Source: a virus
Length of the DNA stretch: 64,000 nucleotides
Strand: one strand, 5' to 3'
IMG/VR virus record: IMGVR_UViG_3300049489_001336
Location: 64,001-128,000 of that record
This document shows, in pieces, positions 1 to 64,000 of this stretch. The notes beneath the pieces were generated by a model. The model searched no databases, had not been told where the DNA came from, and worked only from the letters and a program-made list of their open reading frames with translations. Each line of letters begins with the position of its first letter. Positions within the stretch are counted from its first letter, which is position 1. Made by a program: the position numbers and the translations under genes.

Positions 1-151
1 CATTTGAGCGTAAGGGTCTTTCCATGAACGTTTCCGCTACAAGGATATGTTCATAGATCCACCCGTCCCAGTTATCAGAGCGCATCGCTGATGCGTGCTC
101 CCCAACAAACACGACGCGGTACCCGTTCAGATAACGTACTTGCTTAGGCAT
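1..151 (-). CDS. HNH-type homing endonuclease, N-terminal 50 codons (runs off the window edge)
   Basis: Own translation from ATG at 151: MPKQVRYLNGYRVVFVGEHASAMRSDNWDGWIYEHILVAETFMERPLRSN, matching the GY...EH(R/I)LV.E..(L/M).R.L segment that precedes the HH..N..DN core of phage HNH endonucleases. The catalytic core is outside the window. Confidence 0.7.
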   Translation of the reverse strand, partial: MPKQVRYLNGYRVVFVGEHASAMRSDNWDGWIYEHILVAETFMERPLRSN

Positions 152-155
152 ATTG

Positions 156-191
156 ATGAGCCGGGGGCTCTGACCTTTGAGCTACTAGCCC
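156..191 (-). tRNA. 5' exon of an interrupted tRNA with CAU anticodon (Ile2 or Met)
   Basis: Minus strand GGGCUAG UA GCUC AAAGGUCA GAGC C CCCGG CU CAU. After CAU the sequence is CAAUAUGCC, with no CCGGG to close the anticodon stem; the HNH ATG follows 4 nt later. Confidence 0.8.
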
Positions 192-234
192 TAAAACACA
201 CTACGTTAAGCTAACTTCTTATACCTCAAAGCGT

Positions 235-444
235 TCAAAAATCGTTGTGTTGCATTACACAATCGTGTGCGTTATTCATGTGCCCATCCTCCACATTTAA
301 CTGAATGACTTTAATTACAAAAGTATTGCCGTCAAGGTCTTCAAGCGGAAGTTGAACATAGTCATTGCTACCTGTCAAGGACACGTCGCGTACTTTACCT
401 TTCAAAGCGTCCTCTAAAACCCGAGCAAGGTCTTTTGCATTCAT
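235..444 (-). CDS. hypothetical protein
   Basis: 69-aa ORF in the co-directional gene run; no motif recognised. Confidence 0.55.
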   Translation of the reverse strand: MNAKDLARVLEDALKGKVRDVSLTGSNDYVQLPLEDLDGNTFVIKVIQLNVEDGHMNNAHDCVMQHNDF

Positions 445-450
445 AAATCC

Positions 451-975
451 TCAAAACCGAGCGTAATACGCGTGGCGTTTGGCGTACTCTACATACCAAG
501 GTTCTAGCCCTAAAAGCAACGCGTGATTAAGCATCATTAAACGTCCTGAACGGCCATTGCCGTCTTCAAAGGGATGAATATGTTCAAACTCCACGTGGCG
601 ATTCCACACCCACGCGATACGTTCCTCTTCTGTGCGTTCTTTTTGTGCTTCAAACGTGTCCCGTACACGGTCCCACCAGTCGCGCAACAAAAGGGGCACT
701 TCCCGATAATCAGGACAAACGCGTCCTCCTACAGCTACGTTTATTTTACGTAGCTTACCGGCTTTATTCTTGAAGCCTTTCAATCTGCGCATTAGTAATG
801 CGTGCACCACAAGAGGGTGTACAAACAAATTTTCTTTGGACCTAGAGACAACGTACTGCGCTGCTTCTAGGTGGTCATCGTAGTGAGGGTCCCCCGGCAA
901 ATTGACGTGCCCTGGTTGAGGGTCAATCAAATTGTGTTCGTGCACAAAGGAATGAAGAAACTCTGCGGTAACCAT
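451..975 (-). CDS. Fic/Doc family protein (AMPylase-type)
   Basis: Canonical Fic motif HPFEDGNGRSGR. Confidence 0.9.
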   Translation of the reverse strand: MVTAEFLHSFVHEHNLIDPQPGHVNLPGDPHYDDHLEAAQYVVSRSKENLFVHPLVVHALLMRRLKGFKNKAGKLRKINVAVGGRVCPDYREVPLLLRDWWDRVRDTFEAQKERTEEERIAWVWNRHVEFEHIHPFEDGNGRSGRLMMLNHALLLGLEPWYVEYAKRHAYYARF

Positions 976-1077
976 TAGTTTAATATAGCGGACACACCTG
1001 CGCGTGCACCTACGGCATGCAATAAGCGTTTATTCTCTTGTTTTAATACGTAATTCTCTCGTCGTAGATACATATTT

Positions 1078-1980
1078 TCATGTACCAACAACGCTATTAA
1101 GTCCCAATCGTACTGGGAAAATCGCGCTTTTACCTGTAAAAAAGTCTTGAGGCCAGAGACCTGACTTAAGCGCTGCATTACGCGTTCGTACATACCTGTT
1201 TTCCCAATTGCCGAAAGTGTTAGTACCTAATTCATTTAACAGGACTTTTGCAAAGTCCCCTTTTTTGGCTTTTGAAATGGCCGTCAACAACTCCGTTTTA
1301 GCAGGAGCAGGACCGTTGACAGAATAACAGTGATATACGCACAAAGCGAGATCTTCTTCGAGGCTGAGATCAGAAGAGTCAGCTAATAGTGTTAATGGAT
1401 TACGTCCCTTATAGAACTGGCTCTCTACATCTTTATGCGTCGAAATAAGCCAACGTATCGCAAAGTCTTTTTGCGCTTCAAACGTAGCGGAGTCCGCGAA
1501 CAAAAGATGATGCAACCAAGCCCAGCGTTTTGCGGTTTCCCACTGCGCACCTGTTTTAGGTACTCTACCCGCTGGGGGTGTAAATACATCTAAAATGTCT
1601 TTACCGGAAATGAGATCGCCTGTTTTAATATTTCGTAGTTTGCCATCCTTACCGACGAACCAATTATGCTTACGGTAAGCGGTCCAAAGCTCATACAAAT
1701 GCGGAGACTTAGTCTCCGCATACTCTAATGCTTGCAAAAGCGAGAAAAGAGACCCTTGAGTAAGCGAGCGAGGATACACCGCGATATTGTGTAAGGGCCC
1801 GGCGGACATGCCTGCGCCATCATAGCTTTGCACTGCCCCATAGAACGGCGCTTCCATAAGAGCCGTTAAATAGTAGGCACGGTCCATGTGCTTTTTAGTC
1901 GTAGGCGGAGCAACAGCTACCGTACCGTTAATCTTACAACCAGCAAATTGTTGGTAGCGGATCCAGATAACAGTAGTCAT
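1078..1980 (-). CDS. hypothetical protein, possibly lysozyme-like peptidoglycan hydrolase
   Basis: 300-aa ORF; segment E...YGAVQSYDGAGMSAGPLH resembles the YD...(L/M)S.G..Q/H motif of lysozyme-fold phage hydrolases. Weak call. Confidence 0.35.
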   Translation of the reverse strand: MTTVIWIRYQQFAGCKINGTVAVAPPTTKKHMDRAYYLTALMEAPFYGAVQSYDGAGMSAGPLHNIAVYPRSLTQGSLFSLLQALEYAETKSPHLYELWTAYRKHNWFVGKDGKLRNIKTGDLISGKDILDVFTPPAGRVPKTGAQWETAKRWAWLHHLLFADSATFEAQKDFAIRWLISTHKDVESQFYKGRNPLTLLADSSDLSLEEDLALCVYHCYSVNGPAPAKTELLTAISKAKKGDFAKVLLNELGTNTFGNWENRYVRTRNAALKSGLWPQDFFTGKSAIFPVRLGLNSVVGT

Positions 1981-2225
1981 GGCTCGTCTTCTCGATATTT
2001 TTTTAGTTGTTCAATTTGACGCCGGAGAATTCCTACAGAAGTCTCCAGGTCTTTTGTGTACCCTGCTCCTTCATCATAGAGCTGACCGAGCCAATATAAC
2101 AAAACGCCACGAACAGCGTCGCGCCACTGCTCACGGGTCTCGCTTTGCTCAATGGTCTTTTCTATGTCAACACGCACAGCTTCAAAATGGTTTAAAACCA
2201 CGCGTGTTTTACGGTCTACGGGCAC
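1977..2225 (-). CDS. hypothetical protein
   Basis: 82-aa helical ORF whose stop overlaps the next start (ATGA coupling). Confidence 0.6.
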   Translation of the reverse strand: MPVDRKTRVVLNHFEAVRVDIEKTIEQSETREQWRDAVRGVLLYWLGQLYDEGAGYTKDLETSVGILRRQIEQLKKYREDEP

Positions 2226-2273
2226 ATATCAAAAATAGATCGAACACCTAAAAAGAACAACGATCACATTGGG

Positions 2274-2534
2274 CTAACACACAACGTAGACGGTTGTTCT
2301 ATTACTTACTTTAGGTATTAAATTAAGCGACGGATACTGCCCTTGTTGTGCATCAACAACTTGAACCCGATGTGTAGCGCGGTACTTCTGCCACTTAGCC
2401 AAATAAAAATGCTTTTTACCGGGTAATGTAACAATCAAATTAACGTCTTTGTTTTCATACCTCCCCTTAAGGTATGCCGTAAGGGTTTCTGGTGCAGCGT
2501 CCTTTTCATAAATGAAAATATTATCTATCTGCAC
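2274..2534 (-). CDS. hypothetical protein (GTG start at 2534; the listed 2573 start lies inside tRNA-Gln)
   Basis: ORF resumes immediately after the tRNA-Gln CCA end. Confidence 0.5.
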   Translation of the reverse strand: MQIDNIFIYEKDAAPETLTAYLKGRYENKDVNLIVTLPGKKHFYLAKWQKYRATHRVQVVDAQQGQYPSLNLIPKVSNRTTVYVVC

Positions 2535-2535
2535 T

Positions 2536-2609
2536 TGGTTCGGGAGCAGGGACTTGAACCCCGATAACAACATCCAAAGTGTTGTGTCCTACCGTTAGAC
2601 GACTCCCGA
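2536..2609 (-). tRNA. trnQ: tRNA-Gln(UUG)
   Basis: Cloverleaf: acceptor UCGGGAG/CUCCCGA, anticodon arm CAACA-CUUUGGA-UGUUG, T loop UUCAAGU, encoded CCA. Confidence 0.95.
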
Positions 2610-2665
2610 ATGAAATTATTCTATACAGCTAAACGAATTAAGCACAAGCTCAATTCCAAACCTAC

Positions 2666-3397
2666 TCAGGTTTCCGTGCCCGTAAGGGCCTGCAACGCTT
2701 CTTCGAGCGCTATGAAACGTTCTTTCATGAGCACAGCCCAGCTACTTACAACGAGCCGCACGGTGGCCTTATCAAGGCCCGTAGACTCGGTAAGGACGTT
2801 GAGCACGTCCATGGCGTACCTTTTGTTGTACTCAGGAACGTACATGCCATGGAAGCGCGTCGCAATTTCCTGGATTTTGGTCACAGGTATTTTGCTGCGC
2901 TTTCGCAGCGCACGGTCAATCACTTTGTCTGTGCCGTCTACAGGTTGCGCGTCTCCCAAGACGTACTCTCGCCATAGGTGTAGAACGGTCCCCGCGTACT
3001 TGGATCTTGGGGTAGGCGCCGTGTGCCCCGCTTCCCATGCCGTGTATTGCGTGGGGTGTACACCTATGCGTTTCGCCAACGTACCTCGTTTGAGGCCCAT
3101 CGCTGTTCGCAATCGAAGAAACTCGGCAGGGCTCAAAGGCCATTCAGGCATATCCCTTATGTCGGTGAGCTCTAACTGCGTCGGTTGCGCAGAAGCTTCT
3201 TCAGGGACTTCAGCCTTCTCTACATATTTTTTCCACAAAATACCTAGTTTTCGGTGGTACTTTTCACTGGGCTTATTATTGCCTTCCAACCAGTGCGTAA
3301 CACCGCGCCCAGAAATGCCCACTCTACGCGCCAATTCGGCGCGGGTAAATCCAGCGGCATTGATGAGTTGTTGGACACTCTCAGAATTCCATTCCAC
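2666..3397 (-). CDS. transcriptional regulator with two XRE-type HTH domains
   Basis: Two Cro/CI-like repeats: FTRAELARRVGISGRGVTHWLEGNNKP and LKRGTLAKRIGVHPTQYTAWEAGHTAP. Confidence 0.85.
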   Translation of the reverse strand: MEWNSESVQQLINAAGFTRAELARRVGISGRGVTHWLEGNNKPSEKYHRKLGILWKKYVEKAEVPEEASAQPTQLELTDIRDMPEWPLSPAEFLRLRTAMGLKRGTLAKRIGVHPTQYTAWEAGHTAPTPRSKYAGTVLHLWREYVLGDAQPVDGTDKVIDRALRKRSKIPVTKIQEIATRFHGMYVPEYNKRYAMDVLNVLTESTGLDKATVRLVVSSWAVLMKERFIALEEALQALTGTET

Positions 3398-3449
3398 AAT
3401 TTCTCTCCTTGTTATCCATGGTCTTTTACCAGGATCGGAGAGAATACTT

Positions 3450-3737
3450 TGGTAGGGACGGTCGGACTCGAACCGACAAGGTTTTTACACCGAAGGATTT
3501 TCTTACCACTACGACTTTCGTCGCCTTATGCTGTTTGTGGTCTGGACTATACCTTCACCGTACTCAAAAAGAGGTTAGGTGGCAGCCGTCTAGTCTCTAC
3601 ACGTTCCCTGTTCCAGGGCTTCGCTCGGTATTGCCATTTTACAGGTTTCACCGACTTTGACTGCATTCACGTCAAAGGTTTCCCTTTGAGTGCTCAATAT
3701 TTAAAGTCCTCTGCGTTTACCATTTCGCCACGCCCCC
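3450..3737 (-). tRNA. trnL: tRNA-Leu(UAA), intron-containing (exons 3704-3737 and 3450-3501)
   Basis: Exon 1 GGGGGCGUGGCGAAAUGGUAAACGCAGAGGACUU joined to exon 2 AAAAUCCUU...GGUUCGAGUCCGACCGUCCCUACCA gives anticodon loop CUUAAAA, a long variable arm and CCA. Confidence 0.93.
3502..3703 (-). mobile_element. group I intron (IC3-like, 202 nt, no ORF) between U34 and A35 of tRNA-Leu
   Basis: P1 CUU/GAG, P2 CUCAAAGG-GAAA-CCUUUGAC, P3 GCAGUC/GGCUGC, P4 UCGGU/ACCGA, P7 elements AGAGACUA and UAGUCC, P9 GAAA tetraloop, terminal G. Confidence 0.92.
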
Positions 3738-3738
3738 A

Positions 3739-3813
3739 TGGTAGTACCTGCAGGGATTGAACCTGCGACTTACCCCTTGTAAGGGGGTCACTCTGCCACT
3801 GAGTTAAGGTACT
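3739..3813 (-). tRNA. trnV: tRNA-Val(UAC)
   Basis: Acceptor AGUACCU/AGGUACU, anticodon arm ACCCC-CUUACAA-GGGGU, CCA encoded, 1 nt from tRNA-Leu. Confidence 0.93.
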
Positions 3814-3817
3814 TTAG

Positions 3818-3891
3818 TCAGGGTAGCTGGACTTGAACCAACAACCCCCGCGACCCAAACGCGGTGCGCTACCAGCTTGCGCTATACCCTG
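3818..3891 (-). tRNA. trnP: tRNA-Pro(UGG)
   Basis: Anticodon arm CCGCG-UUUGGGU-CGCGG, T loop UUCAAGU, no encoded CCA. Confidence 0.93.
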
Positions 3892-3892
3892 T

Positions 3893-4090
3893 TTAGAAGT
3901 AATCCCACAAGATCCCTTTCGGATATCTTACAGTAATTAATTCATAGTTCTGATGTATTAACTGAAGGCGTGCGCGTTGTCTAGCTTTTTTCCAACGGAT
4001 TCGTTGATCCCATCTTCGAAAACCCCTCGCGCATAACCCTCGTTCTATTTTATGCGTTTTACGCGACTTACGACGGTAATTCGTATGCAC
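3893..4090 (-). CDS. small basic hypothetical protein
   Basis: 65-aa Arg/Lys-rich ORF between tRNA genes. Confidence 0.5.
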   Translation of the reverse strand: MHTNYRRKSRKTHKIERGLCARGFRRWDQRIRWKKARQRARLQLIHQNYELITVRYPKGILWDYF

Positions 4091-4180
4091 ATAACCCTGC
4101 TAAGACGCCAAGTGAGCGTCATAGCGGGGCTTCGTGTTTATTCTCTAAATAAAACATGAATATACTCTTTCTTTTACCAG

Positions 4181-4265
4181 CGGAAGTAAAGGGATTCGAA
4201 CCCCTGGTGAATTGCTCCACGCCGGCTTTCAAAACCGGTGCCTTAAACCGCTCGGCCATACTTCC
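4181..4265 (-). tRNA. trnS: tRNA-Ser(UGA)
   Basis: Anticodon arm CCGGU-UUUGAAA-GCCGG, long variable arm, G73. Confidence 0.93.
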
Positions 4266-4275
4266 AAAGAGCCTC

Positions 4276-5772
4276 CTACTCGTTTTGAGTAGATGACAGG
4301 GCCGCAGTGCCTACGCCTAAGCCTGTCCCAAGACCCGCAGCACCCAACAATGCTTTATCTTGGTGCATACGCCCTGTAACACTTTCCTGTAACTTCCTAC
4401 TTATCAAAGGATTATTAAATGTTCCTGGTGTAGGATTAGATTCTATCAAACGAAAAGTGCCGTCAGGAAGTTCCGCGACATCAAATGCTTGATGAAGCGG
4501 GGCGTTATCGTAGTGCGATGTTAAAGGCTTATTCACTTTGCTAACAAAGTCTTCTAAAGCTTGGCGTCTATCCCCCGTAACGGGCATATGCGCAAAACCG
4601 CCTTCGCCTATTCCAAGGCTCGAAGACATCCTGTTCCACGCATCACGTATTTTGCCTTCAGGCAAACGGCGATGTGTCGATGCAAAGGGGACGCCTTGAA
4701 CCGTATGTACACGATACTCATTTTTGATGGGTATCTTTTGTTGAAGAATAAACCTGTTCGGGTTCTTCGCAATATCCTGCCAACGAGAATCCTTTAAGTC
4801 CGTTTTATTACTGACGAATGATGCGACATCGCCAAGGGACTCATCAACGGGTTTTATGAGCCACCCTTCCGGTAAATTTTTCGCTAAATGATTTTGAAGA
4901 GCATTCACATCTCCGTTAAATGCTTTCAAAACGTCCTGCATCTTTTCAGTCTCGGGAATTACGGCAGTGCCATCGTCTAAGTGTTCACGCACCTGTTTGA
5001 ACACGTCACCGAACGTGGCTTTATCCGCCATTGCTCCCGTTAAGCCTGAGTTCGCCGCATTTAGATCCACTTTACCTTGCACGGGGATCTGCGAAAAAGG
5101 AGATCCGTGGTGTAATACGGTGCTGTCTCTACGTAAGACTTCACGGTTTTTAGCAGCGGCAGCGACATCATCTGAAATGTCGTCAGCGCCGTATAAAACG
5201 CGACGTACAGCTCTCCCCAACGCCGAACCCGTAGGTCGATGCGTGGCTACTTCAAACGGGAGATCCTTCGCTTTTTCTTGGAGCTTCTGTAACGCAGGAG
5301 AGTCACTCGGTTTGAATCGACGTAAATATTTATACGCGGGATACATCGCGGCAGCGCCTAACCCTAAGCCTGTCAAAGTATCCTGCGTATCCCAATCATT
5401 TGCGAGCTTTACGCCTAACACATGGCATGCTGCTTTTTTACCTTGGGTATAGGGAACAGACTCTCCCACTGTATCAATAAACGTGGTAGAGGCTGCAGCA
5501 GGGCTCGGGGGACGGCTGAGAGTTTGCGGCCCTACGTTTAGAGACGACGAGGGCGGCGCTCCAGCGCCTAGCTGTTTGGTTACTGGCTGAGCAGCCAGGC
5601 GTGGTGTATTTTGCGAAACGCCGTATGATGCACCAGGTTTGCGCCGTAGATACTTACCTAGGCCGTAAGCGCCGAGACCCAGCGCCCCTACGCCAAGAAC
5701 AGACCCCCATCCCAGTCCTTGCTCTTTTTGGGATTGCTGCGGGTATTGTTGATTTTGATATGGGTTATTCAT
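4276..5772 (-). CDS. ATP-grasp (RimK-like) enzyme with Gly-rich hydrophobic segments and an internal copy of the shared G-x3-A-x3-LG motif
   Basis: ATP-grasp motifs WLIKP, FILQQKI..NEYRV, AFDV and LIESNPTPG; hydrophobic GxxxG helices near the N-terminus, middle and C-terminus; internal YTQGKKAACHVLGVKLA. Confidence 0.75.
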   Translation of the reverse strand: MNNPYQNQQYPQQSQKEQGLGWGSVLGVGALGLGAYGLGKYLRRKPGASYGVSQNTPRLAAQPVTKQLGAGAPPSSSLNVGPQTLSRPPSPAAASTTFIDTVGESVPYTQGKKAACHVLGVKLANDWDTQDTLTGLGLGAAAMYPAYKYLRRFKPSDSPALQKLQEKAKDLPFEVATHRPTGSALGRAVRRVLYGADDISDDVAAAAKNREVLRRDSTVLHHGSPFSQIPVQGKVDLNAANSGLTGAMADKATFGDVFKQVREHLDDGTAVIPETEKMQDVLKAFNGDVNALQNHLAKNLPEGWLIKPVDESLGDVASFVSNKTDLKDSRWQDIAKNPNRFILQQKIPIKNEYRVHTVQGVPFASTHRRLPEGKIRDAWNRMSSSLGIGEGGFAHMPVTGDRRQALEDFVSKVNKPLTSHYDNAPLHQAFDVAELPDGTFRLIESNPTPGTFNNPLISRKLQESVTGRMHQDKALLGAAGLGTGLGVGTAALSSTQNE

Positions 5773-5778
5773 AAAACC

Positions 5779-6432
5779 TCACATGAACCCGCGCATCTCT
5801 TTGTAGAGTTGATCTATTTTAGCTTGGTTAGCCGCAAATTCTGCTTTTTGCTTATGCCCCATTGCAGCATGCTCACCAACCCCTGCAACATCATCAAAAA
5901 AATGCCCTACATGTTTTGGGTTATTGACAAACTTAAAAGCTTCTTCTGCAACAGCAGGGTCCATACCTACACGACGTGCGTTATCCGGGTGTAGGTATGC
6001 TTGCATCTTCTTCAAATTAGGTGCGTTTTTACGCGCATTGTTTAGCGCTTCCTGGACTTGTGGACTCAAGTTAGTGAAGTCCGTTTTAACAGGGCGGCTA
6101 CGCCCTCTCAAAAAATCGATTTCTTGTCGACGCAAATCATTTAAATAACGTTTAGCACCAAAGCCCAGCGCACCCGTGCCTAGTCCGTATACCCCCGCGA
6201 AGACTTTCTGTGCGGTAGGGTGGTCTTCAAGTAACGGGTCATTATAGACGCCCACGCCTGCAATTGCTCCAGGAACAACACCATGGGCAATTTCACTCGC
6301 GACGGGAGCTGCCTTTTCCTTGACAAACTTGGCCGCTTGTTCTTTGAAATTAGGAACAGGCGCTGCCGTTTTTGCAAAACCAAGGACAGCGAAAGCACGC
6401 CCTGCCCCGGCCATATAAATCTGATCTGCCAT
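5779..6432 (-). CDS. Gly-zipper membrane protein with shared N-terminal motif and a J-domain-like HPD segment
   Basis: N-terminal YMAGAGRAFAVLGFAKTAA; two hydrophobic helices; KKMQAYLHPDN...AEEAFKFVN resembles J-domain helices II-III; paralog of 48740..49171. Confidence 0.65.
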   Translation of the reverse strand: MADQIYMAGAGRAFAVLGFAKTAAPVPNFKEQAAKFVKEKAAPVASEIAHGVVPGAIAGVGVYNDPLLEDHPTAQKVFAGVYGLGTGALGFGAKRYLNDLRRQEIDFLRGRSRPVKTDFTNLSPQVQEALNNARKNAPNLKKMQAYLHPDNARRVGMDPAVAEEAFKFVNNPKHVGHFFDDVAGVGEHAAMGHKQKAEFAANQAKIDQLYKEMRGFM

Positions 6433-6456
6433 GGCCTAAGTATAGGCTAAAATTAG

Positions 6457-6529
6457 AGCCCCCTGTCGGATTCGAACCGACGACCGCCAGTTTACAAAAC
6501 TGGTGCTCTACCGACTGAGCTAAAGAGGC
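6457..6529 (-). tRNA. trnT: tRNA-Thr(UGU)
   Basis: Anticodon arm CCAGU-UUUGUAA-ACUGG, standard D and T arms. Confidence 0.95.
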
Positions 6530-6563
6530 GAATAGGCTAAGCCTACTCAAAGCCCCTTTCCCG

Positions 6564-7259
6564 TCAATCTATTTCTAGAGTGAACGGAGCAGGTGGCAAA
6601 TAACGCTCTACTTGGTCTGGGCGTAGAGCTTCTACGACAGCTGATTTACGGACAAAGTTTTGCCGGCCAGGTCCTACACCGTCAGTTTCAAAGCACTCGC
6701 CTGTGCGAATATTCTTCGCACTACGAACAGGAACTACTTCCTTAGGCGAGCGGATAATCTCCGCGCCTTCTTTAATAGCCCAACCCGGTGAACTGCTAGA
6801 GTCCGTCCATACCTCCTGATAACGAATTCCTACAGGAACCACTACGTACGGATCGGAGTCCGTACAGCCCGTAGTCCCGTGATATTCACTGGTGCTCCTT
6901 GACAACTGGTTTGGGTCCAATTCTCCTGTCAAAGGATCCAATAAAGCATACTCAAACCCCAAACTGTCTTTGAATATCCTCTCCTTCACTCCGTGAATTG
7001 GCGCCAGTTCGCCATTGGCATCGCGCCATTTTGGACCGCGTGCGTCCCCAGGATCTCCCTTCGGACCTTGCGGGCCTTGGATTCCTTGAGGGCCTTGGGG
7101 CCCAGGTTCACCTTGAGGTCCCTGAGGTCCCTGAACTCCTGCTACGCCGTCATTCCCGGTAGCGGCTAGCGTGGGTTCTGCTGCTTTGTTTTGCAGCCCC
7201 AGGTCATCGCCGCCGCACGCCACCACAAGCAATAGGCAGCACAAAAATAGACTTTTCAT
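6564..7259 (-). CDS. collagen-like repeat lipoprotein
   Basis: Signal peptide with lipobox (MKSLFLCCLLLVVAC-GGDD) and about 13 consecutive Gly-X-Y triplets rich in GPQ; SD GGTGGGG before ATG 7259. Confidence 0.8.
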   Translation of the reverse strand: MKSLFLCCLLLVVACGGDDLGLQNKAAEPTLAATGNDGVAGVQGPQGPQGEPGPQGPQGIQGPQGPKGDPGDARGPKWRDANGELAPIHGVKERIFKDSLGFEYALLDPLTGELDPNQLSRSTSEYHGTTGCTDSDPYVVVPVGIRYQEVWTDSSSSPGWAIKEGAEIIRSPKEVVPVRSAKNIRTGECFETDGVGPGRQNFVRKSAVVEALRPDQVERYLPPAPFTLEID

Positions 7260-7311
7260 AATCCCCACCTTCCTTGACACTTGTGCCACAAAAAGGGGCG
7301 TTTTTATGAAG

Positions 7312-7710
7312 TTAAGGACTGAGTAGTCTCAGTACTTTTTTACGAAAATAACCAGGCGCGTTCTCCTCTTTTTCGAGGATTTTATTTACCTCGGTGAGCG
7401 TTAAGTTTTGTACTTTGTAGAGATCTGCAAAAGGCTGCGGATCCATTACTTTCCAAAACCTGCGACGCGCCGCCCGCGCCTGTGTCAGCGGTGCATTAGC
7501 CATTGTCAACAGAAAGCGGTCTTCAGGAGACAACTTCTGCTTTGCAGCATCAATAGCTATCTCCAACGCTGTTAATTGAGGCTGAATCGCTTCAACCTCT
7601 TCTGCGAAATACTTTGTGATCGGCGCATCGGGCGCGATCTTGTGTAAGAACCACATAATGACAGACCACAGGCCCATCGAGGTTCTATGAACCTTAAGCA
7701 TGGTAGACAT
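7312..7710 (-). CDS. hypothetical protein
   Basis: 132-aa ORF with SD GGGAG. Confidence 0.6.
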   Translation of the reverse strand: MSTMLKVHRTSMGLWSVIMWFLHKIAPDAPITKYFAEEVEAIQPQLTALEIAIDAAKQKLSPEDRFLLTMANAPLTQARAARRRFWKVMDPQPFADLYKVQNLTLTEVNKILEKEENAPGYFRKKVLRLLSP

Positions 7711-7759
7711 GACGCCATCTCCCTTCGACGTCTTGTACCATTATTATGAAGGTAATTAG

Positions 7760-7831
7760 CGCTCTCGGCGGGAATCGAACCCGCATTGCTGATGTGAAAA
7801 ACCAGTGTCCTAACCGCTAGACGACGAGAGC
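7760..7831 (-). tRNA. trnE: tRNA-Glu(UUC)
   Basis: Anticodon arm CUGGU-UUUUCAC-AUCAG, Glu-type D arm GUCUAGCGGUUAGGAC. Confidence 0.93.
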
Positions 7832-8088
7832 TTTTTACGACCTTCTGCAGTGATAAAGTATCTTAGTGCAGTCGTTTCGTCGATTTCCCAACGGAGGTAT
7901 CCCCGCTTGATGAGACCGTGCATCGAACGTTCGGTGTAGTCTACACGCGTATCTCCTATGCGAAGACGGATCTGCGCAAGCAGTAGCCCCGTCTCTCTAT
8001 GCAGCTCCGCCAAGATACGTAACTGAGCTTCTCCAAGACTTTTTGAGGCACGTTTTTTAACAGGAGACCCTGTAACCGCCAAACGCAT
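7810..8088 (-). CDS. winged-helix DNA-binding protein (MarR/PadR-like)
   Basis: Q..IL..L...helix...LIKRGYL......Y.IT.EGRK.L pattern; the stop codon lies inside tRNA-Glu. Confidence 0.6.
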   Translation of the reverse strand: MRLAVTGSPVKKRASKSLGEAQLRILAELHRETGLLLAQIRLRIGDTRVDYTERSMHGLIKRGYLRWEIDETTALRYFITAEGRKKLSSSSG

Positions 8089-8155
8089 ACGTTAATGCAA
8101 ACCTATACCTGTTTAGTACGTAGATACAACCAAGAAGTGTACTAAAATAACTGCG

Positions 8156-9604
8156 ATGCCTTCGAAACTTTCAGCGTTGATAACGCCTTTACAGCCTCAT
8201 CAGCAACGCGTTTTAGAACGTATACAGGACCCGAACCAGCCGGGGCTTGTCGTTGCCCATGGCTTAGGTTCTGGAAAAACGTTGTCTTCGATCGCGGCGG
8301 CCGACGCGTTACAAATGCCCACACACGTAGTAGTGCCGGCAGCGCTTAAAGCAAATTACTTAAAAGAACTACAGAAACATCGTGTTAATCAAGAAGAGGA
8401 TTTCAACATACACTCTTTACAGCGAACTTCGCGTGTCCCTGACGTACCTAATTTAACCGATAGTGCCCTCATAGTTGATGAAGCCCACAGACTTAGGGAT
8501 CCTAGCACTAGAGGCAATCAACTATTTAAACACTTGCGCGCTAAGAAGCGCCTACTTTTAACTGCAAGCCCTGTTTATAACCACCCTGCCGATTTATCGT
8601 CATTGGTCAACCTCGCTGCAGGCAGTAAACAACTTCCTGAAGATCGAAAAGACTTCGAAGCCGCCTACACAGGCATGGAAAAGATAAGCCCCGGTTTCTG
8701 GGCTCGTTTACGCGGCGTAAAACCGGGTGAACGTCAAGTCCTAAGAAACAAGGCTCATCTACAAAAAATACTTAATAAATGGGTTGATTACCACGAAAAT
8801 ACAAGTACCGAAGATTTCCCCTCTACTAAAGAGGAAATCGTAAATGTTCCAATGTCTGAAAAACAACAGGAAATCTACGATGGCCTGTTAAACAAAGCTC
8901 CTTTTTGGATTCAATACAAAATCAAGAATAACTTGCCTCCTACGAAGCAAGAAAAGCAGTTAATCAACTCATTTTTAACGACACAGCGGCAGGTCGCAGG
9001 CAGTCCCCACACATTCGTCCAAGGGATGTCCGTGGACGAAGCGGTGAACCACACGCCTAAGATTCAAGAAGCTTTGAAACGTCTCAAAGCACAAATGCAG
9101 GCAAATCCTGACCACAAAGCAGTTGTGTATTCTAATTATTTAGATTCAGGGCTTGAGCCCTATCGGCATCTTCTTGAAAAGGAAAAAATCCCCTATGGGA
9201 TGTTCACGGGGAAGATGAAGAAAAAAGAAAGAGATCAATTAATACTTGATTACAACGCCAACAAAATTAAGGCGTTGTTGTTGAGTTCTGCAGGCGGGGA
9301 AGGTCTGGACTTAAAAGGTACCCGTCAAATCCAAGTCTTAGATCCGCACTTCAACGAAGAAAAGATTCGGCAAATCATTGGGCGAGGCGTTCGTTATAAG
9401 AGCCACACTCATTTGCCTGAAGACCAACGCAACGTGCTCATTGAGCGTTATTTGTCCAAAAATAGACCGACATTTTGGAACAAACTGACAGGTGGGAACA
9501 AAGACACTACCGCTGAAGAATACTTGGATCAATTGTCCAAGGAAAAGCTGCGGTTAAATGATCAAGTTATTGAACTACTCAAACAACGTAATAGTACAAC
9601 ATAG
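8156..9604 (+). CDS. SNF2-family SF2 helicase/ATPase
   Basis: Motifs I (HGLGSGKT), II (DEAH), III (TASP), V (SSAGGEGLDL) and VI (QIIGRGVR). Confidence 0.9.
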   Translation: MPSKLSALITPLQPHQQRVLERIQDPNQPGLVVAHGLGSGKTLSSIAAADALQMPTHVVVPAALKANYLKELQKHRVNQEEDFNIHSLQRTSRVPDVPNLTDSALIVDEAHRLRDPSTRGNQLFKHLRAKKRLLLTASPVYNHPADLSSLVNLAAGSKQLPEDRKDFEAAYTGMEKISPGFWARLRGVKPGERQVLRNKAHLQKILNKWVDYHENTSTEDFPSTKEEIVNVPMSEKQQEIYDGLLNKAPFWIQYKIKNNLPPTKQEKQLINSFLTTQRQVAGSPHTFVQGMSVDEAVNHTPKIQEALKRLKAQMQANPDHKAVVYSNYLDSGLEPYRHLLEKEKIPYGMFTGKMKKKERDQLILDYNANKIKALLLSSAGGEGLDLKGTRQIQVLDPHFNEEKIRQIIGRGVRYKSHTHLPEDQRNVLIERYLSKNRPTFWNKLTGGNKDTTAEEYLDQLSKEKLRLNDQVIELLKQRNSTT

Positions 9605-9614
9605 CGTTTAAAAC

Positions 9615-9689
9615 CTCCGACGCCAGGACTCGAACCTGGAACCCCCAATTTAACAGATTGGTGCTGACTACCAATTGAGCTACGTCGGA
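9615..9689 (-). tRNA. trnN: tRNA-Asn(GUU)
   Basis: Anticodon arm CCAAU-CUGUUAA-AUUGG, acceptor UCCGACG/CGUCGGA; slightly enlarged D loop; antisense to both flanking CDSs. Confidence 0.88.
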
Positions 9690-9720
9690 ATGATTCTTAA
9701 TCGTACAGGACGCCAAGCAA

Positions 9721-11181
9721 ATGTCAATACCCCACCACAATGGAAGATTGCGCGCACTGTTAGCCTTAGGCTTCAAGCTAGCTGAATACGCCCCCGGCAT
9801 CCCCGATAAGTCACGGGTCGTCCCGTTGCCCGACATCCGTAAGCCGACGACGTGGAAGCTCAGTATCCAAGAACATAATGCAGACCGCGCAGGAAAGCAT
9901 CTTGACTTGCGTCTTGTCGACCCCCGTACGGGCCATGCACATTCTTGGGCAATTCCGCGCGCGGAACTCCCCGCGCCAGGGAAAGCGGTTCTCGCAATAC
10001 AGCAGCCAACGCACACAGCGGATTACGCGCTTAATTTTGGAAAAAACAAAGTCGACGTAATTCCTGAAGGGTATGGCAAAGGCAGCGTACGCAGCCATAC
10101 GCTTGCAGACGCTGATGTGTTTCACAGTACGCCCGCGCCAAAAGGTACGCGTGTACGCTTTAACGTATACAAATCAAAAGGCCCCGAAGAGTACGCAATT
10201 GTTCGCATGGGGAACGGCTCTGATTTGCTCGTCAATAAAACTTTGACTAGGGAGCGCGTACCCCAGTTGTTATTGGGCGAGAAACCCAAAACAAAAGAAG
10301 TAGACGTTACTAAAGTTAATCCGACGTCCAAAGATGAAGTTTGGATGCCGAAGTACGATGGGGCGCATACTTTAGTTTTGTTGAGTGATGAAAACAAAAT
10401 TCCAAGGCTTTTTTCTTATCGCATTCCTAAGAAACATACGGCAGGGCTTATAGAGCACACGCACAAAGCCCCTGACTTATTGGTACGTCGTGTACCTAAA
10501 GACCTGAAAAATACGGTGCTACGTGCTGAGACGATAGGCATTACATCTGAGGGGAAAGCGATTCCTGCGTCAGACGTGGCGGGATTACTCAACGCGACTG
10601 TAACGAACTCCCGAGAACGCCAGAAAGAGCTTAACGCAAAGCTTGTCCCTGTACTCTTTGATATCGAAAGTATCAAGGGTAAAAGCGTCCAGCATTTACC
10701 TTTTGAAGAACGCTACAAGTTACTCAAAGGCATTGGAGAGCGTTTACAACTTCCGGTCACGGACACCGCTTTTGATACCGCAACCAAAGAAAAACTTCTC
10801 AAACACATACGAGAAGGAAAGCATCCTCACACCTCTGAGGGTGTCATGATACAGTCTCTATCGACGAACAGTCCTGCGCAGAAGGCCAAGTTTAGACCAG
10901 ATCACGACGTGTACGTGCGTGAGATTTTCGAAGCTGTAGATGCACGTGGCAAAGGTTTAGGCCGTGCCGGCGGTTTTGAGTATTCATGGACGCCCCGAGG
11001 ACCTATCGTAGGCCGTGTAGGAACAGGCTTTGACCACGCCTTAGCCCGCGACATGTTTATTAGCTCTAATAAATATACGGGGCGGGTCGCCAAGGTGGAC
11101 GCCGAACGAAAAAACCCAAGTGGGTCTTTATCTAAACCAAGTTTTATCGCTTGGCATGTGGATAAAGGAAAACAACTATAA
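9721..11181 (+). CDS. ligD: LigD-like 3'-phosphoesterase fused to ATP-dependent DNA ligase (NTase + OB fold), no polymerase domain
   Basis: PE motifs IQEH....HLDLRL, SWAIP, H..DYA, YGKG; ligase motifs KYDG, EGVMI, KAKF, VGTGF, PSF..W..DK. Confidence 0.85.
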   Translation: MSIPHHNGRLRALLALGFKLAEYAPGIPDKSRVVPLPDIRKPTTWKLSIQEHNADRAGKHLDLRLVDPRTGHAHSWAIPRAELPAPGKAVLAIQQPTHTADYALNFGKNKVDVIPEGYGKGSVRSHTLADADVFHSTPAPKGTRVRFNVYKSKGPEEYAIVRMGNGSDLLVNKTLTRERVPQLLLGEKPKTKEVDVTKVNPTSKDEVWMPKYDGAHTLVLLSDENKIPRLFSYRIPKKHTAGLIEHTHKAPDLLVRRVPKDLKNTVLRAETIGITSEGKAIPASDVAGLLNATVTNSRERQKELNAKLVPVLFDIESIKGKSVQHLPFEERYKLLKGIGERLQLPVTDTAFDTATKEKLLKHIREGKHPHTSEGVMIQSLSTNSPAQKAKFRPDHDVYVREIFEAVDARGKGLGRAGGFEYSWTPRGPIVGRVGTGFDHALARDMFISSNKYTGRVAKVDAERKNPSGSLSKPSFIAWHVDKGKQL

Positions 11182-11199
11182 TCAAGCGAGGAGTCACAG

Positions 11200-11637
11200 A
11201 TGCATTACGAAAATGGTCGCGCAATTGCTTTGATGTCTTTGGGTATTAAAAAAGCAAATGCGCTTGTGCATGTTCCAGGAATGGGGCGTACTCTCCGGCC
11301 CGGCTTATCTAACGAGGCAAAAGCACGATTGCTTACCGGAATTACCGGCACTGCCGGAGGTGCCGTAGGCGGCGCTCTTGTAGACGATGAGGACCCGCTG
11401 CGCGGAGCTTTGTGGGGCGGAGGCGTCAACGCTGCAGGAGGCCTGGTAGGCGCTCTCGCTTCGCGGCACCTAAAAAAGAACGAGCCAGCTGTCCATCGAA
11501 TGTTAGAACCAATGTACGAGAATATGTTGAAGCGCCCAGGAACCGCTGCAGGAGTAAGTGCAGGTTCTGGAATGCTGAGCGGTGCTATAACTTCTGGTAT
11601 TGCGAGCAGGTTCCGCGGTACTCCTGAACAAGGCTGA
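11200..11637 (+). CDS. Gly-zipper membrane protein with shared N-terminal motif
   Basis: HYENGRAIALMSLGIKKA followed by three GxxxG-rich hydrophobic helices. Confidence 0.7.
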   Translation: MHYENGRAIALMSLGIKKANALVHVPGMGRTLRPGLSNEAKARLLTGITGTAGGAVGGALVDDEDPLRGALWGGGVNAAGGLVGALASRHLKKNEPAVHRMLEPMYENMLKRPGTAAGVSAGSGMLSGAITSGIASRFRGTPEQG

Positions 11638-11651
11638 ACCTATCCTTTCGT

Positions 11652-12116
11652 ATGCCCAGAACCCCTGACCGTACCCCTGGAGAATCCCTCGAAGAAGGGA
11701 CCGTCTACGACAACCGTCCGCCTGGTGAAGAACCCACCAGTGCGGGCGGTGTTCGGTACGTAGACGGGTCTTTTTCTTTTCGGGATAGTCTTGGTTTATT
11801 TAATCCGCGGTCAGGCGGTAGCGGTATTACGGAACCGCAACACAAAGCTCTTGACACTCTTGTTCACGATTTAGCTGAAGATAATTACACGGAGCTCACG
11901 TACACAGGGCAAGACCTTACGTCCGTGATTGTTTGGGAAACTGCCGCTAAATTGAAAAAAATACGCGAAGCCACCCTGTCTTATACAGGAGATGACTTAA
12001 CGCAGGTTATTGAAAAGCAGTACGACGCCGCAGGCACAACGGTTGTTGAAGAAATCACGTCCACGCTCGCTTACTCTAGCGGGGACCTAATAAGTGTGAC
12101 GGAGGACTTCACGTGA
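11652..12116 (+). CDS. putative virion structural protein
   Basis: First gene of a coupled plus-strand block; repeated beta-rich L.YTGxDLT.V segments. Confidence 0.5.
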   Translation: MPRTPDRTPGESLEEGTVYDNRPPGEEPTSAGGVRYVDGSFSFRDSLGLFNPRSGGSGITEPQHKALDTLVHDLAEDNYTELTYTGQDLTSVIVWETAAKLKKIREATLSYTGDDLTQVIEKQYDAAGTTVVEEITSTLAYSSGDLISVTEDFT

Positions 12117-13969
12117 GTGTATTTAAAGCGGTCTTCGTCGCAGGTGGCAGAATTGCGCTCAAAGCAGGCAGCGCTCTTATCGGACGCGTTCACTTGCGTA
12201 ACCCTGGGGACACAGCGAACATGGGCGACGCGACTACGCCCGTACGCACAGACCCCACAGGGACAACTGCACAGCCTGTCACTGACAACGGGGGGTCCCT
12301 TACTGTAGATGGCACGGTCACTGCCAACGTGGGCACGACCAACGGTCTTGCACTCGATGCTACGCTTACGGGAGGCACTCAAAAAGCGATGGTTCGTGGG
12401 GGTGCAAAAGGCGCAACCACGGCTGCTGACGTCACTAGCACTGCTGAAGGCGCAGATCACCAGGCTGTGGACGTTCAGGTTTATCATGGCGGTTCTGCGA
12501 TTAATCCGACGGCTATTCGTGCGTTAACTGCTTCAGATGTTGTCACGAGTAACCAAGGCACTGCGGCGGCATTGTCTGGTTATTGGCCCGTGCGCGTTAC
12601 GGACGGCACCAATACGATGCCCACAGGCGACGTCGTTGGCAGGGCCCTTTTCGAAAAAATAACAGATGGAACCAACACTGCAGCCGTCAAAGCCGCCAGT
12701 ACTGCAGCAGTAGCTACAGACCCTGCACTTGTTGTTGCAGTGAGCCCCAACAACATAATTTCCACCGCAGCGGTTGACCCGTTAGGGGTACCTGTGTGGG
12801 GTACCGCGTTCGATGAAACGCGTGTTGCAGCCCCTTGGACGCTGGCAGACTTAATTAATAAATATGAAATCGATCCTCGTAACTACGCGTCACAAACAGC
12901 TACCGCAGGTACCGTTACCCATGTAGCTGCGCAAAGCGCAGTTCGTCTAACCGTCACAGGCACCAGCGGCTCTAGTGCAAAACTTAGAACAAATACGTTC
13001 TACCGCTACCAAGCAGGTAAAGGGCTGCGTTGGCGAACTACGCTTTACCACGCAGATACAGGACAAACTAACCAGACCCGGCGTTGGGGATTTTTCGACG
13101 ATAATGACGGTTTGTTCTTCCGACTCAGCGGCACAACCCTAAGCGTTGTTCAACGAAGTTCTGTTTCAGGTTCTGTTGTAGACACTGTCGTTAACCAGTC
13201 CGCTTGGAATTACGACCCCATGAACGGAACGGGGCCCAGCGGCATCACTTTGGATATTACCAAAGGCAATATCTACGAAGGTGTCTTTCAGTGGCTTGGG
13301 GTGGGCAGTGCCCACTTCTTTATCAATGGTCGGCTAGTTCATACGTTCCAAAATGCGAATACAATCGCCGCGCCTTATATGCGTACGGCACAGTTGCCTA
13401 TGTCTTGGGAGGTTGTCAATACAGGGACTTCGACTGCATCCAGCCTGACGTACGTCTGTGCGTCGGTTTTCGTTGAAGGAGGCGACCTTCCTCAAGCTAC
13501 TTCGTTTGCCGCGTACAACACAGCCGACATCAGTGTTACAACCACGGAACGTCCTGTGCTCTCCATCCGTCCTAAAGCTACATACAACGCGATTACGAAT
13601 AGAATGTTGGTTCTTCCATTTCTGATGTCGATATCCACCGAAGGAAGTCGCGCAGGCTTCCGTATTGCGATGAATTCTACCTTGACGGGCGCATCTTGGA
13701 CCTCTGTAGATGCTAATTCAGGGGTTGAATATGACTTGTCTGCGACGTCTGGTACCGGTGGACAAACACTCTTCCGTGGTTTTATGCCTAACTCTAACGA
13801 CAGCGCTACCTTGTCTTTAACAGAATTCTTTTCAGACAAAGCACACGGTCGCGCTTTGCGTTTAGACGCCTTTGCAACTACACAAGATGTTTTGACTATC
13901 TACGCCATCAATGAAGCCGCAGGTACGACGTTAATGCGCGCGTCGTTGGCTTGGGATGAGGTGCGGTAA
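12113..13969 (+). CDS. putative virion fibre/decoration protein
   Basis: 618 aa, Thr/Ala/Gly-rich N-terminal repeats, then a beta-sandwich-like region (YQAGKG..RRWGFFDDNDGLFF..FQWLGVG) typical of phage structural proteins. Confidence 0.55.
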   Translation: MSVFKAVFVAGGRIALKAGSALIGRVHLRNPGDTANMGDATTPVRTDPTGTTAQPVTDNGGSLTVDGTVTANVGTTNGLALDATLTGGTQKAMVRGGAKGATTAADVTSTAEGADHQAVDVQVYHGGSAINPTAIRALTASDVVTSNQGTAAALSGYWPVRVTDGTNTMPTGDVVGRALFEKITDGTNTAAVKAASTAAVATDPALVVAVSPNNIISTAAVDPLGVPVWGTAFDETRVAAPWTLADLINKYEIDPRNYASQTATAGTVTHVAAQSAVRLTVTGTSGSSAKLRTNTFYRYQAGKGLRWRTTLYHADTGQTNQTRRWGFFDDNDGLFFRLSGTTLSVVQRSSVSGSVVDTVVNQSAWNYDPMNGTGPSGITLDITKGNIYEGVFQWLGVGSAHFFINGRLVHTFQNANTIAAPYMRTAQLPMSWEVVNTGTSTASSLTYVCASVFVEGGDLPQATSFAAYNTADISVTTTERPVLSIRPKATYNAITNRMLVLPFLMSISTEGSRAGFRIAMNSTLTGASWTSVDANSGVEYDLSATSGTGGQTLFRGFMPNSNDSATLSLTEFFSDKAHGRALRLDAFATTQDVLTIYAINEAAGTTLMRASLAWDEVR

Positions 13970-15114
13970 TGGGCACACTTAGTACACTTTTAGATAATAT
14001 AACGCTTAATGCAAGTGGGTCCGCCAATTATCGGGCAGGACCCGAACAAGAAGTCGTTTTATTTTGGAATATCACAGGGCCCGTTACAGGAACCAGCCCT
14101 ACGCTGGTGTTTACGTTACAAGAAGTCGATCCAGGAGACGAAACAACTGCAAACGGGCAGTCTTCTACGAGTGCTCCTATTACAGCAGCAGGGACAGGGC
14201 AACTTGTTCTAAGCTTAATCACGAGCCCCATCATAAAAGTATCCTGGACCGTTGGAGGCTCTTCTCCATCGTTTGGGGCAACGCGCGTTACGTGTGTATC
14301 CAAAACAGTAGGTAATAAAGGGCCAATCGTAGCCGATGGCGCCGATACCACGTTGGGGGCGACCACCGACGCGGACACGGCTCTTACCGTGGTCGGCCGC
14401 CTTAAAAAAATTGTCGCGCTTTTGGCGGGAGGTTTACCTGCTGCCTTAGTAGGCGGGAGGCTGGATGTAAATACAGGCTCCTGGCTAGGTTCCACCGCGC
14501 CATCGGTAGGTCAAAAAACCTCCGCAAGCAGTCTACCGGTTGTTATCGCAAATGACCAGACCGTGCCCGTGTCTAGCGGTGCAACTGAAGAAGCTACGTT
14601 TACCGTAACTGCCTTAGCGGTTGTTTTAGGGAATAACAAGTCGTTACTAAGTCTCTACAACCCAACAGCAAGTACCAAGATTTTGAAACTGCGTGAATAC
14701 TACGTACGAAATGCACAAACAACAGCTGTCACAGGCGTTGCCGCACAGTTACACATTTATCGGTTTGCGAGCGGCAGTGCCCCTACTGGGGGGACCGCGC
14801 TAACTCCGTACGTACACGATACCGCCGACACGCTCGGAGTGGGGATTGACGCTCGTACAGGTGGCACCATCGCAGGAGAGGTGGCGGCGGTGGCCGACGT
14901 GATGCGCATCAGCTCCGATGAGTGGGGGCCTGGTACCTTAGACCAAGAAGGCGCGCAGCAAACCATCAGTAACTACTTGCCCGCGCGAGTAAAGAGAGAC
15001 GCGCAACAAAAACCCATTGCAGTGCTTCGTCCAGGGCAGGGTGTCCATTTGAAATGCGCGACCAATACGACGGCAGGTAGTTTTGATTTAATCTTCGTAT
15101 TTACACAGGTGTGA
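13969..15114 (+). CDS. putative virion structural protein
   Basis: 381 aa, Thr/Ala/Gly/Val-rich and beta-rich; stop/start overlap with the upstream gene. Confidence 0.5.
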   Translation: MGTLSTLLDNITLNASGSANYRAGPEQEVVLFWNITGPVTGTSPTLVFTLQEVDPGDETTANGQSSTSAPITAAGTGQLVLSLITSPIIKVSWTVGGSSPSFGATRVTCVSKTVGNKGPIVADGADTTLGATTDADTALTVVGRLKKIVALLAGGLPAALVGGRLDVNTGSWLGSTAPSVGQKTSASSLPVVIANDQTVPVSSGATEEATFTVTALAVVLGNNKSLLSLYNPTASTKILKLREYYVRNAQTTAVTGVAAQLHIYRFASGSAPTGGTALTPYVHDTADTLGVGIDARTGGTIAGEVAAVADVMRISSDEWGPGTLDQEGAQQTISNYLPARVKRDAQQKPIAVLRPGQGVHLKCATNTTAGSFDLIFVFTQV

Positions 15115-15118
15115 TTTT

Positions 15119-16063
15119 ATGGCGCGACTTGACCGTAGACTTCGGGTTTCCTGGGAAACGTTAAAAACGTTAGCTAACCAAAAGCGCGTTGGCTACCACA
15201 GTTATGAAACTGAAAATGCCATCGAAGTCTATTTGATCGAGGACGGGGAGCCGTCTTTTTGGGCCTGCGTCTACAAAAGTACCGACCCCTCGTATGACGT
15301 GGACACTTACAACGATTGGATTGACAACTACGCTCTTACAGCAAACGGCCCGTCTCGTCCTCGTGACTATGATGGACGTGACGTATTTCTTCCCGTCACG
15401 TTGGGTGCGGGCCAGTGGCATTATTGGCACGGTGAGGGAGATGACGTTGAGGAGGAAACTATAGGGGGCGGCGCTGCGTTTGCCGTATCCCGCTCGACCG
15501 CAGGGGAGAGTACTGTTGTTTGGCGTTACCGTGACCCCGTATGGATTGCAGGCGGTTCTTTCAAGTACGAGGGAGCACAACTCGGGGATTGGGTGCGGTT
15601 TGAGATCTATGCCCCTGCAACACCTATTACGCCCAGTGCAGGAGGCAATACAGGTAATTGCAACCTGCACGAGTCTGGGGTGCTCATTCCTGCGGCAGGG
15701 GATGGCGCGTACAACGTAGACTTAGAAAATACGTACCCAGTACCTACCTCTGACTTCGCGCCTTACTCTGGGTTTTGGAATTACGCATTACCAGCGGACA
15801 TGAAAGGAAAAGGAGTAACCACGGCGGGCACACCAGGAGGGTCCAAGTATCACTTAATCCCTGCACGGGTAAATTTGGATTTGTTCGTCAACAAGGAGAG
15901 GTTGTTGGGTAGCGGATTAAGCACCTATGAGCCTCAAAACATTCGCGTGAGTCTTTGTCTCCCTGGTTGGGAATTTGAGTGCACCATCCATAACGAGACA
16001 GGAGACCATACATTAGAAGCGATTTGGCGTGTTTTAGTGAGCCGTTATTGGACGACTGTTTAA
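15119..16063 (+). CDS. putative virion structural protein
   Basis: 314 aa, last gene of the plus-strand block, ending at a convergent terminator. Confidence 0.45.
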   Translation: MARLDRRLRVSWETLKTLANQKRVGYHSYETENAIEVYLIEDGEPSFWACVYKSTDPSYDVDTYNDWIDNYALTANGPSRPRDYDGRDVFLPVTLGAGQWHYWHGEGDDVEEETIGGGAAFAVSRSTAGESTVVWRYRDPVWIAGGSFKYEGAQLGDWVRFEIYAPATPITPSAGGNTGNCNLHESGVLIPAAGDGAYNVDLENTYPVPTSDFAPYSGFWNYALPADMKGKGVTTAGTPGGSKYHLIPARVNLDLFVNKERLLGSGLSTYEPQNIRVSLCLPGWEFECTIHNETGDHTLEAIWRVLVSRYWTTV

Positions 16064-16064
16064 T

Positions 16065-16100
16065 AGCTAAAAAATAGAACGGGCAAAATCCCGTTCTATT
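16065..16100. terminator. bidirectional intrinsic terminator
   Basis: AGCTAAAAAATAGAACGGG-CAAAAT-CCCGTTCTATTT between convergent genes. Confidence 0.85.
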
Positions 16101-16778
16101 TCAGGCCACAGCCCGATAGAGATCGTCCCCGGACCTGTACTGCACAGGCGCCGTATGGACTATTCGGTGTGAAGGCTTAGCCCAAACATTAGCGCGAGCA
16201 TACGTGTCGTCTTCGTCGGATTCCAACGACACTTTCTGCGCTAACAAAACGTCATAGATGGGGAGATTTCCGGGAGGAAGGACACACCATTCTTCGATGA
16301 TATTTCCTTGCATGTCCAACCTGAAAATGTTGTGCATGCGTCCTCGACGGATCTCAAAAATATTTCCTTTGTTGGAGACAACGCGAAACTTATTTTGCGT
16401 CTCCAACATGGTGCGTTGTTCTTCGGTAAGGCACATGTACAACAGCGCTTTGGCGCGTTCTTCGACAATTTGCGAAATGGCCCGCTGTGCTTCATTGGGA
16501 ACAACGATGGGAGACGCGGGTGAATACATAGGGCGTCGCGTAGGATAGTTTTCGTAACGAAATACGTCCAAACCGGTTACTGTGTATGTACTTAAAGAGG
16601 GAAACCACGCTGTAGACACAGCGTTCCCGTATGTGGTGGAACTTGTGGATGCGCTGTACGCCGTCGTGTCTACCCACCCGCTGTTACCCATACAATGGGC
16701 CTGGTACGCGTGATACACCCGATACATTTCATTGGAATTAAACGCGATTGTAGACGTGATTTCCGTGTCAACAATCAC
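16101..16778 (-). CDS. hypothetical protein (probable GTG start at 16778, coupled to the upstream stop)
   Basis: GTGA overlap with the TGA of the 16775..17047 ORF; C-terminal domain with WC..P..LP..D.LLAQK. Confidence 0.6.
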   Translation of the reverse strand: MIVDTEITSTIAFNSNEMYRVYHAYQAHCMGNSGWVDTTAYSASTSSTTYGNAVSTAWFPSLSTYTVTGLDVFRYENYPTRRPMYSPASPIVVPNEAQRAISQIVEERAKALLYMCLTEEQRTMLETQNKFRVVSNKGNIFEIRRGRMHNIFRLDMQGNIIEEWCVLPPGNLPIYDVLLAQKVSLESDEDDTYARANVWAKPSHRIVHTAPVQYRSGDDLYRAVA

Positions 16779-17047
16779 CCGCCCTGCAACGGGGGCCGCA
16801 TCAGGATTTTCTCGGCGTTCGGGTCGAACTCCCGGATCTGCTCCCCTGTGCTCCCGTCGCTGTTTAGCCTGAAGGCTACGTAGCCTTTCTTTTTCAAGAC
16901 GTCGAAGCTCGCCTTTGCTGCTTCGACTTCCACCGCATTGTTTTTGTCCCAATGCACCTTGGAGTCCCCCGACAGGTCCATTCCGAACATGATCCCCGTG
17001 GACGACTCTGTGCGTTCGTTTGGTTGCACCACATGCTGCAGCTGCAT
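16775..17047 (-). CDS. small protein ending in Gly-Gly
   Basis: 90 aa, globular-looking composition, C-terminus LQGG-stop. Confidence 0.65.
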   Translation of the reverse strand: MQLQHVVQPNERTESSTGIMFGMDLSGDSKVHWDKNNAVEVEAAKASFDVLKKKGYVAFRLNSDGSTGEQIREFDPNAEKILMRPPLQGG

Positions 17048-17124
17048 TTGCCATCTCTCTTCCTAAAAGAAAAAAGACACGTAAAATACGCGTCTTTATC
17101 TTATGCCACAAAATATGGATTATC

Positions 17125-17523
17125 TCAGATTTGAGCGCCATGCTCGCGCAAAATACCGACGAGATCTGGCGGTTTCCATCCTTCGGGTTTTAGAATTTTG
17201 CCGTCGGCTCTAAACGTGGCTACCCCGTTCGGGAATTTAGCCATATTGGAACGTTGTACTTCATTGAAGATAGCCGCCAACGGAATACCATACGTATGGG
17301 CGGTCTCTGCAATAATGTACGCCATATCGGCTAGCGCATCCGAGATTTTCACAATATCGGAATCGCTTTCAGCTGAAAGGTACTCTTCGTATTCCTCACG
17401 CAAAAGGCGAAGCCGTAATCTGCGCACTTCCATGTCTTCCGGAAAACCGGGAGTCGTCGCAGGCTTTCTGCCTGCCGCTGTCATGAATTCAAAGACAGCG
17501 TCCATTACCTTTTCCAAAGCCAC
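17125..17523 (-). CDS. MazG-like NTP pyrophosphohydrolase (PRA-PH/DR2231 type)
   Basis: EEYEEY...DALADMAY...EVQRSNMAK...DGKILKPEGW. Confidence 0.85.
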   Translation of the reverse strand: MALEKVMDAVFEFMTAAGRKPATTPGFPEDMEVRRLRLRLLREEYEEYLSAESDSDIVKISDALADMAYIIAETAHTYGIPLAAIFNEVQRSNMAKFPNGVATFRADGKILKPEGWKPPDLVGILREHGAQI

Positions 17524-17526
17524 TCC

Positions 17527-17880
17527 TTACGCGTGAAACACCGCCCCATGATACGCAGCGTACATGCGATACTGCGGTATTTGCTTCACGTCGTCCATGT
17601 CTAGAAAACCGATGTCAAGCATCCGCGTAATCGCAGTGTCTACACAATGCCAACACGGATGATAATAGGCGACTTGCTGCAAAAGCCATTTAAAATTGCC
17701 CTGCGCGTTAAGTTGCATACTCTGCAGTTGTGCGCACATTTCTTGTTTACGTCCGTCAGGAAGCGGTTGATCTGCCTCAACCACAAGAGATTCAAAAACC
17801 GTTAAAACGGCATTTAACGTATCTTCGTCCTTAAAGAAGGTCCGATTTTTAATCAATACGGCGAGCTCTTTGAGATCCAA
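17527..17880 (-). CDS. hypothetical protein
   Basis: 117-aa ORF in the operon. Confidence 0.55.
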   Translation of the reverse strand: MDLKELAVLIKNRTFFKDEDTLNAVLTVFESLVVEADQPLPDGRKQEMCAQLQSMQLNAQGNFKWLLQQVAYYHPCWHCVDTAITRMLDIGFLDMDDVKQIPQYRMYAAYHGAVFHA

Positions 17881-17898
17881 CGTACCACCTCTATGTTC

Positions 17899-18432
17899 TT
17901 ATACCGCGCTCTTTTCCCATACTTGAAAAGAGTATGCAAAAGCCTCGCCCTGAAGCTGTTCTGATTCTTGAGTCTTTTTAAAGCCAGAAAGAAGCGGGAA
18001 TCGCACATCACAAGGAATCTCAGCGTGTACTTGTGTCAAATAAACTTTGCGACACTCAGGAAGCCAAAGCGCTTCTTGATACACTTGACTTCCACCAATG
18101 ACAAAAACGCGCTCTATATACGCCAGAGCTTTGCAATAAGCCAAGGCCGCGTCCAGGCTCGGTAGCACGAAAGCATACGGCCAAACGCCGTAATCTTCAT
18201 TTCGCGACAAAATGAAATTGACGCGATCTGGCAAAGGTCGAAACTTTTGAGGGATAGACTCCCAAGTCTTCCGACCCATGATCACCGCGTTCTTTTTATT
18301 CGGATCTTCCGTCCAAGACGTAAGTACTTTGAAGTGCTTCATGTCTCCAGGAAGTTGCCAAGGCAACTTGCCGTCTTTACCAATTCCTCTTTGGGAATCC
18401 ATCGCAACCACAAGGTCAAACGGAATAGACAT
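17899..18432 (-). CDS. folA: dihydrofolate reductase
   Basis: GIGKDGKLPW.LPGDMKHFK, VIMGRKTWESIP..FRPLP.R.N, FVIGGSQVY. Confidence 0.97.
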   Translation of the reverse strand: MSIPFDLVVAMDSQRGIGKDGKLPWQLPGDMKHFKVLTSWTEDPNKKNAVIMGRKTWESIPQKFRPLPDRVNFILSRNEDYGVWPYAFVLPSLDAALAYCKALAYIERVFVIGGSQVYQEALWLPECRKVYLTQVHAEIPCDVRFPLLSGFKKTQESEQLQGEAFAYSFQVWEKSAV

Positions 18433-18450
18433 GAAGCACCTCTTTGTAAG

Positions 18451-18960
18451 TCAGTACAGGTCCCCAGGCTTAGGCGGGAAAAAAGATTTCCACTTGGTCT
18501 CTTGATGGTCGATGACCAACGCGTCATGTTCATCCAAACGGTAAACGCCCACACCGGCTGCTGCCGCGTGCGCATACAATCGATTCAAATGCTCTTCAGC
18601 ACGGTAAGGTTCGTCGTAAATGATGCACTTTAAGCCTGCGTTACAGATTAGTTTAAAACATTGCCAACAAGGCAGTGCCGTACAATAAAGAATAGCGCCT
18701 TCGACACGGACACCGTTTTTGGCTGCTTGGGCGATAGCATTACATTCCGCATGCACTGCGCGAATACAATGCCCCTCTTCCATCAAATGCCCCTCATCGT
18801 CACAGTGAGGCGTCCCAAGCACCGAGCCGTTGTATCCAGTAGCAATAATATGCCGGTCCTTGGATACGATCACCGCCCCTACGTGTTTACGATTGCACGT
18901 AGCGCGCGACGAGACCTGGTACGCCACATCCATAAAATAACGAAACCAATTTTTACGCAT
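18451..18960 (-). CDS. dCMP deaminase (ComEB-like)
   Basis: Zn motifs HAECNAI and PCWQC, plus VGAVIV and TGYNG; probable ATG at 18960. Confidence 0.93.
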   Translation of the reverse strand: MRKNWFRYFMDVAYQVSSRATCNRKHVGAVIVSKDRHIIATGYNGSVLGTPHCDDEGHLMEEGHCIRAVHAECNAIAQAAKNGVRVEGAILYCTALPCWQCFKLICNAGLKCIIYDEPYRAEEHLNRLYAHAAAAGVGVYRLDEHDALVIDHQETKWKSFFPPKPGDLY

Positions 18961-18975
18961 TTGATTACCCGTAAA

Positions 18976-19016
18976 AGCTAAAAAAGGCCCCACCAGCACC
19001 AATGCCAGTGGGGCCC
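18976..19016 (-). terminator. intrinsic terminator with UUUUUUAGC tail
   Basis: GGCCCCAC/GTGGGGCC inverted repeat adjoining AGCTAAAAAA. Confidence 0.75.
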
Positions 19017-19131
19017 CTATACGACAGCAGCACTCTAACTCTAGGCGAGAGTGCTAGGTCCTGGCAAGTCTCGGTTACGGTAATCAAAGACAGCAAAACA
19101 TTCCACTTCAAAGTGGAATAGCTTGCATTAT

Positions 19132-19797
19132 TTATTCAACGGGAGGCGTCGCGCCTTCGGGCTCAGCGAGACCCAAAACCTGCTCTTCCTTAAGAAGGAG
19201 TCCTGTGGTTTTAGATGAACCCTTCCACTCCCCATGCCCCAGCTCAGCAACGGCCACCACGTAGTGCAGCGTGTTTGCCCGCACTTCTGCAACAACGCCT
19301 ACCCCTTTCTTAAAGCGACTTTTAGAGCCTTCCGGAACTTGATAATCAAGCATCACACGATCGCCCTGCGCATACTTGGGCTGAAGCCCATACGTCTTCA
19401 CCCAAGCCTGCTCCGCGAGCTCAACCCCGTAATGCCGGTGATGCTCTGCCGAGTCCAAATCACTGACGATAGATGCGTCGATTTCCCAACCCTTACGGTC
19501 TAGCGCCTTCGCCAACGCGTATCCGTCCCAACTGTATTCCTCATCAAGGATATCGATCAAATCGAAGTATTCGCCGTAATCATCCGATTCTTTGGCGTCT
19601 TCATGCGCTTCTTCGATTTGTTCGTCTGAAAGCCCTTGATTCTTTAATTCATGTATCGTGGGAGGTATTTTAAACCCCATAGTTTTACACAACTTACGCG
19701 CGACACCTTGCAACACTTCAGGGTCGTGCGCATCCGGGCGTGGCGGCGTTTTTCCAGGTGCCGTGGCAACATCAGGGATTACAAGTTGTTCTGGCAT
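19132..19797 (-). CDS. hypothetical protein
   Basis: 221-aa acidic ORF with a possible C-terminal SH3-like beta barrel. Confidence 0.6.
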
Positions 19798-20354
19798 GGT
19801 AAACCTCGGACTTCACGGTGTATACGTGTAAATAAAATACCCTGTTCGATTGCGTCATCGAGCGCAACGTGCGTGTGTGGAGCACTTCCAAAATATCGTT
19901 TTGGGTAATTACGTTTCACTGACTGTGTGAATTTAGGTATTTTTAAGTGAGCCATTGCATACGTTTTGATATCTAACGAAGACCACCCAAAGGGATTCTC
20001 TTTTGCGTATGCCCACAGATACCAGAATACAAATAAAGAATCGAATGCTGCAGGGTAACCCACGAAAACAGGGCGATGCGGCAACGCTTTAAGCCACGTT
20101 ACGTAACGTACCATCGCATTTGTAGGATCTTCGGGATTAACCCGCGTGGCATTGTACGCAGCTTTATTTTTAAACCAGAATTCAGCCGTATCAGGGTCTA
20201 TTTGGGAATTGGGCAGCAATTCCAAATTTACTTGAAACGTAGAAATCGGAATTTCCGAATTCCCATCAAAAGCAGCAGACCCGAGAGACAACATAGAGTT
20301 GACCCCTGGGCACGGGCCATTGGTCTCTACGTCGGTGCTTACGTACGTTTCCAT
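19779..20354 (-). CDS. DEDDh 3'-5' exonuclease
   Basis: Exo I DVE, Exo II AAFD, Exo III H.ALDDA. Confidence 0.88.
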
Positions 20355-20385
20355 CGAAGCAACTCCTAGACAAATCTTTGTCTAT

Positions 20386-21038
20386 TCAAAAATAAGGAAG
20401 TACACGTTTGGCCAACGCTTTCGTCACTCTAGGATCAAGCGTTTCTCCGTAGCGTAAAGCGTCGTGCATCGTGACCAACAATTGAATGTCATTTCGCGCA
20501 CTGTGGATCGCTTTTTTCAGCAATGTATCCAGCGTTGCGCGCAGCTCTTCTTCAAGAGGTGTTTCTTTAATTAAATTACGTACTGCGTTCAACGCATCAA
20601 GCGTTGTATCTTTGGGGTACGTATTACTCATCGCGGAGTTGTTTTTGAGCGTAAGTGTATACGCATACTTCGTGGTGTTTCGACGTTACTAAACTTTTCC
20701 CACTGTTCGCACTTATCACAGTACCCCCACCACTGCGTTTTTCTTGCGGCATTGCGCGCGTCCCACCAAACGCCTTGCATATAAAGGCTGTAACTATCTC
20801 CGAATAAGCGTAGGTACGTATCAGGAAAACAAGTTGTTACATATATTTTGTAATGGAAGTTTCGTAAAATATCGACCAGCGCTTTGGTAAAATGCGCTTG
20901 ACCGTATTTACGGTTCTCCCATTGTAGAAGAGGTTCCATATCGAGGGTAATTACCCGATCGTCTTTTTTGCTTAAACGTACAAAACTAATGGGATCTTCG
21001 ATGATCCCGCTAAATCGAGGAATTGCTTCGCTAGACAT
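20386..21038 (-). other. two hypothetical ORFs (20628..21038 and 20386..20631) directly downstream of Ro60
   Basis: Coupled ORFs, no motif recognised. Confidence 0.5.
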
Positions 21039-21069
21039 AAAGAAAAACCCCGTACAAGACGGGGTTCCT

Positions 21070-22812
21070 TTAGGCTTCTACGTTTTCAACCACTTCCGTG
21101 GGCGTTTCCGTGACCGCATTCTCAGGCATGACCAAGGGCAAAGCCTTGATCGTCTCCACCCAAGCCTTGGCGTCTTGTCCCTTCACGAAGTTTTCGATAA
21201 CGCCCCATACTGAATCATTGAAACCTCCAATGTTCAAGATGTCAGGGTCATCTGCAGCTTGCGTTGTCGTGTTCGGGGTTACGTCCAAACACACCAACTT
21301 GCAGTTGGCATTACGTGTTTGAATTTTGCGGAACAACTGCTCCATCTCTGTCGGACCTGTTTTGTTGGTCGTCAAGTAGTTGTAACGATTGTGCGCCAGA
21401 GTTGCCCACGATTCGTTGTCCGAAAAGAAAATGATCGTTTCAGCGTCTTCCTTTTTGTCAAGAATATGCTGAAGCCCAAGCTGCAAGCTTGTGCCACCGC
21501 CGCCACACGCTGCCAATTTCTTGGCGTTGGTCATCACCGAATCGAGTGGGTTGAGTTGCAAGCGTGTGTGCAGCGACGTATCGACAGGAATGACGCGGGC
21601 CCCAGGGGTGGTCCGCAGCACGCATGCCGCAAACAACGCGGCCACGTCGATACAACGCATTTTTGTGGTCGCAGACCCCCGTCCCCCTGTCACAGGCGAG
21701 CTCATGGAACCTGACACGTCCGGAAAAACCCAAACGTTGTCGCCGAAAGAAGGCGTATTTTTGGTAGCAATCTCAAGCGCGGCTTGTAGCGCCATTTTGA
21801 TGTCTACCGGGATTTCCGAATTATCTTCGGTCGCCAAATAGGCCATCAAGAGCTGATACGGAAAAACCCGCGCGCGCTGAATTTCTTCAGCGTTCGCAAG
21901 CTTCTCTGCAATCTTCTTTACGACAGCTTTGTCTTTCAGCACGCCATGGCGCTGAAACGTATTGAGGTTCATGCGCGTGAATTGCCATCCGCCATTGAGC
22001 GCGATCGTCGTCCAATCCGCCGTGGACAGAGGCAACGCCGTCAACATCTGGAAAGGAACCTGCGGTACTGTGAGGTTCTCCCCTGCCTTGTACTTTTCGT
22101 AGTCTTGGATGAGCTGCGGGAGTTCATCTTTCTTATAGAACTTCCGTCGCTCTTTCTGCTTCTCGTCGGCCTTGGCTTCCTCAGGGTAGCCTAACAGGTA
22201 TTTGAACGCGGAATCCCGTTGTTTGTCTTCGCCCGCTTTCACGTGGGCAAGACGGATGATGTCCGCCAGAGACGGCGACTCACCGACCGACGCACGGAAC
22301 AGCGCTGCGCCATTTCGCTTGTCGAACCACTGGTGAATAAGCCGTCGCGGCACGGTCCCCAGTGATTTACGCCCCGTCGTGCCCGAGCGAACAATCTGCA
22401 CGAAATTCCGCAGCATCTTATCATTGTCAATGGCGAGCGGAAATGCGCACTCCAACCATTTCTTGGCTTCATCGCGCGCTTCACCTTCCAACGTCTTACA
22501 ACGCGCCGCAAGCAGCGCGCAGAGAAGCGCAGGCATGTCTTTCATATGTCCCGACTTACGGGCATAAACAGCGCACTTCGCGATGTACTCACTAGTACAT
22601 TGCTCCGCGAACTCTTTGACCTTTTGTAGCTGGTCTTCAGGTGAAACGTAATAGGTCTGAGACAAGCACCCTGTTGCTGCAAGTTGCGCAAGGGCGTGTT
22701 CAGGGGTGAAAGCATAAGCTTTACCCCCTGCATTATTAATGGTATTGACAGTGCGCGCAGGCTTAGGTTGTTTTCCAGCCGTAGCAGAAGAAAAAAGCTG
22801 TTTATTAGCCAT
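21070..22812 (-). CDS. rsr: Ro60/TROVE-domain RNA-binding protein with C-terminal vWA domain
   Basis: TROVE hallmarks (N.AGG.AY, YAR..G.MKD.PA, SLAD.IR.AH.K, WQ..RMNLNTF.RHGV, A...PYQL) and MIDAS-type DVSGSM...GGGT....L...I.FSDNESW; ATG at 22812 preferred over the TTG at 22836. Confidence 0.93.
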   Translation of the reverse strand: MANKQLFSSATAGKQPKPARTVNTINNAGGKAYAFTPEHALAQLAATGCLSQTYYVSPEDQLQKVKEFAEQCTSEYIAKCAVYARKSGHMKDMPALLCALLAARCKTLEGEARDEAKKWLECAFPLAIDNDKMLRNFVQIVRSGTTGRKSLGTVPRRLIHQWFDKRNGAALFRASVGESPSLADIIRLAHVKAGEDKQRDSAFKYLLGYPEEAKADEKQKERRKFYKKDELPQLIQDYEKYKAGENLTVPQVPFQMLTALPLSTADWTTIALNGGWQFTRMNLNTFQRHGVLKDKAVVKKIAEKLANAEEIQRARVFPYQLLMAYLATEDNSEIPVDIKMALQAALEIATKNTPSFGDNVWVFPDVSGSMSSPVTGGRGSATTKMRCIDVAALFAACVLRTTPGARVIPVDTSLHTRLQLNPLDSVMTNAKKLAACGGGGTSLQLGLQHILDKKEDAETIIFFSDNESWATLAHNRYNYLTTNKTGPTEMEQLFRKIQTRNANCKLVCLDVTPNTTTQAADDPDILNIGGFNDSVWGVIENFVKGQDAKAWVETIKALPLVMPENAVTETPTEVVENVEA

Positions 22813-22913
22813 GGTGACACACTTTCTAACAGGCAAGATCCTGCTAAATAAAAAATCCGTGAATAACGAATAGCGTCTACTACCACGAGGCAGTAGACGT
22901 GTCGCTTCTTTTA

Positions 22914-24587
22914 TTAAATTTTGTTGGGCCTAATTTCAGTAATGTCTGCAACAGCCGCCTCAATGTCCCTATCCTTTTGTTCACGCCAAAGATGTTGCGC
23001 TAGATTCAACAATGCGACAGCATCGTCAAATGGCAAACGCCCGTCGTTGATTTCCTCCCGACACCGTACAAGAAAGGCGTCAATGTGTTGACGTTTCATG
23101 CCCTCTCGCTTCGAGAGGACACTATTCCTCTCTACTTTCTTGTACCGTTTTTAGCGCGCATTTATGGGGATATAACCACGTATCCAACCGTATTACCGTT
23201 AAGGTCCAGAATCTTCTTTTGGTGCGGTCGAGGCTGCTCCAATAAGTTCTCCATGTCGTTTGCAAGACGCTTAAAAATGCGCGCTACCTCTGGAGAAGGG
23301 TCGCTATCAAACGCATCGTTTTCTGTAGTGATTGTAACCGTGATTTTCATTTCATCACCAAAAACCAGAGGATGGTACCCACGACACCTCCAAACAGCGC
23401 GCCGTACAAAAATGAATTCATATGTAAACTCTTCTGAGGTACATCAATAAGAATCACGCGCGGATTGGTCGGCGTGTCGTCACTTTCTAAGGCATTACGA
23501 AAATCGTGGAACGATTTATCAAATCCCGCGACCGTGCTTTCGATAGACGCGCGGATTTTTTCAGTATTAAGCCATGTTTCAAGTGGCACATTGGCTGGCC
23601 GTTTGGTTACATCGGTGCCTTTGCACTGATGAAACTTCACAAGAACGTGCGGGATAAAAGCGCCGCAACGTTCACATGCTACGCATTCTTCAGGAGTAAA
23701 TCCGGGCATGGGGGTAGCGTACTAAAACCAAGAACAAAATCTATCATAGAGTTCAAGGTGCCGTTTTTTGAAAGCGAGGGGCTTCACGTTTACAACCCTC
23801 ACACGTCACGTGCTCCAAGTCCTCCAGATACGCCCAGCGATGTTCAGGCGGCCACACCCACGGTGCACCCGCGCCACACAGGGCAACTCCGTTGAACAAA
23901 ACATGGACAACTAAATCAGTGTGTAACACCGCTTTTCTCAATTGCTCTAATTCCTGGTGCAACCTCTCGATTGCGTCACAAGCGTCCCATACGTCCTTCG
24001 CTACCACTTCTCGTATTTGGGCTTGCCAGCGTAAATACGGAGAACATTGTTTACGTAAACGGCGTACACACGCTAGGTCATGTGTACGCTGTTCATCTGC
24101 GTTAGACATCTTTCACCAAAGAATCTACTGTGATCTCCGTACGAGACTGCAAATAGGCCCTCATGGTGTACCCTGTTTGTTGATCCTGAATGCGAATCAC
24201 ATCCGGAGTGTACCCCGTCATCCTACGCATCTCGGTAGCGTACTCCACCGCCGCAGCGCTAGCGTCCACCGCGTGGATCTCATGTTTAAACTTACCCTGG
24301 ATACTACAAGTAAAGACGCGCATAACTCCTCCAAGCCTTTACTTGGTATGATAGGCTTAACCCTTCAGTGAAATTTCAATAAGTGTCGTTAGGTAGTATG
24401 CAATAACAAGGTAAATAACCAGGCGCGAAAAAGAGTTATGCAAAATGCGTTTATGCAAGTAAGTGGCGTGAAAAATACGCAGTAATCCGTAAAGGCTTGC
24501 TAACAATGCGCCACTTGCGTTGTTCTGCATAAAGCACAACGCGGCGATCAACACCGACCACCATGCAGCCACGACGTCGTGTGTCAT
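22914..24587 (-). other. run of six small hypothetical ORFs (22914..23099, 23162..23350, 23347..23709, 23753..24109, 24102..24323, 24357..24587)
   Basis: Co-directional, tightly packed; two have hydrophobic segments. Confidence 0.55.
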
Positions 24588-24588
24588 T

Positions 24589-25074
24589 TTAATTATTAAT
24601 TTCTTGAAACATCCAACCCTGGGCGGCCTTAATCGCTTCTTCGGTGCCCATGAGTTGGCGCTTCTTATCGTCCACGACGAGAATCAACAAAGCACGCTGT
24701 GCCATCCGGCTAAGTACGCCCTGCCCACGTTGAAAATCCCCGCGCGCAACCATGACCGGAATTCCGGTGGCTTCTGTGAATTCCTGTCCTGCAGGATGAA
24801 ACATCACCCCGCATTTATCAGGGCGGTCTTCTTCCCAAAAAACTTTGCGGGAATCTTTATGTTCCCAGGTGGCTTCATCGATCCACAAACAAACAAATTC
24901 CTGACAGCTAGCAGGCCGGTCAGCGTAGATTCCACATGAAGTCCCTGTACAGTGCGTACAAGTCACGTTCATGGGCTTATCTAATTCTGTGACCCCCATC
25001 AACGTACAGCACGCGGTGCACTCCCCGCACGCACGCTTCAAAGAGGTAAGTCTTCTTTTATCTTTCTTAGCCAT
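24589..25074 (-). CDS. YkgJ-like Cys-cluster (CxxCxxCC) protein
   Basis: CGECTACC...C.HC....C.IY..RP..C..F.C.W. Confidence 0.8.
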   Translation of the reverse strand: MAKKDKRRLTSLKRACGECTACCTLMGVTELDKPMNVTCTHCTGTSCGIYADRPASCQEFVCLWIDEATWEHKDSRKVFWEEDRPDKCGVMFHPAGQEFTEATGIPVMVARGDFQRGQGVLSRMAQRALLILVVDDKKRQLMGTEEAIKAAQGWMFQEINN

Positions 25075-25979
25075 ATACGAACTCGACTTGGCATACAGTC
25101 TTCAGAAGCAGAATGCTCTGCAAACTTGTGCAATCGCTTCAACTGAACAGGTTGTACTTTAAATTGTGACTTCATCAATTGGGCGTAAGACATATCCTTG
25201 TTCGCAGCCGCCACGATAAGTGGCAACGCTTGCACTGCGTGATTCAAGGACACATCCGAATAGCGCATTTCACGCATCCAAGCTTCATAGCCTTCACACA
25301 AAGGATACGGAGCAGGAGCCACATCAACTCGCGTCCCTTTCACTTTCATATAAATGTACGGCACACTCATTTATCAAGACCCTTCAACCAAGGTAGGAGA
25401 AGATAGAACCAAAAAACGACCCCAAGCGCCATACCAAGTAAGCTTGCTACGATAAGCAGAGCATCCACAGAGACCCGCGGCGGTTCCTCTGCGCGAATTT
25501 CAACCGGAAGTCTTTTCTGAGGACGCCGAATCCGTCTTCGTTTGATAAATTTCATCCTGCGTTTCCTCGGCGGATTCTTCTGCATAGAATAGTTTGTACA
25601 GTGCCTCTTTTAAGTCCGTGCGCAACACAAGAAGGTGCTGCGCCATGTACGTATTTCTTTGCGCATAGCGATCCGCCCACGCGTTGAGCACCGAAAACAT
25701 CCGATGGAGCGGTAGCACCGGTTGGCGATAATAATGGCTAAGCGCCCTAAGAAGCTCTTCAGCTTCTTCGTCGTTTTCGATTTCAATCCTGAGTGGCATC
25801 CGTGGCCTCGTCTTTGACTTCTTTGATATCCACAACGGTAATCCAATCGCGCTTACCTGCTACGCGTTCAAAAAACAAAGAACGCGCTGCCTCAGGGTCG
25901 TCCGGTTTGGCTACCACGAGTTGCGTGTGAGGGCCGTTGTCTAAAACCATGTATTCAACAACGTACGCAGAGGTAGCCA

Positions 25980-26300
25980 TCAGCTCTCCAAATCAATATG
26001 CGCCATACACTTGCAGCACATGTTGTGTTTGTCAGAGCACGCAAAACAAATTTTTGGAGCTGCCCCATTGGGATGCTGCACTTCAACATCGCAGATACGG
26101 CACGTATACTTGACAAAGCCATGTGTTACGAGTCCGCCGCGACGAAGATAAAAACAAACCGTGCATAAACGCGATGCGTGTCGCTGTGTTTTATCTTTGT
26201 CTGCTTTTAGCTCTGTAAGTTGTTTTTCTCTTTCTTCGATGGCCTTTTTTGCATAATACGTATTTATGCGTGCTGTCTCCTCAAGGTCGTCCAGAGCCAC
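25980..26300 (-). CDS. Cys-rich putative zinc-binding protein
   Basis: CTVC, CRIC, CFAC, CCKC pairs. Confidence 0.6.
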   Translation of the reverse strand: MALDDLEETARINTYYAKKAIEEREKQLTELKADKDKTQRHASRLCTVCFYLRRGGLVTHGFVKYTCRICDVEVQHPNGAAPKICFACSDKHNMCCKCMAHIDLES

Positions 26301-26328
26301 TAGCCCCTCCTTTATTCTTTTACCGTAA

Positions 26329-26739
26329 TTAGATGTCTTCCAACAGCTTTTTACGAACGTCTTCTTTCACCACTAATTGTTCTATCTTTGCAGCGGCGCG
26401 TTCCCAATCGCCTTTCCACATGAAGCGGCAAGACGTGAACATGGGATACCCGTTTACGCCTCGGGGACCCGCTTGATCCCAATACTCCCAAACAGTGCCT
26501 ATTTCAAGAGCTACTTCCTTTGGGACGCCTGAGAGAGCTCCCATAGCCAACGGAAGGAAGACCATAGGAACCACACTCGGTTGTTTAATTTGTTGAATGA
26601 TGAATATTTTTCCATCGATATAATCCAAAACAAATTGCTTTAGCGCGTCGTTTGACATTCGCGGAAGTTCAAACGCGGGCTTGGGCACGTCAGGCCCTTC
26701 ATTCTTTGTCTCGGGAAATGTTTCTTTTTCGTCTATCAC
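26329..26739 (-). CDS. hypothetical protein
   Basis: 136-aa ORF. Confidence 0.55.
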   Translation of the reverse strand: MIDEKETFPETKNEGPDVPKPAFELPRMSNDALKQFVLDYIDGKIFIIQQIKQPSVVPMVFLPLAMGALSGVPKEVALEIGTVWEYWDQAGPRGVNGYPMFTSCRFMWKGDWERAAAKIEQLVVKEDVRKKLLEDI

Positions 26740-27050
26740 GACGCACCAACCTTTGGTCCATCCAAAGCCACCCTAAAAGGAACGCTACGACCATTCCTGG
26801 GACAAGCAGCAAATAGAGTAAGTAAAGCATCAGTCGATGTCGTCGTACCCATCGAACTTAAATTTCTCTTTCTCTAACATGGCATTGGCAAAGGACTCGC
26901 ACAGACGTGCAAATCCTTGGGGATCCATGAGATGCATGTTATCCGGGTGAAGGGAATTTTGATAAGCGATGGCATAACGACGCCACGCTTCACGTTCTTC
27001 TTTGGTGTACCGCACCGTAGAAGGTGGTTGTGGAACAGGACTACGCCGTG

Positions 27051-27620
27051 TCATAGAGAACCCCACCATTGGTCAGGAAAATGGGTATGCACTAATTGCA
27101 GCAATGGGTTATACGTCTTATGCCTATTTAAAGCGTGCTGAAGAGGCTCAGCACGCAGGTCAATAGCCTCCAGCAACCCTACGTGGTCGTAGCGAAGCAT
27201 TAATTTACAGATGATGGCAACGCTTTCGAGGTCATCTCTACGTTCACACAATTCACTCGAAAGCACTGCAACGTATAAGTCCTTTGACTCCAACGTTTGC
27301 AGCGTTGCAAGGCCGTCGAGTACTTCATCGATCTCGCTAGAAAAAGCGTCCACGATGTGCTGCTTCCACGTTTCAGGAAGTGTCTTGGCCCAGCGACTAA
27401 CTTTTTCTAGGGCTGCGTCTTCTTTCAGCAGGAAGGGCAACCACCGATACAAAAGGCCCATGCCTGTTATGGCCATGTACATTTCAGGGTTACTGAAGCG
27501 ACTCTCAATAACGGCCTGAAACCAGGCAGGCAACACAGCATTACCTACGATTTGCCGCAACGGGGGCATTAAGAACGCCGTCTTTTTTGTGTTACCTCCT
27601 GGAAACGGTATGACACTCAT
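27051..27620 (-). CDS. hypothetical protein
   Basis: 189-aa helical ORF with SD GGGAGGG. Confidence 0.6.
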   Translation of the reverse strand: MSVIPFPGGNTKKTAFLMPPLRQIVGNAVLPAWFQAVIESRFSNPEMYMAITGMGLLYRWLPFLLKEDAALEKVSRWAKTLPETWKQHIVDAFSSEIDEVLDGLATLQTLESKDLYVAVLSSELCERRDDLESVAIICKLMLRYDHVGLLEAIDLRAEPLQHALNRHKTYNPLLQLVHTHFPDQWWGSL

Positions 27621-27689
27621 AAAAATCCCTCCCTTGAACTTTTACCGTGGTAATCGCTATTTTTTGTTTGTTAGTATCGGTATGTAGAA

Positions 27690-28610
27690 ATGAACATGAT
27701 AAATCTACTTTTACTCGATGACGATAAAGCGTCGTTTACGCTCGTAAAACACATGTTGTCGCAGTCGCACCTACGATATGAGTTGAACTGGGTGCGCACA
27801 ATACCAGAGGCAATGAACTACCTATCCAACGGTAAGGTGTCATTAATTGTTATCGATCAAGGTAATTCAGGTTTTGAATTATTGAGTAATCCTGTTTTTA
27901 AAGGGTTCAAAGTACCTGTGATTTTTATGACGGGTCAAGGCGACGAATACCAGGCCGTGCAAGCCATTAAGACGGGCGCCTATGATTATCTAATCAAGGG
28001 ACGTTTTGACGGCTCTCGGCTTACATACGCCATTGAAGAAGCCTTACGAGAACACGAATACAAACTTAAGATCGAAGCGCATCAAATCGAATTAATTAAA
28101 CTTGCTACGACCGACGACCTTACAGGACTTTTGAACCGAAGACACTTCACCACGCGCCTTAAAGACGAAGTAGCACGTTACACGCGGTATCGCACGCCTT
28201 TCTCTGTGGCCATTTTAGATGTAGACCACTTCAAGAGTATCAACGATACCTATGGGCATGCGGCAGGTGATACTGTATTGCGTGAGTTGGGAATTCTTAT
28301 ACGAAACACGCTTCGTTCCACAGATACAGCGTGTCGATATGGTGGTGAGGAGTTCTTAATTGCATTTCCGAGCACTACATTGGCGGGCACCGAGGCACTA
28401 AGTGAACGTTTGCGCCTGACAATTGCCAACCATGTTTTCTGGTACGAAAAAATGCACATCCCTGTGACGGTAAGCATTGGCGTGGCGGAGTCTTATCCGG
28501 AGATCAACAACGCAGAAATGCTGCTTAAATTGGCGGATAAAGCGCTTTACGCAGCTAAAAAAGACGGCAGGAACTGTGTCATTTCTTATCACTATGGTGC
28601 GGGGCTTTGA
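27690..28610 (+). CDS. response-regulator diguanylate cyclase (REC-GGDEF)
   Basis: REC acidic pocket LLLDDD, acceptor-position D (VIDQ), YLIK; GGDEF domain DDLTGLLNRR, DVDHFKSINDTYGHAAGD, I-site RSTD, RYGGEEF, ADKALYAAK. Confidence 0.93.
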   Translation: MNMINLLLLDDDKASFTLVKHMLSQSHLRYELNWVRTIPEAMNYLSNGKVSLIVIDQGNSGFELLSNPVFKGFKVPVIFMTGQGDEYQAVQAIKTGAYDYLIKGRFDGSRLTYAIEEALREHEYKLKIEAHQIELIKLATTDDLTGLLNRRHFTTRLKDEVARYTRYRTPFSVAILDVDHFKSINDTYGHAAGDTVLRELGILIRNTLRSTDTACRYGGEEFLIAFPSTTLAGTEALSERLRLTIANHVFWYEKMHIPVTVSIGVAESYPEINNAEMLLKLADKALYAAKKDGRNCVISYHYGAGL

Positions 28611-28627
28611 CCACCTATTATTAGGGC

Positions 28628-28987
28628 ATGGTCAATTATAAGTACCGCGCCACGGTCTCCCGCATCGTAGATGGCGACACGCTATTTCTCCATGTACAGC
28701 TCGGCTTTCGCCTCACGGCCGAAGTTGAATTCCGTATGAACGGACTCAATACGCCTGAGGTTGTAGGAAGCAATAAAACGGCGGGGCTCGCGGCCAAAGC
28801 AGAGCTGACGCGCCTATTAGGGTTAGGCGAAATTTATGTACAATCGACCAAGAGCGATAAGTACGGACGGTGGCTTGCTACGGTGTTTGTTAAGCAGGCC
28901 AACGGGAATGAACTCAACGTCAATGAACATTTGTTAAACAACGGGTTTGCATTGCCCTATGATGGCAAGGGCGCCAAACCGGAGTAA
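28628..28987 (+). CDS. thermonuclease (SNase-like) family protein
   Basis: V.RIVDGDT, R..G..TPE, DKYGRWLA. Confidence 0.88.
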   Translation: MVNYKYRATVSRIVDGDTLFLHVQLGFRLTAEVEFRMNGLNTPEVVGSNKTAGLAAKAELTRLLGLGEIYVQSTKSDKYGRWLATVFVKQANGNELNVNEHLLNNGFALPYDGKGAKPE

Positions 28988-28992
28988 TAACT

Positions 28993-29532
28993 ATGCGACG
29001 CTTATTTTATCTTTGTGCACTCTTGAATCTTCTTACGTGTTGTAAGCCCGAAGACCCGCGTGAAGACGCACCTCTGTTGAAGAGGTGGGACCGTAAGCAA
29101 CCCCTTGGGCTCTACCTATCCAAGAATTTAGCCCCATGCCAAGTGGCAGGAATGCACGCCGCAGAAGCCTACTGGGAGGCTTTGACCGGTGAAAATCTGA
29201 TTCTCTACACGGCCACCGTAGAGCCTACGGATGTTTCGATGTCTTCCGCAACACGCCAGGCCTACGTCATTGCGGTGACTCAAGCCCCGATGTACAGGCC
29301 CGATGCGCTAGACCAAGCAGAACTGTTTTCCATGCAGCACAGCGAACAATTTCTACATAGCGTGGAGATCCGTGTCCAAGGCTGCTCTGTTTGGGCGTTC
29401 ACGCATGAGCTAGGGCATGCGTTGGGCCTTGGGCATGCTGTGGGCAGTACCGCGCTAATGCAGCCTACGCATGCTCCTGACGCTTGGGACGTGAGTGTTA
29501 AAGAAATTCGCTTGGTGAAGTATCAGCTTTAG
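28993..29532 (+). CDS. matrixin-like (metzincin M10) lipoprotein
   Basis: Signal peptide ending at Cys; HELGHALGLGH and Met-turn ALMQP. Confidence 0.85.
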   Translation: MRRLFYLCALLNLLTCCKPEDPREDAPLLKRWDRKQPLGLYLSKNLAPCQVAGMHAAEAYWEALTGENLILYTATVEPTDVSMSSATRQAYVIAVTQAPMYRPDALDQAELFSMQHSEQFLHSVEIRVQGCSVWAFTHELGHALGLGHAVGSTALMQPTHAPDAWDVSVKEIRLVKYQL

Positions 29533-29933
29533 AGCTAAAAAAAGCCGCATGACAAGCCGGCTCAGTCTATGCACTGAAAACAATAGACACTGAAAAAGTG
29601 CCAACCCGGTTCAAGCAGGGTGCCGCACTTTGCACACTGCTGACTGCCGTGTCGATAAACTTCTAATTTATCGTCGAGCTCTTTGAGATCTTTTCGTAGA
29701 CGTTCGCGCTTTTCTAACAACGATCGGTACATCGGTAAAAATCGCGACATTGAACCTCTGGAGTTACAAGGCGTCCTCACAAAGCTGTGCTGTTTTTTCG
29801 TGTGCGTACAAAAGCCACGCGGGTTCTTCCCAAGGCATCCCCATCAAGGGATGAACCACTGCGTTATGCACGAATTTCCAAAACAAGAAACGGACACTCT
29901 TCGACATAGGCCCCCCTATGTAGCTGTATGCGC

Positions 29934-30323
29934 TTAGTCAAAATCAAAGGCGCTTGGACAGCTTTTTCCTACGCACACGTCTTCGTATGTTGCTTGGAGA
30001 TTTTGCAGATATTTGCACGCTTTACGGTCAATACCAGCGATTTTGAAGGCGCTTTCCCAAGAGGATGCAACACGTACCACAGTTACATTTCCTGTAATGC
30101 GAACACGGTTTCCATTGCGTTCCTCCCAGGATACCTCAACGCAAGACTCACAGGGAGAAACCCATACGTTGTATAATTCCCAACAACGAAAAGGCGTACC
30201 GCTCCAATCACGTTCTACGACAACCCAATTATTTTCAATGGTACACGCCGTACAGAGTATAAGTAACAGCACCCATTTTAACATGGTTGTAGAATAGCTC
30301 ATGCGCCTCCCTGAGCACTCCAA
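29934..30323 (-). CDS. putative lipoprotein
   Basis: LKWVLLLILCTAC lipobox-like signal; true start is probably an internal Met. Confidence 0.5.
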   Translation of the reverse strand: MECSGRRMSYSTTMLKWVLLLILCTACTIENNWVVVERDWSGTPFRCWELYNVWVSPCESCVEVSWEERNGNRVRITGNVTVVRVASSWESAFKIAGIDRKACKYLQNLQATYEDVCVGKSCPSAFDFD

Positions 30324-30880
30324 TAATCAACGGCACGTCGATGATGAATACTAAATTGGTGCTGTAGCTGTTTCATAACAGGACAATCGCCACTGAAAAG
30401 TACGGCTTCGTCTACGACTTTCCGTGCGGCTTCGGCGTACGCCAAAATCGACTGCGTGCCCCAGCGCGGAGGGTACGCCACGAGGTCATGCACATTGGCC
30501 GTTTTATCGGCAATTTTTACCGCGCGTACGCGATTTGCCGTGTGAGAGTCTTGCATAACCAGAAGCTGGTGATTTGTTTTATACGGCTCTACGCGCGCAT
30601 TGCGAGGCAGCGTCAACAGCAAGACATCTTCTGCGATTTCTTCCCCGAAATCTCTCAAGAGATGTTCTTCAGGATACGCCGTGTCCTCGATGATATCGTG
30701 AAGAAAACCAAGAATAAATATTTCAGAGCCATAGGCGTGCGATGCGCCTACGCTATTTAAGAACTCGTTTACCTGCATGAGGTGCATTACGTATGGCACC
30801 GCAGGGCCGGTTCGCGTCGAACGCACCTGTCCTTGGTGGTACTGCCGAGCAAGGGCCATCGCCTTGATCACCAAATCCAT
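30299..30880 (-). CDS. HD-domain small alarmone hydrolase (RelA/SpoT/Mesh1-like)
   Basis: A...H.GQ.R, PY..H, LHDIIEDT, VKIADK..N; SD AGGAG before ATG 30880. Confidence 0.88.
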   Translation of the reverse strand: MDLVIKAMALARQYHQGQVRSTRTGPAVPYVMHLMQVNEFLNSVGASHAYGSEIFILGFLHDIIEDTAYPEEHLLRDFGEEIAEDVLLLTLPRNARVEPYKTNHQLLVMQDSHTANRVRAVKIADKTANVHDLVAYPPRWGTQSILAYAEAARKVVDEAVLFSGDCPVMKQLQHQFSIHHRRAVDYWSAQGGA

Positions 30881-31072
30881 GTTTTCTCCTTTTAAGATCG
30901 CCCGTATTGCCAGCCTTTGGGTGGACTTCGCATTACCATAGACTTTGTTTCTGTGCACCATTCACAACGGTAAGGACAGCGTACTACTGCAGAGTTTTGC
31001 CCGGCTGCTTCACGCGAGTTGGTGCTTGTTGCATATAAATAACCGTTACAATCTTGGCAATAGACAGCGCAT

Positions 31073-31953
31073 TCATCGATTTCGAGGTGCATCAGCGATC
31101 ACCTTCAACGCTGCTTCCAGCGCTTTACCTGCGTGGGAATGATGGAAAATCAACGCCACAACGTGGGACACCTTAAGGCCGTCTTCGTATGTATATGTCG
31201 AGGTGACAGACGCTGTTCTATTCACGGGGCTCACCACGAACCTAACACCTTTTAAACTAGGGTATGCACGCTGCGCCAATTCGTCTAAATCTTTGGCTTT
31301 ATCTTTTTTAGCGTCTTTTTTTGTGACTACTTTGGCGCGTTTTTGGGGTGCATTACGCTTTGACACACGTGGCATGTCCAAGGACCTTTTCCTAAGCCAA
31401 ACGTACGAAAACGACAGTGCTTACAGAAAAGCTCTACGGCTCTGCTGTTCGCAGGTTCTTGCTTTGTGACATAGCGAGAACCTTTCAGACTATCGTAGCT
31501 CCTTGTCATACACCCCTCAGCTAAAAAACGAAAGCGACGCACCTGACATGCCAGACTGTAGTCTGGGCTAGTCGGAATCGCCGCTTTCAAACAAAGCAAC
31601 GCTTTGTCATGTTCTTATACCTAAATTCGTTTGTTTTTTATTGAACCACTGGCTTTGGGCTTTTTAGAGCTCAAGTGCTTTACAACAAAGCCTACATTGC
31701 GCAGCTCTCGTTGATATTCTTCGAAGAGGTCTTCGAACACTTCTTCGAAGTTTGCAACGCACGTATTGTGTTTTATCAACACTGCCGCAGTTCCGAGTGC
31801 TTGCAGCTCGCGTTTGAGCCCGTTTAAATCATAGCAGTAAACCGCGTTACGTTTGATATGCAAAACCACTTGGCCTTTTGACCACTGGGCTTTGTCTAAA
31901 ACTGCGTCCATGGCATCGAACGCAGTATCGCCTTGTTCGTCGATAAGGTCCAT
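31073..31953 (-). other. hypothetical ORFs 31073..31381 and 31621..31953
   Basis: Co-directional ORFs with SD-like sequences; no motif recognised. Confidence 0.5.
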
Positions 31954-32098
31954 GTGCCCTCACTAAAAATTAGCGTACCCGTACAGCAACATGGCGACGG
32001 CAATTAGTACAATCACAACCAAGGCAGGTACAGGGTTGCAGACAAAGACAATGACGTCACAAACAAAATCAAGTAACTCATCCGTTACTGTGGGTTCT

Positions 32099-32608
32099 TC
32101 ATCCGACATCGTCGACAAGAATCCAATCGTTTGCGAGAACATCTGTTTGCGACGCGAACCAAGGAACTAGTTTATTGTCTGCCGTCTTCATGACGATGAA
32201 CGGCAACCATGTTCCTACGCAGGGATCGATTTCACGGACTTTGAATTCCTTGTCCGAATAAAGGTCCACGTAGCGTAGCCACATGCCTTTCCCGTTCCAG
32301 CCGGTGCGTGCGACGCGTTTTCCTTGTTTAAGTAATGTGATGGCATCCCCGAAATTCATACATTCCCCTTTCACCGTACGCCTTACCCCTAAGGCGCCAG
32401 GTTCAATGTCTTCTAAGTCTAACAACGCAGGCGCTTTAGGCTGACTTACATGCCAAGCTTCAATTTGTGCATGTTCGTCGGCGCTAAGCGTCCACCAAAG
32501 GTCACTGAGCTCTTCGGCACGTCGGGACTCTTCTGCGTCCGACAACGGCCTGTCTAATTCCAGTTTTATGAACAAATCGAGATAGCGCTCAACACTCATG
32601 GTGTTCAC
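32099..32608 (-). CDS. tad2: DUF2829 / Tad2-like anti-Thoeris sponge domain (32099..32359) in frame with an 83-aa N-terminal extension
   Basis: MNFGDAI.LLK.GKRVAR.GWNGKGMWL...MKTADNKLVPW.ASQTD.LA.DW; internal SD AAGGGG before ATG 32359. Confidence 0.85.
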   Translation of the reverse strand: MNTMSVERYLDLFIKLELDRPLSDAEESRRAEELSDLWWTLSADEHAQIEAWHVSQPKAPALLDLEDIEPGALGVRRTVKGECMNFGDAITLLKQGKRVARTGWNGKGMWLRYVDLYSDKEFKVREIDPCVGTWLPFIVMKTADNKLVPWFASQTDVLANDWILVDDVG

Positions 32609-33488
32609 CTACCCAAGCCGTCGGGCCTAGTTCTGCAATTAGACCCCCAGGGAAGCGTACCACGGTAACGCGTGTTCCTACATTGTTTGTGTATTCGTAT
32701 TCAATGGTACCGCGCGTGCCTGGCGCAACTCGCTGGTATGTGTTGGGCGTATCTTCGTGTTCGGCCCAAACCGAACCCAGGTTGACTACGTATTGCTCAT
32801 CTACTGCCACGTGAAACTTACCTGTAGATGCGTCACGACATATTCGACAGCGCGAAATACAATGTAACCAGCGCCGCCAAGGGCACCCAAAAACATAACC
32901 CATTCTCTGCGGCTGGTCACGAACATGGATCATACCTTCTTAGGGTATACCACCCCGGCACGGCGAAGTCTGGCCTCTAATGTTTTTACTTTACGTGAAA
33001 GCTTTTGGTTGCGCTCTTCGAGCGAAAATAAGCGGATGCGCAAATCACACTCAGAGCAAGTGCCGTAAATATGCCCATGTTCGCAGCCATCGTCGGTACG
33101 ATTGAACTGCCCACGGGGATCAATGGGCAGTTCGTGGATACGCGCTTTGAGTTTTTCGATGACAATTTTAGAAGACTTAAAGCGCAGAGGTTGCTTGACG
33201 TTCACGCGTTTTCTCTCCCGAGCTCAACAAATGCCGGATACGAGAAAGTGTATTTTCGACCCCTTGAATCAACTCGTGAGGCGCACTTTTGCCGTACCCT
33301 TCGTAGGTACTCAGCGTCGTAACGCCAAACAAGTCAGGTCTATCGGGTTCCCAGGTAACTACGATTTTGTCGCCGACATACGCAATATCAATGAACGTTT
33401 CATTTGGGTAGCGCTCTACCTCTAGATGTACATTTTCACATTTAGCTGCTTCTAGTTTGGATACAAGCAAATCAACAGGATGTGACAT
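32589..33488 (-). other. three hypothetical ORFs (32589..32933, 32930..33205, 33177..33488)
   Basis: Overlapping stop/start coupling. Confidence 0.5.
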
Positions 33489-33545
33489 AAAACCTCCAAA
33501 AGGAAAAAGACGGTGCAGCGATTAAGCTCACCGTCTGAAAATTAA

Positions 33546-33655
33546 AGAGTAGCAAAAAGAGAAGAGTATCGAGCTACCAATGCTCGGTCTGCGGCATAAG
33601 AGGAGCCGCAGATTGGATTCGAACCAATAATGTACACCCTTCAGGCATCTACTCT
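33546..33655 (-). ncRNA. Y-RNA-like unit G with permuted tRNA-like domain
   Basis: Terminal helix AGAGUAG/CUACUCU; T arm AUUGG-UUCGAAU-CCAAU, then closed stem CUGCGGC/GCCGCAG, then D-like arm CGAGC-AUUGGUA-GCUCG. Confidence 0.8.
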
Positions 33656-33867
33656 AACGTTGAGTTTAGACCTATGTAGTGCAAAACGCAACTACATGGT
33701 CATATAACTCTTTTTACAACGAACACACGCTACGCGGTACGGCGGTGCTAGCCCCATAAAACCATGGGCTTCCAAAATCACGGTCGAATGAAAACCCATG
33801 AAACACAAAAAGCGCCCGAACATACGACTCCAACCTTGGCGTTTTGGAAGGGTTGTAAGCATCGCAG

Positions 33868-34113
33868 TTACGTTTTGGGTTTGACTCCCATGTCGGAGTC
33901 ACAGAGGGCTTTGGTGAACTTATTGATACTCATGTAGAGTTCACGCTCGGCTTGGCGCACCTTAGGTTGCGCGTCGTTATTTCTAAGCCAATTGAGCCGA
34001 GTATTGATTTCTTCTTGGAACTTTGCGAGATCGGCTCTGCCTTCACGCGTCATCACCAGCGTGCACATTTCATCGACAAGTTTATCTACGAGCCAATCCG
34101 TTACGGTTGACAT
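33868..34113 (-). CDS. hypothetical protein
   Basis: 81-aa ORF with SD GGAGGAG, lying between ncRNA units. Confidence 0.6.
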   Translation of the reverse strand: MSTVTDWLVDKLVDEMCTLVMTREGRADLAKFQEEINTRLNWLRNNDAQPKVRQAERELYMSINKFTKALCDSDMGVKPKT

Positions 34114-34180
34114 TGCGGTGTTCTCCTCCGATTAAAAGAAACACGATTACTACAAGACACTGTTTTTTGCAAAAAAAAAA

Positions 34181-34209
34181 ACGTAGCTACAAACAAGCTG
34201 TAGCTACGT
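34181..34209 (-). terminator. intrinsic terminator after Y-like unit H
   Basis: 11-bp inverted repeat ACGTAGCTACA/TGTAGCTACGT followed on the minus strand by a U10 tract. Confidence 0.8.
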
Positions 34210-34216
34210 AAAAAGA

Positions 34217-34367
34217 AGCGGTAACAAAAAGTGAAAAGTCGTTTGGCTTTTGCTCTACCAACTGAGCTACCAGCCTGTAAAGACTTCTGTAAAGACTTCT
34301 GGCAGGCTGGGATGGACTCGAACCACCGACCCAAAGTGTGGATGTAGACCTTTCGGCATTTACCGCT
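34217..34367 (-). ncRNA. Y-RNA-like unit H (YrlA-type)
   Basis: Terminal helix AGCGGUAA/UUACCGCU, GCCGAAAG in the 5' strand, T arm, stem CCAGCCU/AGGCUGG with G-CCA in the closing loop, D arm UAGCUCAGUUGGUAGAGC. Confidence 0.85.
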
Positions 34368-34453
34368 GGTGCAGGAGGAAGGACTCGAACCTCCGAAGTG
34401 CTAAGCACATCTGGTTTACAGCCAGACCCCTTTGCCGCTCGGGACAATCCTGC
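34367..34453 (-). tRNA. trnY: tRNA-Tyr(GUA)
   Basis: Anticodon arm UCUGG-CUGUAAA-CCAGA, variable arm, CCA whose last A is the first base of unit H. Confidence 0.92.
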
Positions 34454-34458
34454 AAAAA

Positions 34459-34591
34459 GAAACAGCAAAATTAGAAGAGTTTATTTTATACTGGTTACCC
34501 AACGCCCCCATAGATTGGTGGAGGCAAGCGGATTCGAACCGCAACAGTCCTTTTGGTCAAAAAAGATGTAAACCCTTCAGGTATCTGTTTC
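34459..34591 (-). ncRNA. Y-RNA-like unit I with Ala-type acceptor stem
   Basis: Terminal helix GAAACAG/CUGUUUC; T loop UUCGAAU; UGCCUCC-A-CCA-AUCUAU-GGGGGCG. Confidence 0.78.
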
Positions 34592-34615
34592 AAAACTCAG
34601 TATGCCGAAACGTGT

Positions 34616-35212
34616 TCAGTCGTGCAAGGCGCCCGAGAACGCAGCCATGAAGTCCACTTCTTCGAGCTTCTTCACGTCCACGATATCATGCTTGGCGCCC
34701 TTGAGGTCGTCATCCAACGCCGTCAAGAAGTTCTGCAGGTCGGGCGCGATATTTCCCACCGTGAGGAAGGAAATCGCAAACTCGTGCTCATCCCGAATGT
34801 CATTGCTGATGTCGATGATGACCTTCTTCACAGCCGCACGGTCCGCAGGCTCGCCGTCGGTGGCGACGAACAGTAGCGTCTGCGCGTACTTGCCTTCCTT
34901 GTGCAGGCTGTAGGCGGCCTTGATAAGCGCGGCGGTGTCCGTCATGCCTTCATTGGCCTTGAGCCCGCCAATGACGTCGTGGGCCTTTTCTGCGGTCACA
35001 TTGCGATAGGGCGTGACCTTCGCGCCAAAGGTGAGGACGTCGATTCCATCTTCGTCCCACTTGCTGGCCTCCGTAGCGAACGTCTTGACCTGTTCCTTGA
35101 GGTACTCAATGCGTGAGGTACCGTTGGGACAATCCGTGGTCTGCATCGAAGCAGAAACGTCCACGCCAAAGATGAAGTTGTCACCGCGATTGAGTTCAAG
35201 CTGAGAAGACAT
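34616..35212 (-). CDS. vWA domain protein
   Basis: MIDAS DVSASM...T...VATDG; visibly GC3-rich codons; probable ATG at 35212. Confidence 0.85.
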   Translation of the reverse strand: MSSQLELNRGDNFIFGVDVSASMQTTDCPNGTSRIEYLKEQVKTFATEASKWDEDGIDVLTFGAKVTPYRNVTAEKAHDVIGGLKANEGMTDTAALIKAAYSLHKEGKYAQTLLFVATDGEPADRAAVKKVIIDISNDIRDEHEFAISFLTVGNIAPDLQNFLTALDDDLKGAKHDIVDVKKLEEVDFMAAFSGALHD

Positions 35213-35508
35213 GTTTCTTTTCTTTCTTTTTTCGGAAATCCACAAATAAATAAACAACAATTAAAGAAGAGACATCACCGAAAGTTTTGTCTCAAACAGC
35301 TTTGACTGTGTACTCGGGAGGTACAAAGAACGCAAGGACTTCTTTGTACACCAGCGAGTCATCGAGCTTATCATGCACATGGAGAAAATACCGAGAACCC
35401 CAACATAGAATTTCCACGCGAGGTTGAAACGGAGGAATTTTCACGTCCGTAACGAATTGACCATCTTTGGTGTAAAGATGCGCCACTTCGTAGAATTCGC
35501 CGTTGACT

Positions 35509-35937
35509 TTATCCACGGTCACTTCCAATTCCATAAGACATGACGGTGGATTTAAAGTGGTGTGACCACTCCCATTCGTCGAGGACGAATTGACAAAACT
35601 GCCGCTCAGTAACGGTAATTTCATCGGCCGTGCTCATTTCGAGCATACGGATAGTCTTGTTGTATTCTTTGACATGCGATACAGGCTCAACGCAGCTGAT
35701 TTGGCGAATCACCTCAGCTTTATTGACTGCCTTGTCCAGCATCAGCGTAAGCTCTTGAATAGCTGCCGCACGGTAGGCTTTGCAGGCCAACACGTATTCT
35801 TCTTGATGCTTATTTCGGTTAAGCCGAATCGCATCCAAAAGCGTTTCTTTATTGATCGTTACCTTGCCCGTGCCAAAGTCATTTAACATACTTTGCCCTG
35901 TATTTAGAGAGTTCCGCTTTAAGTTCGCGGTTCTCAC
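35509..35937 (-). CDS. hypothetical protein
   Basis: Coiled/helical ORF; start uncertain. Confidence 0.5.
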   Translation of the reverse strand: MRTANLKRNSLNTGQSMLNDFGTGKVTINKETLLDAIRLNRNKHQEEYVLACKAYRAAAIQELTLMLDKAVNKAEVIRQISCVEPVSHVKEYNKTIRMLEMSTADEITVTERQFCQFVLDEWEWSHHFKSTVMSYGIGSDRG

Positions 35938-36738
35938 GTGCTAAAGAAGAAATCTTTGCGTCGCGCGCAACGATCATTTTACGAAATTTGTCGTAGTCTG
36001 CACATATCGTGCAGTCGTCTTTCCAACGCTTGTGCTCGCAGGCGCTGGGCCCTGTGTAATTGCCGCAGTCGTCGGTCCAATTGGGCATAAATCCCCGTCT
36101 AATTTCTTATACCAAGAAAAGACGGGAAACCATCAATCGTTGATTGCCGTGCATTCTTTCGGAGAATGATGCTCCAGGCATTTATACATGAGCTCGTGTT
36201 TTTCACACGACTCAAAGCACGACGCAACAGCCCACGGCCCAAATAAAATCAACGCAAACCAAATGTAGTCGGGCATACTCCCTCAATCTGCCGGCGGTGC
36301 ACGTTGCGGTACACACTGTTCAATACACTCTTGATGCAGCCAATAATTTTGGCATGAATGAACGACGTTTAAAAGAAACAGCATCAACAAGACGAGGGCA
36401 AGTAAACCTTGATTCCCCACAAAGCCTCTTTGTAAAGACCCGCAGTATCTTTCCGCGCTGCGGGCGGCCACGGTCTACGAACACACACCTATTCGTAAAA
36501 TAGGCGAGGTTATTGCCTCTACGAAGTCGTGCGAATTCCAACCTACGTATAGGTATTTAAACTGGTTGGGGCGACCTTCCAGGAGCTATACGCGACTGCT
36601 CTGCTGCCACAGCACTGGCTTCATCCCACACCTGGCAGGGCGTGTTTATGGACTTATCCCAGTCTATAATCAAATTGCACGACTTCGTAGAAGCAACAAC
36701 CTGAGGAGAAGGGACTCTACAAGGAGAGCTTTCTTCTT

Positions 36739-37566
36739 TCAAGGAGTTTTTTCTATTCTGTCGAGATAACGCTGCGCAAGGGTGCTGCACACGGTTTTAC
36801 GTGTTGCTTCACCCAAGTAAAAACCGGCATTTGGGTACTGATAGTCGCGCCACGCCGTGTCCAACCAGCGCGAATAATACGGGTATACTTCTTGTAAATT
36901 TGTTTTGAACTTACCGCGTTGACGGTCAATGACGTCTTCCACTCGCCGCAAACTATTGCGCGCGGGCCCGCCGTTGATTCCATCAAGGTATTTCAAAAAG
37001 CTTTCAGCTTCGGTGAGAGGCTTTGGCTTTTCGTCGGACTTCAGGGTTTTTAGGCATTCGTTTGCAAGAATGTCCAACGTCAAATTCGCCACGGTAGCCC
37101 CGACTTTTTTCTCGGCAGCGTAGTAACTGTTATAGCGGCGCATCGCATAGCTTACAGTTACATGCAGGGCGTTTTTTACGCTGTCCAATGTTAATTGATC
37201 TCTCGGTTTCTGCGAGATCATCGCAAAAACTTCTACATACCTTGCAATGACCGCATTCACAGGGCCTTTGGTAATGAAATGCGCAAACGTCTCTGCACGA
37301 GTTTTCTGCGCTTCTGTAGGCTCTTTTACCCGTGATTTTTCCGCGTCGACTTGGGGAATGACGCTGCTTTGGTACGTAAGATTGAGCCTTATTTCTTTGA
37401 CGATAGGCTGCAGTTCCGAAGTCCACGTACGCCCATGCTCTGCGCAAGCCACGCCCTGCTCGTGCAGCTTTTTACGCTTCTCCTCGGCGCACTTGGGACA
37501 GCTGAAGCGATGGGGGAGCTGAAGGTTATGCGCTTGGCAGGTGTACTTGAAAACGTCGTAACCCAT
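36739..37566 (-). CDS. hypothetical protein with N-terminal Cys/His (zinc-ribbon-like) region
   Basis: C..H...CPKC...C.EH; SD AGGAG before ATG 37566. Confidence 0.6.
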   Translation of the reverse strand: MGYDVFKYTCQAHNLQLPHRFSCPKCAEEKRKKLHEQGVACAEHGRTWTSELQPIVKEIRLNLTYQSSVIPQVDAEKSRVKEPTEAQKTRAETFAHFITKGPVNAVIARYVEVFAMISQKPRDQLTLDSVKNALHVTVSYAMRRYNSYYAAEKKVGATVANLTLDILANECLKTLKSDEKPKPLTEAESFLKYLDGINGGPARNSLRRVEDVIDRQRGKFKTNLQEVYPYYSRWLDTAWRDYQYPNAGFYLGEATRKTVCSTLAQRYLDRIEKTP

Positions 37567-37983
37567 GGAAGATCTCCTATTTACGGGGTTTATTACGAGG
37601 CTTTTTGCGGTGCTCTTTCTTTTCGAGCATCGTGGCCAAATCAAAAAGCCGCGTCAGGTGGAGTTCCTTGGCGCGACTACGAATGAACGCAATGGTGTCT
37701 TCGAGTTCTTTTTCACGGCCTCGGGCGTAGGCCGTTTTATGTATTTTGAAAAAGGCCAACATCTCCGGATTGTCACGGAGATATTGTTCAAGTTCTTTTA
37801 CCTCGATCTCTTCGCTTTTGGTGCTCACGCCGCATTCTCCATAGTTTGTACTGGGCGAGTAGATGCCCTATCCAAAAACCCGCTAGGAGCAACACCACGA
37901 AAAGGTACTGACGCGTACCAAAGAAGAACCCGACGAGAAAAAGCAGCATAATTGCGATGGCTAGTTCTCTGTTTTTCGGGTCT

Positions 37984-38523
37984 TTAAACACGACGATCGC
38001 CCCAGAAGAAATAGTCGGTGTACAGCATAGCCACTGCGCGTCGCACATACGAGGTATCTTGGTACGCCATGACGGCTGCTTTGAGTTCTTCCGCAGCGGT
38101 TTTAATGACATCGACATAGCTGTGACTTGCTTCGGTCCACAGGGCATAAGCCCAGGCGGGGTCTGGTTCTCCTTCTCCAAGTTTTTGCAGCAAAGACTTT
38201 TCTACTGCTTGCTGTTCTCTAGCCGCTGCAGGCGAAGAGTTTTCAATCCAGTTAATCAAGGTAATAGCGTGGCCCGCATACTCTTGGTAGTCGATAATCA
38301 TGAGTTTATTGTACAAGTATTCCTGTAAATAATCGTAGGGTTCTACGGGTTGCTTGGGAAACAACGCGTGTTTTTCTGCGACGTAGAGACCGCGCTCCAA
38401 CAAAGACGTTACAGCTGTTTCTTGTTTACGTTCAGGGGGATCACAGTAATTGCATACGGCAGAGACAAACAACAACGTCATTTTTCGATAGCAGCCAGGG
38501 CAATAAAGTACGGGGTCAGTCAC
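37984..38523 (-). CDS. hypothetical protein, paralog of 38532..38987, with extra N-terminal CxxC...CxxC
   Basis: Shared C-terminus YTD(Y/H)FFWGDRR. Confidence 0.7.
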   Translation of the reverse strand: MTDPVLYCPGCYRKMTLLFVSAVCNYCDPPERKQETAVTSLLERGLYVAEKHALFPKQPVEPYDYLQEYLYNKLMIIDYQEYAGHAITLINWIENSSPAAAREQQAVEKSLLQKLGEGEPDPAWAYALWTEASHSYVDVIKTAAEELKAAVMAYQDTSYVRRAVAMLYTDYFFWGDRRV

Positions 38524-38531
38524 AAACCCTC

Positions 38532-38987
38532 CTAAAGGTCAAAACGACGATCGCCCCAAAAGAAATGGTCTGTGTATCCCATGGCTAACGCTTTTTGAGC
38601 CACTGCAGGAACAGACTCCGGTGGAAAAGGAGGGCTGTCTTCTTTTTCCATTTTACATAATTTGGTGTACACGTGATGTGTTATGCCCCAAATTTCGTAC
38701 GCAGCAGGTTCTCCAACCTTGGTTAACGTGACGAGATCTGAGATAAATATCTCAATCTCTTTTTGTTTTTCAGAAAGCTCCGCAGAGCTTTCAATTATAT
38801 CTATCAAAGTCAGCGCTGCCGCAAGGTGTTCACTAGGATCTGGAATACCCAGTACACCTTTGAAATAACGGTCCAGGTATTCGATAATACTCGCTGGTTT
38901 TTGTTTAAATGCGGCGTGGTTTTGCGCAATAAAATCACAAAACTCTTTGTCTTTAGGGCTTGTGAACTTATCAGGGACTAAAAGCAT
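38532..38987 (-). CDS. hypothetical protein, paralog of 37984..38523
   Basis: TLI..IE.S, GEP...Y..W and YTDHFFWGDRR shared with the neighbour. Confidence 0.7.
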   Translation of the reverse strand: MLLVPDKFTSPKDKEFCDFIAQNHAAFKQKPASIIEYLDRYFKGVLGIPDPSEHLAAALTLIDIIESSAELSEKQKEIEIFISDLVTLTKVGEPAAYEIWGITHHVYTKLCKMEKEDSPPFPPESVPAVAQKALAMGYTDHFFWGDRRFDL

Positions 38988-39832
38988 TACAAAACCCTCC
39001 TTAACAACGGTTTACGCCGATGCTCAACTATGATTTTTAATTCAGTCCTTGTCTAGGGGACATCTACCCGGAACACTTCATCGAACATTTCGAGGTCAAC
39101 GATGTTAAACACATCAGGTGTCTCATTGCGTATTTCCCGTACCTTTCGTAATAAACGAACACGTGCATTAGCAAATTTAATCGCACTACCCGTCGTGCCT
39201 TTTCCAGTATGCACGATTGGGTAAAGGGCGAAAGCCGCAGCCCACACAAGCTTTTCAGTGTCATTCATGTAGTCGCTTTGCCTTCTGCTTTGGCTGCTTC
39301 TTGCGCGTTGAGCGCGTCACAAATACGCTTCGCCCATTTTCTTGCAACAGGCTCCGTGTCAAATAAGTCTCCAGGGGTCATACACACGGTTTGGCCGCCT
39401 AAACAAACATGGTACGTCTTCATACCATCTTCGTCATCGACGATGTCCATGTAAAAAGGTTTGTTGTCAGCACTCATCGTCCATCTCACTCCGTAACACG
39501 GGGTAAACCGTCGTGAGCGCATCTTTCTCTGACACGAGTATTTTCACAATATCCATGTGCCCTTTGTGCGCTTCTGCGCGCGTAGCGTAGCGCTTCACGG
39601 TTTTATCCATGACGCCACCAAAGACCATGGTTTCGAACAACAAAGGTTTTTCTTGGTTGTTATACGCATGGTTAATGCCCAAAAAGACGGTCGAAACAGA
39701 AAGCCTAGCGTCGTCTGTTTCGGTGTACAGCAATTGCGTATTATGCGTTGTAATCCACTCGATGTATTGCATCAGCGTTACATTTTGAACGGTATCCCCG
39801 TCAAAAGTATAAAAGGGCGACATTGATTCCTC

Positions 39833-40165
39833 CATAGACTTTTACCAGAGATAGAGGCTAAAAAAGGCCGAAGCCATTTAGCAAAACAGCAAATGCCCTG
39901 TACTTGCTCCTGTACGTGGATTCCACTGAACTACCTGATAACGAATCTCTCGGCATGTCTTTAAGTGCACGTAAACTACTACGGGAAGCGGCTTAAAGCC
40001 TATTGTCTCTAATGTTGCCGTATCAGGCTGTTTATACTGCGATAGATTCACGCCATATTGCTCCAATAAAGAATTGACATCACGTATTAAGCGCTGTTCT
40101 GCGTCTTTACGCACGTACACCTCATAGACTTTTACCAGAGATAGAGGCTAAAAAAGGCCGAAGCC
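39833..40165 (-). repeat. identical 43-bp direct repeats (39833..39875, 40123..40165) flanking the 80-aa ORF 39878..40120
   Basis: CATAGACTTTTACCAGAGATAGAGGCTAAAAAAGGCCGAAGCC in both positions. Confidence 0.92.
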
Positions 40166-40168
40166 CTT

Positions 40169-40411
40169 TCAAACATGCACAAATACCTGCGTGCACATCT
40201 GCTCGTCTACGAAGGAATCCAAGGCAGAGACGTAGTGTATGTATTCAAGGCGAGATGCTTTGATAAGCACCCCTTCCTTTTCTGCGTTTAGGTTGTGGTA
40301 CTCAAAGTAAAAGGATTGCGCTTCAGCACAGCCTTTTTGACTCGGCGCTTCTGCTTCATCAATCACAAAGTTTGGATGCCGATCTCCTTCAAAAACAAAT
40401 ACAGCGAACAT
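40169..40411 (-). CDS. hypothetical protein, paralog of 41931..42170
   Basis: M(F/Y)A(V/I)F(V/I)F...APS...C..A.SFYFE....E..G.L..ASRL. Confidence 0.7.
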   Translation of the reverse strand: MFAVFVFEGDRHPNFVIDEAEAPSQKGCAEAQSFYFEYHNLNAEKEGVLIKASRLEYIHYVSALDSFVDEQMCTQVFVHV

Positions 40412-40506
40412 GGCATTTTCTCCTTGTTAAAATCCTATACCAGGGAAACAGGGAGATTTATGAAGGCTAAAAAAGGCCGAAGCCCCTTTATAGGCAATTA
40501 CGCACG

Positions 40507-41436
40507 TTACCCTTTGAGAGTCGTACATGCAATTTCCCAAACCTGGTCAGGGGTCAAGGAGGAGGACTTTCCTCCTTCGAGTCGAGGGCTACCTCCAATG
40601 GATGAGCCACCACCCCATCCGGGTTCCAGTGCCGCGAGAGCAGCCAGCAACGAGCCGGGCCTGCTAACGGGGCCAATGGCCAAGTTCACAAGGTCCGACC
40701 GCTTCGCCACGGTATATGTCCGGGTGCCATCAGCAGCATCCTGGAATAGGATGCCGCCGTCATAACCGTCCTCATACAAAGCGGAGAACCCAAAACCCTC
40801 GCATGTAGCGATGGCGAATTTGTGACCGTTGATAGTCACCGCGAGGCGGTAGTAGTCAAGCACTACAGGGGGTGTAGTACCGAGCGTCACGGTCCCCTCA
40901 ATCAGGGAGGTAATACCCTGAAAACATTGTTCAAGAAGTTCCGGCCATTGACCGAATACCTCACGAACCTTGCCACGGAGATCCGTGACAGGTTTGATGG
41001 CTGCCCTGAAAAACAGGGATGCCATCGAGTTCTCCTCCTTGGAAAGAAGAAGAGCGCCCGCGGGGCCATGCGCGTCAATCGCGCCCACTGCACGGACAAG
41101 GCTCCTCACACGGTCCTCGTTTGCCTTGTGGGCATTGTCCATGAGCCAAAGACTCATGACAGTATCTCCGTCTAGGTCATTGACGTACACAACACGGTCG
41201 TTAAGCCAGCCTGCGCCTCCAAGGCACAGAACGTTGCGCACCTGTTCGCAGGTGCTGAGGGTAACCAAACGAATGCAGTGGTCATGGTGGTCAAAGGACC
41301 AACGATCACCGGGGCCCTGTTGGGGACCTTGAACAAAGCCATCGAGCGAGACGCCTCGTTCCATAAGATCTGTGATACTGCCGTAATCGCCCGGAATGAG
41401 CTTAATGCTGTAGTTTTTACGTTGCATTGCAATCAT
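40507..41436 (-). CDS. putative DHH-like phosphoesterase
   Basis: FDHH, NDLDGD, and a C-terminal GWGGG reminiscent of DHHA1; motif order is atypical. Confidence 0.45.
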   Translation of the reverse strand: MIAMQRKNYSIKLIPGDYGSITDLMERGVSLDGFVQGPQQGPGDRWSFDHHDHCIRLVTLSTCEQVRNVLCLGGAGWLNDRVVYVNDLDGDTVMSLWLMDNAHKANEDRVRSLVRAVGAIDAHGPAGALLLSKEENSMASLFFRAAIKPVTDLRGKVREVFGQWPELLEQCFQGITSLIEGTVTLGTTPPVVLDYYRLAVTINGHKFAIATCEGFGFSALYEDGYDGGILFQDAADGTRTYTVAKRSDLVNLAIGPVSRPGSLLAALAALEPGWGGGSSIGGSPRLEGGKSSSLTPDQVWEIACTTLKG

Positions 41437-41530
41437 GGCATTTCTCCCTGTTAAAACCCTATACCAGAGAAGTAGAGAATTTTTTTTTTTTGAAGGCTAA
41501 AAAAGGCCGAAGCCAATTTAAGGATGCCCT

Positions 41531-41854
41531 TCAGTGTGCGAAAGCTCGCGGCGTAACATTCATTGGCCACTGCATTTCAATGGGACAATCCCCTTTCACG
41601 AGGGGAAGGACGATGCGCCAGTTGGCAGCTTCCACTGCCAGCGTCTCGTAGCGTTGATTGGTATTCTCAATGAGCCGGGTGCTGACTCGTTCTCCCGTAG
41701 GAGAGACCAACCAGGGCGTTTCCCCTGGTCGTATGTCTTCGATGACGTCGAGAACCACCTCAGCAATTAAGGTGTATGTGTCTTGTCCCCGTAAGGACAC
41801 GTCCACCTCAGGGGCATCAAGCACTACCAGCAAACCATAACTGTATACTTCCAT
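41531..41854 (-). CDS. hypothetical single-gene cassette
   Basis: Flanked by promoter repeats. Confidence 0.6.
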   Translation of the reverse strand: MEVYSYGLLVVLDAPEVDVSLRGQDTYTLIAEVVLDVIEDIRPGETPWLVSPTGERVSTRLIENTNQRYETLAVEAANWRIVLPLVKGDCPIEMQWPMNVTPRAFAH

Positions 41855-41930
41855 AAATCCTCCTAAAACCCTATACCAGGGAAAGCGTTGTATTTATGAA
41901 AGCTAAAAAGGCCGAAGCCTCGACACACAG

Positions 41931-42170
41931 TCAAACGTACGTCGTCACAGACAAACAATGTATCGCACTATCTGGCAGCGTCCTGCGATATTCAATCGAG
42001 ATAAGCCGAGACGCCCTGAGCAAGGCACCGTCTGCTTCCTCTCTTTCCTGGTTAAGTTCAAAGTAGAACGACACTGCTTTTGTACATTCCAGTTTGCTGG
42101 GCGCTTTATCTGCAGGAACCGCGTAATATGAATTGATCATATTTTCGTCGAAAATGAAAATTGCGTACAT
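41931..42170 (-). CDS. hypothetical protein, paralog of 40169..40411
   Basis: Aligns with 40169..40411 over most of its length. Confidence 0.7.
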   Translation of the reverse strand: MYAIFIFDENMINSYYAVPADKAPSKLECTKAVSFYFELNQEREEADGALLRASRLISIEYRRTLPDSAIHCLSVTTYV

Positions 42171-42528
42171 GTGAATCTCTCCTTGTTAAAACCCTATACC
42201 AGGGAAACAGGAGGATTTATGAAAGCTAAAAAGAACAGCAGAGCATATACGCGTCTGCTGTTTTGGCTGGTCATCGGACGCTCACAGCCATATCTAGCGT
42301 CCAAAAGATTTCATTATTGTAGAAATCACGACAAAGCTCTTCTTTTATTGATTGTGCCCTAGAGCTTAGAAAGTACGCACAACCTCAGCTAAGGTAACGC
42401 CCTTTAGCGGCGTATGGCGGGCATAAATTATGCGCGGGCGCTGCCAAAACGCTACAACCGCGCACAGACCAGAGAAGGAGAGGCCCTGATCAATTTATTA
42501 TACCAGGTAAACAAAGAGATTTATGTTA

Positions 42529-42689
42529 TCAAATAAACACTTTAGGTGTTTCACCTCGTGCAAGCGCTTTCTTTAACTGCGCTTCTTGAGCTTTTTAATA
42601 CGCCGTTCTCTTCTGTTTTTAGGTTCTTCGATAATGCGAAGATACTTCGATGAATGATCACAAGCTACAACTCGTACTCTGCATTTCAT
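42529..42689 (-). pseudogene. frameshifted (or -1 recoded) paralog of 42715..42906
   Basis: Zero frame stops at 42573. A -1 shift at T-AAA-AAG (42591-42597) restores IKKAQEAQLKKALARGETPKVFI, colinear with ARKSQEAKAQRAFDKGETPKIFI of the neighbour. Confidence 0.65.
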
Positions 42690-42714
42690 GGTGCCTCCTG
42701 CGGTTATACTTAGT

Positions 42715-42906
42715 TCATCCCATATCGATAAAAATCTTAGGTGTTTCCCCTTTATCAAACGCGCGTTGAGCTTTGGCCTCCTGGGATTTACGCGCGCGTC
42801 GTTCACGCCGATTTTTAGGGTCTAGAACAATCCCTAAGTGGCCAGCAGGGTTAACTTCATCGCGAGAGTGTGTAACGTGCTTCGCACGTTGCTTTCTACT
42901 TTTCAT
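42715..42906 (-). CDS. small basic hypothetical protein
   Basis: Contains PKNRRERR...GETPK shared with the downstream gene. Confidence 0.6.
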   Translation of the reverse strand: MKSRKQRAKHVTHSRDEVNPAGHLGIVLDPKNRRERRARKSQEAKAQRAFDKGETPKIFIDMG

Positions 42907-43179
42907 GGCTCGGTTCCTCCGCAGGTTGTAATTGGCTTAGTTCATAACGAACTTGGAAGCTAAATACGTCTTTATCAAAGTCTACCTGACTTCCTGTGCT
43001 TAGACCAATCCACGTATAATACACTTGTTGATCTACCACGCGTTTAACCACAACCCGCGCATTACCTCCGTCACAAGGCTGCCAAATAGAGCCTGGTTTG
43101 ATTTCATGGGCTTTGAGGAATTTTTTCATGAGGTTATGTCTTAGCTAAAAAAGCCTGAGGGTAAATCAGGCTTTTCGGT

Positions 43180-43614
43180 TTAGAAAAACTCTTTGCCACC
43201 TTGGTTGTATAGCTGCACCAACGCCACATTAAACGGCGCTTGGTATTTGCTCGCCACTTGGTGCGCCACCAAGATGGTAGACGGTAAGACTACCTCTGCG
43301 GCCAACGCAAAGATTTCTCCACGACCATTGTACATCGGCGTATCTACGCCCCGGTCGATGCGCTTCCAAACCTTGTAGACGCGCTTCATGTTAAAGCGCT
43401 TGCTTAGACGCGTATACGAGCTTTCCAGCGCGTAGAAACTACGCCAACGCTCGATGTGTCTTTTGAACTGTTTATACGTGCGAACTTGTAGGAGTTCTGC
43501 ACGGTAATATTTCCCTATGTTGACGTTGTCATCCGAATAGAGAAACGCGCTGGCGCCTACTTTGTTTAAAACCTCGACAACGGGTTTTACATCATAGAGA
43601 CGCACCATGCTCAA
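43180..43614 (-). CDS. hypothetical protein
   Basis: 144 aa, coupled to the upstream gene. Confidence 0.55.
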   Translation of the reverse strand: MSMVRLYDVKPVVEVLNKVGASAFLYSDDNVNIGKYYRAELLQVRTYKQFKRHIERWRSFYALESSYTRLSKRFNMKRVYKVWKRIDRGVDTPMYNGRGEIFALAAEVVLPSTILVAHQVASKYQAPFNVALVQLYNQGGKEFF

Positions 43615-44018
43615 GTCTCAAGTGCTTCAATGCGCTTCCTGAGCTCTTCCTCGGTAAGCGCGCTGAGCTTTCCTGCCTGCTTTTCCGCAAGGACCTCAAG
43701 CAGTTTCTCTTTCTCAATTTTATTGTCTGCGCGCTTCTTGGCCGCTTCTTCTTCTTTCAGCCGCACATTGATGATGTGCTTGACGATGTTGAGCGCGGTT
43801 TCCAACTTGATGTGCAAGTGGTTACGCGCAGTTTCAACAAAGCTTTCTTCCGTGGCATCTTTCAAGGCTTTGTTTGCGGTTTTTGCCACGGCATTGAGAT
43901 TGAAATCATCTTTGGAACGAAGCGGCACATCCCAAAGCTGCTCGACACTGAGCTCGCCTTTGATAGATGAAAAGCGAAGCTTATAACGTGTCGCGTACTC
44001 GAACATTTCAGAACTCAT
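43611..44018 (-). CDS. coiled-coil phage hypothetical protein
   Basis: FE.A.R.KLRF.S.KG.LSVEQLWD.PL N-terminus, then heptad-rich helix. Confidence 0.65.
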   Translation of the reverse strand: MSSEMFEYATRYKLRFSSIKGELSVEQLWDVPLRSKDDFNLNAVAKTANKALKDATEESFVETARNHLHIKLETALNIVKHIINVRLKEEEAAKKRADNKIEKEKLLEVLAEKQAGKLSALTEEELRKRIEALET

Positions 44019-44287
44019 GGTTTTTCTCCTCGATCAAACACGTGAAAAATGAGGTTCCCCTCTAATTGTTGAAACGTACCTACGTACTTTCCAGGATTTT
44101 CAGGGAGCGAATGCCCTGTGCCCGCAACGCGAAAGTAACGGTCTACTTTGGGAGCCTCCGGGTCTACAAGCGCCCAGATACAGGGAACCCTGTGTTGTAC
44201 TTGAACCGTGAGAATCTCCGCTCCCACGGGCATCGTAATAATTACGGAATCGTCGATCGAAAATGGGTACTTGTAAATCGTTTTCAT
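44015..44287 (-). CDS. phage hypothetical protein
   Basis: IYKY.....MP.GA.IL.VQ.Q....C.WA.VDP pattern recalled from phage proteins. Confidence 0.6.
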   Translation of the reverse strand: MKTIYKYPFSIDDSVIITMPVGAEILTVQVQHRVPCIWALVDPEAPKVDRYFRVAGTGHSLPENPGKYVGTFQQLEGNLIFHVFDRGEKP

Positions 44288-46380
44288 GTTCCTACCAACA
44301 CGTTGAACAATCGTTGCTTTTTACCTTGTTGGGTTCGCACGATAAAGGAGTCCTTTTTGGTCGATGAAAACCCCAGGCCCGCGAGTTGATTGTCCGAGGG
44401 CTGGCATTTGGTTTTATCAGCGATAACTTCAAAAACTTTGCGATGCGGCTCTAGGCGCGAGTGCAGGAACTCGTTGTAAAAGCCGCGAATTTCTTCATCA
44501 CATTTAGCGCCCTCCAGCACAAAGAATGTGTGTTTGTTACCCACTGCGTTATCCCCCCAGTAATTGGGACTGAGCATCACAGCGTTGACTTTGACGTATT
44601 GTTCGGTCGTGAGTCCCCATTTCTCTTTCGAGAGATTGGACGACGTAATGGCAGGGTCTCCCACATCCACACGTTCAATACTGCCATTTTTGAGGTAGAG
44701 CGTAGCAACGGTCACGTCTTGACGTGTACGCACAATTTTGTTGTAGGAATAATGGGAAAGTTTACCGCCGCTTTCAGTCTCCACGACAAACCCAGGATTG
44801 CTGGTCTCACGCTGAGAGTAATTATTCACCACGATGCGATACGCGCCGTCGGGCGGGTTAGTCGCCCAAACAATGTTTTCCACAGGCTCTCGTGTGGTAC
44901 CACTGCCTGCGTTCATGTCGACGTCGAGCACACCCCCGGTCCAGCCGCGTTTGTTCCCGAAGTAAATATGTTGCAATGTGGTTTTGACTCCACGACCTGC
45001 AGGCTCATGGATGTGTAAATCCAGGTCGTCGAAGTTGAACCATGAAAGAGATACACGAAGGATGGCGCCGTCGACTTTGCCGCCTGCTTTCTTCACGCGC
45101 TCTTTGATGGAGTCCGCGACATTGCCTCCGTAAGACCATGCAAAGTCATTGGACCAACGAAAGAGTTGCTTGGGCTCGGGATGCGCCGGCGCCGTAATGG
45201 CCATGAGGTTACCCAAGTGCTCTCCTTTGACCAAAAGCTCAAGGCTTTGCGTCTCAGGCAGGACTTTGGACATGAAATCATCGATGCTGATAGACTCAGC
45301 ACGTTCTTCGTCTTTGGCTATGTCACGGGCGGCGTGGGCAGTGGCGTGGTGCATCAGCACGTCGCCAAGGCCGCCACGCATCAGCGGTTTCACGGAACCA
45401 TCGACCCACTTGACATCGTTCACAGAAACGTCGCCAATCACGGCAAAGCGGCGTTCCAGAGCCGCCTCAAGCCCAAGCTCTTCGATGGTTTCCATGGCCT
45501 TTTTGACCATGCCAGGCGTAATCAGCGCGGTCGTACGCTTGTAATTTTGGGGCGCGACTTTGGTTTCAAAACTCGCTACAGCTTGTTCTATATCTTTGCC
45601 TTCCGATAGGTCTTGGACGAGTGTTCCAATCACCGTGTTACGAAAACGCGCCGCAGGACTCTGCGCATTGGCCCAAGCAAAAATACTTTGGTCTTTCGGG
45701 CTACTCTTCAAGAACGTATTTTGTAGCTTTTGAAATTGCTGAAGAGCAGAGCGATGTTCTTGGCCTCGGTACAAACTACTGGCGTCCACCAACGAAAGCA
45801 CCGTGGACACTGCCTCAGGCGTTAATTCCCGAAGACCTCGTTCAAAGACCTGCACCGTCGTACGGTAATTACCACATACGGTGTCAGGCGACGCTACACG
45901 GAGCTTACGCGGAATTTCTTCGGTGTGAAGGTGTCCCCACGTCGTGACCTGTTGGGTTTCTTTGTCGAGAGACCTTGTTTGCACGGCGCCAAACCGTAGC
46001 TCATTGACCCCAACACGAAACAAATCACGAATGCCTACTGAGAGCACCGCGTTTTTCAAGGCTGTGGCGACGTCCGCGTAAAAGTCAGGTCCTTTCTTCG
46101 CGGCTTGGTCCCAGACCGTGTGAAGCTTACCTTTGTCAAAAGACACGACGTTGCCCGCACGACGAATAAACTGCCTGCACATGGAGCAGTCGTGCTCTGT
46201 CTTGGTCTTGAAAATGGGATTGGTGCCTTCAGGAAACGAGGCAAGATAAAGCGCATACAACGCGTCGCCCTCGATGTCGGCGACAAAGGCTTCTTCGGAA
46301 TTGACAATTTCACGGAAAGAAGCAGCGACCCACGTATGGAATTGTTTGCTTCTCTTTTCAGCGACGGCATATTGCGACAT
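44284..46380 (-). CDS. large phage protein with a C-terminal YfaP/DUF2135-like segment
   Basis: 698 aa; LSWFNFDDLDLH..EP...LDVDMNAG....PVENI.W. Confidence 0.6.
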   Translation of the reverse strand: MSQYAVAEKRSKQFHTWVAASFREIVNSEEAFVADIEGDALYALYLASFPEGTNPIFKTKTEHDCSMCRQFIRRAGNVVSFDKGKLHTVWDQAAKKGPDFYADVATALKNAVLSVGIRDLFRVGVNELRFGAVQTRSLDKETQQVTTWGHLHTEEIPRKLRVASPDTVCGNYRTTVQVFERGLRELTPEAVSTVLSLVDASSLYRGQEHRSALQQFQKLQNTFLKSSPKDQSIFAWANAQSPAARFRNTVIGTLVQDLSEGKDIEQAVASFETKVAPQNYKRTTALITPGMVKKAMETIEELGLEAALERRFAVIGDVSVNDVKWVDGSVKPLMRGGLGDVLMHHATAHAARDIAKDEERAESISIDDFMSKVLPETQSLELLVKGEHLGNLMAITAPAHPEPKQLFRWSNDFAWSYGGNVADSIKERVKKAGGKVDGAILRVSLSWFNFDDLDLHIHEPAGRGVKTTLQHIYFGNKRGWTGGVLDVDMNAGSGTTREPVENIVWATNPPDGAYRIVVNNYSQRETSNPGFVVETESGGKLSHYSYNKIVRTRQDVTVATLYLKNGSIERVDVGDPAITSSNLSKEKWGLTTEQYVKVNAVMLSPNYWGDNAVGNKHTFFVLEGAKCDEEIRGFYNEFLHSRLEPHRKVFEVIADKTKCQPSDNQLAGLGFSSTKKDSFIVRTQQGKKQRLFNVLVGT

Positions 46381-46405
46381 ACGAATCTCCTAGAACGCTT
46401 ATCCT

Positions 46406-47044
46406 TCAGAGGTACTTACTGTTAAGCACGGACATTAAAATAATTTGCATGGGCGCTAATACCACTTGTCCAAAAGTGGTTTGGTCCGCGTACATCAATT
46501 GGAATTGAGCCGATACATTAAAGTCAGGGTTCCATGAAATTACTTCGGCCGTGTCGACTTGGTCACAAAGCGCAGGATCGCTAATCACCGAATAATTACG
46601 GCACGCCAATGGGCGATCTTCATAAATGCTGCACAGGTTGTTCTCTAGGAACAAACATTGCTGCTGCATCTCCCACCATTTGGTGCAAATTTTCTCTCGG
46701 TTTTCACCTGCGGTAAAATCCAAGCGGTTGCCATGCTCATCAATATGCGCTTGCTCCATCAACGTGCACTGCTCTTCGAGCAAGACGTATTTCTTTCGTA
46801 ATAGCTTTCCGTGTTTGTGCACCAAATAAAGAGCTTCTCCCAAGGACAAAGCTACGACTTGTTTGCAGCAAGCGCTACAGCCCTTGACACACGTCAAAGG
46901 TGGTTTTTCTGCGTCGTCTCGCTTTTTGTCATAGGTATTGTAGATGTTAGAGACCATCGCGCGCAGTTTGGCGTTGGCTTTTTCCTTGGCCTCTTTTTCG
47001 CGAACCCCTTGTGCCCGTCGTTGTTTACGGTTGAGTTGCAACAA
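46406..47044 (-). CDS. YkgJ-like Cys-cluster protein
   Basis: C.KGCSACC...C.FL....CSIYEDRPLACR.Y. Confidence 0.85.
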   Translation of the reverse strand: MLQLNRKQRRAQGVREKEAKEKANAKLRAMVSNIYNTYDKKRDDAEKPPLTCVKGCSACCKQVVALSLGEALYLVHKHGKLLRKKYVLLEEQCTLMEQAHIDEHGNRLDFTAGENREKICTKWWEMQQQCLFLENNLCSIYEDRPLACRNYSVISDPALCDQVDTAEVISWNPDFNVSAQFQLMYADQTTFGQVVLAPMQIILMSVLNSKYL

Positions 47045-47129
47045 AGTCTCTCCTTGTTAAATGAGGGCTATAGTCTTTTACCGTAGAGCAGCTAAAAAGA
47101 AGGATAAGCACTCTAAGTACGCGCCACGC

Positions 47130-48659
47130 TCAGAAATTCAAGTCGTACACGTTGTCATACTTTTCGCGCGGATACGTAGGGCTGAGGCGCTCCGCGATGG
47201 TCATCAAGATCTTTTCAAAGCTACGGTCATCGCAGCTCAATTTGCTGCACACCCATACGGTGTCATTGGTGTAGCGCTTGAAGGCAACGATCACCTGCGA
47301 GGCCTGGTAAATGCCATCGCCATCGTGGGCCACTGCGCCAAAGGCAAAGTAGTCCCGTCCGTGATGGTCTTTGCCGTAAATCAGCTTGTTGTTTTTCACG
47401 GCGGCGTACGGAATTTTGTCGATGTAATCGGTGGGACCGACCCATTCCTTGGGCGCGTCCATGTGAACCAAGATCTTGTTATGTTTGATGGCAAAGATGT
47501 TGAGAAGGTCGACGTTCATGTGAATTTCCCCTTGTTAAAACCCTATACCAGGGAAAGAGGGAGATTTATGAAGGCTAAAAAAGGGCTGTAGCCCAAACGA
47601 CTCAAGCGGAGGCCAAAGCCATATCAATGTGCCGATGCATCGCTCGCAAAAGTTCCATAGGCTGTTTGTGGTCCACGTTGAGAACTTCTTTATTCATGGC
47701 AAACAACGCCTCTTGGAACTTCTTGTCAAACAATGCTTTGTCCGAGGTAAGTGCCCGTTTGACCATGCGCTTCAGTCCTAGGTACTGCAGCGACAACAAG
47801 AGACAAGCAAACTCTTTAAGAGCTGGCGCGTTTTCTTTGACGGAATGAAGCGTTGCTTGAGTGATCATGGCAATTCTCCCTGTTAAAACCCTATACCAGG
47901 GAAAGAGGGAGATTTATGAAGGCTAAAAAAGACAAGAAAGCCACGGACCGTTCCGTGGTTAATGCAATTGCGCCTGCCGCAACGTGGTCACAGTTTCCAC
48001 CAAACGAAGCACGTTCGCAGCCAGATCGTCGACTTTCTTTTCGTTGTCTTCGAGAACCAGCATTAGTTGTTCCGGAGTCACGCCGACGAGGCCTTGACCC
48101 ATGCTCAGATTGATGACTTTGAGCTTAAACACGACTTGCAGGAGCTGCGTGCTGTAGCTTTTGACAGCGCCCAAATCTTTGTTTTGACAAGCACTGTCAA
48201 GGTGGGTCAACAGCACGTTGGCTTTGATGATTTCTGCGTCGAACAATTGAATGAGGCTCATGGGGTTTCTCCTTGTTAAAACCCTATACCAGGGAAACAA
48301 AGAGAATTATGAAGAGCTAAAAAAGGCCGTGGCCTCACAATATTCAAACGCTGGACCGTAACATGTCAAAGACATGTTCACGCGCGTTGGAATTGTTTCC
48401 GCGCAACGCTCGCAAATTCTCGTACCACACTCAAAGCGTTGCGCCTTATATGTGCCGCACGTTTATGGAACGCAATGACCAACATAGACGTGCAAAGCAT
48501 ACTTGCAAAGAACCACCCTGCGAAGATCTCGTAAGGCCTATTGAGTTCTAACGCAGCTTGGATCTGCGCATCCGTCATAGGTGACGGCGGGGCTTCCACG
48601 TTCACAAATAAGCTGGCGATACTGAGAACAACCGAGAAGGCTGAGGCGTGCTTTTTCAT
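47130..48659 (-). other. four single-gene cassettes (47130..47519, 47602..47868, 47959..48261, 48378..48659)
   Basis: Each starts immediately after a promoter-RBS repeat; the last has two hydrophobic segments. Confidence 0.65.
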
Positions 48660-48739
48660 GGTAATTTCTCCTTGTTAAAACCCTATACCAGAGAAACAGG
48701 GAGATTTATAAAGCGTTAACCAAAGGCTATAATCCAGCT

Positions 48740-49171
48740 ATGTCACATTATGAATTAGGTAAACAGACAGCTTTGGTTAAACTGGGGTTTGTTAAAGCGG
48801 CAGGGTTACAGCCGTCTACGCGAGTCATGCTTTCAGAGATCGCGCATGGAGCTGTTCCAGGTCTTGCGGCAGGGGCAGGTACGTACGCCGCTACAGACGA
48901 CCCGATGCTTGCTGCAGGAGCGGGACTGGGCGTGGGTTCGCTTGGGTATGGCACAAAGCTTATGCTCAATCATCCAAGGAAAAGGGATTTGGACTTTGTA
49001 AGTCGCATGCATAGGAACACACGGCAAGGCTTAGACGATATCAATGGCAAAATTAGAGCAGGCGCTGACCCTGCTATGTATGACGGCGTAAAAAAGATTA
49101 AGGAAACGCAGCTTAAACGGGACAAGGAAGAGATGGATAGACTACAAAGTAAATTACAAGGACTTCTTTAA
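48740..49171 (+). CDS. Gly-zipper membrane protein with shared N-terminal motif, paralog of 5779..6432
   Basis: HYELGKQTALVKLGFVKAA; EIAHG.VPG..AG.G.Y...GLG.G.LG(F/Y)G.K..LN..R....DF shared. Confidence 0.75.
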   Translation: MSHYELGKQTALVKLGFVKAAGLQPSTRVMLSEIAHGAVPGLAAGAGTYAATDDPMLAAGAGLGVGSLGYGTKLMLNHPRKRDLDFVSRMHRNTRQGLDDINGKIRAGADPAMYDGVKKIKETQLKRDKEEMDRLQSKLQGLL

Positions 49172-49196
49172 GAATAAAATGATGTAAACGTTGGGG

Positions 49197-50051
49197 TTAC
49201 TCTTTACCATCAACGGTATCAAGTAATGCAGTAGCTCCGTACGTTCCAAGGGCTACTGCAGGTAACTTCATTGCAGTGCCTGCGTAGGTGCCAAAGGCAG
49301 GTAACAACGTCTTAATACCTTTTACCATATCTCTGCGTGTGGCTCCGTTGCGGTACATATTCAATAAACCATGCCCACTGGCATAAGCTTCTTCCGCAAG
49401 TACGGGCACCGTCGGTAGCACAGAGCTGGCTAAATAAGCGTTGCGTTTCGTTTTACTTTCCTCGCCAGGATTCGATTTTTCAGCGTCATACGCGTATAAA
49501 CCTGGAATAAGCCCCAACCACGGTTTACTGAACGTGCTATACCCTAAATTGCCCAACATATGCATTATTTTAGGGGTTTTTTCAAAGTAATGTTTATGCC
49601 CTAACTCATGCGCCAAAGTAGCTGGATTTTTCTGGAATGACGCCTCGCCTAACGTAATCACGTTTTTCTTTGAACTAAAGGATCCCCGGTATGGGGACGT
49701 TCCAGGTTTCCCCCGTTCAACGTTATGTCCTTGAACGAGCTTTTCATAAATCTCTTTTTCTCTAGCCAAATCGTCTAAGTGCGCCTGGCTAGGCTTCTTT
49801 GCATTGGGCGTTAAATGTGCTGTATCTGCATAATAAGATTTATTCAATTCATCCACGATAGCGTTATTACTATGCGTCCCGACCGCGTCACCTAAGAGGT
49901 AACCTGAGTAACCTCCCCCTGCTAGTAGACCCGCATTGAGAATTCTCTGGTCTTCATCACTTAATTCTTTAGCTACCGGCGCAGTAGATGAGCCTGTACG
50001 CATACCCAGTTTGGTAAGAGCAAAATGACGGCCTGCAATATAAGAATTCAT
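49197..50051 (-). CDS. zincin metallopeptidase with shared N-terminal motif
   Basis: SYIAGRHFALTKLGM; AHELGH and downstream EEAYAS (gluzincin-like third ligand); hydrophobic segments. Confidence 0.72.
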   Translation of the reverse strand: MNSYIAGRHFALTKLGMRTGSSTAPVAKELSDEDQRILNAGLLAGGGYSGYLLGDAVGTHSNNAIVDELNKSYYADTAHLTPNAKKPSQAHLDDLAREKEIYEKLVQGHNVERGKPGTSPYRGSFSSKKNVITLGEASFQKNPATLAHELGHKHYFEKTPKIMHMLGNLGYSTFSKPWLGLIPGLYAYDAEKSNPGEESKTKRNAYLASSVLPTVPVLAEEAYASGHGLLNMYRNGATRRDMVKGIKTLLPAFGTYAGTAMKLPAVALGTYGATALLDTVDGKE

Positions 50052-50387
50052 AAGGGTATTATACGCGGTTGCTAACAGCTAAAAAAGAACAACCTTAGAG
50101 CTCTTCGATGCTCAGCCCGGTGTCCTTTAAAATCAAATTAACCCGCTTAACCACAAAGTCTTGCTCTTCAGGACTCAGCGCTGCCCATACAGAGTCTACA
50201 CCGTCTCGTAGCAGAGGATCTACCTGGTCACATGCAGGGCAATACACAAAGCCCCAAATGTGAAATCCAAGGCGACACCATAACCTACGCCACCACCCGT
50301 CTAAGCGTCTAGGCGGCGCTGCGTTACACATGTGAATGATATCGAAGTATTGATGGTGGCGTGGGCCTGGGTATTTGTGAGGCATAA

Positions 50388-50636
50388 TTACTTGGGGTCT
50401 GTGTCTTTATTCTTGAATAAGTGCACGTACGCAGAATGGCAAAGAAATACGAACACCGCGGTGACAATCAGTGCGCCTAACGCGCTTGCGACAATGCCAA
50501 ACAACCAAAAGAAAATACGCAACGCAAACAGCGCGATTAACGCCGCTAGCCCGTAGCTGAGAATCACGGCGACATCACGGGGAATCCACGAAGGGTATTT
50601 GTTGAGAATGTGTGCGGGGATTTCAGGGAGTTTCAT
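50388..50636 (-). CDS. small membrane protein
   Basis: Two long hydrophobic helices. Confidence 0.55.
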   Translation of the reverse strand: MKLPEIPAHILNKYPSWIPRDVAVILSYGLAALIALFALRIFFWLFGIVASALGALIVTAVFVFLCHSAYVHLFKNKDTDPK

Positions 50637-51082
50637 TGAGGGCCTTTGAGCAGGTTAGGTTGAAGCAGACTATGGAGCATCTTTGTAGCTTTTCCTTCTT
50701 CCAATAGCCAGCGGTCTACCTCTCGAACATTGTCGACGTTTACGTTATGCCCCCGCGAACACTGCAACTTGGGCACATGACCAAAGGCTTGGCAAATCCT
50801 GGGTCGAACTTCGTAAATGGCACATACGCCTCGTTGATAAAAAGGACAAGTTAACCCTTGGTCCTTAGGAACAATGTTGTGCTGCGCAATATATTGCTGG
50901 ATTCTCTTGAGCTGTTTATCAGAGACAAACACAGGTCCACAACAATCGCCGCAGAACTTTTCACAGGTCATGCTAGGGAACGTGGGGAGTTTTAGTTTGG
51001 CCAAAGGACCTCCAACGTAAGAGATCTTGCTTACTGCATTGGCTTTTAAGCCGTGTTGGCTCGTTGCGCCGCCGTGGACCAC
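50633..51082 (-). CDS. YkgJ-like Cys-cluster protein
   Basis: CEKFCGDCC...CPFY..G.CAIYEVRP.IC..F. Confidence 0.85.
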   Translation of the reverse strand: MVHGGATSQHGLKANAVSKISYVGGPLAKLKLPTFPSMTCEKFCGDCCGPVFVSDKQLKRIQQYIAQHNIVPKDQGLTCPFYQRGVCAIYEVRPRICQAFGHVPKLQCSRGHNVNVDNVREVDRWLLEEGKATKMLHSLLQPNLLKGPQ

Positions 51083-51274
51083 TCAAGAGCTCAACTTTGA
51101 AATAGCGTACTAAAAAGCAATAACGACTATCTAAAAACGCGTAACAACCAATGCGCCATTCTCCGCATGTCAACGACCTCCAACATTTGTTTAGACATGC
51201 GCCTGTAGGTCTAGAGTACGAATATTCAGGCAAACGCTCAAATTCATCGAGCCATACACGCATGACATTGGCCA

Positions 51275-51387
51275 TAGCGTTCGTGCAAGGACTCGAACCT
51301 TGCTCCCGTTAAAGAATGGAACTGGGGGGAACTCCCTCTAACGGTGTCCAGGTGGCAGGGCATTTACCACAAACAAACAACGAACTA
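51275..51387 (-). ncRNA. tRNA-like structured element, copy 1
   Basis: Acceptor-like GUUCGU/ACGAAC, T arm CAAGG-UUCGAGU-CCUUG, long CCGUUAGAG/CUUUAACGG stem in place of the anticodon arm. Confidence 0.55.
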
Positions 51388-51714
51388 TTATTTGGGCTTG
51401 CCCAAGTTAAAATATTTGCGAATTTCTTCGCCACGTTCTGTGCAACGATACGAGTAGGGTAAATACGGGTGCTTTTCGAGTAAACCCTTAGTAACCAAGA
51501 CCTTGGCGCGCTTACTCTCGGAAGCAGTCAAAGTCTTCGGCGCATCGTACGCGCACAAACTAAGGATATTAAAATCATAAAACGTAAGCCGAAGGGTATT
51601 GCGTACAAAAGGCCAAATCAACTTGGCTGCAGCTTGTATTCCTTCATGGCTTGCAACATCGATAATATCACAGACCAATTCGAGCTCATCGTCGGTGACT
51701 TCCATAACACCTCA

Positions 51715-51811
51715 GTATTCGTGCAAGGACTCGAACCTTGCTCTCTATATAAACAGTGTATCCCTCAGTTTATACAGATGTCCAGGCGGCCGAGGAGAAC
51801 AGCCACGAATA
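51715..51811 (-). ncRNA. tRNA-like structured element, copy 2
   Basis: UAUUCGUG/CACGAAUA, identical T arm, shared CCUGGACA, 10-bp CUGUAUAAAC/GUUUAUAUAG stem. Confidence 0.55.
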
Positions 51812-52209
51812 TAAAAACAAAGAGCGATAGATCGAGATTGCAACCGATGCCTGAGCTACTAACTAAGCCACTGTCTCTTTCAGGCACTGCCAAGAACAGT
51901 AAGCACGAGATGCGACAGCTCAAGCAAGACGTGTTGCGATGTATCGACTCGCGCCGATTCAGTAGAAAGTGCTCTTTGTTCCACCATGCACAGGGTTCGG
52001 AGCGATGTGCACAGTGATAAAAGGTTCGGGTGAAAAGCGGGAAGATTCTCAGATTTTTAGATGGATTACAGAGCTGAACATGCGACTTCAATGAGTAGAG
52101 GCACTGCCATTTCATTGACTTAGTTGTCGACGAGTTGTTGGCTCTGTACAAAGGTTGTTGCCCATGACGGGCGACTTGCTTTTCACCCTAGGAAAACCTC
52201 AACGATAAA

Positions 52210-52716
52210 CTACTCGAAGAGGTCTTCCGTAAGCGTTTTGATTTCGTGCTCCTCCGCATTGCCTTGAGCAATGGCAGCACGCATGGCACTCGCACGCTTG
52301 GCCGCACTCGTGGCATTTTTCAATGCATCACTTGCGCTGACCTGCGTCTGTGCGTAGATTTTGTTCGGGTCCCGCTCGTCTGCAGAATAGCCGTAGCGCT
52401 CTTTCTTGCTGCCTGTGGCTGAGCGCCACATCTTTTCTGCGCGGGCGAGGCCCCCAAGCGCCTTCACGGCAAAGCCCAAGGTGATCAATTCACCGTCAAA
52501 AGGCACTTTGACCTGAAGGTTGTACATCGCCTGTGCTTCTTGCAGCTTGGCAATGGCATACTCTGCCGCCAAATACTGCTTGACTGCATCGACGGGATGT
52601 TCCTTGGTTTCCCCAGGATAAATCTTCAACGAATCATCGAACACTCGGGAAGCCGCGTCTTTACGCAGCTCCCATTGTTTGATGGCTTCACGGATTTTGT
52701 AGCCAGTGACTTTCAC
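52210..52716 (-). CDS. helical hypothetical protein directly downstream of the large Y-like array
   Basis: 168-aa Ala-rich ORF. Confidence 0.7.
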   Translation of the reverse strand: MKVTGYKIREAIKQWELRKDAASRVFDDSLKIYPGETKEHPVDAVKQYLAAEYAIAKLQEAQAMYNLQVKVPFDGELITLGFAVKALGGLARAEKMWRSATGSKKERYGYSADERDPNKIYAQTQVSASDALKNATSAAKRASAMRAAIAQGNAEEHEIKTLTEDLFE

Positions 52717-52769
52717 AAAGCCTCACTAGATAGTAGATGAGAGATACTTATTTACTTTTACCGTACAAC

Positions 52770-52852
52770 AGCTAAAAAAATCGAATATCTGCACGGTCTT
52801 CCATGGGATTTCCCAGCATTACTGCTGAGTCACACCCCGTGCAGATATTCGA
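52770..52852 (-). terminator. long-stem hairpin (16 bp) with branched loop, followed by UUUUUUUAGC
   Basis: TCGAATATCTGCACGG (52781-52796) and CCGTGCAGATATTCGA (52837-52852). Confidence 0.7.
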
Positions 52853-52861
52853 AAAACAAGC

Positions 52862-52938
52862 GTGGAAGCAAACTTGCGATGTTCCGTTTTCGGATCCCTT
52901 TTGGGGAGCGTAGATGTAGACATCACGACATCTTCCAC
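52862..52938 (-). ncRNA. Y-RNA-like unit A (short, no tRNA domain)
   Basis: Terminal helix GUGGAAG/CUUCCAC with the shared AUG...GUCUACAU and UUUG core. Confidence 0.7.
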
Positions 52939-52948
52939 AAACTTAAAC

Positions 52949-53079
52949 GGCCAGCAAAGATTTGAGAAGTCTATTTTACGCGTGCTGCCATTACACCACC
53001 AACAGTGTTACCTGCTGGACAGGATTCGAACCTGCTCCTCGTCCGCCCAATGGATGTAAACCTCTCGGGGCATCTGGCC
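52949..53079 (-). ncRNA. Y-RNA-like unit B (permuted tRNA domain)
   Basis: GGCCAG/CUGGCC; T arm GCAGG-UUCGAAU-CCUGU; CCAGCAG/CUGUUGG; D arm GUGU-AAUGGCA-GCAC. Confidence 0.83.
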
Positions 53080-53090
53080 AAAACTTAAAC

Positions 53091-53224
53091 GGTCAGCAAA
53101 GATTGAAGAGTCTATTTACGCGCTCTACCACTGAGCTACCCCGGCATAGATGGCGCCAGGGGCAAGGATTTGAACCTTGCATCCTCGTCCTTAGCATGGA
53201 TGTAAACCCTTCGGGCATCTGACC
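53091..53224 (-). ncRNA. Y-RNA-like unit C (permuted tRNA domain)
   Basis: GGUCAG/CUGACC; GAAGGGUUUA/UAGACUCUUC; T arm; CCCUGGC-G-CCA-UCUAU-GCCGGGG; D arm UAGCUCAGUGGUAGAGC. Confidence 0.87.
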
Positions 53225-53234
53225 AAAACTTAAA

Positions 53235-53375
53235 GCGACAGCAAAAGGCGCAGTGTCTAAATCCCTTGCGGGAGTCTGCTGCTCTACTTTTGAGCTACAC
53301 GCTTAAACAACAAGCGTAACTGGATTTGAACCAGTAACCCGCAGATTTCAATGTAGACACTACTACATCTGTCGC
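53235..53375 (-). ncRNA. Y-RNA-like unit D (permuted tRNA domain)
   Basis: GCGACAG/CUGUCGC; GUAGUGUCUA/UAGACACUGC; UCUGC/GCAGA junction stem; T and D arms. Confidence 0.85.
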
Positions 53376-53386
53376 AGACACTAAAA

Positions 53387-53470
53387 GGGATAGCAAAGAG
53401 TTGTCGAGTTTAGCCCCTTGCGGAGCAATTTTCTTAGCCAGAAATGTAAACCCAACGGGGCATCTATCCC
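53387..53470 (-). ncRNA. Y-RNA-like unit E (short)
   Basis: GGGAUAG/CUAUCCC with shared core; no T or D arms. Confidence 0.72.
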
Positions 53471-53481
53471 AAAACTTAAAC

Positions 53482-53544
53482 GGGCAGCAAAGGATCGTCT
53501 GAGTCGCAATTACCAAAAATGTAGACCCAAACAAGCATCTGCCC
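53482..53544 (-). ncRNA. Y-RNA-like unit F (63 nt, minimal)
   Basis: GGGCAG/CUGCCC with shared core; GGGUCU/AGACUC-type inner pairing. Confidence 0.68.
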
Positions 53545-53614
53545 AAAACTTCTTTACCTCTCGATGCTCAAGCTGTCAAGCGAGCGTCGGAGAGGTCTAT
53601 ATTCTTATACCTAA

Positions 53615-54292
53615 TTAATCCTGTTTTTTCTTAGGATTAACTCGTTTTTCTTTTTTGTCTTCGCTCTCAAGAAAATCCATCGTCCTCTTGATGCTGACAA
53701 ACACAAGCTCACGCATAGACTGCGGATACCCAGCCTTGCCCTTGTGCTTCTCCAGATACGTAGAGATGCGCTTATGCAGGTCCAGAGGGATAGGCAAGCC
53801 CATCGTCTTAAACTTCATAGTGCGTTGCTTCTCGGTGAGACGGTACGTGGAAAAGAACTCCAACACGTTAAAAGACACGCTTGGAGCTTCGCCTGGCGCC
53901 TGTTCGGGCTCAGGCACAATCACAACTTCAACAGATTCAACGGGAGCTTCAAGCATAAGAGGCTCGGGCTCAACCACAACAAGTTCTAGGGTTTCAAAAC
54001 TTGGTTCTTGCACCGTTGCAGGTACAGAGCTACTCTCTACGCGGGGTAGTGTATCTTCTACGAAAGATATTTCGGTAGGAGGCGCTTCTTCAATCGCCCA
54101 GGTCCCTGACTCTTCTAGCGAAGGCTCCTCTACTACAGGAGCCGGCGGAGGAGTTTTGTTTTTGGCCTTGGCTTTTTTCTTTGGCTTTGCAGCCACGACA
54201 GGCGCTTCGACCGACGCAGCTTGTGCCTTTGGCGCTTGCCCTCGGAGTTGCTGCTCAGCCTTTAGATACCGTTCAATCTGGGACAGGAACAT
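53615..54292 (-). CDS. protein with long disordered N-terminus and C-terminal ribbon-helix-helix-like domain
   Basis: About 150 Pro/Glu/Ser-rich residues, then FKTMGLPIP (strand), LDLHKRISTYLEKH (helix), MRELVFVSIKRTMD (helix). Confidence 0.55.
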   Translation of the reverse strand: MFLSQIERYLKAEQQLRGQAPKAQAASVEAPVVAAKPKKKAKAKNKTPPPAPVVEEPSLEESGTWAIEEAPPTEISFVEDTLPRVESSSVPATVQEPSFETLELVVVEPEPLMLEAPVESVEVVIVPEPEQAPGEAPSVSFNVLEFFSTYRLTEKQRTMKFKTMGLPIPLDLHKRISTYLEKHKGKAGYPQSMRELVFVSIKRTMDFLESEDKKEKRVNPKKKQD

Positions 54293-54887
54293 ACTACCTA
54301 CTGGTCGTTAAGACATTTGTTCAGTGCCGCCTTGGGAAAACTTTTTGGCGTTTTCTAAATGACTTAAGCCCTATTATCTGGGGTTGACTCGTTGTGTGTA
54401 TCAAGGACAACACTACGACTGTCCTTACTCAAAGTGTAGCACATAACTTTGGCTAAATAAAAAAGCCTCCCATTAGCCAACATGAATAATTACTTTGATT
54501 AATCAAAGACTTTGATCTTTGACGCATCTAGGTACCTATACAGGCTAGCTAATGTGGGTAGTAGGGCGGGGAGGCACGCCCAGCCGACGGCACAGCTGGA
54601 GGGGGAGACTCTGCGTTCGTCGGTACCCGGCCGAGGTGCTGGCGGCACCTCAAAACTGGCTAAATCTTGGACCGACCCCCAAAGGGGCCGGCAGCGGTGT
54701 TACCACCGCCAAACATATATTTTACAGTCCGAGTCAACTCAGCTTGTAAACTTGTTAAGGATACATCTAGCGGTAACAAACAACGACGGCGTGGAAGAGA
54801 ACGTCGGCGGTTTCTAGACATCTACTTACTTATACCACATCTAAGTACATTTCTGTAAATTTGAATACTGGCGACTGAAGTAGCCAT

Positions 54888-55124
54888 GCAATGCTTATTG
54901 CAGTAGCCGCAGACAGAGTAGCAGCAAGAGGCCTTGCACAGAGCAACCAAGGTTGCTGCAAGAGAACTTGCCCGGTGCAAGAACCCTTGCATAGAGCAAC
55001 CAAGGTTGCTGCAAGAGAACTTGCCCGGTGCAAGAACCCTTGCATGGCAATTTGAGTAGCCGCAAGAGAAATTGCGCAACGGTGCTTGCCCTGATGCAAG
55101 ACCTCTTGCTGCAATTTTTGTTGA
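54888..55124. repeat. cluster of 13 GCAA-N6-TTGC palindromes
   Basis: Perfect at 54888, 54924, 54943, 54958, 54977, 54996, 55011, 55030, 55062, 55076, 55096; one mismatch at 55047 and 55111. Confidence 0.93.
54932..55045. repeat. 53-bp tandem repeat, about 2.1 copies, each holding three palindromes
   Basis: Units start at 54932, 54985 and 55038; one mismatch between the two full copies. Confidence 0.92.
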
Positions 55125-55833
55125 CCGCAAACAGCAAAAAACCCCAAAAACGTTCCTCGATTCGCCTGTGGTTGTACAATGAACACAGGAGGTTGTGTGT
55201 GTTCTTTGACTTTTCTTTGCTTTACCACTTGCTTAAGAAACGAGTAACTGCTCTAATGGGAGTGTGTTTACTGACGACTTGCAACGCCCCCCTATTAAGT
55301 TTTTAGAAAGGCATAAGCAAGCCAAAGTACGGTGCGGCAAGGTTGGCACGGTCTCTTGCATTTGCCGGTTTTGTTATTCTTTTTTTTTATTTCCTTACTT
55401 TTCCTTACATGTCGTACTTTTCCTATTATATTTATGTTACATTTATGAAAACTATAATAATTATAATAAGATAAGATAAGAACATGCGCGCACGAACCTG
55501 TTACATACGCTCGACAACACCCCCTGATACGTGCCAACTTTCACACAACATATACCCTGACGCGCGCCCGAGCAGCGCCCACGCGCTGGTGTGGCAAAAA
55601 GTAACATATGCGCGAGTTATTAACTTTGATACTCGCGCGTCACGAGAACCTCGTGAGGAGCACCAAGGGGGTACCCCCTGTGTGGAATCTGGCCAAGACG
55701 ACAGGGGTATCGAAACAGTTTCGAAACATTCAAAATAGAAGTCAATGTTTATAACCAATGAATTAAACTCAGCTTCACCTAGAAGTCACAAAAAAAAAAA
55801 ATCCGATATCCGACATGTAGGTAAAAAAAGAAA

Positions 55834-58122
55834 ATGAAAAAAATCCATAACAATCATGGCTTTCATGCAAACGCATGCCAACCGCATAGCACTATACTTC
55901 GCCTTAGCGGTGACCAACTACTTTGGTGTTTGTCACCAATCTGGCCACGCAATCGAACTGAGGCGCTAAGTCAACAAACCATCCGACAGGCCCCCACCTT
56001 ACTCCGACGTAACCGCAATCTCGTAGATGTCGGGGTATGGAAGATGGTGGACGTTGATGTGTGCCTACATGATGAAATTGGTTGGTTCATCCTCCATTGG
56101 CCCCGTGTTTTGGACACTTTTTTGAAAAGCGGAATTACTATCGACCGCGTAACCCGCTGCATACCGAGCCTCAAGACCCTGCAGACAGCCTGCAGGAACG
56201 ACCCTGCAGCGCGCTACGCGGCCTGGCGAAGCCTCCAAAGCACTTTCGACGCCCAGATGCCGCCAGGCGCCCTTTTGCGGGCTCCTATGAGCCTCACAAG
56301 CGTTTTGTCCGAGTTTTCCACAGAAAAATACGATACAGCTGGAAATCCCCAGGGGTACCTAGATGAATTTTCAGTAGTGAAATGTGGACAGTTGTCCGCT
56401 ACAGCGCACGAAGGCAATGTTTTAGACCTCGAAACACGCCTAAACCGACTGTCAGTTTTTCAACTTGTAAATTTGATGAAGATCAACCCTGTACTGCTTG
56501 ATTTGGGTCATCCCCTCATCAAGTTCTTGTACATGGCGCTCATGCGGCTACACACCACGCCAGAGCACCACGGGTGGGCCCACTGGGGTATCTTATGGAC
56601 CAAAAAAGGTCTGGTGTTCAACCCAGCCATCGCAGCAAAGCACGTGGAAGATGACCCAGCCGTGGCAGTACAACTTGGTTTGCGTACGTTCACAGATGAG
56701 CGTGCGCATGACCTCATTGCGCGCACGACAGACCCCAGCACGTTCTCGCGTAGAGACCTTGCGACGTTCCCTCCTATCGACAGCTTGATTACGAACACAC
56801 CTGCGTCGAGAGAGCACATTGCTAAGTCTATTGAGCCCCTGAAAAGCCTGTACACAAACACCGAATTAGCTGTGTATCAATCGTGCCACAAGCGAGAGTG
56901 TTTGTATTTCCCTATCGAAAGTGAAAAATCAGGGATTATTCAATATTTCAAACAACTAATACTTGTCTCCGCTGAACTCACAAAACCTGACCCTAAACTC
57001 CCTCGGGCCTTGCGGCGCTGCTTTCCCCAGTTCGCACCCAAGACTAAAAAATACATCCCAAAACACCGAGGTGTGGAGCATTCCAAACTCGATTTGGAAG
57101 ACAAAGAACGCATGAGGCCTGTCGCCCTCTGTCAGTTCAACGCTTTTGATCTCTCTTATTGGGACCCCGACCGTTCCGAAACCCTAGAAGAAGGTCTTCC
57201 TTTCCAACCTATGACTATGGAGTTCGCACAATGGGCAGGCTACCAGTACATGTCTTTTCCCGTCGAACTCGCAGAAAAGCTTCCTGAACTCAAAGAGCCT
57301 GTTCTGCTCAAAGACACGGTAATCAGCGCTAATTTAGGTTGGCAGGAATACCCTACGTCTGTAGGAACGGGCGTCGAGCACATTGTTTTGCGCATCAATG
57401 ATGATGTTCTGACAGTTAAAAGCCCTCTCAATACCGTAGAAATTAACTACGGTAAACAAGAGCGGCGCCCCGATCGTTCTCCCAATACGTTCAAGCCCAA
57501 AGTAGGGATTGGGTACTTTATTCATCCTACCTTATTTGTACCAAATGGGCCGGCACACCTTCTACTGGACGCCATCAAGGACAACCGGCCAGGTATCAGT
57601 ATTGCTACAAAGAATCTCATAGAGGCTTTTCAAGTTCTTTGTCGCTGGATTTATAGCCCAGAACTATGCACAGGCATGATCTCGGGAGAACTCGAAGCCG
57701 CACTAAGCCCTGAGAGTCCAGTTATCCTAGACACCCCCAGTGCCCGGCTAAAGTTTTTGCAAGAAAGAGCCACCCGTTCTCGTTATCATGTGCCTCCCCA
57801 TGAAAGTGAGCTCGGCGCCAAAGGTCAACGCTCCAAACAAATGGTCGACTACGACCGGTTTTTGTATTGGTACGTCGCCAAATACGAGCTGGCTGTTCTG
57901 TGGGAAACCAAAAAATGGGCTTTCTGCAAAGAAGACCAGGCCCAGTACATCTGCAAACGCTGGATGCGTTGGCGCCGCGAACTCGCAAGCATGCCGCACC
58001 TGGTGGATCCTTATCCTGGGATTTCTCGCAGGGACGTGAAGGGCTTGATTAGTTACAACGACTGGAACAAGCTCCTTACTACCGCCAATAAGATGTTTGG
58101 CCGCTCCCCGATGGAGCTCTGA
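55834..58122 (+). CDS. large hypothetical protein (762 aa)
   Basis: Long open frame divergent from the RHH gene; no motif recognised; start uncertain. Confidence 0.75.
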   Translation: MKKIHNNHGFHANACQPHSTILRLSGDQLLWCLSPIWPRNRTEALSQQTIRQAPTLLRRNRNLVDVGVWKMVDVDVCLHDEIGWFILHWPRVLDTFLKSGITIDRVTRCIPSLKTLQTACRNDPAARYAAWRSLQSTFDAQMPPGALLRAPMSLTSVLSEFSTEKYDTAGNPQGYLDEFSVVKCGQLSATAHEGNVLDLETRLNRLSVFQLVNLMKINPVLLDLGHPLIKFLYMALMRLHTTPEHHGWAHWGILWTKKGLVFNPAIAAKHVEDDPAVAVQLGLRTFTDERAHDLIARTTDPSTFSRRDLATFPPIDSLITNTPASREHIAKSIEPLKSLYTNTELAVYQSCHKRECLYFPIESEKSGIIQYFKQLILVSAELTKPDPKLPRALRRCFPQFAPKTKKYIPKHRGVEHSKLDLEDKERMRPVALCQFNAFDLSYWDPDRSETLEEGLPFQPMTMEFAQWAGYQYMSFPVELAEKLPELKEPVLLKDTVISANLGWQEYPTSVGTGVEHIVLRINDDVLTVKSPLNTVEINYGKQERRPDRSPNTFKPKVGIGYFIHPTLFVPNGPAHLLLDAIKDNRPGISIATKNLIEAFQVLCRWIYSPELCTGMISGELEAALSPESPVILDTPSARLKFLQERATRSRYHVPPHESELGAKGQRSKQMVDYDRFLYWYVAKYELAVLWETKKWAFCKEDQAQYICKRWMRWRRELASMPHLVDPYPGISRRDVKGLISYNDWNKLLTTANKMFGRSPMEL

Positions 58123-58264
58123 CACAAGATATTGACACGCACACTGCCGTGGAGTAGTGTTTTAAGGCTGCGTCGTGTGGTCGTGCACGTCTGTTGGTAA
58201 TGGTGGACTCCGAGGGTGTTGGCAAGCACTCTCGGAGTTTTTATTTTTGAGCTAAAAAAGAGCA

Positions 58265-58762
58265 CTAGGCTCTCACAATACACTGCTGGTCATTTAATTT
58301 AACTTTGACTTGAACAGCCTTGGTCTTCTTGGCCGGGCTGTCCAAGTACAAGATGCTGTGGCAAGTACGTTCGATGTCGTCGAAGTCAGTGATATAATAA
58401 TCGACTAACCTCTCCGTCTTGTAACATCGATAAATCACTGAAATCACCTTTGGGAAACCTACCCACAAAGACCCGTGAGTCACGTTGTGGGTTGCACTAA
58501 CTACACTGTGTAGAGTCCACCAAAAATGGCGGTTTCTTTTCAGCATACCTTGTTCTGGGTGCTCATATTTTATAGAGAGGTTGTTGTACGTTGAATGTCT
58601 CTTAACGTACCAGGTAAGCCCCAAAGGCGCATAGCAATAAGGCAGCCATGTGATTAGATATGGTTTATAATTAGAGTCTAATACGTGGCCGCTTTGTATT
58701 TCCCAAACGTAATCCACGCGCCTTCCCAATAATTCCGGCAATGCACGCTCATTAATGTACAT
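58265..58762 (-). CDS. tandem paralog family member
   Basis: SLWV.F..VISVIY...DYYITDF...KVKLN. Confidence 0.8.
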   Translation of the reverse strand: MYINERALPELLGRRVDYVWEIQSGHVLDSNYKPYLITWLPYCYAPLGLTWYVKRHSTYNNLSIKYEHPEQGMLKRNRHFWWTLHSVVSATHNVTHGSLWVGFPKVISVIYRCYKTERLVDYYITDFDDIERTCHSILYLDSPAKKTKAVQVKVKLNDQQCIVRA

Positions 58763-58767
58763 ATGCT

Positions 58768-59295
58768 TTACGCCTTGACGATGCGTCGATCATCATCGAG
58801 TTTAACTTTGACTTGGGGTTCGATGCCTTGGTTGTCTAATGCCAAAGGGCTAAGGCTCTCAGCCAAATAGCTACTGTTAAAATTGTAGCTATAATAATCG
58901 GTATAGTTGGTTTTAACCGAGGAATCATAGCGGTATAGCACTGCTATAATCCGAGGGAAGTCTACCCACAAAGAAACGGACTGAACGCCTAGTGTATAGC
59001 GGGTAAGCCGTGCTAAATTTAACCAAAAGTATTTGTTTTTAGCCCTAGTTTGTAGGTTAAATGTCCCTAACCTAACGTAAGGTTTACGAATGCTATCCGT
59101 ATTCGTAGTTGTACGACTCAAAGAATGACGTTCAACGTCGTATGTCAGGCCGTTTTGGTTGTAGTAAATAGGTAACCACGTCGAGTGTTCAGGGAACACG
59201 TAAGGGATATTGTCAGTAGCAGGCCCTGGTAATTCCCAGACATTAAGCACTCTTCGTCCAAGCAGAGACTTCACGACGTTGGCGTTGACGTACAT
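58768..59295 (-). CDS. tandem paralog family member
   Basis: SVSLWVDF..IIAVLY...DYYSYNF...KVKLDD. Confidence 0.8.
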   Translation of the reverse strand: MYVNANVVKSLLGRRVLNVWELPGPATDNIPYVFPEHSTWLPIYYNQNGLTYDVERHSLSRTTTNTDSIRKPYVRLGTFNLQTRAKNKYFWLNLARLTRYTLGVQSVSLWVDFPRIIAVLYRYDSSVKTNYTDYYSYNFNSSYLAESLSPLALDNQGIEPQVKVKLDDDRRIVKA

Positions 59296-59786
59296 ATACG
59301 TTTGTCCTTATCAAGGAAAATGCGGACAGCTTTAAAATCAGACCATAAAACGAACCCAATATACCCATTACAAAGATTATGTGTGTCTAAATCACTTATG
59401 TAGTAGTCAACACCAAGCTTGGTATTTACCACCGTAATGCTCTTGTGGTTGTCTAAAAACCACAAAGTGATGTGTCTTGTATACCCGCGTGCGGCTACGC
59501 GCGATAAAAACAGCCAAAAGTCTTCGTAAAAGGCACGGGTGTCTGCATCAAGATCTCTGTGATTTTGATGTATGCACTTGTTATTGCGCCTCCATACGTG
59601 TCTTTTATCAGTGTAAAAACTGACTCTATTGTTGTAGTACAGCTGCGTAGGCACTCCTGTAGTGCTGGTAGGCCAGGGTTCGTGATCTACGATGACGTAA
59701 TTACGCGCATGTTCGATGTCTAGCTCCCATACATGACAAAGTTTACGCCCTAGGACGTACAACAAAAGGTCTTTACTTACGAACAT
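59271..59786 (-). CDS. tandem paralog family member
   Basis: HITLWFL...VDYYISDL...RIFLDKD. Confidence 0.8.
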   Translation of the reverse strand: MFVSKDLLLYVLGRKLCHVWELDIEHARNYVIVDHEPWPTSTTGVPTQLYYNNRVSFYTDKRHVWRRNNKCIHQNHRDLDADTRAFYEDFWLFLSRVAARGYTRHITLWFLDNHKSITVVNTKLGVDYYISDLDTHNLCNGYIGFVLWSDFKAVRIFLDKDKRICTSTPTS

Positions 59787-60267
59787 ACGGTAGGTCTTTA
59801 TTGTTTACGTACGTTACTTCGTCTATCGGCGGGCGGGACTCAGTGTATTCACTGCAGATAAACCTGTTGCACTCTCCAAAGGTCTTAAAGTCAGTGATAT
59901 AATAATCGTAACAACCACTACACCTAAACACCGCCACTACTTTGTAATTCGCAAAGACCCACAACGAGATATGCTGAATATAACGTTCACGTGTAACGTT
60001 TGTTAAAAAGAACCAGAAGTTCTCACTGAACTTCTTGAACCGCTCTGATTTACCCTCTAATGACTCTCTGTAATTAACATCAGTTCGATCCTTATAAACA
60101 CTGATTCGCGTATTACTGTTAATGCAACTAGGCACTATTGACGTGCTTGTAGGCCATGCGCAATACGCTGCAAACGTATTATCTAGACAGAACTGGGCGT
60201 CGAGTTCCCATACGGCAATAAGCGTACGTACATCGACAGCCTTTAAAACGTTGGACGGTATTCGCAT
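59773..60267 (-). CDS. tandem paralog family member
   Basis: HISLWVF...YDYYITDF. Confidence 0.8.
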   Translation of the reverse strand: MRIPSNVLKAVDVRTLIAVWELDAQFCLDNTFAAYCAWPTSTSIVPSCINSNTRISVYKDRTDVNYRESLEGKSERFKKFSENFWFFLTNVTRERYIQHISLWVFANYKVVAVFRCSGCYDYYITDFKTFGECNRFICSEYTESRPPIDEVTYVNNKDLPYVRK

Positions 60268-60743
60268 ACTTTGCCTTGGTCGTCTAATTGAATGCGCGCA
60301 TACCCTGGTGCTCGTAATACTGCACCTCTAAATAGCAGATAATGATTATTAAAACGCGTCCCATGGACGTGAGAATAGTAATAATCTACGTAGGTAGTAT
60401 GGCTTGAGCGCTGATGAAACACGGAAATGACGCTTAACCCAAAAACCCATAACGTGACGTGGTTGTTTGACACGGTTATCAAACCGCGGAGTCGTTCGTA
60501 GAACGAGATACGTGATTCTCGGTTTTCGTCATAGTCGCCCTCTTTTAATATATCCCTATTACGCCGTTGCCCCTTTCGAACGCTGTAGCTTTGAACTTTC
60601 CAGGGGGACAGTAAAGGGTTGCCTGTAAAAATCGTCCAAGTAAGGCCGTGTTTCTTTATGTCTACAAAAAAAGAATCTATCTCATGGGTATAATCTAATT
60701 GAAGCCCGTTTATTCGCTCGAAGACAACTTGGGGGACATACAT
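60243..60743 (-). CDS. tandem paralog family member
   Basis: HVTLWVF..SVISVF...VDYYYSHV...RIQLDD. Confidence 0.8.
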   Translation of the reverse strand: MYVPQVVFERINGLQLDYTHEIDSFFVDIKKHGLTWTIFTGNPLLSPWKVQSYSVRKGQRRNRDILKEGDYDENRESRISFYERLRGLITVSNNHVTLWVFGLSVISVFHQRSSHTTYVDYYYSHVHGTRFNNHYLLFRGAVLRAPGYARIQLDDQGKVCEYRPTF

Positions 60744-61183
60744 AGGATTCCCTCTTTATTGAGAAAAATAGAACAAAAAGATTCGTGATTAGCTACGTCC
60801 TGATACAACGCATTGTGATTAATGAAATCAGTAGGATGGACATGGGCGTAATAGTATTCAGTGTGCTCTACGTGATAGATCACCGAAATGACGTGGTAGT
60901 TGAACATCCACAATGACACGTGCTGCGTACTGTACATAACAAAGGACGACAGGCGTGTGTAAAACTCCGCGTACATTTGCCATTCTGAGTTTGCTTTTTC
61001 GAATTTATTTTTACCCTTTTTTAAGCTGAAAGTACGCACTATCCAGGGCACTAAAACAGCGCGCGCAGGATTGGTCCATGTGGCTTTGCGTGCTAATCCA
61101 CGAAAGTGGGCGGGTTCCATTTCAAAGACGCAATCTAATTTATTGCCCACAATGGCTTGGGCTACGCGATATGGGACGCGCAT
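60710..61183 (-). CDS. tandem paralog family member (start MRVP at 61183)
   Basis: HVSLWMF...VISVIY...EYYYAHV...IFLNKEG. Confidence 0.8.
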   Translation of the reverse strand: MRVPYRVAQAIVGNKLDCVFEMEPAHFRGLARKATWTNPARAVLVPWIVRTFSLKKGKNKFEKANSEWQMYAEFYTRLSSFVMYSTQHVSLWMFNYHVISVIYHVEHTEYYYAHVHPTDFINHNALYQDVANHESFCSIFLNKEGILCMSPKLSSSE

Positions 61184-61184
61184 A

Positions 61185-61655
61185 TTAGGCCTTACAAATG
61201 ATGTGGTTTTCATTGAGGCGAATCTTCACGTGATCTCTCCAATAAACGGGTTCGTAAATTCCCAGGTAACCCGTGACGTGCTCCCGTTGCAACGTGTAAA
61301 AACAATGCCAGTACATGATTGACCCACTGGCGACGTGCAGTGCAAACACGTGCTCTTCGCGAGAGAGCTCTAAAAGAGTACAGTGGTAGGAGTCCATTGC
61401 TTGCCATTTGGTCTGCATCTGGGACCATAGGTGCGAATTATTGGCGATGTTAAGCAAGGTGGTGGTGTACGTGCCATACCCTTTGCCTATACAAATACAT
61501 TCGCATTTTTTGTGCGGAGGCACAGTGGCGCGTACAACCATCGCGCTGTGTATGGTAACGCGTTGCGTATTGAACCGTACCGCGTCGTGGATTTCGTAAC
61601 AGTTGTAGAGCTTCCGCCGTAGCAGTACATCGGCGACTGCTTTAGGTACGCGCAT
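61185..61655 (-). CDS. tandem paralog family member
   Basis: MRVP N-terminus, KIRLNEN C-terminus; centre diverged. Confidence 0.7.
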   Translation of the reverse strand: MRVPKAVADVLLRRKLYNCYEIHDAVRFNTQRVTIHSAMVVRATVPPHKKCECICIGKGYGTYTTTLLNIANNSHLWSQMQTKWQAMDSYHCTLLELSREEHVFALHVASGSIMYWHCFYTLQREHVTGYLGIYEPVYWRDHVKIRLNENHIICKA

Positions 61656-62120
61656 TTACCACCTTATAACAATGTGCCTGTTTACCCCTTTTACCAGATA
61701 GAGCGCCTCAGTATTCGTGTATACGAATTTACTGGCGATGTATTCGTGATTAGGTTTGTAATAAGCGCCTGTCTCGTTGAATTTAGACAGGTAATAGTTA
61801 ACTCCGCCTTCGTTGCGCGTTAGTACAGTAATTACCCAACCGCCGTCCAACAGCCATAAACTACTGCTTGTAGCGTATTCACCCGTATAGAGATTTCTTA
61901 GAGTTTGCCAGAACGGAGCATCTACTTGGATAGAATCATCCCAGACCGCCTTGCCTTTATTAAGCGAAAAACGCAAGGCGTGCAGGACAGGATGCAGTCC
62001 TTGTGTATTATTTACAAAATTTATATGCTTGGTGGATGTGAAAGGCTGTCCACTAAACTCAAGGCAACTCAAGAGGCAACGCCCGTAGAGTTTGTGAGCG
62101 ACTTTACGAGGGACGTACAC
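61656..62120 (-). CDS. tandem paralog family member
   Basis: MYVP; SSLWLL...VITV...VNYYLSKF. Confidence 0.78.
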   Translation of the reverse strand: MYVPRKVAHKLYGRCLLSCLEFSGQPFTSTKHINFVNNTQGLHPVLHALRFSLNKGKAVWDDSIQVDAPFWQTLRNLYTGEYATSSSLWLLDGGWVITVLTRNEGGVNYYLSKFNETGAYYKPNHEYIASKFVYTNTEALYLVKGVNRHIVIRW

Positions 62121-62562
62121 AGTACACTACTCCGTCTTTATTGAGTCGCACTAGACACTGGGATTTGTGCTTTGTATTGTCAAACAATCGGTCCCAGTAG
62201 GAGGCTACCTTATCATGCACCGGAAATGCGTCGTTGAAATCGCAGTAGTAATACTTACGAAGGCGTTGATTGTCTTTGTTTATATACGTGACCTCGTACA
62301 ACACCAAATTATGCGCAAACAACCACATGCTAACATTCTTGGCGCTAATGCCTGTACTATTCACAAATAGGTGCTGATAAAACAGACCCATATCAAACGT
62401 ATTAGTCCTTATTTTAAATTCTCTATGATTAACCGAAATACGCTTGTAATTAGTAGCGATGCCCTTAGCAAGGCATGCGGCTTCGGATAACCACTTAAAG
62501 TCCATGGCGCATTCAAGGCGCTTGCCTTCGATGAGTTCCCCTACTTCGTTAGGGACGTACAC
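62104..62562 (-). CDS. tandem paralog family member
   Basis: MYVP; NVSMWLF...YYYCDF...VRLNKDG. Confidence 0.78.
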   Translation of the reverse strand: MYVPNEVGELIEGKRLECAMDFKWLSEAACLAKGIATNYKRISVNHREFKIRTNTFDMGLFYQHLFVNSTGISAKNVSMWLFAHNLVLYEVTYINKDNQRLRKYYYCDFNDAFPVHDKVASYWDRLFDNTKHKSQCLVRLNKDGVVYCVRPS

Positions 62563-63046
62563 AGGTTAATTCTCCTGTTTGAGGGTCGTGTTTTAAGTAA
62601 ATGCCTGAATGCTCCAAAGAACTTATTTTACCCAAAAACTGATGATTCGTGAAATTGGTTTCATCAAATATTGTTTGGTAGAAATGATGAATAAGAGGGT
62701 GTTCATGCTCCACGTGCAGAACCGAGGTGTAAATTGTAATGATTGTTTTGAAATTACAAAATAGAAAAGTCATTAAATCGGCATGATCTCGTTTAAAGAA
62801 TATACGTATATGCTCTGCTATATTATCTATTAGGACACAGTGGCGGTCATTAGGGATGACACCCCTTACTTTTGTATAATCAGATTTGCGTAATAAAGAC
62901 TCAACGCTTTTACCTTCAACAAAGCCTGATTGTAAAAACGCCCTAGTCAAACTCCGATTGACTTCAGGACCTGTCATCATAGCTATACGCTTTACCTTTA
63001 GCCCCGGTATTATATGAGCGACTTCAATGGGGATTAACAGAGACAA
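62549..63046 (-). CDS. tandem paralog family member (diverged)
   Basis: L.IP N-terminus, TIITIY...FYQTIF. Confidence 0.65.
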   Translation of the reverse strand: MSLLIPIEVAHIIPGLKVKRIAMMTGPEVNRSLTRAFLQSGFVEGKSVESLLRKSDYTKVRGVIPNDRHCVLIDNIAEHIRIFFKRDHADLMTFLFCNFKTIITIYTSVLHVEHEHPLIHHFYQTIFDETNFTNHQFLGKISSLEHSGIYLKHDPQTGELTCVRP

Positions 63047-63501
63047 ATGACACCTTCTTCATCCAGTTTAATACGAACTAATCCTGCTCGCGGTCTGTCA
63101 CTACACGCGGATCCGTGGTTAATGCCTAGTCTCGGATTAGTAAGATAAAATGTTTTTGTGACCCATCCACTTTCTTGAAGAGGTCTGTAGTGATAAATAG
63201 ACACAATACGGGTAGACTTTAATACCCACAATGTGACATTTACAATCGCTTTATTATTGGAAATGTTTATAACACTCGCCCAAAAGTCCTGGCTGTGTTC
63301 GTACGCTTGTGAACGGTCCGATAACCTTGGTCTGGTAAGGCCCTTACGTACAGACCGAACCCTGTAAGGAAAAGAACTTCGAATGATAAAGTCATCGGGA
63401 CAAGGGTCCAGGTCTTTTAGTAGCTCTGGTTTAACCATTTCTATGCAGCAAATGATCGTGTCACCGCTAATCTTTTTTGCGAGGAATCTAGGAATCCACA
63501 T
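63034..63501 (-). CDS. tandem paralog family member (start MWIP at 63501)
   Basis: NVTLWVL...IVSIY...FYLTN...RIKLDEEG. Confidence 0.75.
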   Translation of the reverse strand: MWIPRFLAKKISGDTIICCIEMVKPELLKDLDPCPDDFIIRSSFPYRVRSVRKGLTRPRLSDRSQAYEHSQDFWASVINISNNKAIVNVTLWVLKSTRIVSIYHYRPLQESGWVTKTFYLTNPRLGINHGSACSDRPRAGLVRIKLDEEGVICLC

Positions 63502-63967
63502 CGAACTTAGCCATTTCAAATTTAATACTTTCCTGAAAAACACTAGCTTTAACTATTCGTATATGTAACGTATCTGTAAGAAAACCTACGTGAGAAAGAA
63601 GCATCCACCCTGAATAATCATCAAAAATGTAACAAGCCATGTGAACTAGTCCTAATTCACTACGCCGTATATCGATGTAATTAATCCAATCGTCGAGCAA
63701 TCGATGTATAAGCACCCTAGCTACACCCTTTTGTATTCTAATGGCACCTTTGTTAGAGATCCGCGTGACATAGGCATATTCAAGCCACTCGTTACACGTA
63801 ATCGAATGCGGGTTTTTGAGGTTGAGCGGGTATCTAGTAAGATTGACCCAGCTAGTCGGGCTACTCAGCTCTAACTGATATTTTAAACTTTTACCCCTTG
63901 TTTCCTTTTTTATTTTCGTTAGTGCTTTGCTGTAAAGACGAGGAGCAACCTTGATATACGTTGTCAT
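63488..63967 (-). CDS. hypothetical protein, possible distant member of the paralog family
   Basis: Same size and operon; signature only weakly present. Confidence 0.5.
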   Translation of the reverse strand: MTTYIKVAPRLYSKALTKIKKETRGKSLKYQLELSSPTSWVNLTRYPLNLKNPHSITCNEWLEYAYVTRISNKGAIRIQKGVARVLIHRLLDDWINYIDIRRSELGLVHMACYIFDDYSGWMLLSHVGFLTDTLHIRIVKASVFQESIKFEMAKFDVDS

Positions 63968-64000
63968 ACGTGCTCACACAAAATCACTGAAGCGTCAGCT

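What the first reader, a model, noticed from the sequence alone, without database searches (positions are those of the whole stretch)
52862..53544. Six-unit polycistronic array mixing full and minimal Y-like RNAs with a conserved 10-11-nt spacer
Seen: units of 63, 84, 141, 134, 131 and 77 nt in transcript order, mostly separated by GUUUAAGUUU(U). Units A, E and F keep only the scaffold and lack T and D arms. Known: some bacteria encode a second Y RNA without the tRNA domain. Inference: a repeat-like ncRNA array processed at U-rich spacers into scaffold-only and tRNA-mimic RNAs. The constant scaffold with variable payload is conceptually like a guide or adaptor array, although it is not CRISPR.
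Basis: partly seen in the sequence, partly recalled or inferred. Interest (0 to 1): 0.75.

Follow-up and report, generated by a model that had tools for sequence, protein, structure and literature searches.

The report
Six-gene Y RNA array in phage
A 190-kb uncultured phage carries six back-to-back genes for small Y-type RNAs, the partner RNAs of the Ro60 (Rsr) ring protein that it also encodes; such arrays turn out to be common beside Ro60 genes in phages and bacteria, so this is a clear but fairly ordinary example, unusual mainly for lying 30 kb from its protein gene.

Summary
On the minus strand, 53544-52862 holds six units of 63, 84, 141, 134, 131 and 77 nt. Spacers are 10-11 nt, and four of five contain UUUAAGUUU. 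A promoter-like site lies upstream and a hairpin plus U7 terminator downstream.

All six share one scaffold. Units 3-5 add a permuted tRNA-like module (T arm, closed acceptor stem, D arm) and match Rfam YrlA below its threshold. Units 1, 2 and 6 lack it, like YrlB.

The phage encodes a full Ro60/Rsr gene (22812-21070, same strand). It has three more units near 34 kb, two of them flanking tRNA-Tyr.

A model built from these units finds 214 units beside rsr in 69 phage loci and 315 in 80 bacterial loci, all on the rsr strand. It finds none in 1.25 Mb of control DNA. Arrays of 5-10 units are frequent there, so array size is not special. The spacer sequence is not conserved in relatives; only its A/U-richness and length are.

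Best reading: one transcript cut into six Rsr adaptor RNAs. Processing and Rsr binding are inferred, not shown.

This scan has reported Y RNA arrays on other DNA many times. New here: the array is about 30 kb from rsr, and the nine units sit in three places.

The parts
53551..53579 (-). Promoter-like site: TTGACA (53579-53574), 17-nt spacer, TAAAGA (53556-53551), then 6 nt (AGUUUU) before unit 1
   Evidence: Read from the sequence. The consensus scan missed it because the -10 hexamer matches only 3 of 6. L006 has TTGACA-17-TACTAT ahead of its array. Inferred, not shown.
53482..53544 (-). Unit 1, 63 nt, short (YrlB-like): scaffold plus an 18-nt loop
   Evidence: R1 44.8 bits, R2 44.5 bits; fold.
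53471..53481 (-). Spacer 1, GUUUAAGUUUU
53387..53470 (-). Unit 2, 84 nt, short: scaffold plus two small hairpins, one closed by a GCAA tetraloop
   Evidence: R1 68.1 bits; fold.
53376..53386 (-). Spacer 2, UUUUAGUGUCU (the divergent one)
53235..53375 (-). Unit 3, 141 nt, YrlA-like: T arm, 7-bp closed acceptor-like stem, D arm, plus a CCC-GCAA-GGG hairpin
   Evidence: Rfam YrlA 34.1 bits, E = 3.5e-5; R1 90.8 bits; permuted module found.
53225..53234 (-). Spacer 3, UUUAAGUUUU
53091..53224 (-). Unit 4, 134 nt, YrlA-like. The acceptor 3' strand is followed by an encoded G-CCA, then a UCUAU linker, then the acceptor 5' strand and the D arm
   Evidence: Rfam YrlA 42.7 bits, E = 1.2e-7; R1 108.5 bits; sequence read.
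53080..53090 (-). Spacer 4, GUUUAAGUUUU
52949..53079 (-). Unit 5, 131 nt, YrlA-like (T arm, 7-bp closed acceptor-like stem, D arm)
   Evidence: Rfam YrlA 25.8 bits, E = 0.0086; R1 107.8 bits.
52939..52948 (-). Spacer 5, GUUUAAGUUU
52862..52938 (-). Unit 6, 77 nt, short: scaffold plus two small hairpins
   Evidence: R1 48.4 bits, R2 34.8 bits; fold.
52774..52852 (-). Terminator-like element: 16-bp perfect inverted repeat with 40 nt between the arms, followed by U7
   Evidence: Inverted repeat I1; sequence; paired in the whole-transcript fold.
34460..34590 (-). Seventh unit, with T arm and encoded A-CCA, 6 nt upstream of tRNA-Tyr
   Evidence: R1 52.9 bits, R2 65 bits; sequence.
34367..34453 (-). 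tRNA-Tyr(GUA) set between two Y-like units
   Evidence: ARAGORN and Rfam tRNA.
34218..34366 (-). Eighth unit, YrlA-like. It starts directly after the CCA of tRNA-Tyr, encodes G-CCA in its acceptor loop, and is followed by a terminator
   Evidence: Rfam YrlA 58.2 bits, E = 9e-14; R1 95.3 bits.
33547..33654 (-). Ninth unit, YrlA-like, standing alone, followed by UUUAAUUUU and a terminator
   Evidence: R1 83.5 bits; sequence.
21070..22812 (-). rsr: Ro60 ortholog of 580 aa (TROVE plus Ro60-type vWA domain), the presumed protein partner
   Evidence: Pfam PF25045 E = 7e-14 and PF05731 E = 2e-7; about 48-50% identical to bacterial TROVE/Ro60 proteins; PDB 2NVO (D. radiodurans Rsr) E = 2e-14.

Best explanation
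The stretch is a self-contained transcription unit on the minus strand. It encodes six different Y RNAs, the partner RNAs of the phage's own Ro60/Rsr ring protein.

Each unit has a unit-specific 6-7-bp terminal helix and a conserved internal loop (AUG(C) opposite UUUG). An inner helix follows, ending in G(U/C)UUAC-AU and containing a conserved G-U pair. This shared handle is the presumed Rsr-binding site.

The distal end differs between units. Three carry a permuted tRNA-like module (T arm, closed acceptor stem, D arm, no anticodon arm) and three carry short hairpins.

Most likely course (inferred): transcription starts just upstream of unit 1 and stops at the hairpin plus U7. Host endonucleases cut in the A/U-rich spacers, where AAG|UUUU fits the RNase E preference. 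Exonucleases then trim back to the terminal helices. Each RNA is stabilised by Rsr and acts as an adaptor or gate that links the ring to different partners, such as PNPase or tRNA-binding enzymes.

Shown here: the anatomy, the covariation, the likeness to YrlA, and the tight genomic association of this RNA family with rsr. Inferred: transcription, cleavage, Rsr binding and function.
For: - Likeness to YrlA: the Rfam YrlA model matches units 4, 3 and 5 end to end (42.7, 34.1 and 25.8 bits; E = 1e-7 to 9e-3 in a 1.8-kb search). It matches a sister unit at 58.2 bits.
- Count in this genome: models R1 and R2 each find exactly nine units in the 190-kb genome, all on the rsr strand, and none of its tRNAs.
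- Covariation: the scaffold helices are 94% paired in 13 units and 90% in 62 units from 33 sources. There are 55 and 308 doubly changed cells; 0 of 500 shuffles reach these values, and slid controls give 35-50% pairing.
- Protein partner: a full-length rsr is present.
- Association with rsr: R2 gives 214 hits in 69 phage rsr loci and 315 hits in 80 bacterial rsr loci, every one on the rsr strand. It gives 0 hits in 740 kb plus 507 kb of unrelated contigs.
- Nearest relative with an array: L006 has four units (short, short, YrlA-like, short) directly 3' of rsr.
- Processing: in L030, L009 and this phage, units abut tRNA genes within 0-4 nt, so tRNA-processing cuts would create their ends. M. 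smegmatis YrlA and YrlB are processed from one precursor (PMC4201824).
- Modularity: the whole transcript folds into six independent modules.
Against: - No unit reaches Rfam's curated YrlA threshold of 69 bits.
- The published 5' motif GNCGAAN0-1G is replaced here by GNCAGAUG.
- The array lies about 30 kb from rsr, whereas published Y RNAs lie within 4 kb (PMC4201824).
- There are no expression, end-mapping or binding data.
- The -10 element of the proposed promoter is weak.
- The phage has no RtcB or CCA-adding enzyme that would hint at a pathway.
Confidence: 0.8

Rival explanations
1. The tRNA-like units act mainly without Rsr, as decoys. They have tRNA elbows (T and D arms) but no anticodon loop. 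They could soak up host tRNA-targeting defence nucleases or tRNA-binding enzymes during infection, with the shared stem serving only as a stable clamp.
For: - Three of six array units and six of nine in the genome carry the tRNA-like module.
- The units sit among phage tRNA genes here and in relatives.
- Hughes et al. suggested that YrlA might compete with an anticodon nuclease (PMC7790460).
Against: - The three short units have no tRNA-like part, yet they keep the same conserved handle.
- This RNA family was found only beside rsr, with 0 hits in 1.25 Mb of control DNA.
- The two ideas are not exclusive, since Rsr-bound RNAs could also act as decoys.
Confidence: 0.1
2. The transcript is not cut. 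It works as one roughly 770-nt multi-domain RNA that lines up several Rsr rings into a higher-order particle.
For: - Thermus phage phiLo Ro60 forms dimers and higher-order complexes with its Y-like RNAs (PMC12135203).
- The whole transcript folds as beads on a string.
- The spacers are short (10-11 nt).
Against: - In relatives, the same kind of unit directly abuts tRNAs, which must be excised.
- A standalone unit (33654-33547) has its own terminator.
- M. smegmatis Y RNAs are cut from a common precursor (PMC4201824).
- The spacers are single-stranded and A/U-rich, which is typical of endonuclease sites.
Confidence: 0.07
3. The region is a decayed or rearranged tRNA gene cluster, or a chance repeat, with no function of its own.
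For: - An Rfam tRNA match of 28.7 bits (threshold 29) straddles units 4 and 5.
- YrlA is thought to derive from dimeric tRNA transcripts (bioRxiv 10.1101/312249).
Against: - ARAGORN finds no tRNA here.
- All helices are intact and show compensatory changes.
- The same architecture recurs in more than 140 rsr loci.
- The short units have no tRNA parts.
Confidence: 0.02

Closest known systems
YrlA (Rfam RF02553; S. Typhimurium, M. smegmatis, mycobacteriophages; Chen et al. 2014, PMC4201824)
   Same: - Terminal helix joining the 5' and 3' ends, with an AUGC loop.
- Distal module in the order T arm, closed acceptor-like stem, D arm, with no anticodon arm.
- Encoded on the rsr strand in a genome that has rsr.
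- In M. smegmatis, RNase P cuts in the acceptor loop and CCA is added. Here units 4, 7 and 8 already encode N-CCA at that spot, usually followed by a linker ending in UAU.
   Different: - Scores below Rfam's threshold.
- The 5' motif is CAGAUG rather than CGAAUG.
- Three YrlA-like copies in one array and six in the genome.
- 11-31 kb from rsr instead of within 4 kb.
YrlB / Yrn2-type short Y RNAs (S. Typhimurium, M. smegmatis, D. radiodurans; PMC4201824)
   Same: Units 1, 2 and 6 keep the Rsr-type handle but lack the tRNA-like domain. They are co-encoded with the YrlA-like units, as YrlB is with YrlA, and in M. smegmatis the two are cut from one precursor.
   Different: - No sequence likeness to Rfam YrlB (19 bits against a threshold of 97); the literature found YrlB orthologs only in S. 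enterica serovars (PMC4201824).
- Three different short forms rather than one.
Thermus phage phiLo Ro60 with Yrl1 and Yrl2 (PMC12135203; PDB 9KOP, 9L5Y)
   Same: A phage-encoded Ro60 with phage-encoded Y-like RNAs. It was shown in vitro to bind them and to form a complex with host PNPase.
   Different: - phiLo has two RNAs, directly upstream of its Ro60 gene. This phage has nine, in three places and none adjacent.
- The proteins are only distantly related (E = 1.6e-9).
Multi-unit Y RNA arrays beside rsr found here (phage L016 with 10 units, L009 about 11, L030 7; bacterial L303 with 8, Labrys L318 with 5, Alysiella L363 with 5)
   Same: The same scaffold family, mixed long and short units, short spacers, same strand as rsr, often interleaved with tRNAs.
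   Different: - Those arrays touch rsr; this one is detached.
- Its spacers are unusually uniform in sequence.

Membership tests
YrlA (Rfam RF02553) | Score at or above Rfam's gathering threshold (69 bits) | tested here: not met
   42.7, 34.1 and 25.8 bits for units 4, 3 and 5; 58.2 bits for the unit at 34366-34218. The E-values are significant, but all scores are below the curated cut-off.
YrlA (Chen et al. 2014 criteria) | A Ro60/Rsr (TROVE) gene in the same genome, on the same strand | tested here: met
   rsr lies at 22812-21070 on the minus strand. All nine units are on the minus strand.
YrlA (Chen et al. 2014 criteria) | Encoded within about 4 kb of rsr | tested here: not met
   The array lies about 30 kb from rsr. 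The nearest unit (33654-33547) is 10.7 kb away, and no unit is adjacent.
YrlA (Chen et al. 2014 criteria) | GNCGAAN0-1G motif near the 5' end | tested here: not met
   The units read G-N-C-A-G-A-U-G (or GGUAAAUG), which is two mismatches. Relatives in other phages and in bacteria do carry CGAAUGC at the same place in the same scaffold.
YrlA (Chen et al. 2014 criteria) | tRNA-like domain: conserved T arm and D arm flanking a closed acceptor-like stem | tested here: met
   Units 3, 4 and 5 have GGUUC(A/G)AAUCC T loops, 7-bp closed stems and GCUC-N7-GAGC-type D arms.
Y RNA in general | 5' and 3' ends paired in a long stem carrying the Ro-binding site, supported by covariation | tested here: met
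   Helix 1 is 98-100% paired, with compensatory changes in all six pairs. Helix 2 is 85-90% paired.
Y RNA in general | Physically bound and stabilised by Ro60/Rsr | not testable with these tools
   No tool here tests RNA-protein binding. The only support is co-occurrence: 529 hits beside rsr against 0 in control DNA.
YrlB (Rfam RF02565) | Score at or above the gathering threshold (97 bits) | tested here: not met
   Best match is 19.1 bits, E = 1.4, over unit 1. Resemblance is in design only: handle without a tRNA domain.
tRNA | Cloverleaf with an anticodon arm, detected by ARAGORN or Rfam | tested here: not met
   ARAGORN finds no tRNA in 52700-53700. The only Rfam tRNA match (28.7 bits, below 29) joins halves of two neighbouring units.
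Retron-like RNA arrays of the same phage (earlier notes) | Same repeated unit as those arrays | tested here: not met
   R1 and R2 hit only the nine units listed, and nothing elsewhere in the 190-kb genome.

The most novel reading that the evidence does not exclude
The phage has uncoupled its Y RNA genes from rsr and spread nine different adaptors over three transcription units: one pure array, one tRNA-embedded pair and one solo gene. Different sets of adaptors could then be made at different times of infection, redirecting a single Rsr ring to different host partners (PNPase, tRNA enzymes, defence nucleases). More broadly, large banks of diversified Y RNAs (5-10 per locus) would be the normal state of the Rsr system in many bacteria and jumbo phages. 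The papers I could read describe two characterised Y RNAs per bacterium or phage.
Probability: 0.25. Interest if true: 0.6.

Novelty: new member of a known kind. Interest (0 to 1): 0.35.

Why it matters
Ro60 and Y RNAs are a conserved but poorly understood RNA-surveillance particle. The papers I could read describe two characterised Y RNAs per bacterium or phage.

This locus shows one Rsr gene serving a set of nine partner RNAs that share a handle and differ in their heads. The roughly 150 related loci found here show that multi-unit sets are common in both phages and bacteria.

The models built here detect many units that Rfam's thresholds miss. Myxococcus phage Mx1, which is cultured, carries two unannotated units 11.5 kb from its rsr and offers a system to test processing and function.

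For this particular finding the added value is modest: a clean example with an unusual detached layout and unusually uniform spacers.

Tried and rejected
- **Close relatives by DNA or flanking protein.** The array has no match in 50,697 phage records. The upstream flanking protein has no relative in IMG/VR. A scaffold pattern gave no exact match in IMG/VR.
- **Pattern scans for the unit-spacer junction.** Scans in IMG/VR and in metagenomes returned only single, chance-level matches, and none of those loci holds a unit. They served as negative controls, but no close relative of the array was found. Unit number and payload could therefore not be compared in a near relative.
- **Contigs with the closest Rsr proteins.** The contigs with 72% and 58% identical Rsr have no unit within reach. 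Three contigs carrying the 61% identical protein had no DNA available.
- **Candidate tenth unit.** A regex candidate at 23450-23352, just upstream of rsr, lies inside an ORF and is not found by either model. I rejected it.
- **Guide hypothesis.** The longest complementary runs between the short-unit payloads and the phage genome (10-11 nt) equal what shuffled payloads give. The host genome is unknown, so host targets were not tested.
- **RNA repair context.** The phage has no RtcB and no CCA-adding enzyme. Pfam found nothing in the genes flanking the array.
- **Literature.** The two Wolin-lab reviews (PMC10870794, PMC6047535) are not held, and the supplementary tables of Chen et al. 2014 are not held. 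I therefore cannot exclude that multi-copy Y RNA loci are mentioned there. One literature search was badly framed and gave nothing useful.

Full report
**1. What is there**

Read on the minus strand, window 53544-52862 contains six units. Each is closed by its own perfectly complementary 6-7-bp terminal helix.

| Unit | Coordinates | Length |
|---|---|---|
| U1 | 53544-53482 | 63 nt |
| U2 | 53470-53387 | 84 nt |
| U3 | 53375-53235 | 141 nt |
| U4 | 53224-53091 | 134 nt |
| U5 | 53079-52949 | 131 nt |
| U6 | 52938-52862 | 77 nt |

The spacers are GUUUAAGUUUU, UUUUAGUGUCU, UUUAAGUUUU, GUUUAAGUUUU and GUUUAAGUUU. Four of the five TTTAAGTTT sites in the 64-kb window are these spacers, against 1.17 expected by chance.

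Upstream lies TTGACA, a 17-nt spacer and TAAAGA, with 6 nt before U1. Downstream lies a 16-bp inverted repeat followed by U7. The layout looks like an independent transcription unit. The full 791-nt transcript folds into six separate modules with unpaired spacers, z = -3.76.

**2. What the units are**

All six share one scaffold:
- a terminal helix;
- an internal loop, AUG(C) opposite UUUG;
- an inner helix ending in G(U/C)UUAC-AU.

U3, U4 and U5 add a T arm, a 7-bp stem closed by a short loop, and a D arm, in that order and with no anticodon arm. This is the permuted tRNA-like domain that defines YrlA (PMC4201824). The Rfam YrlA model aligns to them end to end at 42.7, 34.1 and 25.8 bits, with E = 1e-7 to 9e-3 in the local search. 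All three are below the 69-bit curated threshold. ARAGORN calls no tRNA here. U1, U2 and U6 keep only the scaffold and small hairpins, like YrlB.

In U4, the acceptor 3' strand is followed by an encoded G-CCA, a UCUAU linker and the acceptor 5' strand. The same N-CCA arrangement occurs in two sister units and in several relatives. This fits the published idea that YrlA arose from a dimeric tRNA transcript (bioRxiv 10.1101/312249). It also marks the place where RNase P cuts M. smegmatis YrlA (PMC4201824).

**3. The protein partner and the other units**

The window belongs to a 189,879-bp IMG/VR virus record rated complete. It encodes a 580-aa Ro60/Rsr protein at 22812-21070 on the same strand. 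The protein has a TROVE domain and a Ro60-type vWA domain. It is about 48-50% identical to many bacterial TROVE proteins and related to D. radiodurans Rsr, PDB 2NVO.

I built a covariance model from the units (R1), then a broader one (R2). Each finds exactly nine units in the genome, all on the minus strand:
- the six units of the array;
- 34590-34460 and 34366-34218, which flank tRNA-Tyr. The second starts right after the tRNA's CCA and scores 58 bits on Rfam YrlA;
- a solo unit at 33654-33547.

None lies next to rsr. A tenth candidate just upstream of rsr lies inside an ORF and was rejected.

**4. Is it more than chance?**

Across 13 units, the scaffold pairs are 94% standard pairs, with double changes in 12 of 16 pairs. 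Across 62 units from 33 sources, pairing is 90% with 308 doubly changed cells. No shuffle reaches these values, and sliding the 3' partner drops pairing to 35-50%. These alignments were fitted to the model, which favours the structure, but the margin is large.

**5. Relatives**

No close relative of the array was found by DNA search or through the flanking protein.

Searching through Rsr was more productive. A JGI contig whose Rsr is 60% identical (L006) has four units directly 3' of rsr, in the order short, short, YrlA-like, short, followed by tRNA-Asn.

In 69 IMG/VR loci with rsr, R2 finds 214 units, every one on the rsr strand. Examples:
- L016 has ten units in 1.8 kb.
- L009 has about eleven.
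- L030 has seven that alternate with tRNA genes at 0-4-nt junctions.

Units 12-50 kb from rsr also occur in other jumbo phages. In cultured Myxococcus phage Mx1, two unannotated units lie 11.5 kb from rsr.

The same holds in bacteria. In 80 rsr loci (Pyrinomonadaceae, Verrucomicrobia, Planctomycetes, Labrys, Alysiella, Neisseria shayeganii and others), R2 gives 315 hits, all on the rsr strand. Tandem arrays of 5-8 mixed-length units carry the canonical CGAAUGC motif.

The controls were clean: 0 hits in 740 kb and in 507 kb of unrelated contigs.

So the RNA family is tied to rsr, and multi-unit arrays are its usual form. The array's size is not exceptional.

**6. The spacer**

It is not met as worded. 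L006 has CUUUUUAUUUUG, CUUUGAUUUUUGA and UCUUUUUUUCUG. Other arrays have A/U-rich spacers of 8-18 nt. AAGUUU or UUUAAUUU recurs in a few: L016, L051, L018, and after the solo unit of this phage.

What is conserved is a short, single-stranded, A/U-rich linker. AAG|UUUU fits the RNase E preference (R-N|W-U-U; this is from my own knowledge). Where tRNAs flank the units, RNase P and the tRNA 3'-end machinery would make the cuts. All of this is inference.

**7. Mechanism**

Published work provides the following:
- Y RNAs bind Ro60 through the stem and use the other end to tether partners such as PNPase (bioRxiv 10.1101/312249; PMC4201824).
- A phage Ro60 binds phage Y-like RNAs and host PNPase in vitro (PMC12135203).
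- YrlA might compete with an anticodon nuclease (PMC7790460).

The most likely reading is therefore one transcript cut into six Rsr adaptor RNAs with different heads.

A guide-like role has no support. The payloads of the short units have no above-chance complementarity to the phage genome. The phage lacks RtcB and a CCA-adding enzyme.

**8. Novelty**

The kind is known: YrlA/YrlB-type Y RNAs, including polycistronic precursors and phage-encoded examples. I found no paper describing arrays of more than two units. However, two key reviews and the 2014 supplementary tables were not available to me.

This scan has already reported Y RNA arrays of up to ten units beside rsr on other DNA, and my own searches agree.

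Particular to this locus are three things: the roughly 30-kb separation from rsr, the nine units split over three places, and the near-identical spacers.

I rate it a new member of a known kind, of moderate-to-low interest.

Noticed in passing
window 34590-34218 (-): tRNA-Tyr(GUA) sits between two Y-like units: 6 nt after the first, with the second starting right at its CCA. A terminator follows. Maturing the tRNA would by itself create one end of each Y-like RNA.
   Followed up: partly
window 34300-34277 (-): The acceptor-loop linker of the unit at 34366-34218 contains a direct repeat, GAAGUCUUUACA twice in a row, right after an encoded G-CCA.
   Followed up: no
window 53440-53427, 53273-53260, 52911-52899 (-): Units 2 and 3 share a small CCC-GCAA-GGG hairpin with a GNRA tetraloop. 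Unit 6 has a similar CCCC-AAAA-GGG hairpin. This may be a common tertiary-contact or protein-binding element in otherwise different payloads.
   Followed up: no
window 3531-3713 (-): A group I intron match (Rfam RF00028, 56.5 bits, above threshold) lies beside tRNA-Val and tRNA-Pro in a cluster of seven phage tRNA genes at 2.5-9.7 kb.
   Followed up: no
L076 / OR576727.2 45170-45293 and 45522-45623 (+): Cultured Myxococcus phage Mx1 (169.6 kb; Rsr 44.5% identical) has two Y-like units (52 and 51 bits) that lie 11.5 kb upstream of its rsr and outside the stretch whose annotation I inspected. This offers a usable experimental system.
   Followed up: partly
L030 7592-11960; L009 11601-16482: In some rsr-bearing phages, Y-like units alternate one-for-one with tRNA genes at 0-4-nt junctions, inside arrays of more than 30 tRNAs. 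L009 also carries a tmRNA.
   Followed up: partly
L303 4373-5906; L348 3456-4244; L318 7624-8345; L363 5307-5929: Bacterial rsr loci (a Phycisphaerae MAG, Haloferula, Labrys okinawensis, Alysiella crassa) carry 5-8 tandem Y-like units. In Labrys the five terminal helices are nearly identical (CGGCGAAUGCCG), unlike the unit-specific helices in the phage.
   Followed up: partly
alignment A6, pairs 24-188 and 25-187: In the inner helix, a G-U wobble (48 of 62 units) next to a G-C pair (59 of 62) is conserved across phages. It is a candidate recognition point for Rsr.
   Followed up: no
window 22812 vs 22836 (-): The longest rsr ORF starts at a TTG (22836). The ATG at 22812 gives the 580-aa protein that matches the homologs from their first residue.
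   Followed up: partly

Follow-up and report, generated by a model that had tools for sequence, protein, structure and literature searches.

An array of 13 GCAA-N6-TTGC palindromes between two divergent genes of a large freshwater phage: a candidate operator array of an RHH-like autoregulator

Introduction

What do 13 closely packed, dyad-symmetric 14-bp sites do between two divergent, unannotated genes of a 190-kb phage? The locus is part of the window, the 64-kb stretch of DNA analysed here, from a genome of 189,879 bp that is rated 100% complete. The initial annotation combined the sites with an adjacent gene for an RHH-like protein into a partition or replication-origin module, implying a plasmid-like or spatially organised phase of the phage. 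The reading we lean towards is an operator array.

A small dimeric regulator acting on an array of short dyad sites is a classical arrangement, and the gain lies in annotation and comparison rather than in concept. A first, testable function is offered for two unannotated families, one of about 200 aa with at least 32 members and one of about 740 aa with 38 detected homologues, which are encoded side by side and conserved in a group of large uncultured freshwater phages. Moreover, the elements of the control region shared by both families are defined (operator motif and promoter element, plus the structured leader and the AT-rich tract), the expansion of an operator array by tandem duplication is illustrated, and a tempting but unsupported plasmid-like phase of a 190-kb phage is removed.

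Results and Discussion

The palindrome array was amplified by tandem duplication

A pattern search identified 11 perfect GCAA-N6-TTGC palindromes (starting at 54888, 54924, 54943, 54958, 54977, 54996, 55011, 55030, 55062, 55076 and 55096) and two copies with one mismatch (at 55047 and 55111), which reproduces the counts and positions of the 11 perfect and two near-perfect palindromes given in the initial annotation (Table 1). The perfect motif occurs 13 times in the 64-kb window compared to 1.9 +/- 1.5 times in shuffled sequences, and none of 100 shuffles reached 13 or more. Genome-wide 19 perfect copies were found, 11 of them within the 222 bp of the array and eight in the other 189.6 kb. Within the genome this dense array is unique, and both divergent promoter-like elements are located downstream of it. 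TGCAAG-N4-CTTGCA is the commonest form of its sites, which start 14 to 36 bp apart, most frequently 15 or 19 bp; their GCAA and TTGC tetramers alternate between centre-to-centre distances of 10 bp and of 5 or 9 bp.

The previously described 53-bp tandem duplication was recovered by TRF. Its units are 94% identical in a repeat search and 98% identical over 61 nt in a self-blast, and tandem duplication of this three-site unit is the mechanism by which the sites were amplified. Throughout the array the outer tetramers are constant, the 6-bp core is variable and the two strands are equivalent, which together with a unit length that is not a multiple of 3 argues for protein-binding DNA rather than coding sequence or covarying RNA stems. 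Translation of the array was ruled out by the same unit length and by overlapping ORFs (54-132 aa) on both strands.

Table 1. Features of the locus and two distant genes considered as sources of an array-binding protein (window positions unless marked as genome positions)
Feature	Position	Strand	Remark
P0001, 225 aa	53615..54292	-	candidate array-binding regulator
Leader / structured RNA region	54293..54827	-	between the leftward promoter and the P0001 start
Putative leftward promoter P_L, -10-like GGTATAAGT	54828..54836	-	from its motif; points to the leader and P0001
Palindrome array	54888-55124	none	13 dyad-symmetric 14-bp GCAA-N6-TTGC sites; proposed operator array
53-bp tandem duplication, 2.3 copies	54924-55045	none	TRF, 95% matches; three sites per unit
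Rightward promoter-like GGCATAAGC	55310..55318	+	from its motif; a weak hairpin and T-run follow at 55337-55392
AT-rich tract	55373..55492	none	22-25% GC; several TATAAT-like boxes
P0002, 762 aa	55834..58122	+	conserved divergent partner of P0001; no matching fold
Tandem double HTH_3 protein	2666-3397	-	only HTH_3 protein in the genome; 50 kb from the array
ParB_N + HTH_ParB + KorB protein	11400-12395 (genome)		phage ParB/KorB-like

Conserved elements flank the array

The intergenic gap of 1,541 bp (54293-55833) separates the minus-strand ORF of P0001 from the plus-strand ORF of P0002. Its description as a gene-free region of 1.5 kb is correct in that no convincing protein genes were found, but the gap does carry a second small cluster of palindromes as well as two conserved elements, one a -10-like promoter element and one a structured leader RNA. 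The -10-like element belongs to the motif class GG[TC]A[TC]AAG, which occurs 23 times in the genome, mainly on the minus strand and upstream of genes. At the equivalent place of P_L, at the edge of a GC-rich block, relatives have TATATAAGG (L001 at about 5153, L005 at about 1550, L014 at about 741 and L018 at 3463-3478).

Within the leader, a GC-rich conserved element is located at about 54540-54720. Predicted folding gave z = -2.65 for the minus strand versus -0.91 for the plus strand, and alignment with five relatives showed that a TTTAGCC island is conserved and that changes in a hairpin (GGGYR...YRCCC) are compensatory. Neither the leader nor the gap matched Rfam. Four CTTTGA/TCAAAG boxes are clustered in the leader at 54493-54522; altogether seven such boxes are found in the gap, corresponding to 4.5 per kb versus 1.3 per kb elsewhere.

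On the P0002 side of the array, a short transcript may possibly arise from the GGCATAAGC region (55318-55392); the predicted fold 3' of this element is undistinguished (-14.5 kcal/mol, z = 0.18). The AT-rich tract, which had been placed at about 55370-55480, was detected with nearly the same extent (Table 1) and includes a sigma70-like match at 55404-55432. Equivalent tracts of 0-20% GC precede the 762-aa homologue by about 300-360 nt in L001, L002, L003, L005, L011, L014 and L018. This distance to the start of the homologue is kept with or without an array, as expected of a promoter region. A role of the tract as promoter region of the 762-aa gene is probable, one as an unwinding element possible.

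P0001 belongs to a family with a disordered linker and an RHH-like C-terminus

DNA and protein searches of a phage collection and pattern searches of viral contigs returned no matches to P0001, and a word-based search retrieved P0001 alone. Its status as an orphan was overturned when tblastn of the relatives' neighbouring genes against the genome, followed by a profile search, recovered its family. P0001 consists of the N-terminal peptide MFLSQIERYLK, a basic stretch, a disordered linker rich in P, E and V, and a C-terminal strand-helix-helix domain (about residues 155-215) that is RHH-like. The family shares the conserved N-terminal peptide, invariant as M-L/F-L-x-Q-I, the disordered linker and the C-terminal strand-helix-helix domain, in which the blocks KMxFKTMGLPVP, LxLHxRMxKFL, PGAPQS and LRDLGLMCLGxAMDxL are conserved.

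Typically, an RHH unit of the MetJ/Arc/CopG type comprises about 45 residues folded as beta-strand, helix and helix, with a G-x-S/T/N-type turn before helix 2, and RHH proteins are obligate dimers with an intertwined antiparallel beta-sheet. In P0001, the extended conserved segment KFKTMGLPIP precedes the helices and the turn reads G(Y/A)PQS, a correspondence that is to be read at low model confidence (pLDDT 48). This single-sequence model places helices at residues 170-182 and 193-218 after an extended segment, while residues 23-172 mostly have a pLDDT below 50. The structure neighbours of P0001 in the Atlas were RHH_1, ParD, NikR and CopG clusters at a TM of about 0.5, and the top feature-based neighbours of its C-terminus were CB_ParB_C clusters (0.88, 131 shared features), a value under the reliability line of the tool and used as a lead only. 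P0001 had no Pfam, PHROG or PDB sequence match. Neither P0001 nor 26 family members matched Pfam at E values up to 10, the PF01402 profile detected nothing in the genome, and PDB sequence and profile searches with the P0001 family were empty, without an RHH entry.

The disordered N-terminus and RHH-like C-terminus assigned to P0001 at the outset are in line with the family's linker and strand-helix-helix order and with the structural neighbours; no Pfam or PDB sequence match was obtained, and the pLDDT of the model is low. An RHH dimer is the fold proposed for P0001.

P0002 is a conserved divergent neighbour

P0002 is a lone plus-strand gene amid minus-strand genes, and its homologues share 25-30% identity. 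G252, L260, R638, D674 and W713 are invariant in this family, and the most conserved region comprises R638, Y673, D674, W679, E685, W713 and R714. The initial annotation had left the kind of this gene open and suggested an AlphaFold prediction as a check; the model obtained had a pLDDT of 78.3 and no Foldseek match in PDB or BFVD. No Pfam or PHROG family was matched by P0002; likewise, the phage collection yielded no DNA or protein matches to the locus or to P0002. VIA-align related residues 661-737 to Myb/winged-helix-type DNA-binding domains with Z values of 3-4.4, which are under the tool's own noise level. The idea that the palindromes are a telomere site for a protelomerase was dropped, as P0002 showed no fold match to any solved structure, recombinase-type folds included.

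Relatives carry fewer sites at equivalent positions

A first view of L001, L002, L003, L005 and L011, according to which relatives lack the array, was overturned by mismatch-tolerant scans and by L018. In every relative examined a P0001 family member is encoded near the 762-aa homologue, and P0002 homologues always flank the site-bearing gap. The relatives' loci (53.4 kb, non-redundant) contain 12 copies of GCAAG-N4-CTTGC with at most one mismatch, compared to 2.5 +/- 1.8 in simulations and to one to four copies for other spacers. L018 has six sites and one N3 variant within 190 bp, located 85-270 bp upstream of TATATAAGG, whereas the simulations gave at most four in any 210 bp. Two sites in L014, one in L012 and two degenerate ones in L001 are all found at the equivalent place. 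Compared to the 13 sites of the phage studied here, relatives have one to seven.

In L018, L014, L005/L012 and L001, the sites lie 60-290 bp upstream of the conserved -10-like promoter that faces the operon of the regulator. Furthermore, L005/L012/L013, L014/L015 and L018 carry a site pair between the stop of the preceding gene and the start of the RHH-like gene. Such a position immediately before the gene of the candidate regulator, seen in three lineages, would be a signature of autoregulation. The P0001 family is conserved in all these site-bearing lineages. In L002 such a site is missing and the putative recognition strand reads ESVSKKMGVNVP rather than KMSFKTMGLPVP, a covariation from a single lineage; L001 and L011 have the same putative recognition strand as L005, yet their gap sites are degenerate or nearly absent.

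An operator array as the favoured explanation

We lean towards the explanation that the 13 palindromes form an amplified array of operators for an RHH-like autoregulator, with P0001 as the likeliest binder. This proposal is founded on the -10-like elements on both flanks, a motif and a position that are kept in relatives, the site statistics, and the conservation of P0001 in all site-bearing lineages. What survives of the module suggested by the initial annotation is a candidate multi-site binding platform, and its link to the RHH-like gene is backed by the relatives, where sites lie directly upstream of this gene in three lineages and in the equivalent gap in four.

According to this model, dimers of a protein that recognises a specific DNA sequence would land on the array, the adjacent gene's RHH-like product being the most likely candidate. 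The array lies between the putative leftward promoter, reading into the structured leader and the regulator gene, and the rightward promoter-like elements, directed towards the 762-aa gene. Each 14-bp site would present its two GCAA tetramer boxes, at a distance of 10 bp, on the same helix face, and close spacing of neighbouring sites would allow the bound dimers to coat about 240 bp cooperatively. Coating would set the level or timing of the regulator's own operon and probably also of the divergent gene. The site number may have grown from the one to seven of relatives to 13 via duplication of the 53-bp unit. P0001 as binder and transcriptional control as outcome are proposals; the array and its uniqueness in the genome, the motif and position kept in relatives, the synteny of the two gene families and the absence of ParA-type ATPases are observations.

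RHH dimers such as omega of pSM19035 and Arc and Mnt of phage P22 bind arrays of short repeats, direct or inverted, upstream of several promoters. The two phage-encoded proteins, Arc and Mnt, use dyad-symmetric operators to control divergent promoters. The locus differs from these systems, as omega uses 7-bp heptads in 7-10 copies and Arc and Mnt a single operator each, and none of them has a disordered tail of about 150 residues or 13 sites. Omega has been described as an RHH repressor (PMC9499535).

Besides the low confidence of the RHH-like model and the degenerate or nearly absent gap sites of L001 and L011, further observations weigh against P0001 as the binder. The phage has no GCAA-N6-TTGC site directly at the proximal promoter of P0001, where the CTTTGA cluster is found instead. 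Furthermore, synteny with the sites holds to the same degree for the 762-aa family, whose conserved C-terminus is weakly HTH-like; co-occurrence alone therefore does not separate the two candidates.

It is unlikely, yet deserves consideration, that the same regulatory array is bound by another protein, namely the 762-aa protein by way of its conserved, Trp-rich C-terminal domain, the double-HTH_3 protein or the ParB/KorB-like protein. P0002 homologues always adjoin the sites and the P0002 C-terminus has the weak Myb/winged-helix likeness noted above (Z 3-4.4), but these Z values do not rise above the noise of the tool. The 4-N6-4 format of the sites is that of Cro/cI-type HTH operators, and two HTH_3 domains occur in one protein of this phage. 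The phage 434 operators, bound by Cro/cI-type HTH proteins, are 14-bp ACAA-N6-TTGT sites whose variable 6-bp core is able to tune affinity. The site format is identical, with outer tetramers ACAA...TTGT in 434 and GCAA...TTGC here; however, 434 has two sets of three operators that overlap its promoters and are bound by an HTH dimer, whereas the 13 sites of the present array are located upstream of the promoters, with an RHH-like protein as the nearby candidate. ParB/KorB proteins likewise bind palindromes, and a protein with ParB_N, HTH_ParB and KorB domains is encoded in the genome. However, the HTH_3 and ParB-like genes are 50-110 kb from the array with no site near either, and autoregulation by the RHH-like protein is a better fit to the site pairs that immediately precede its gene in three lineages.

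A replication origin is improbable

In a replication origin at this locus, the 762-aa protein would be a novel initiator, the palindromes would be its iteron-like sites and the AT-rich tract, at a distance of 250 bp, would serve as unwinding element; alternatively, a promoter and AT-rich element would prime replication via an R-loop, as in T4 oriF or the T7 primary origin. Taken jointly, these two variants appear improbable to us. Lambda ori consists of four dyad-symmetric iterons, located within the initiator gene and directly abutting an AT-rich region, and the dyad symmetry beside AT-rich DNA is a point of resemblance, as is the fixed place of the AT-rich tract in the gaps of relatives. However, about 250 bp with promoter-like elements separate the array from the tract, and L002, L003 and L011 keep the tract with few or no palindromes, implying that the two do not form a unit.

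P0002, having no known fold, leaves room for an initiator role; the failure to match Pfam, PHROG or a fold neither shows nor excludes an initiator. DNA polymerase, primase, helicase and terminase are encoded at distances of more than 80 kb. Shortly past the locus the cumulative GC skew flattens, but it falls on through the array without a turning point at the site and reaches a broad minimum at 128-140 kb of the genome, and the major divergent strand switch is near 150 kb compared to 119 kb for the array. No DnaA boxes were found in the gap. With repeats that do not abut the tract, no skew inflection and the replication genes at a distance, the origin function proposed initially finds no backing.

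A recruitment platform or a centromere

A more far-reaching idea, which we hold to be about as doubtful as an origin, is that large, apparently lytic freshwater phages have in the P0001 family a new class of RHH-type adaptor, with the array as a platform for partner recruitment. The partner recruited by the invariant N-terminal peptide, on its long disordered tether, could be the phage's own ParB-like CTPase or, from the host, RNA polymerase or a ParA/MinD-type ATPase, and the size of the platform would be tuned by amplification from 1 to 13 sites. If so, instead of a simple operator the array would be a titration timer or an element for positioning or for organising compartments.

Partition itself, the function first suggested for the locus, is very unlikely. 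The array would serve as a centromere-like partition or positioning site, either for the RHH protein as a ParG/omega-type adaptor with a host or unrecognised NTPase, or for a phage ParB-like CTPase. The absence of a visible NTPase gene, first noted for the window, extends to the whole genome for ParA-type and tubulin-type proteins: PF13614 and PF01656 had no match although all 14 control genomes gave matches, no deviant Walker A motif (KGGxxK[ST]) was found in six frames, and tubulin (PF00091) was absent with valid controls. The ParM search with PF06406 had no match in any control genome and is therefore uninformative. Nor does the complete genome encode a tyrosine integrase or another lysogeny or plasmid marker, and neither the partition function nor the implied plasmid-like phase is supported.

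In size (about 240 bp) and density, the array resembles parH, parC and sopC. The sopC site of the F plasmid is built of tandem 43-bp units with one palindromic site each, which the 53-bp units resemble, and its ligand SopB is a ParB-family HTH protein partnered with SopA (ParA). Compared to sopC/SopB, and likewise to lambda ori with its O protein, neither the partner type nor such geometry was found here. A ParB-family protein is encoded in the genome, but no GCAA-N6-TTGC or recurring long palindrome was found near its gene, and a genome-wide palindrome census revealed no recurring parS-like site.

The architecture of P0001 (N-terminal peptide, disordered tail, RHH-like C-terminus) is that of type Ib centromere-binding proteins (PMC3074162; PMC3130281). 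ParG, which with parH and the OF operator forms the type Ib partition system of plasmid TP228, is small, has a flexible N-terminal tail and a C-terminal RHH-type domain, cooperatively coats an array of tetramer boxes and autoregulates its operon (PMC3130281). P0001 with its predicted tail and RHH-like domain and the array of GCAA/TTGC tetramer boxes are comparable. However, ParG partners with the adjacent ParA-type ATPase ParF, for which this complete genome has no such gene, parH has ACTC boxes with AT-rich 4-bp spacers instead of 14-bp dyads, and P0001 has no sequence similarity to ParG.

Similarly, pCXC100 ParB (Pfam CB_ParB_C) is disordered in its N-terminal half and forms an RHH dimer through its C-terminus, without detectable sequence motif; its centromere comprises many contiguous short repeats that are bound successively and cooperatively (PMC3074162). 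The CB_ParB_C clusters are the nearest language-model neighbours of P0001, at the sub-threshold score given above; unlike in pCXC100, the sites here are inverted repeats, ParA is missing and the profile search against PDB sequences was without an RHH entry. Type Ib centromeres are clusters of short repeats next to the par genes that the adaptor binds. Here a repeat cluster adjoins the RHH-like gene, but the placement of 1 to 13 sites upstream of promoters among relatives, including directly before the regulator gene, would rather fit an operator.

Least credible of all is that the array acts as a nucleic-acid structure, forming a long imperfect hairpin when transcribed (a dsRNA-like decoy or RNase III substrate) or a cruciform in supercoiled DNA: the predicted folding energy of the 251-nt region is indeed low, -134 kcal/mol (z = -11.6) for the minus and -111 kcal/mol (z = -8.2) for the plus strand, but strong folding is automatic for any array of like palindromes, the position upstream of both promoter-like elements implies that the array is probably not transcribed, and the sites of relatives are few, dispersed and unable to form such a hairpin, with half-sites that are conserved rather than covarying.

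The array is a real feature of the gap

The array lies on a single virus contig of 189,879 bp with a completeness of 100% (CheckV), of which the window covers bases 64001-128000. GCAA-N6-TTGC occurs 13 times in the 64-kb window, compared to 1.9 +/- 1.5 times in dinucleotide-preserving shuffles, and 11 of the 19 perfect matches in the genome fall within 222 bp here. The thirteen palindromes of the initial annotation were recovered as 11 perfect and two one-mismatch copies, and the array is a real, statistically extreme feature. Its commonest site form is TGCAAG-N4-CTTGCA with variable middle bases. Start-to-start spacing ranges from 14 to 36 bp, most commonly 15 or 19 bp, so that GCAA and TTGC tetramers alternate almost continuously. 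A 53-bp unit of three sites, repeated 2.3 times at 95% identity, bears out the reported tandem duplication and accounts for part of the amplification. Also confirmed were the intergenic region of about 1.5 kb (1,541 bp between the flanking ORFs) and the AT-rich tract.

Features of the gap, of its counterparts in related phages (L001, L003, L005, L012, L014 and L018) and of further candidate genes (window positions unless labelled)
Feature	Position	Strand	Remarks
Perfect palindromes (11), starts	54888-55096
One-mismatch palindromes (2)	55047 and 55111		In register with the array
AT-rich tract	about 55373-55492		22-25% GC
-10-like element	54828-54836	-	GGTATAAGT here, TATATAAGG in relatives' gaps; points at 160-aa/RHH operon
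GC-rich block, 3' of -10-like element			Common to gaps; conserved TTTAGCC island, hairpin with compensatory changes
Very AT-rich tract	~300-360 nt 5' of P0002 homologue		Common to gaps
GC-rich structured RNA element	54540-54720	-	Just 3' of leftward promoter; invariant TTTAGCC island, GGGYR...YRCCC hairpin, compensatory changes
Its counterparts	L001 4900-5160, L003 880-1100, L005 1290-1560, L014 745-1010, L018 3480-3720
Examples of site pairs between preceding stop codon and P0001-homologue start	L005 616/649, L012 1318/1351, L014 1641/1673, L018 4366/4388
Large-gap sites 5' of TATATAAGG	L014 589 and 641; L012 about 299; L001 5286 and 5315		L001 sites degenerate
Abutting half-sites	L003 1157-1166		GCAAGCTTGC
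CTTTGA cluster	54493-54522		Perfect 16-bp palindrome CTTTGATTAATCAAAG, then two further CTTTGA boxes
Sequence comparable to CTTTGA cluster	L018 2958-2969		TCAAAGCTTTGA
Tandem 21-bp direct repeats	L018 3040-3135		AAACTGACAAAGCTGCTCTGC, about 3 copies; more CTGACAAA boxes
Promoter-like sequence	55310-55392	+	GGCATAAGC, then hairpin containing GCAAG...CTTGC, then T9 run
GC-rich dyads, presumed P0002 5' UTR	55493-55833		GGGGGTACCCCC at 55666-55679; CGAAACAGTTTCG; 8-bp stem GCGCGAGT...ACTCGCGC
Double-HTH_3 gene	2666-3397	-	243 aa
ParB-type gene	genome 11400-12395 (L017:11400-12395)	-	ParB_N + HTH_ParB + KorB

P0001 represents a family with an RHH-like C-terminal domain

Neither P0001, the 225-aa RHH-like (ribbon-helix-helix-like) protein, nor the divergently encoded 762-aa P0002 matched Pfam or PHROGs or had relatives among deposited phages, and a word-based search with P0001 as query returned no relative. 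When neighbouring genes of the related phages were run against this genome (tblastn), the P0001 C-terminus was matched, and a profile search then yielded a family of 32 members. Four parts recur in the family: a conserved peptide at the N-terminus (M-L/F-L-x-Q-I), a basic stretch, a variable linker rich in Pro, Glu and Val, and a conserved C-terminal block (KMxFKTMGLPVP - LxLHxRMxKFL - xNKDKPGAPQS - LRDLGLMCLGxAMDxL) whose strand-helix-helix pattern is typical of RHH proteins. A poor single-sequence model (pLDDT 48), of low confidence over most of residues 23-172, places helices at 170-182 and 193-218. The structural neighbours of the ESM Atlas model were RHH_1, ParD, NikR and CopG clusters (TM about 0.5), and its feature neighbours were CB_ParB_C clusters at 0.88, leads only by the tool's own calibration. 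Since these models are weak and no sequence-level RHH match was found, we term the domain RHH-like.

Sites and gene order are conserved in related phages

Gene order was compared in L001, L002, L003, L005, L011, L012-L015 and L018/L019 and in four contigs seen as gene calls alone. In every relative with gene calls the order was identical: P0002 homologue, a divergent gap of 0.6-1.4 kb, one or two genes of about 160 aa, P0001 homologue and usually a DHFR gene. Homologues of the 160-aa genes were not detected in this phage.

An exact-pattern scan found no array in L001, L002, L003, L005 or L011. With one mismatch allowed, non-redundant sequence from relatives totalling 53.4 kb held 12 copies of GCAAG-N4-CTTGC, compared to 2.5 +/- 1.8 in first-order Markov simulations, and identical half-sites with spacers of 0-3 or 5-8 bp gave only 1-4 matches. 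The non-coding matches fell in two locations, directly 5' of the P0001 homologue and in the large gap 5' of the -10-like element. In L018 the gap holds an array in which six sites, three without a mismatch, and an N3 variant crowd into 190 bp; no simulation placed more than four sites in a 210-bp stretch. The C-terminal domains of the L018 regulator and P0001 share only 33% identity, so motif and position have been kept across considerable divergence, which backs the link originally drawn between the RHH gene and the array. L002, with a differing putative recognition strand (ESVSKKMGVNVP), has no GCAAG-N4-CTTGC site, a single-lineage hint that strand and site may covary. In the equivalent gap of L003, a contig in which the regulator gene is cut off, the half-sites abut without a spacer.

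The favoured reading is an operator array

The best explanation is that the operator sites of a phage regulator family, hitherto unannotated and probably of RHH type, have been amplified into an array: half-sites are conserved while cores vary, both strands are equivalent, the sites lie 5' of a conserved putative promoter of the regulator's own operon, a second site pair occurs at the regulator gene itself, and copy number differs between lineages. The array would belong to a classical kind of system.

P0001 is the best candidate binder, with a probability we place somewhat above one half. The P0002 family, equally syntenic with the sites, might bind them instead. An exhaustive HMMER search found 38 distant homologues of P0002 (25-30% identity, mostly 650-780 aa). 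Its alignment-based model (pLDDT 78) had no convincing structural neighbour; residues 661-737, the most conserved stretch, weakly resembled Myb/winged-helix DNA-binding domains (Z 3-4.4, under the tool's stated noise level). Conservation across the family (~740 aa; P0004-P0040) peaks in a helical C-terminal domain rich in Trp and Arg (R638, Y673, D674, W679, E685, W713, R714). In every relative examined the gene stands alone and diverges from the RHH operon; most relatives, like this phage, have a tandem array of small minus-strand genes after it.

Two further proteins are conceivable binders. One, the sole HTH_3 match in the genome, has two tandem Cro/cI-type domains and could read a dyad site as a monomer. 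The other is a complete ParB-type protein whose gene sits in the replication module beside a primase and a UDG-exonuclease-PolA fusion; the whole genome lacks ParA, and no parS is obvious close to the gene.

Partition, origin and hairpin readings

The initial annotation proposed a partition site or replication origin and a plasmid-like phase. P0001 resembles in architecture ParG and pCXC100 ParB, flexible-tailed RHH proteins that coat arrays of repeats and whose partner is an adjacent ParA (PMC3130281, PMC3074162), and by analogy it may bind DNA as ParG does. However, the adjacent ParA is missing here. The complete genome contains no ParA-type ATPase (PF13614 and PF01656 nil, with matches in all controls), no deviant Walker A motif in any frame, no tubulin and no tyrosine integrase; the earlier remark that no NTPase gene was visible thus extends to ParA-type and tubulin genes genome-wide. 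Membership in type Ib therefore fails, and neither a partition module nor a plasmid-like phase is supported.

An origin is conceivable, as P0002 lacks a known fold, but nothing specific supports one. A stretch of 250 bp with promoter-like elements separates the array from the AT tract, relatives keep the tract even when their palindromes are few or absent, and the gap has zero DnaA boxes. Cumulative GC skew declines steadily across the site and has its broad minimum at 128-140 kb of the genome; the main divergent strand switch lies near 150 kb of the genome, and the polymerase, primase and SNF2 helicase genes lie at 2-17 kb.

Action as an RNA hairpin or cruciform is not favoured: the array folds into one long imperfect hairpin (z = -11.6, minus strand), but any array of similar palindromes does likewise, it lies 5' of both promoter-like elements, and relatives preserve half-site sequence rather than covarying stems.

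Other elements of the gap

The conserved GC-rich RNA element, without an Rfam match, may serve as leader RNA for the 160-aa/RHH operon or form an ncRNA of its own. About 200 bp 5' of the P0001 start lies a second operator-like cluster, and CTTTGA/TCAAAG is enriched 3.5-fold in the gap. The L018 21-bp repeats, between AT-rich tract and palindrome array, may be a second binding-site class on the P0002 side. The dense GC-rich dyads before P0002 are unlike the AT-rich tract just upstream. The fold following GGCATAAGC is no better than shuffles; the region could specify a ~70-nt transcript with an intrinsic terminator.
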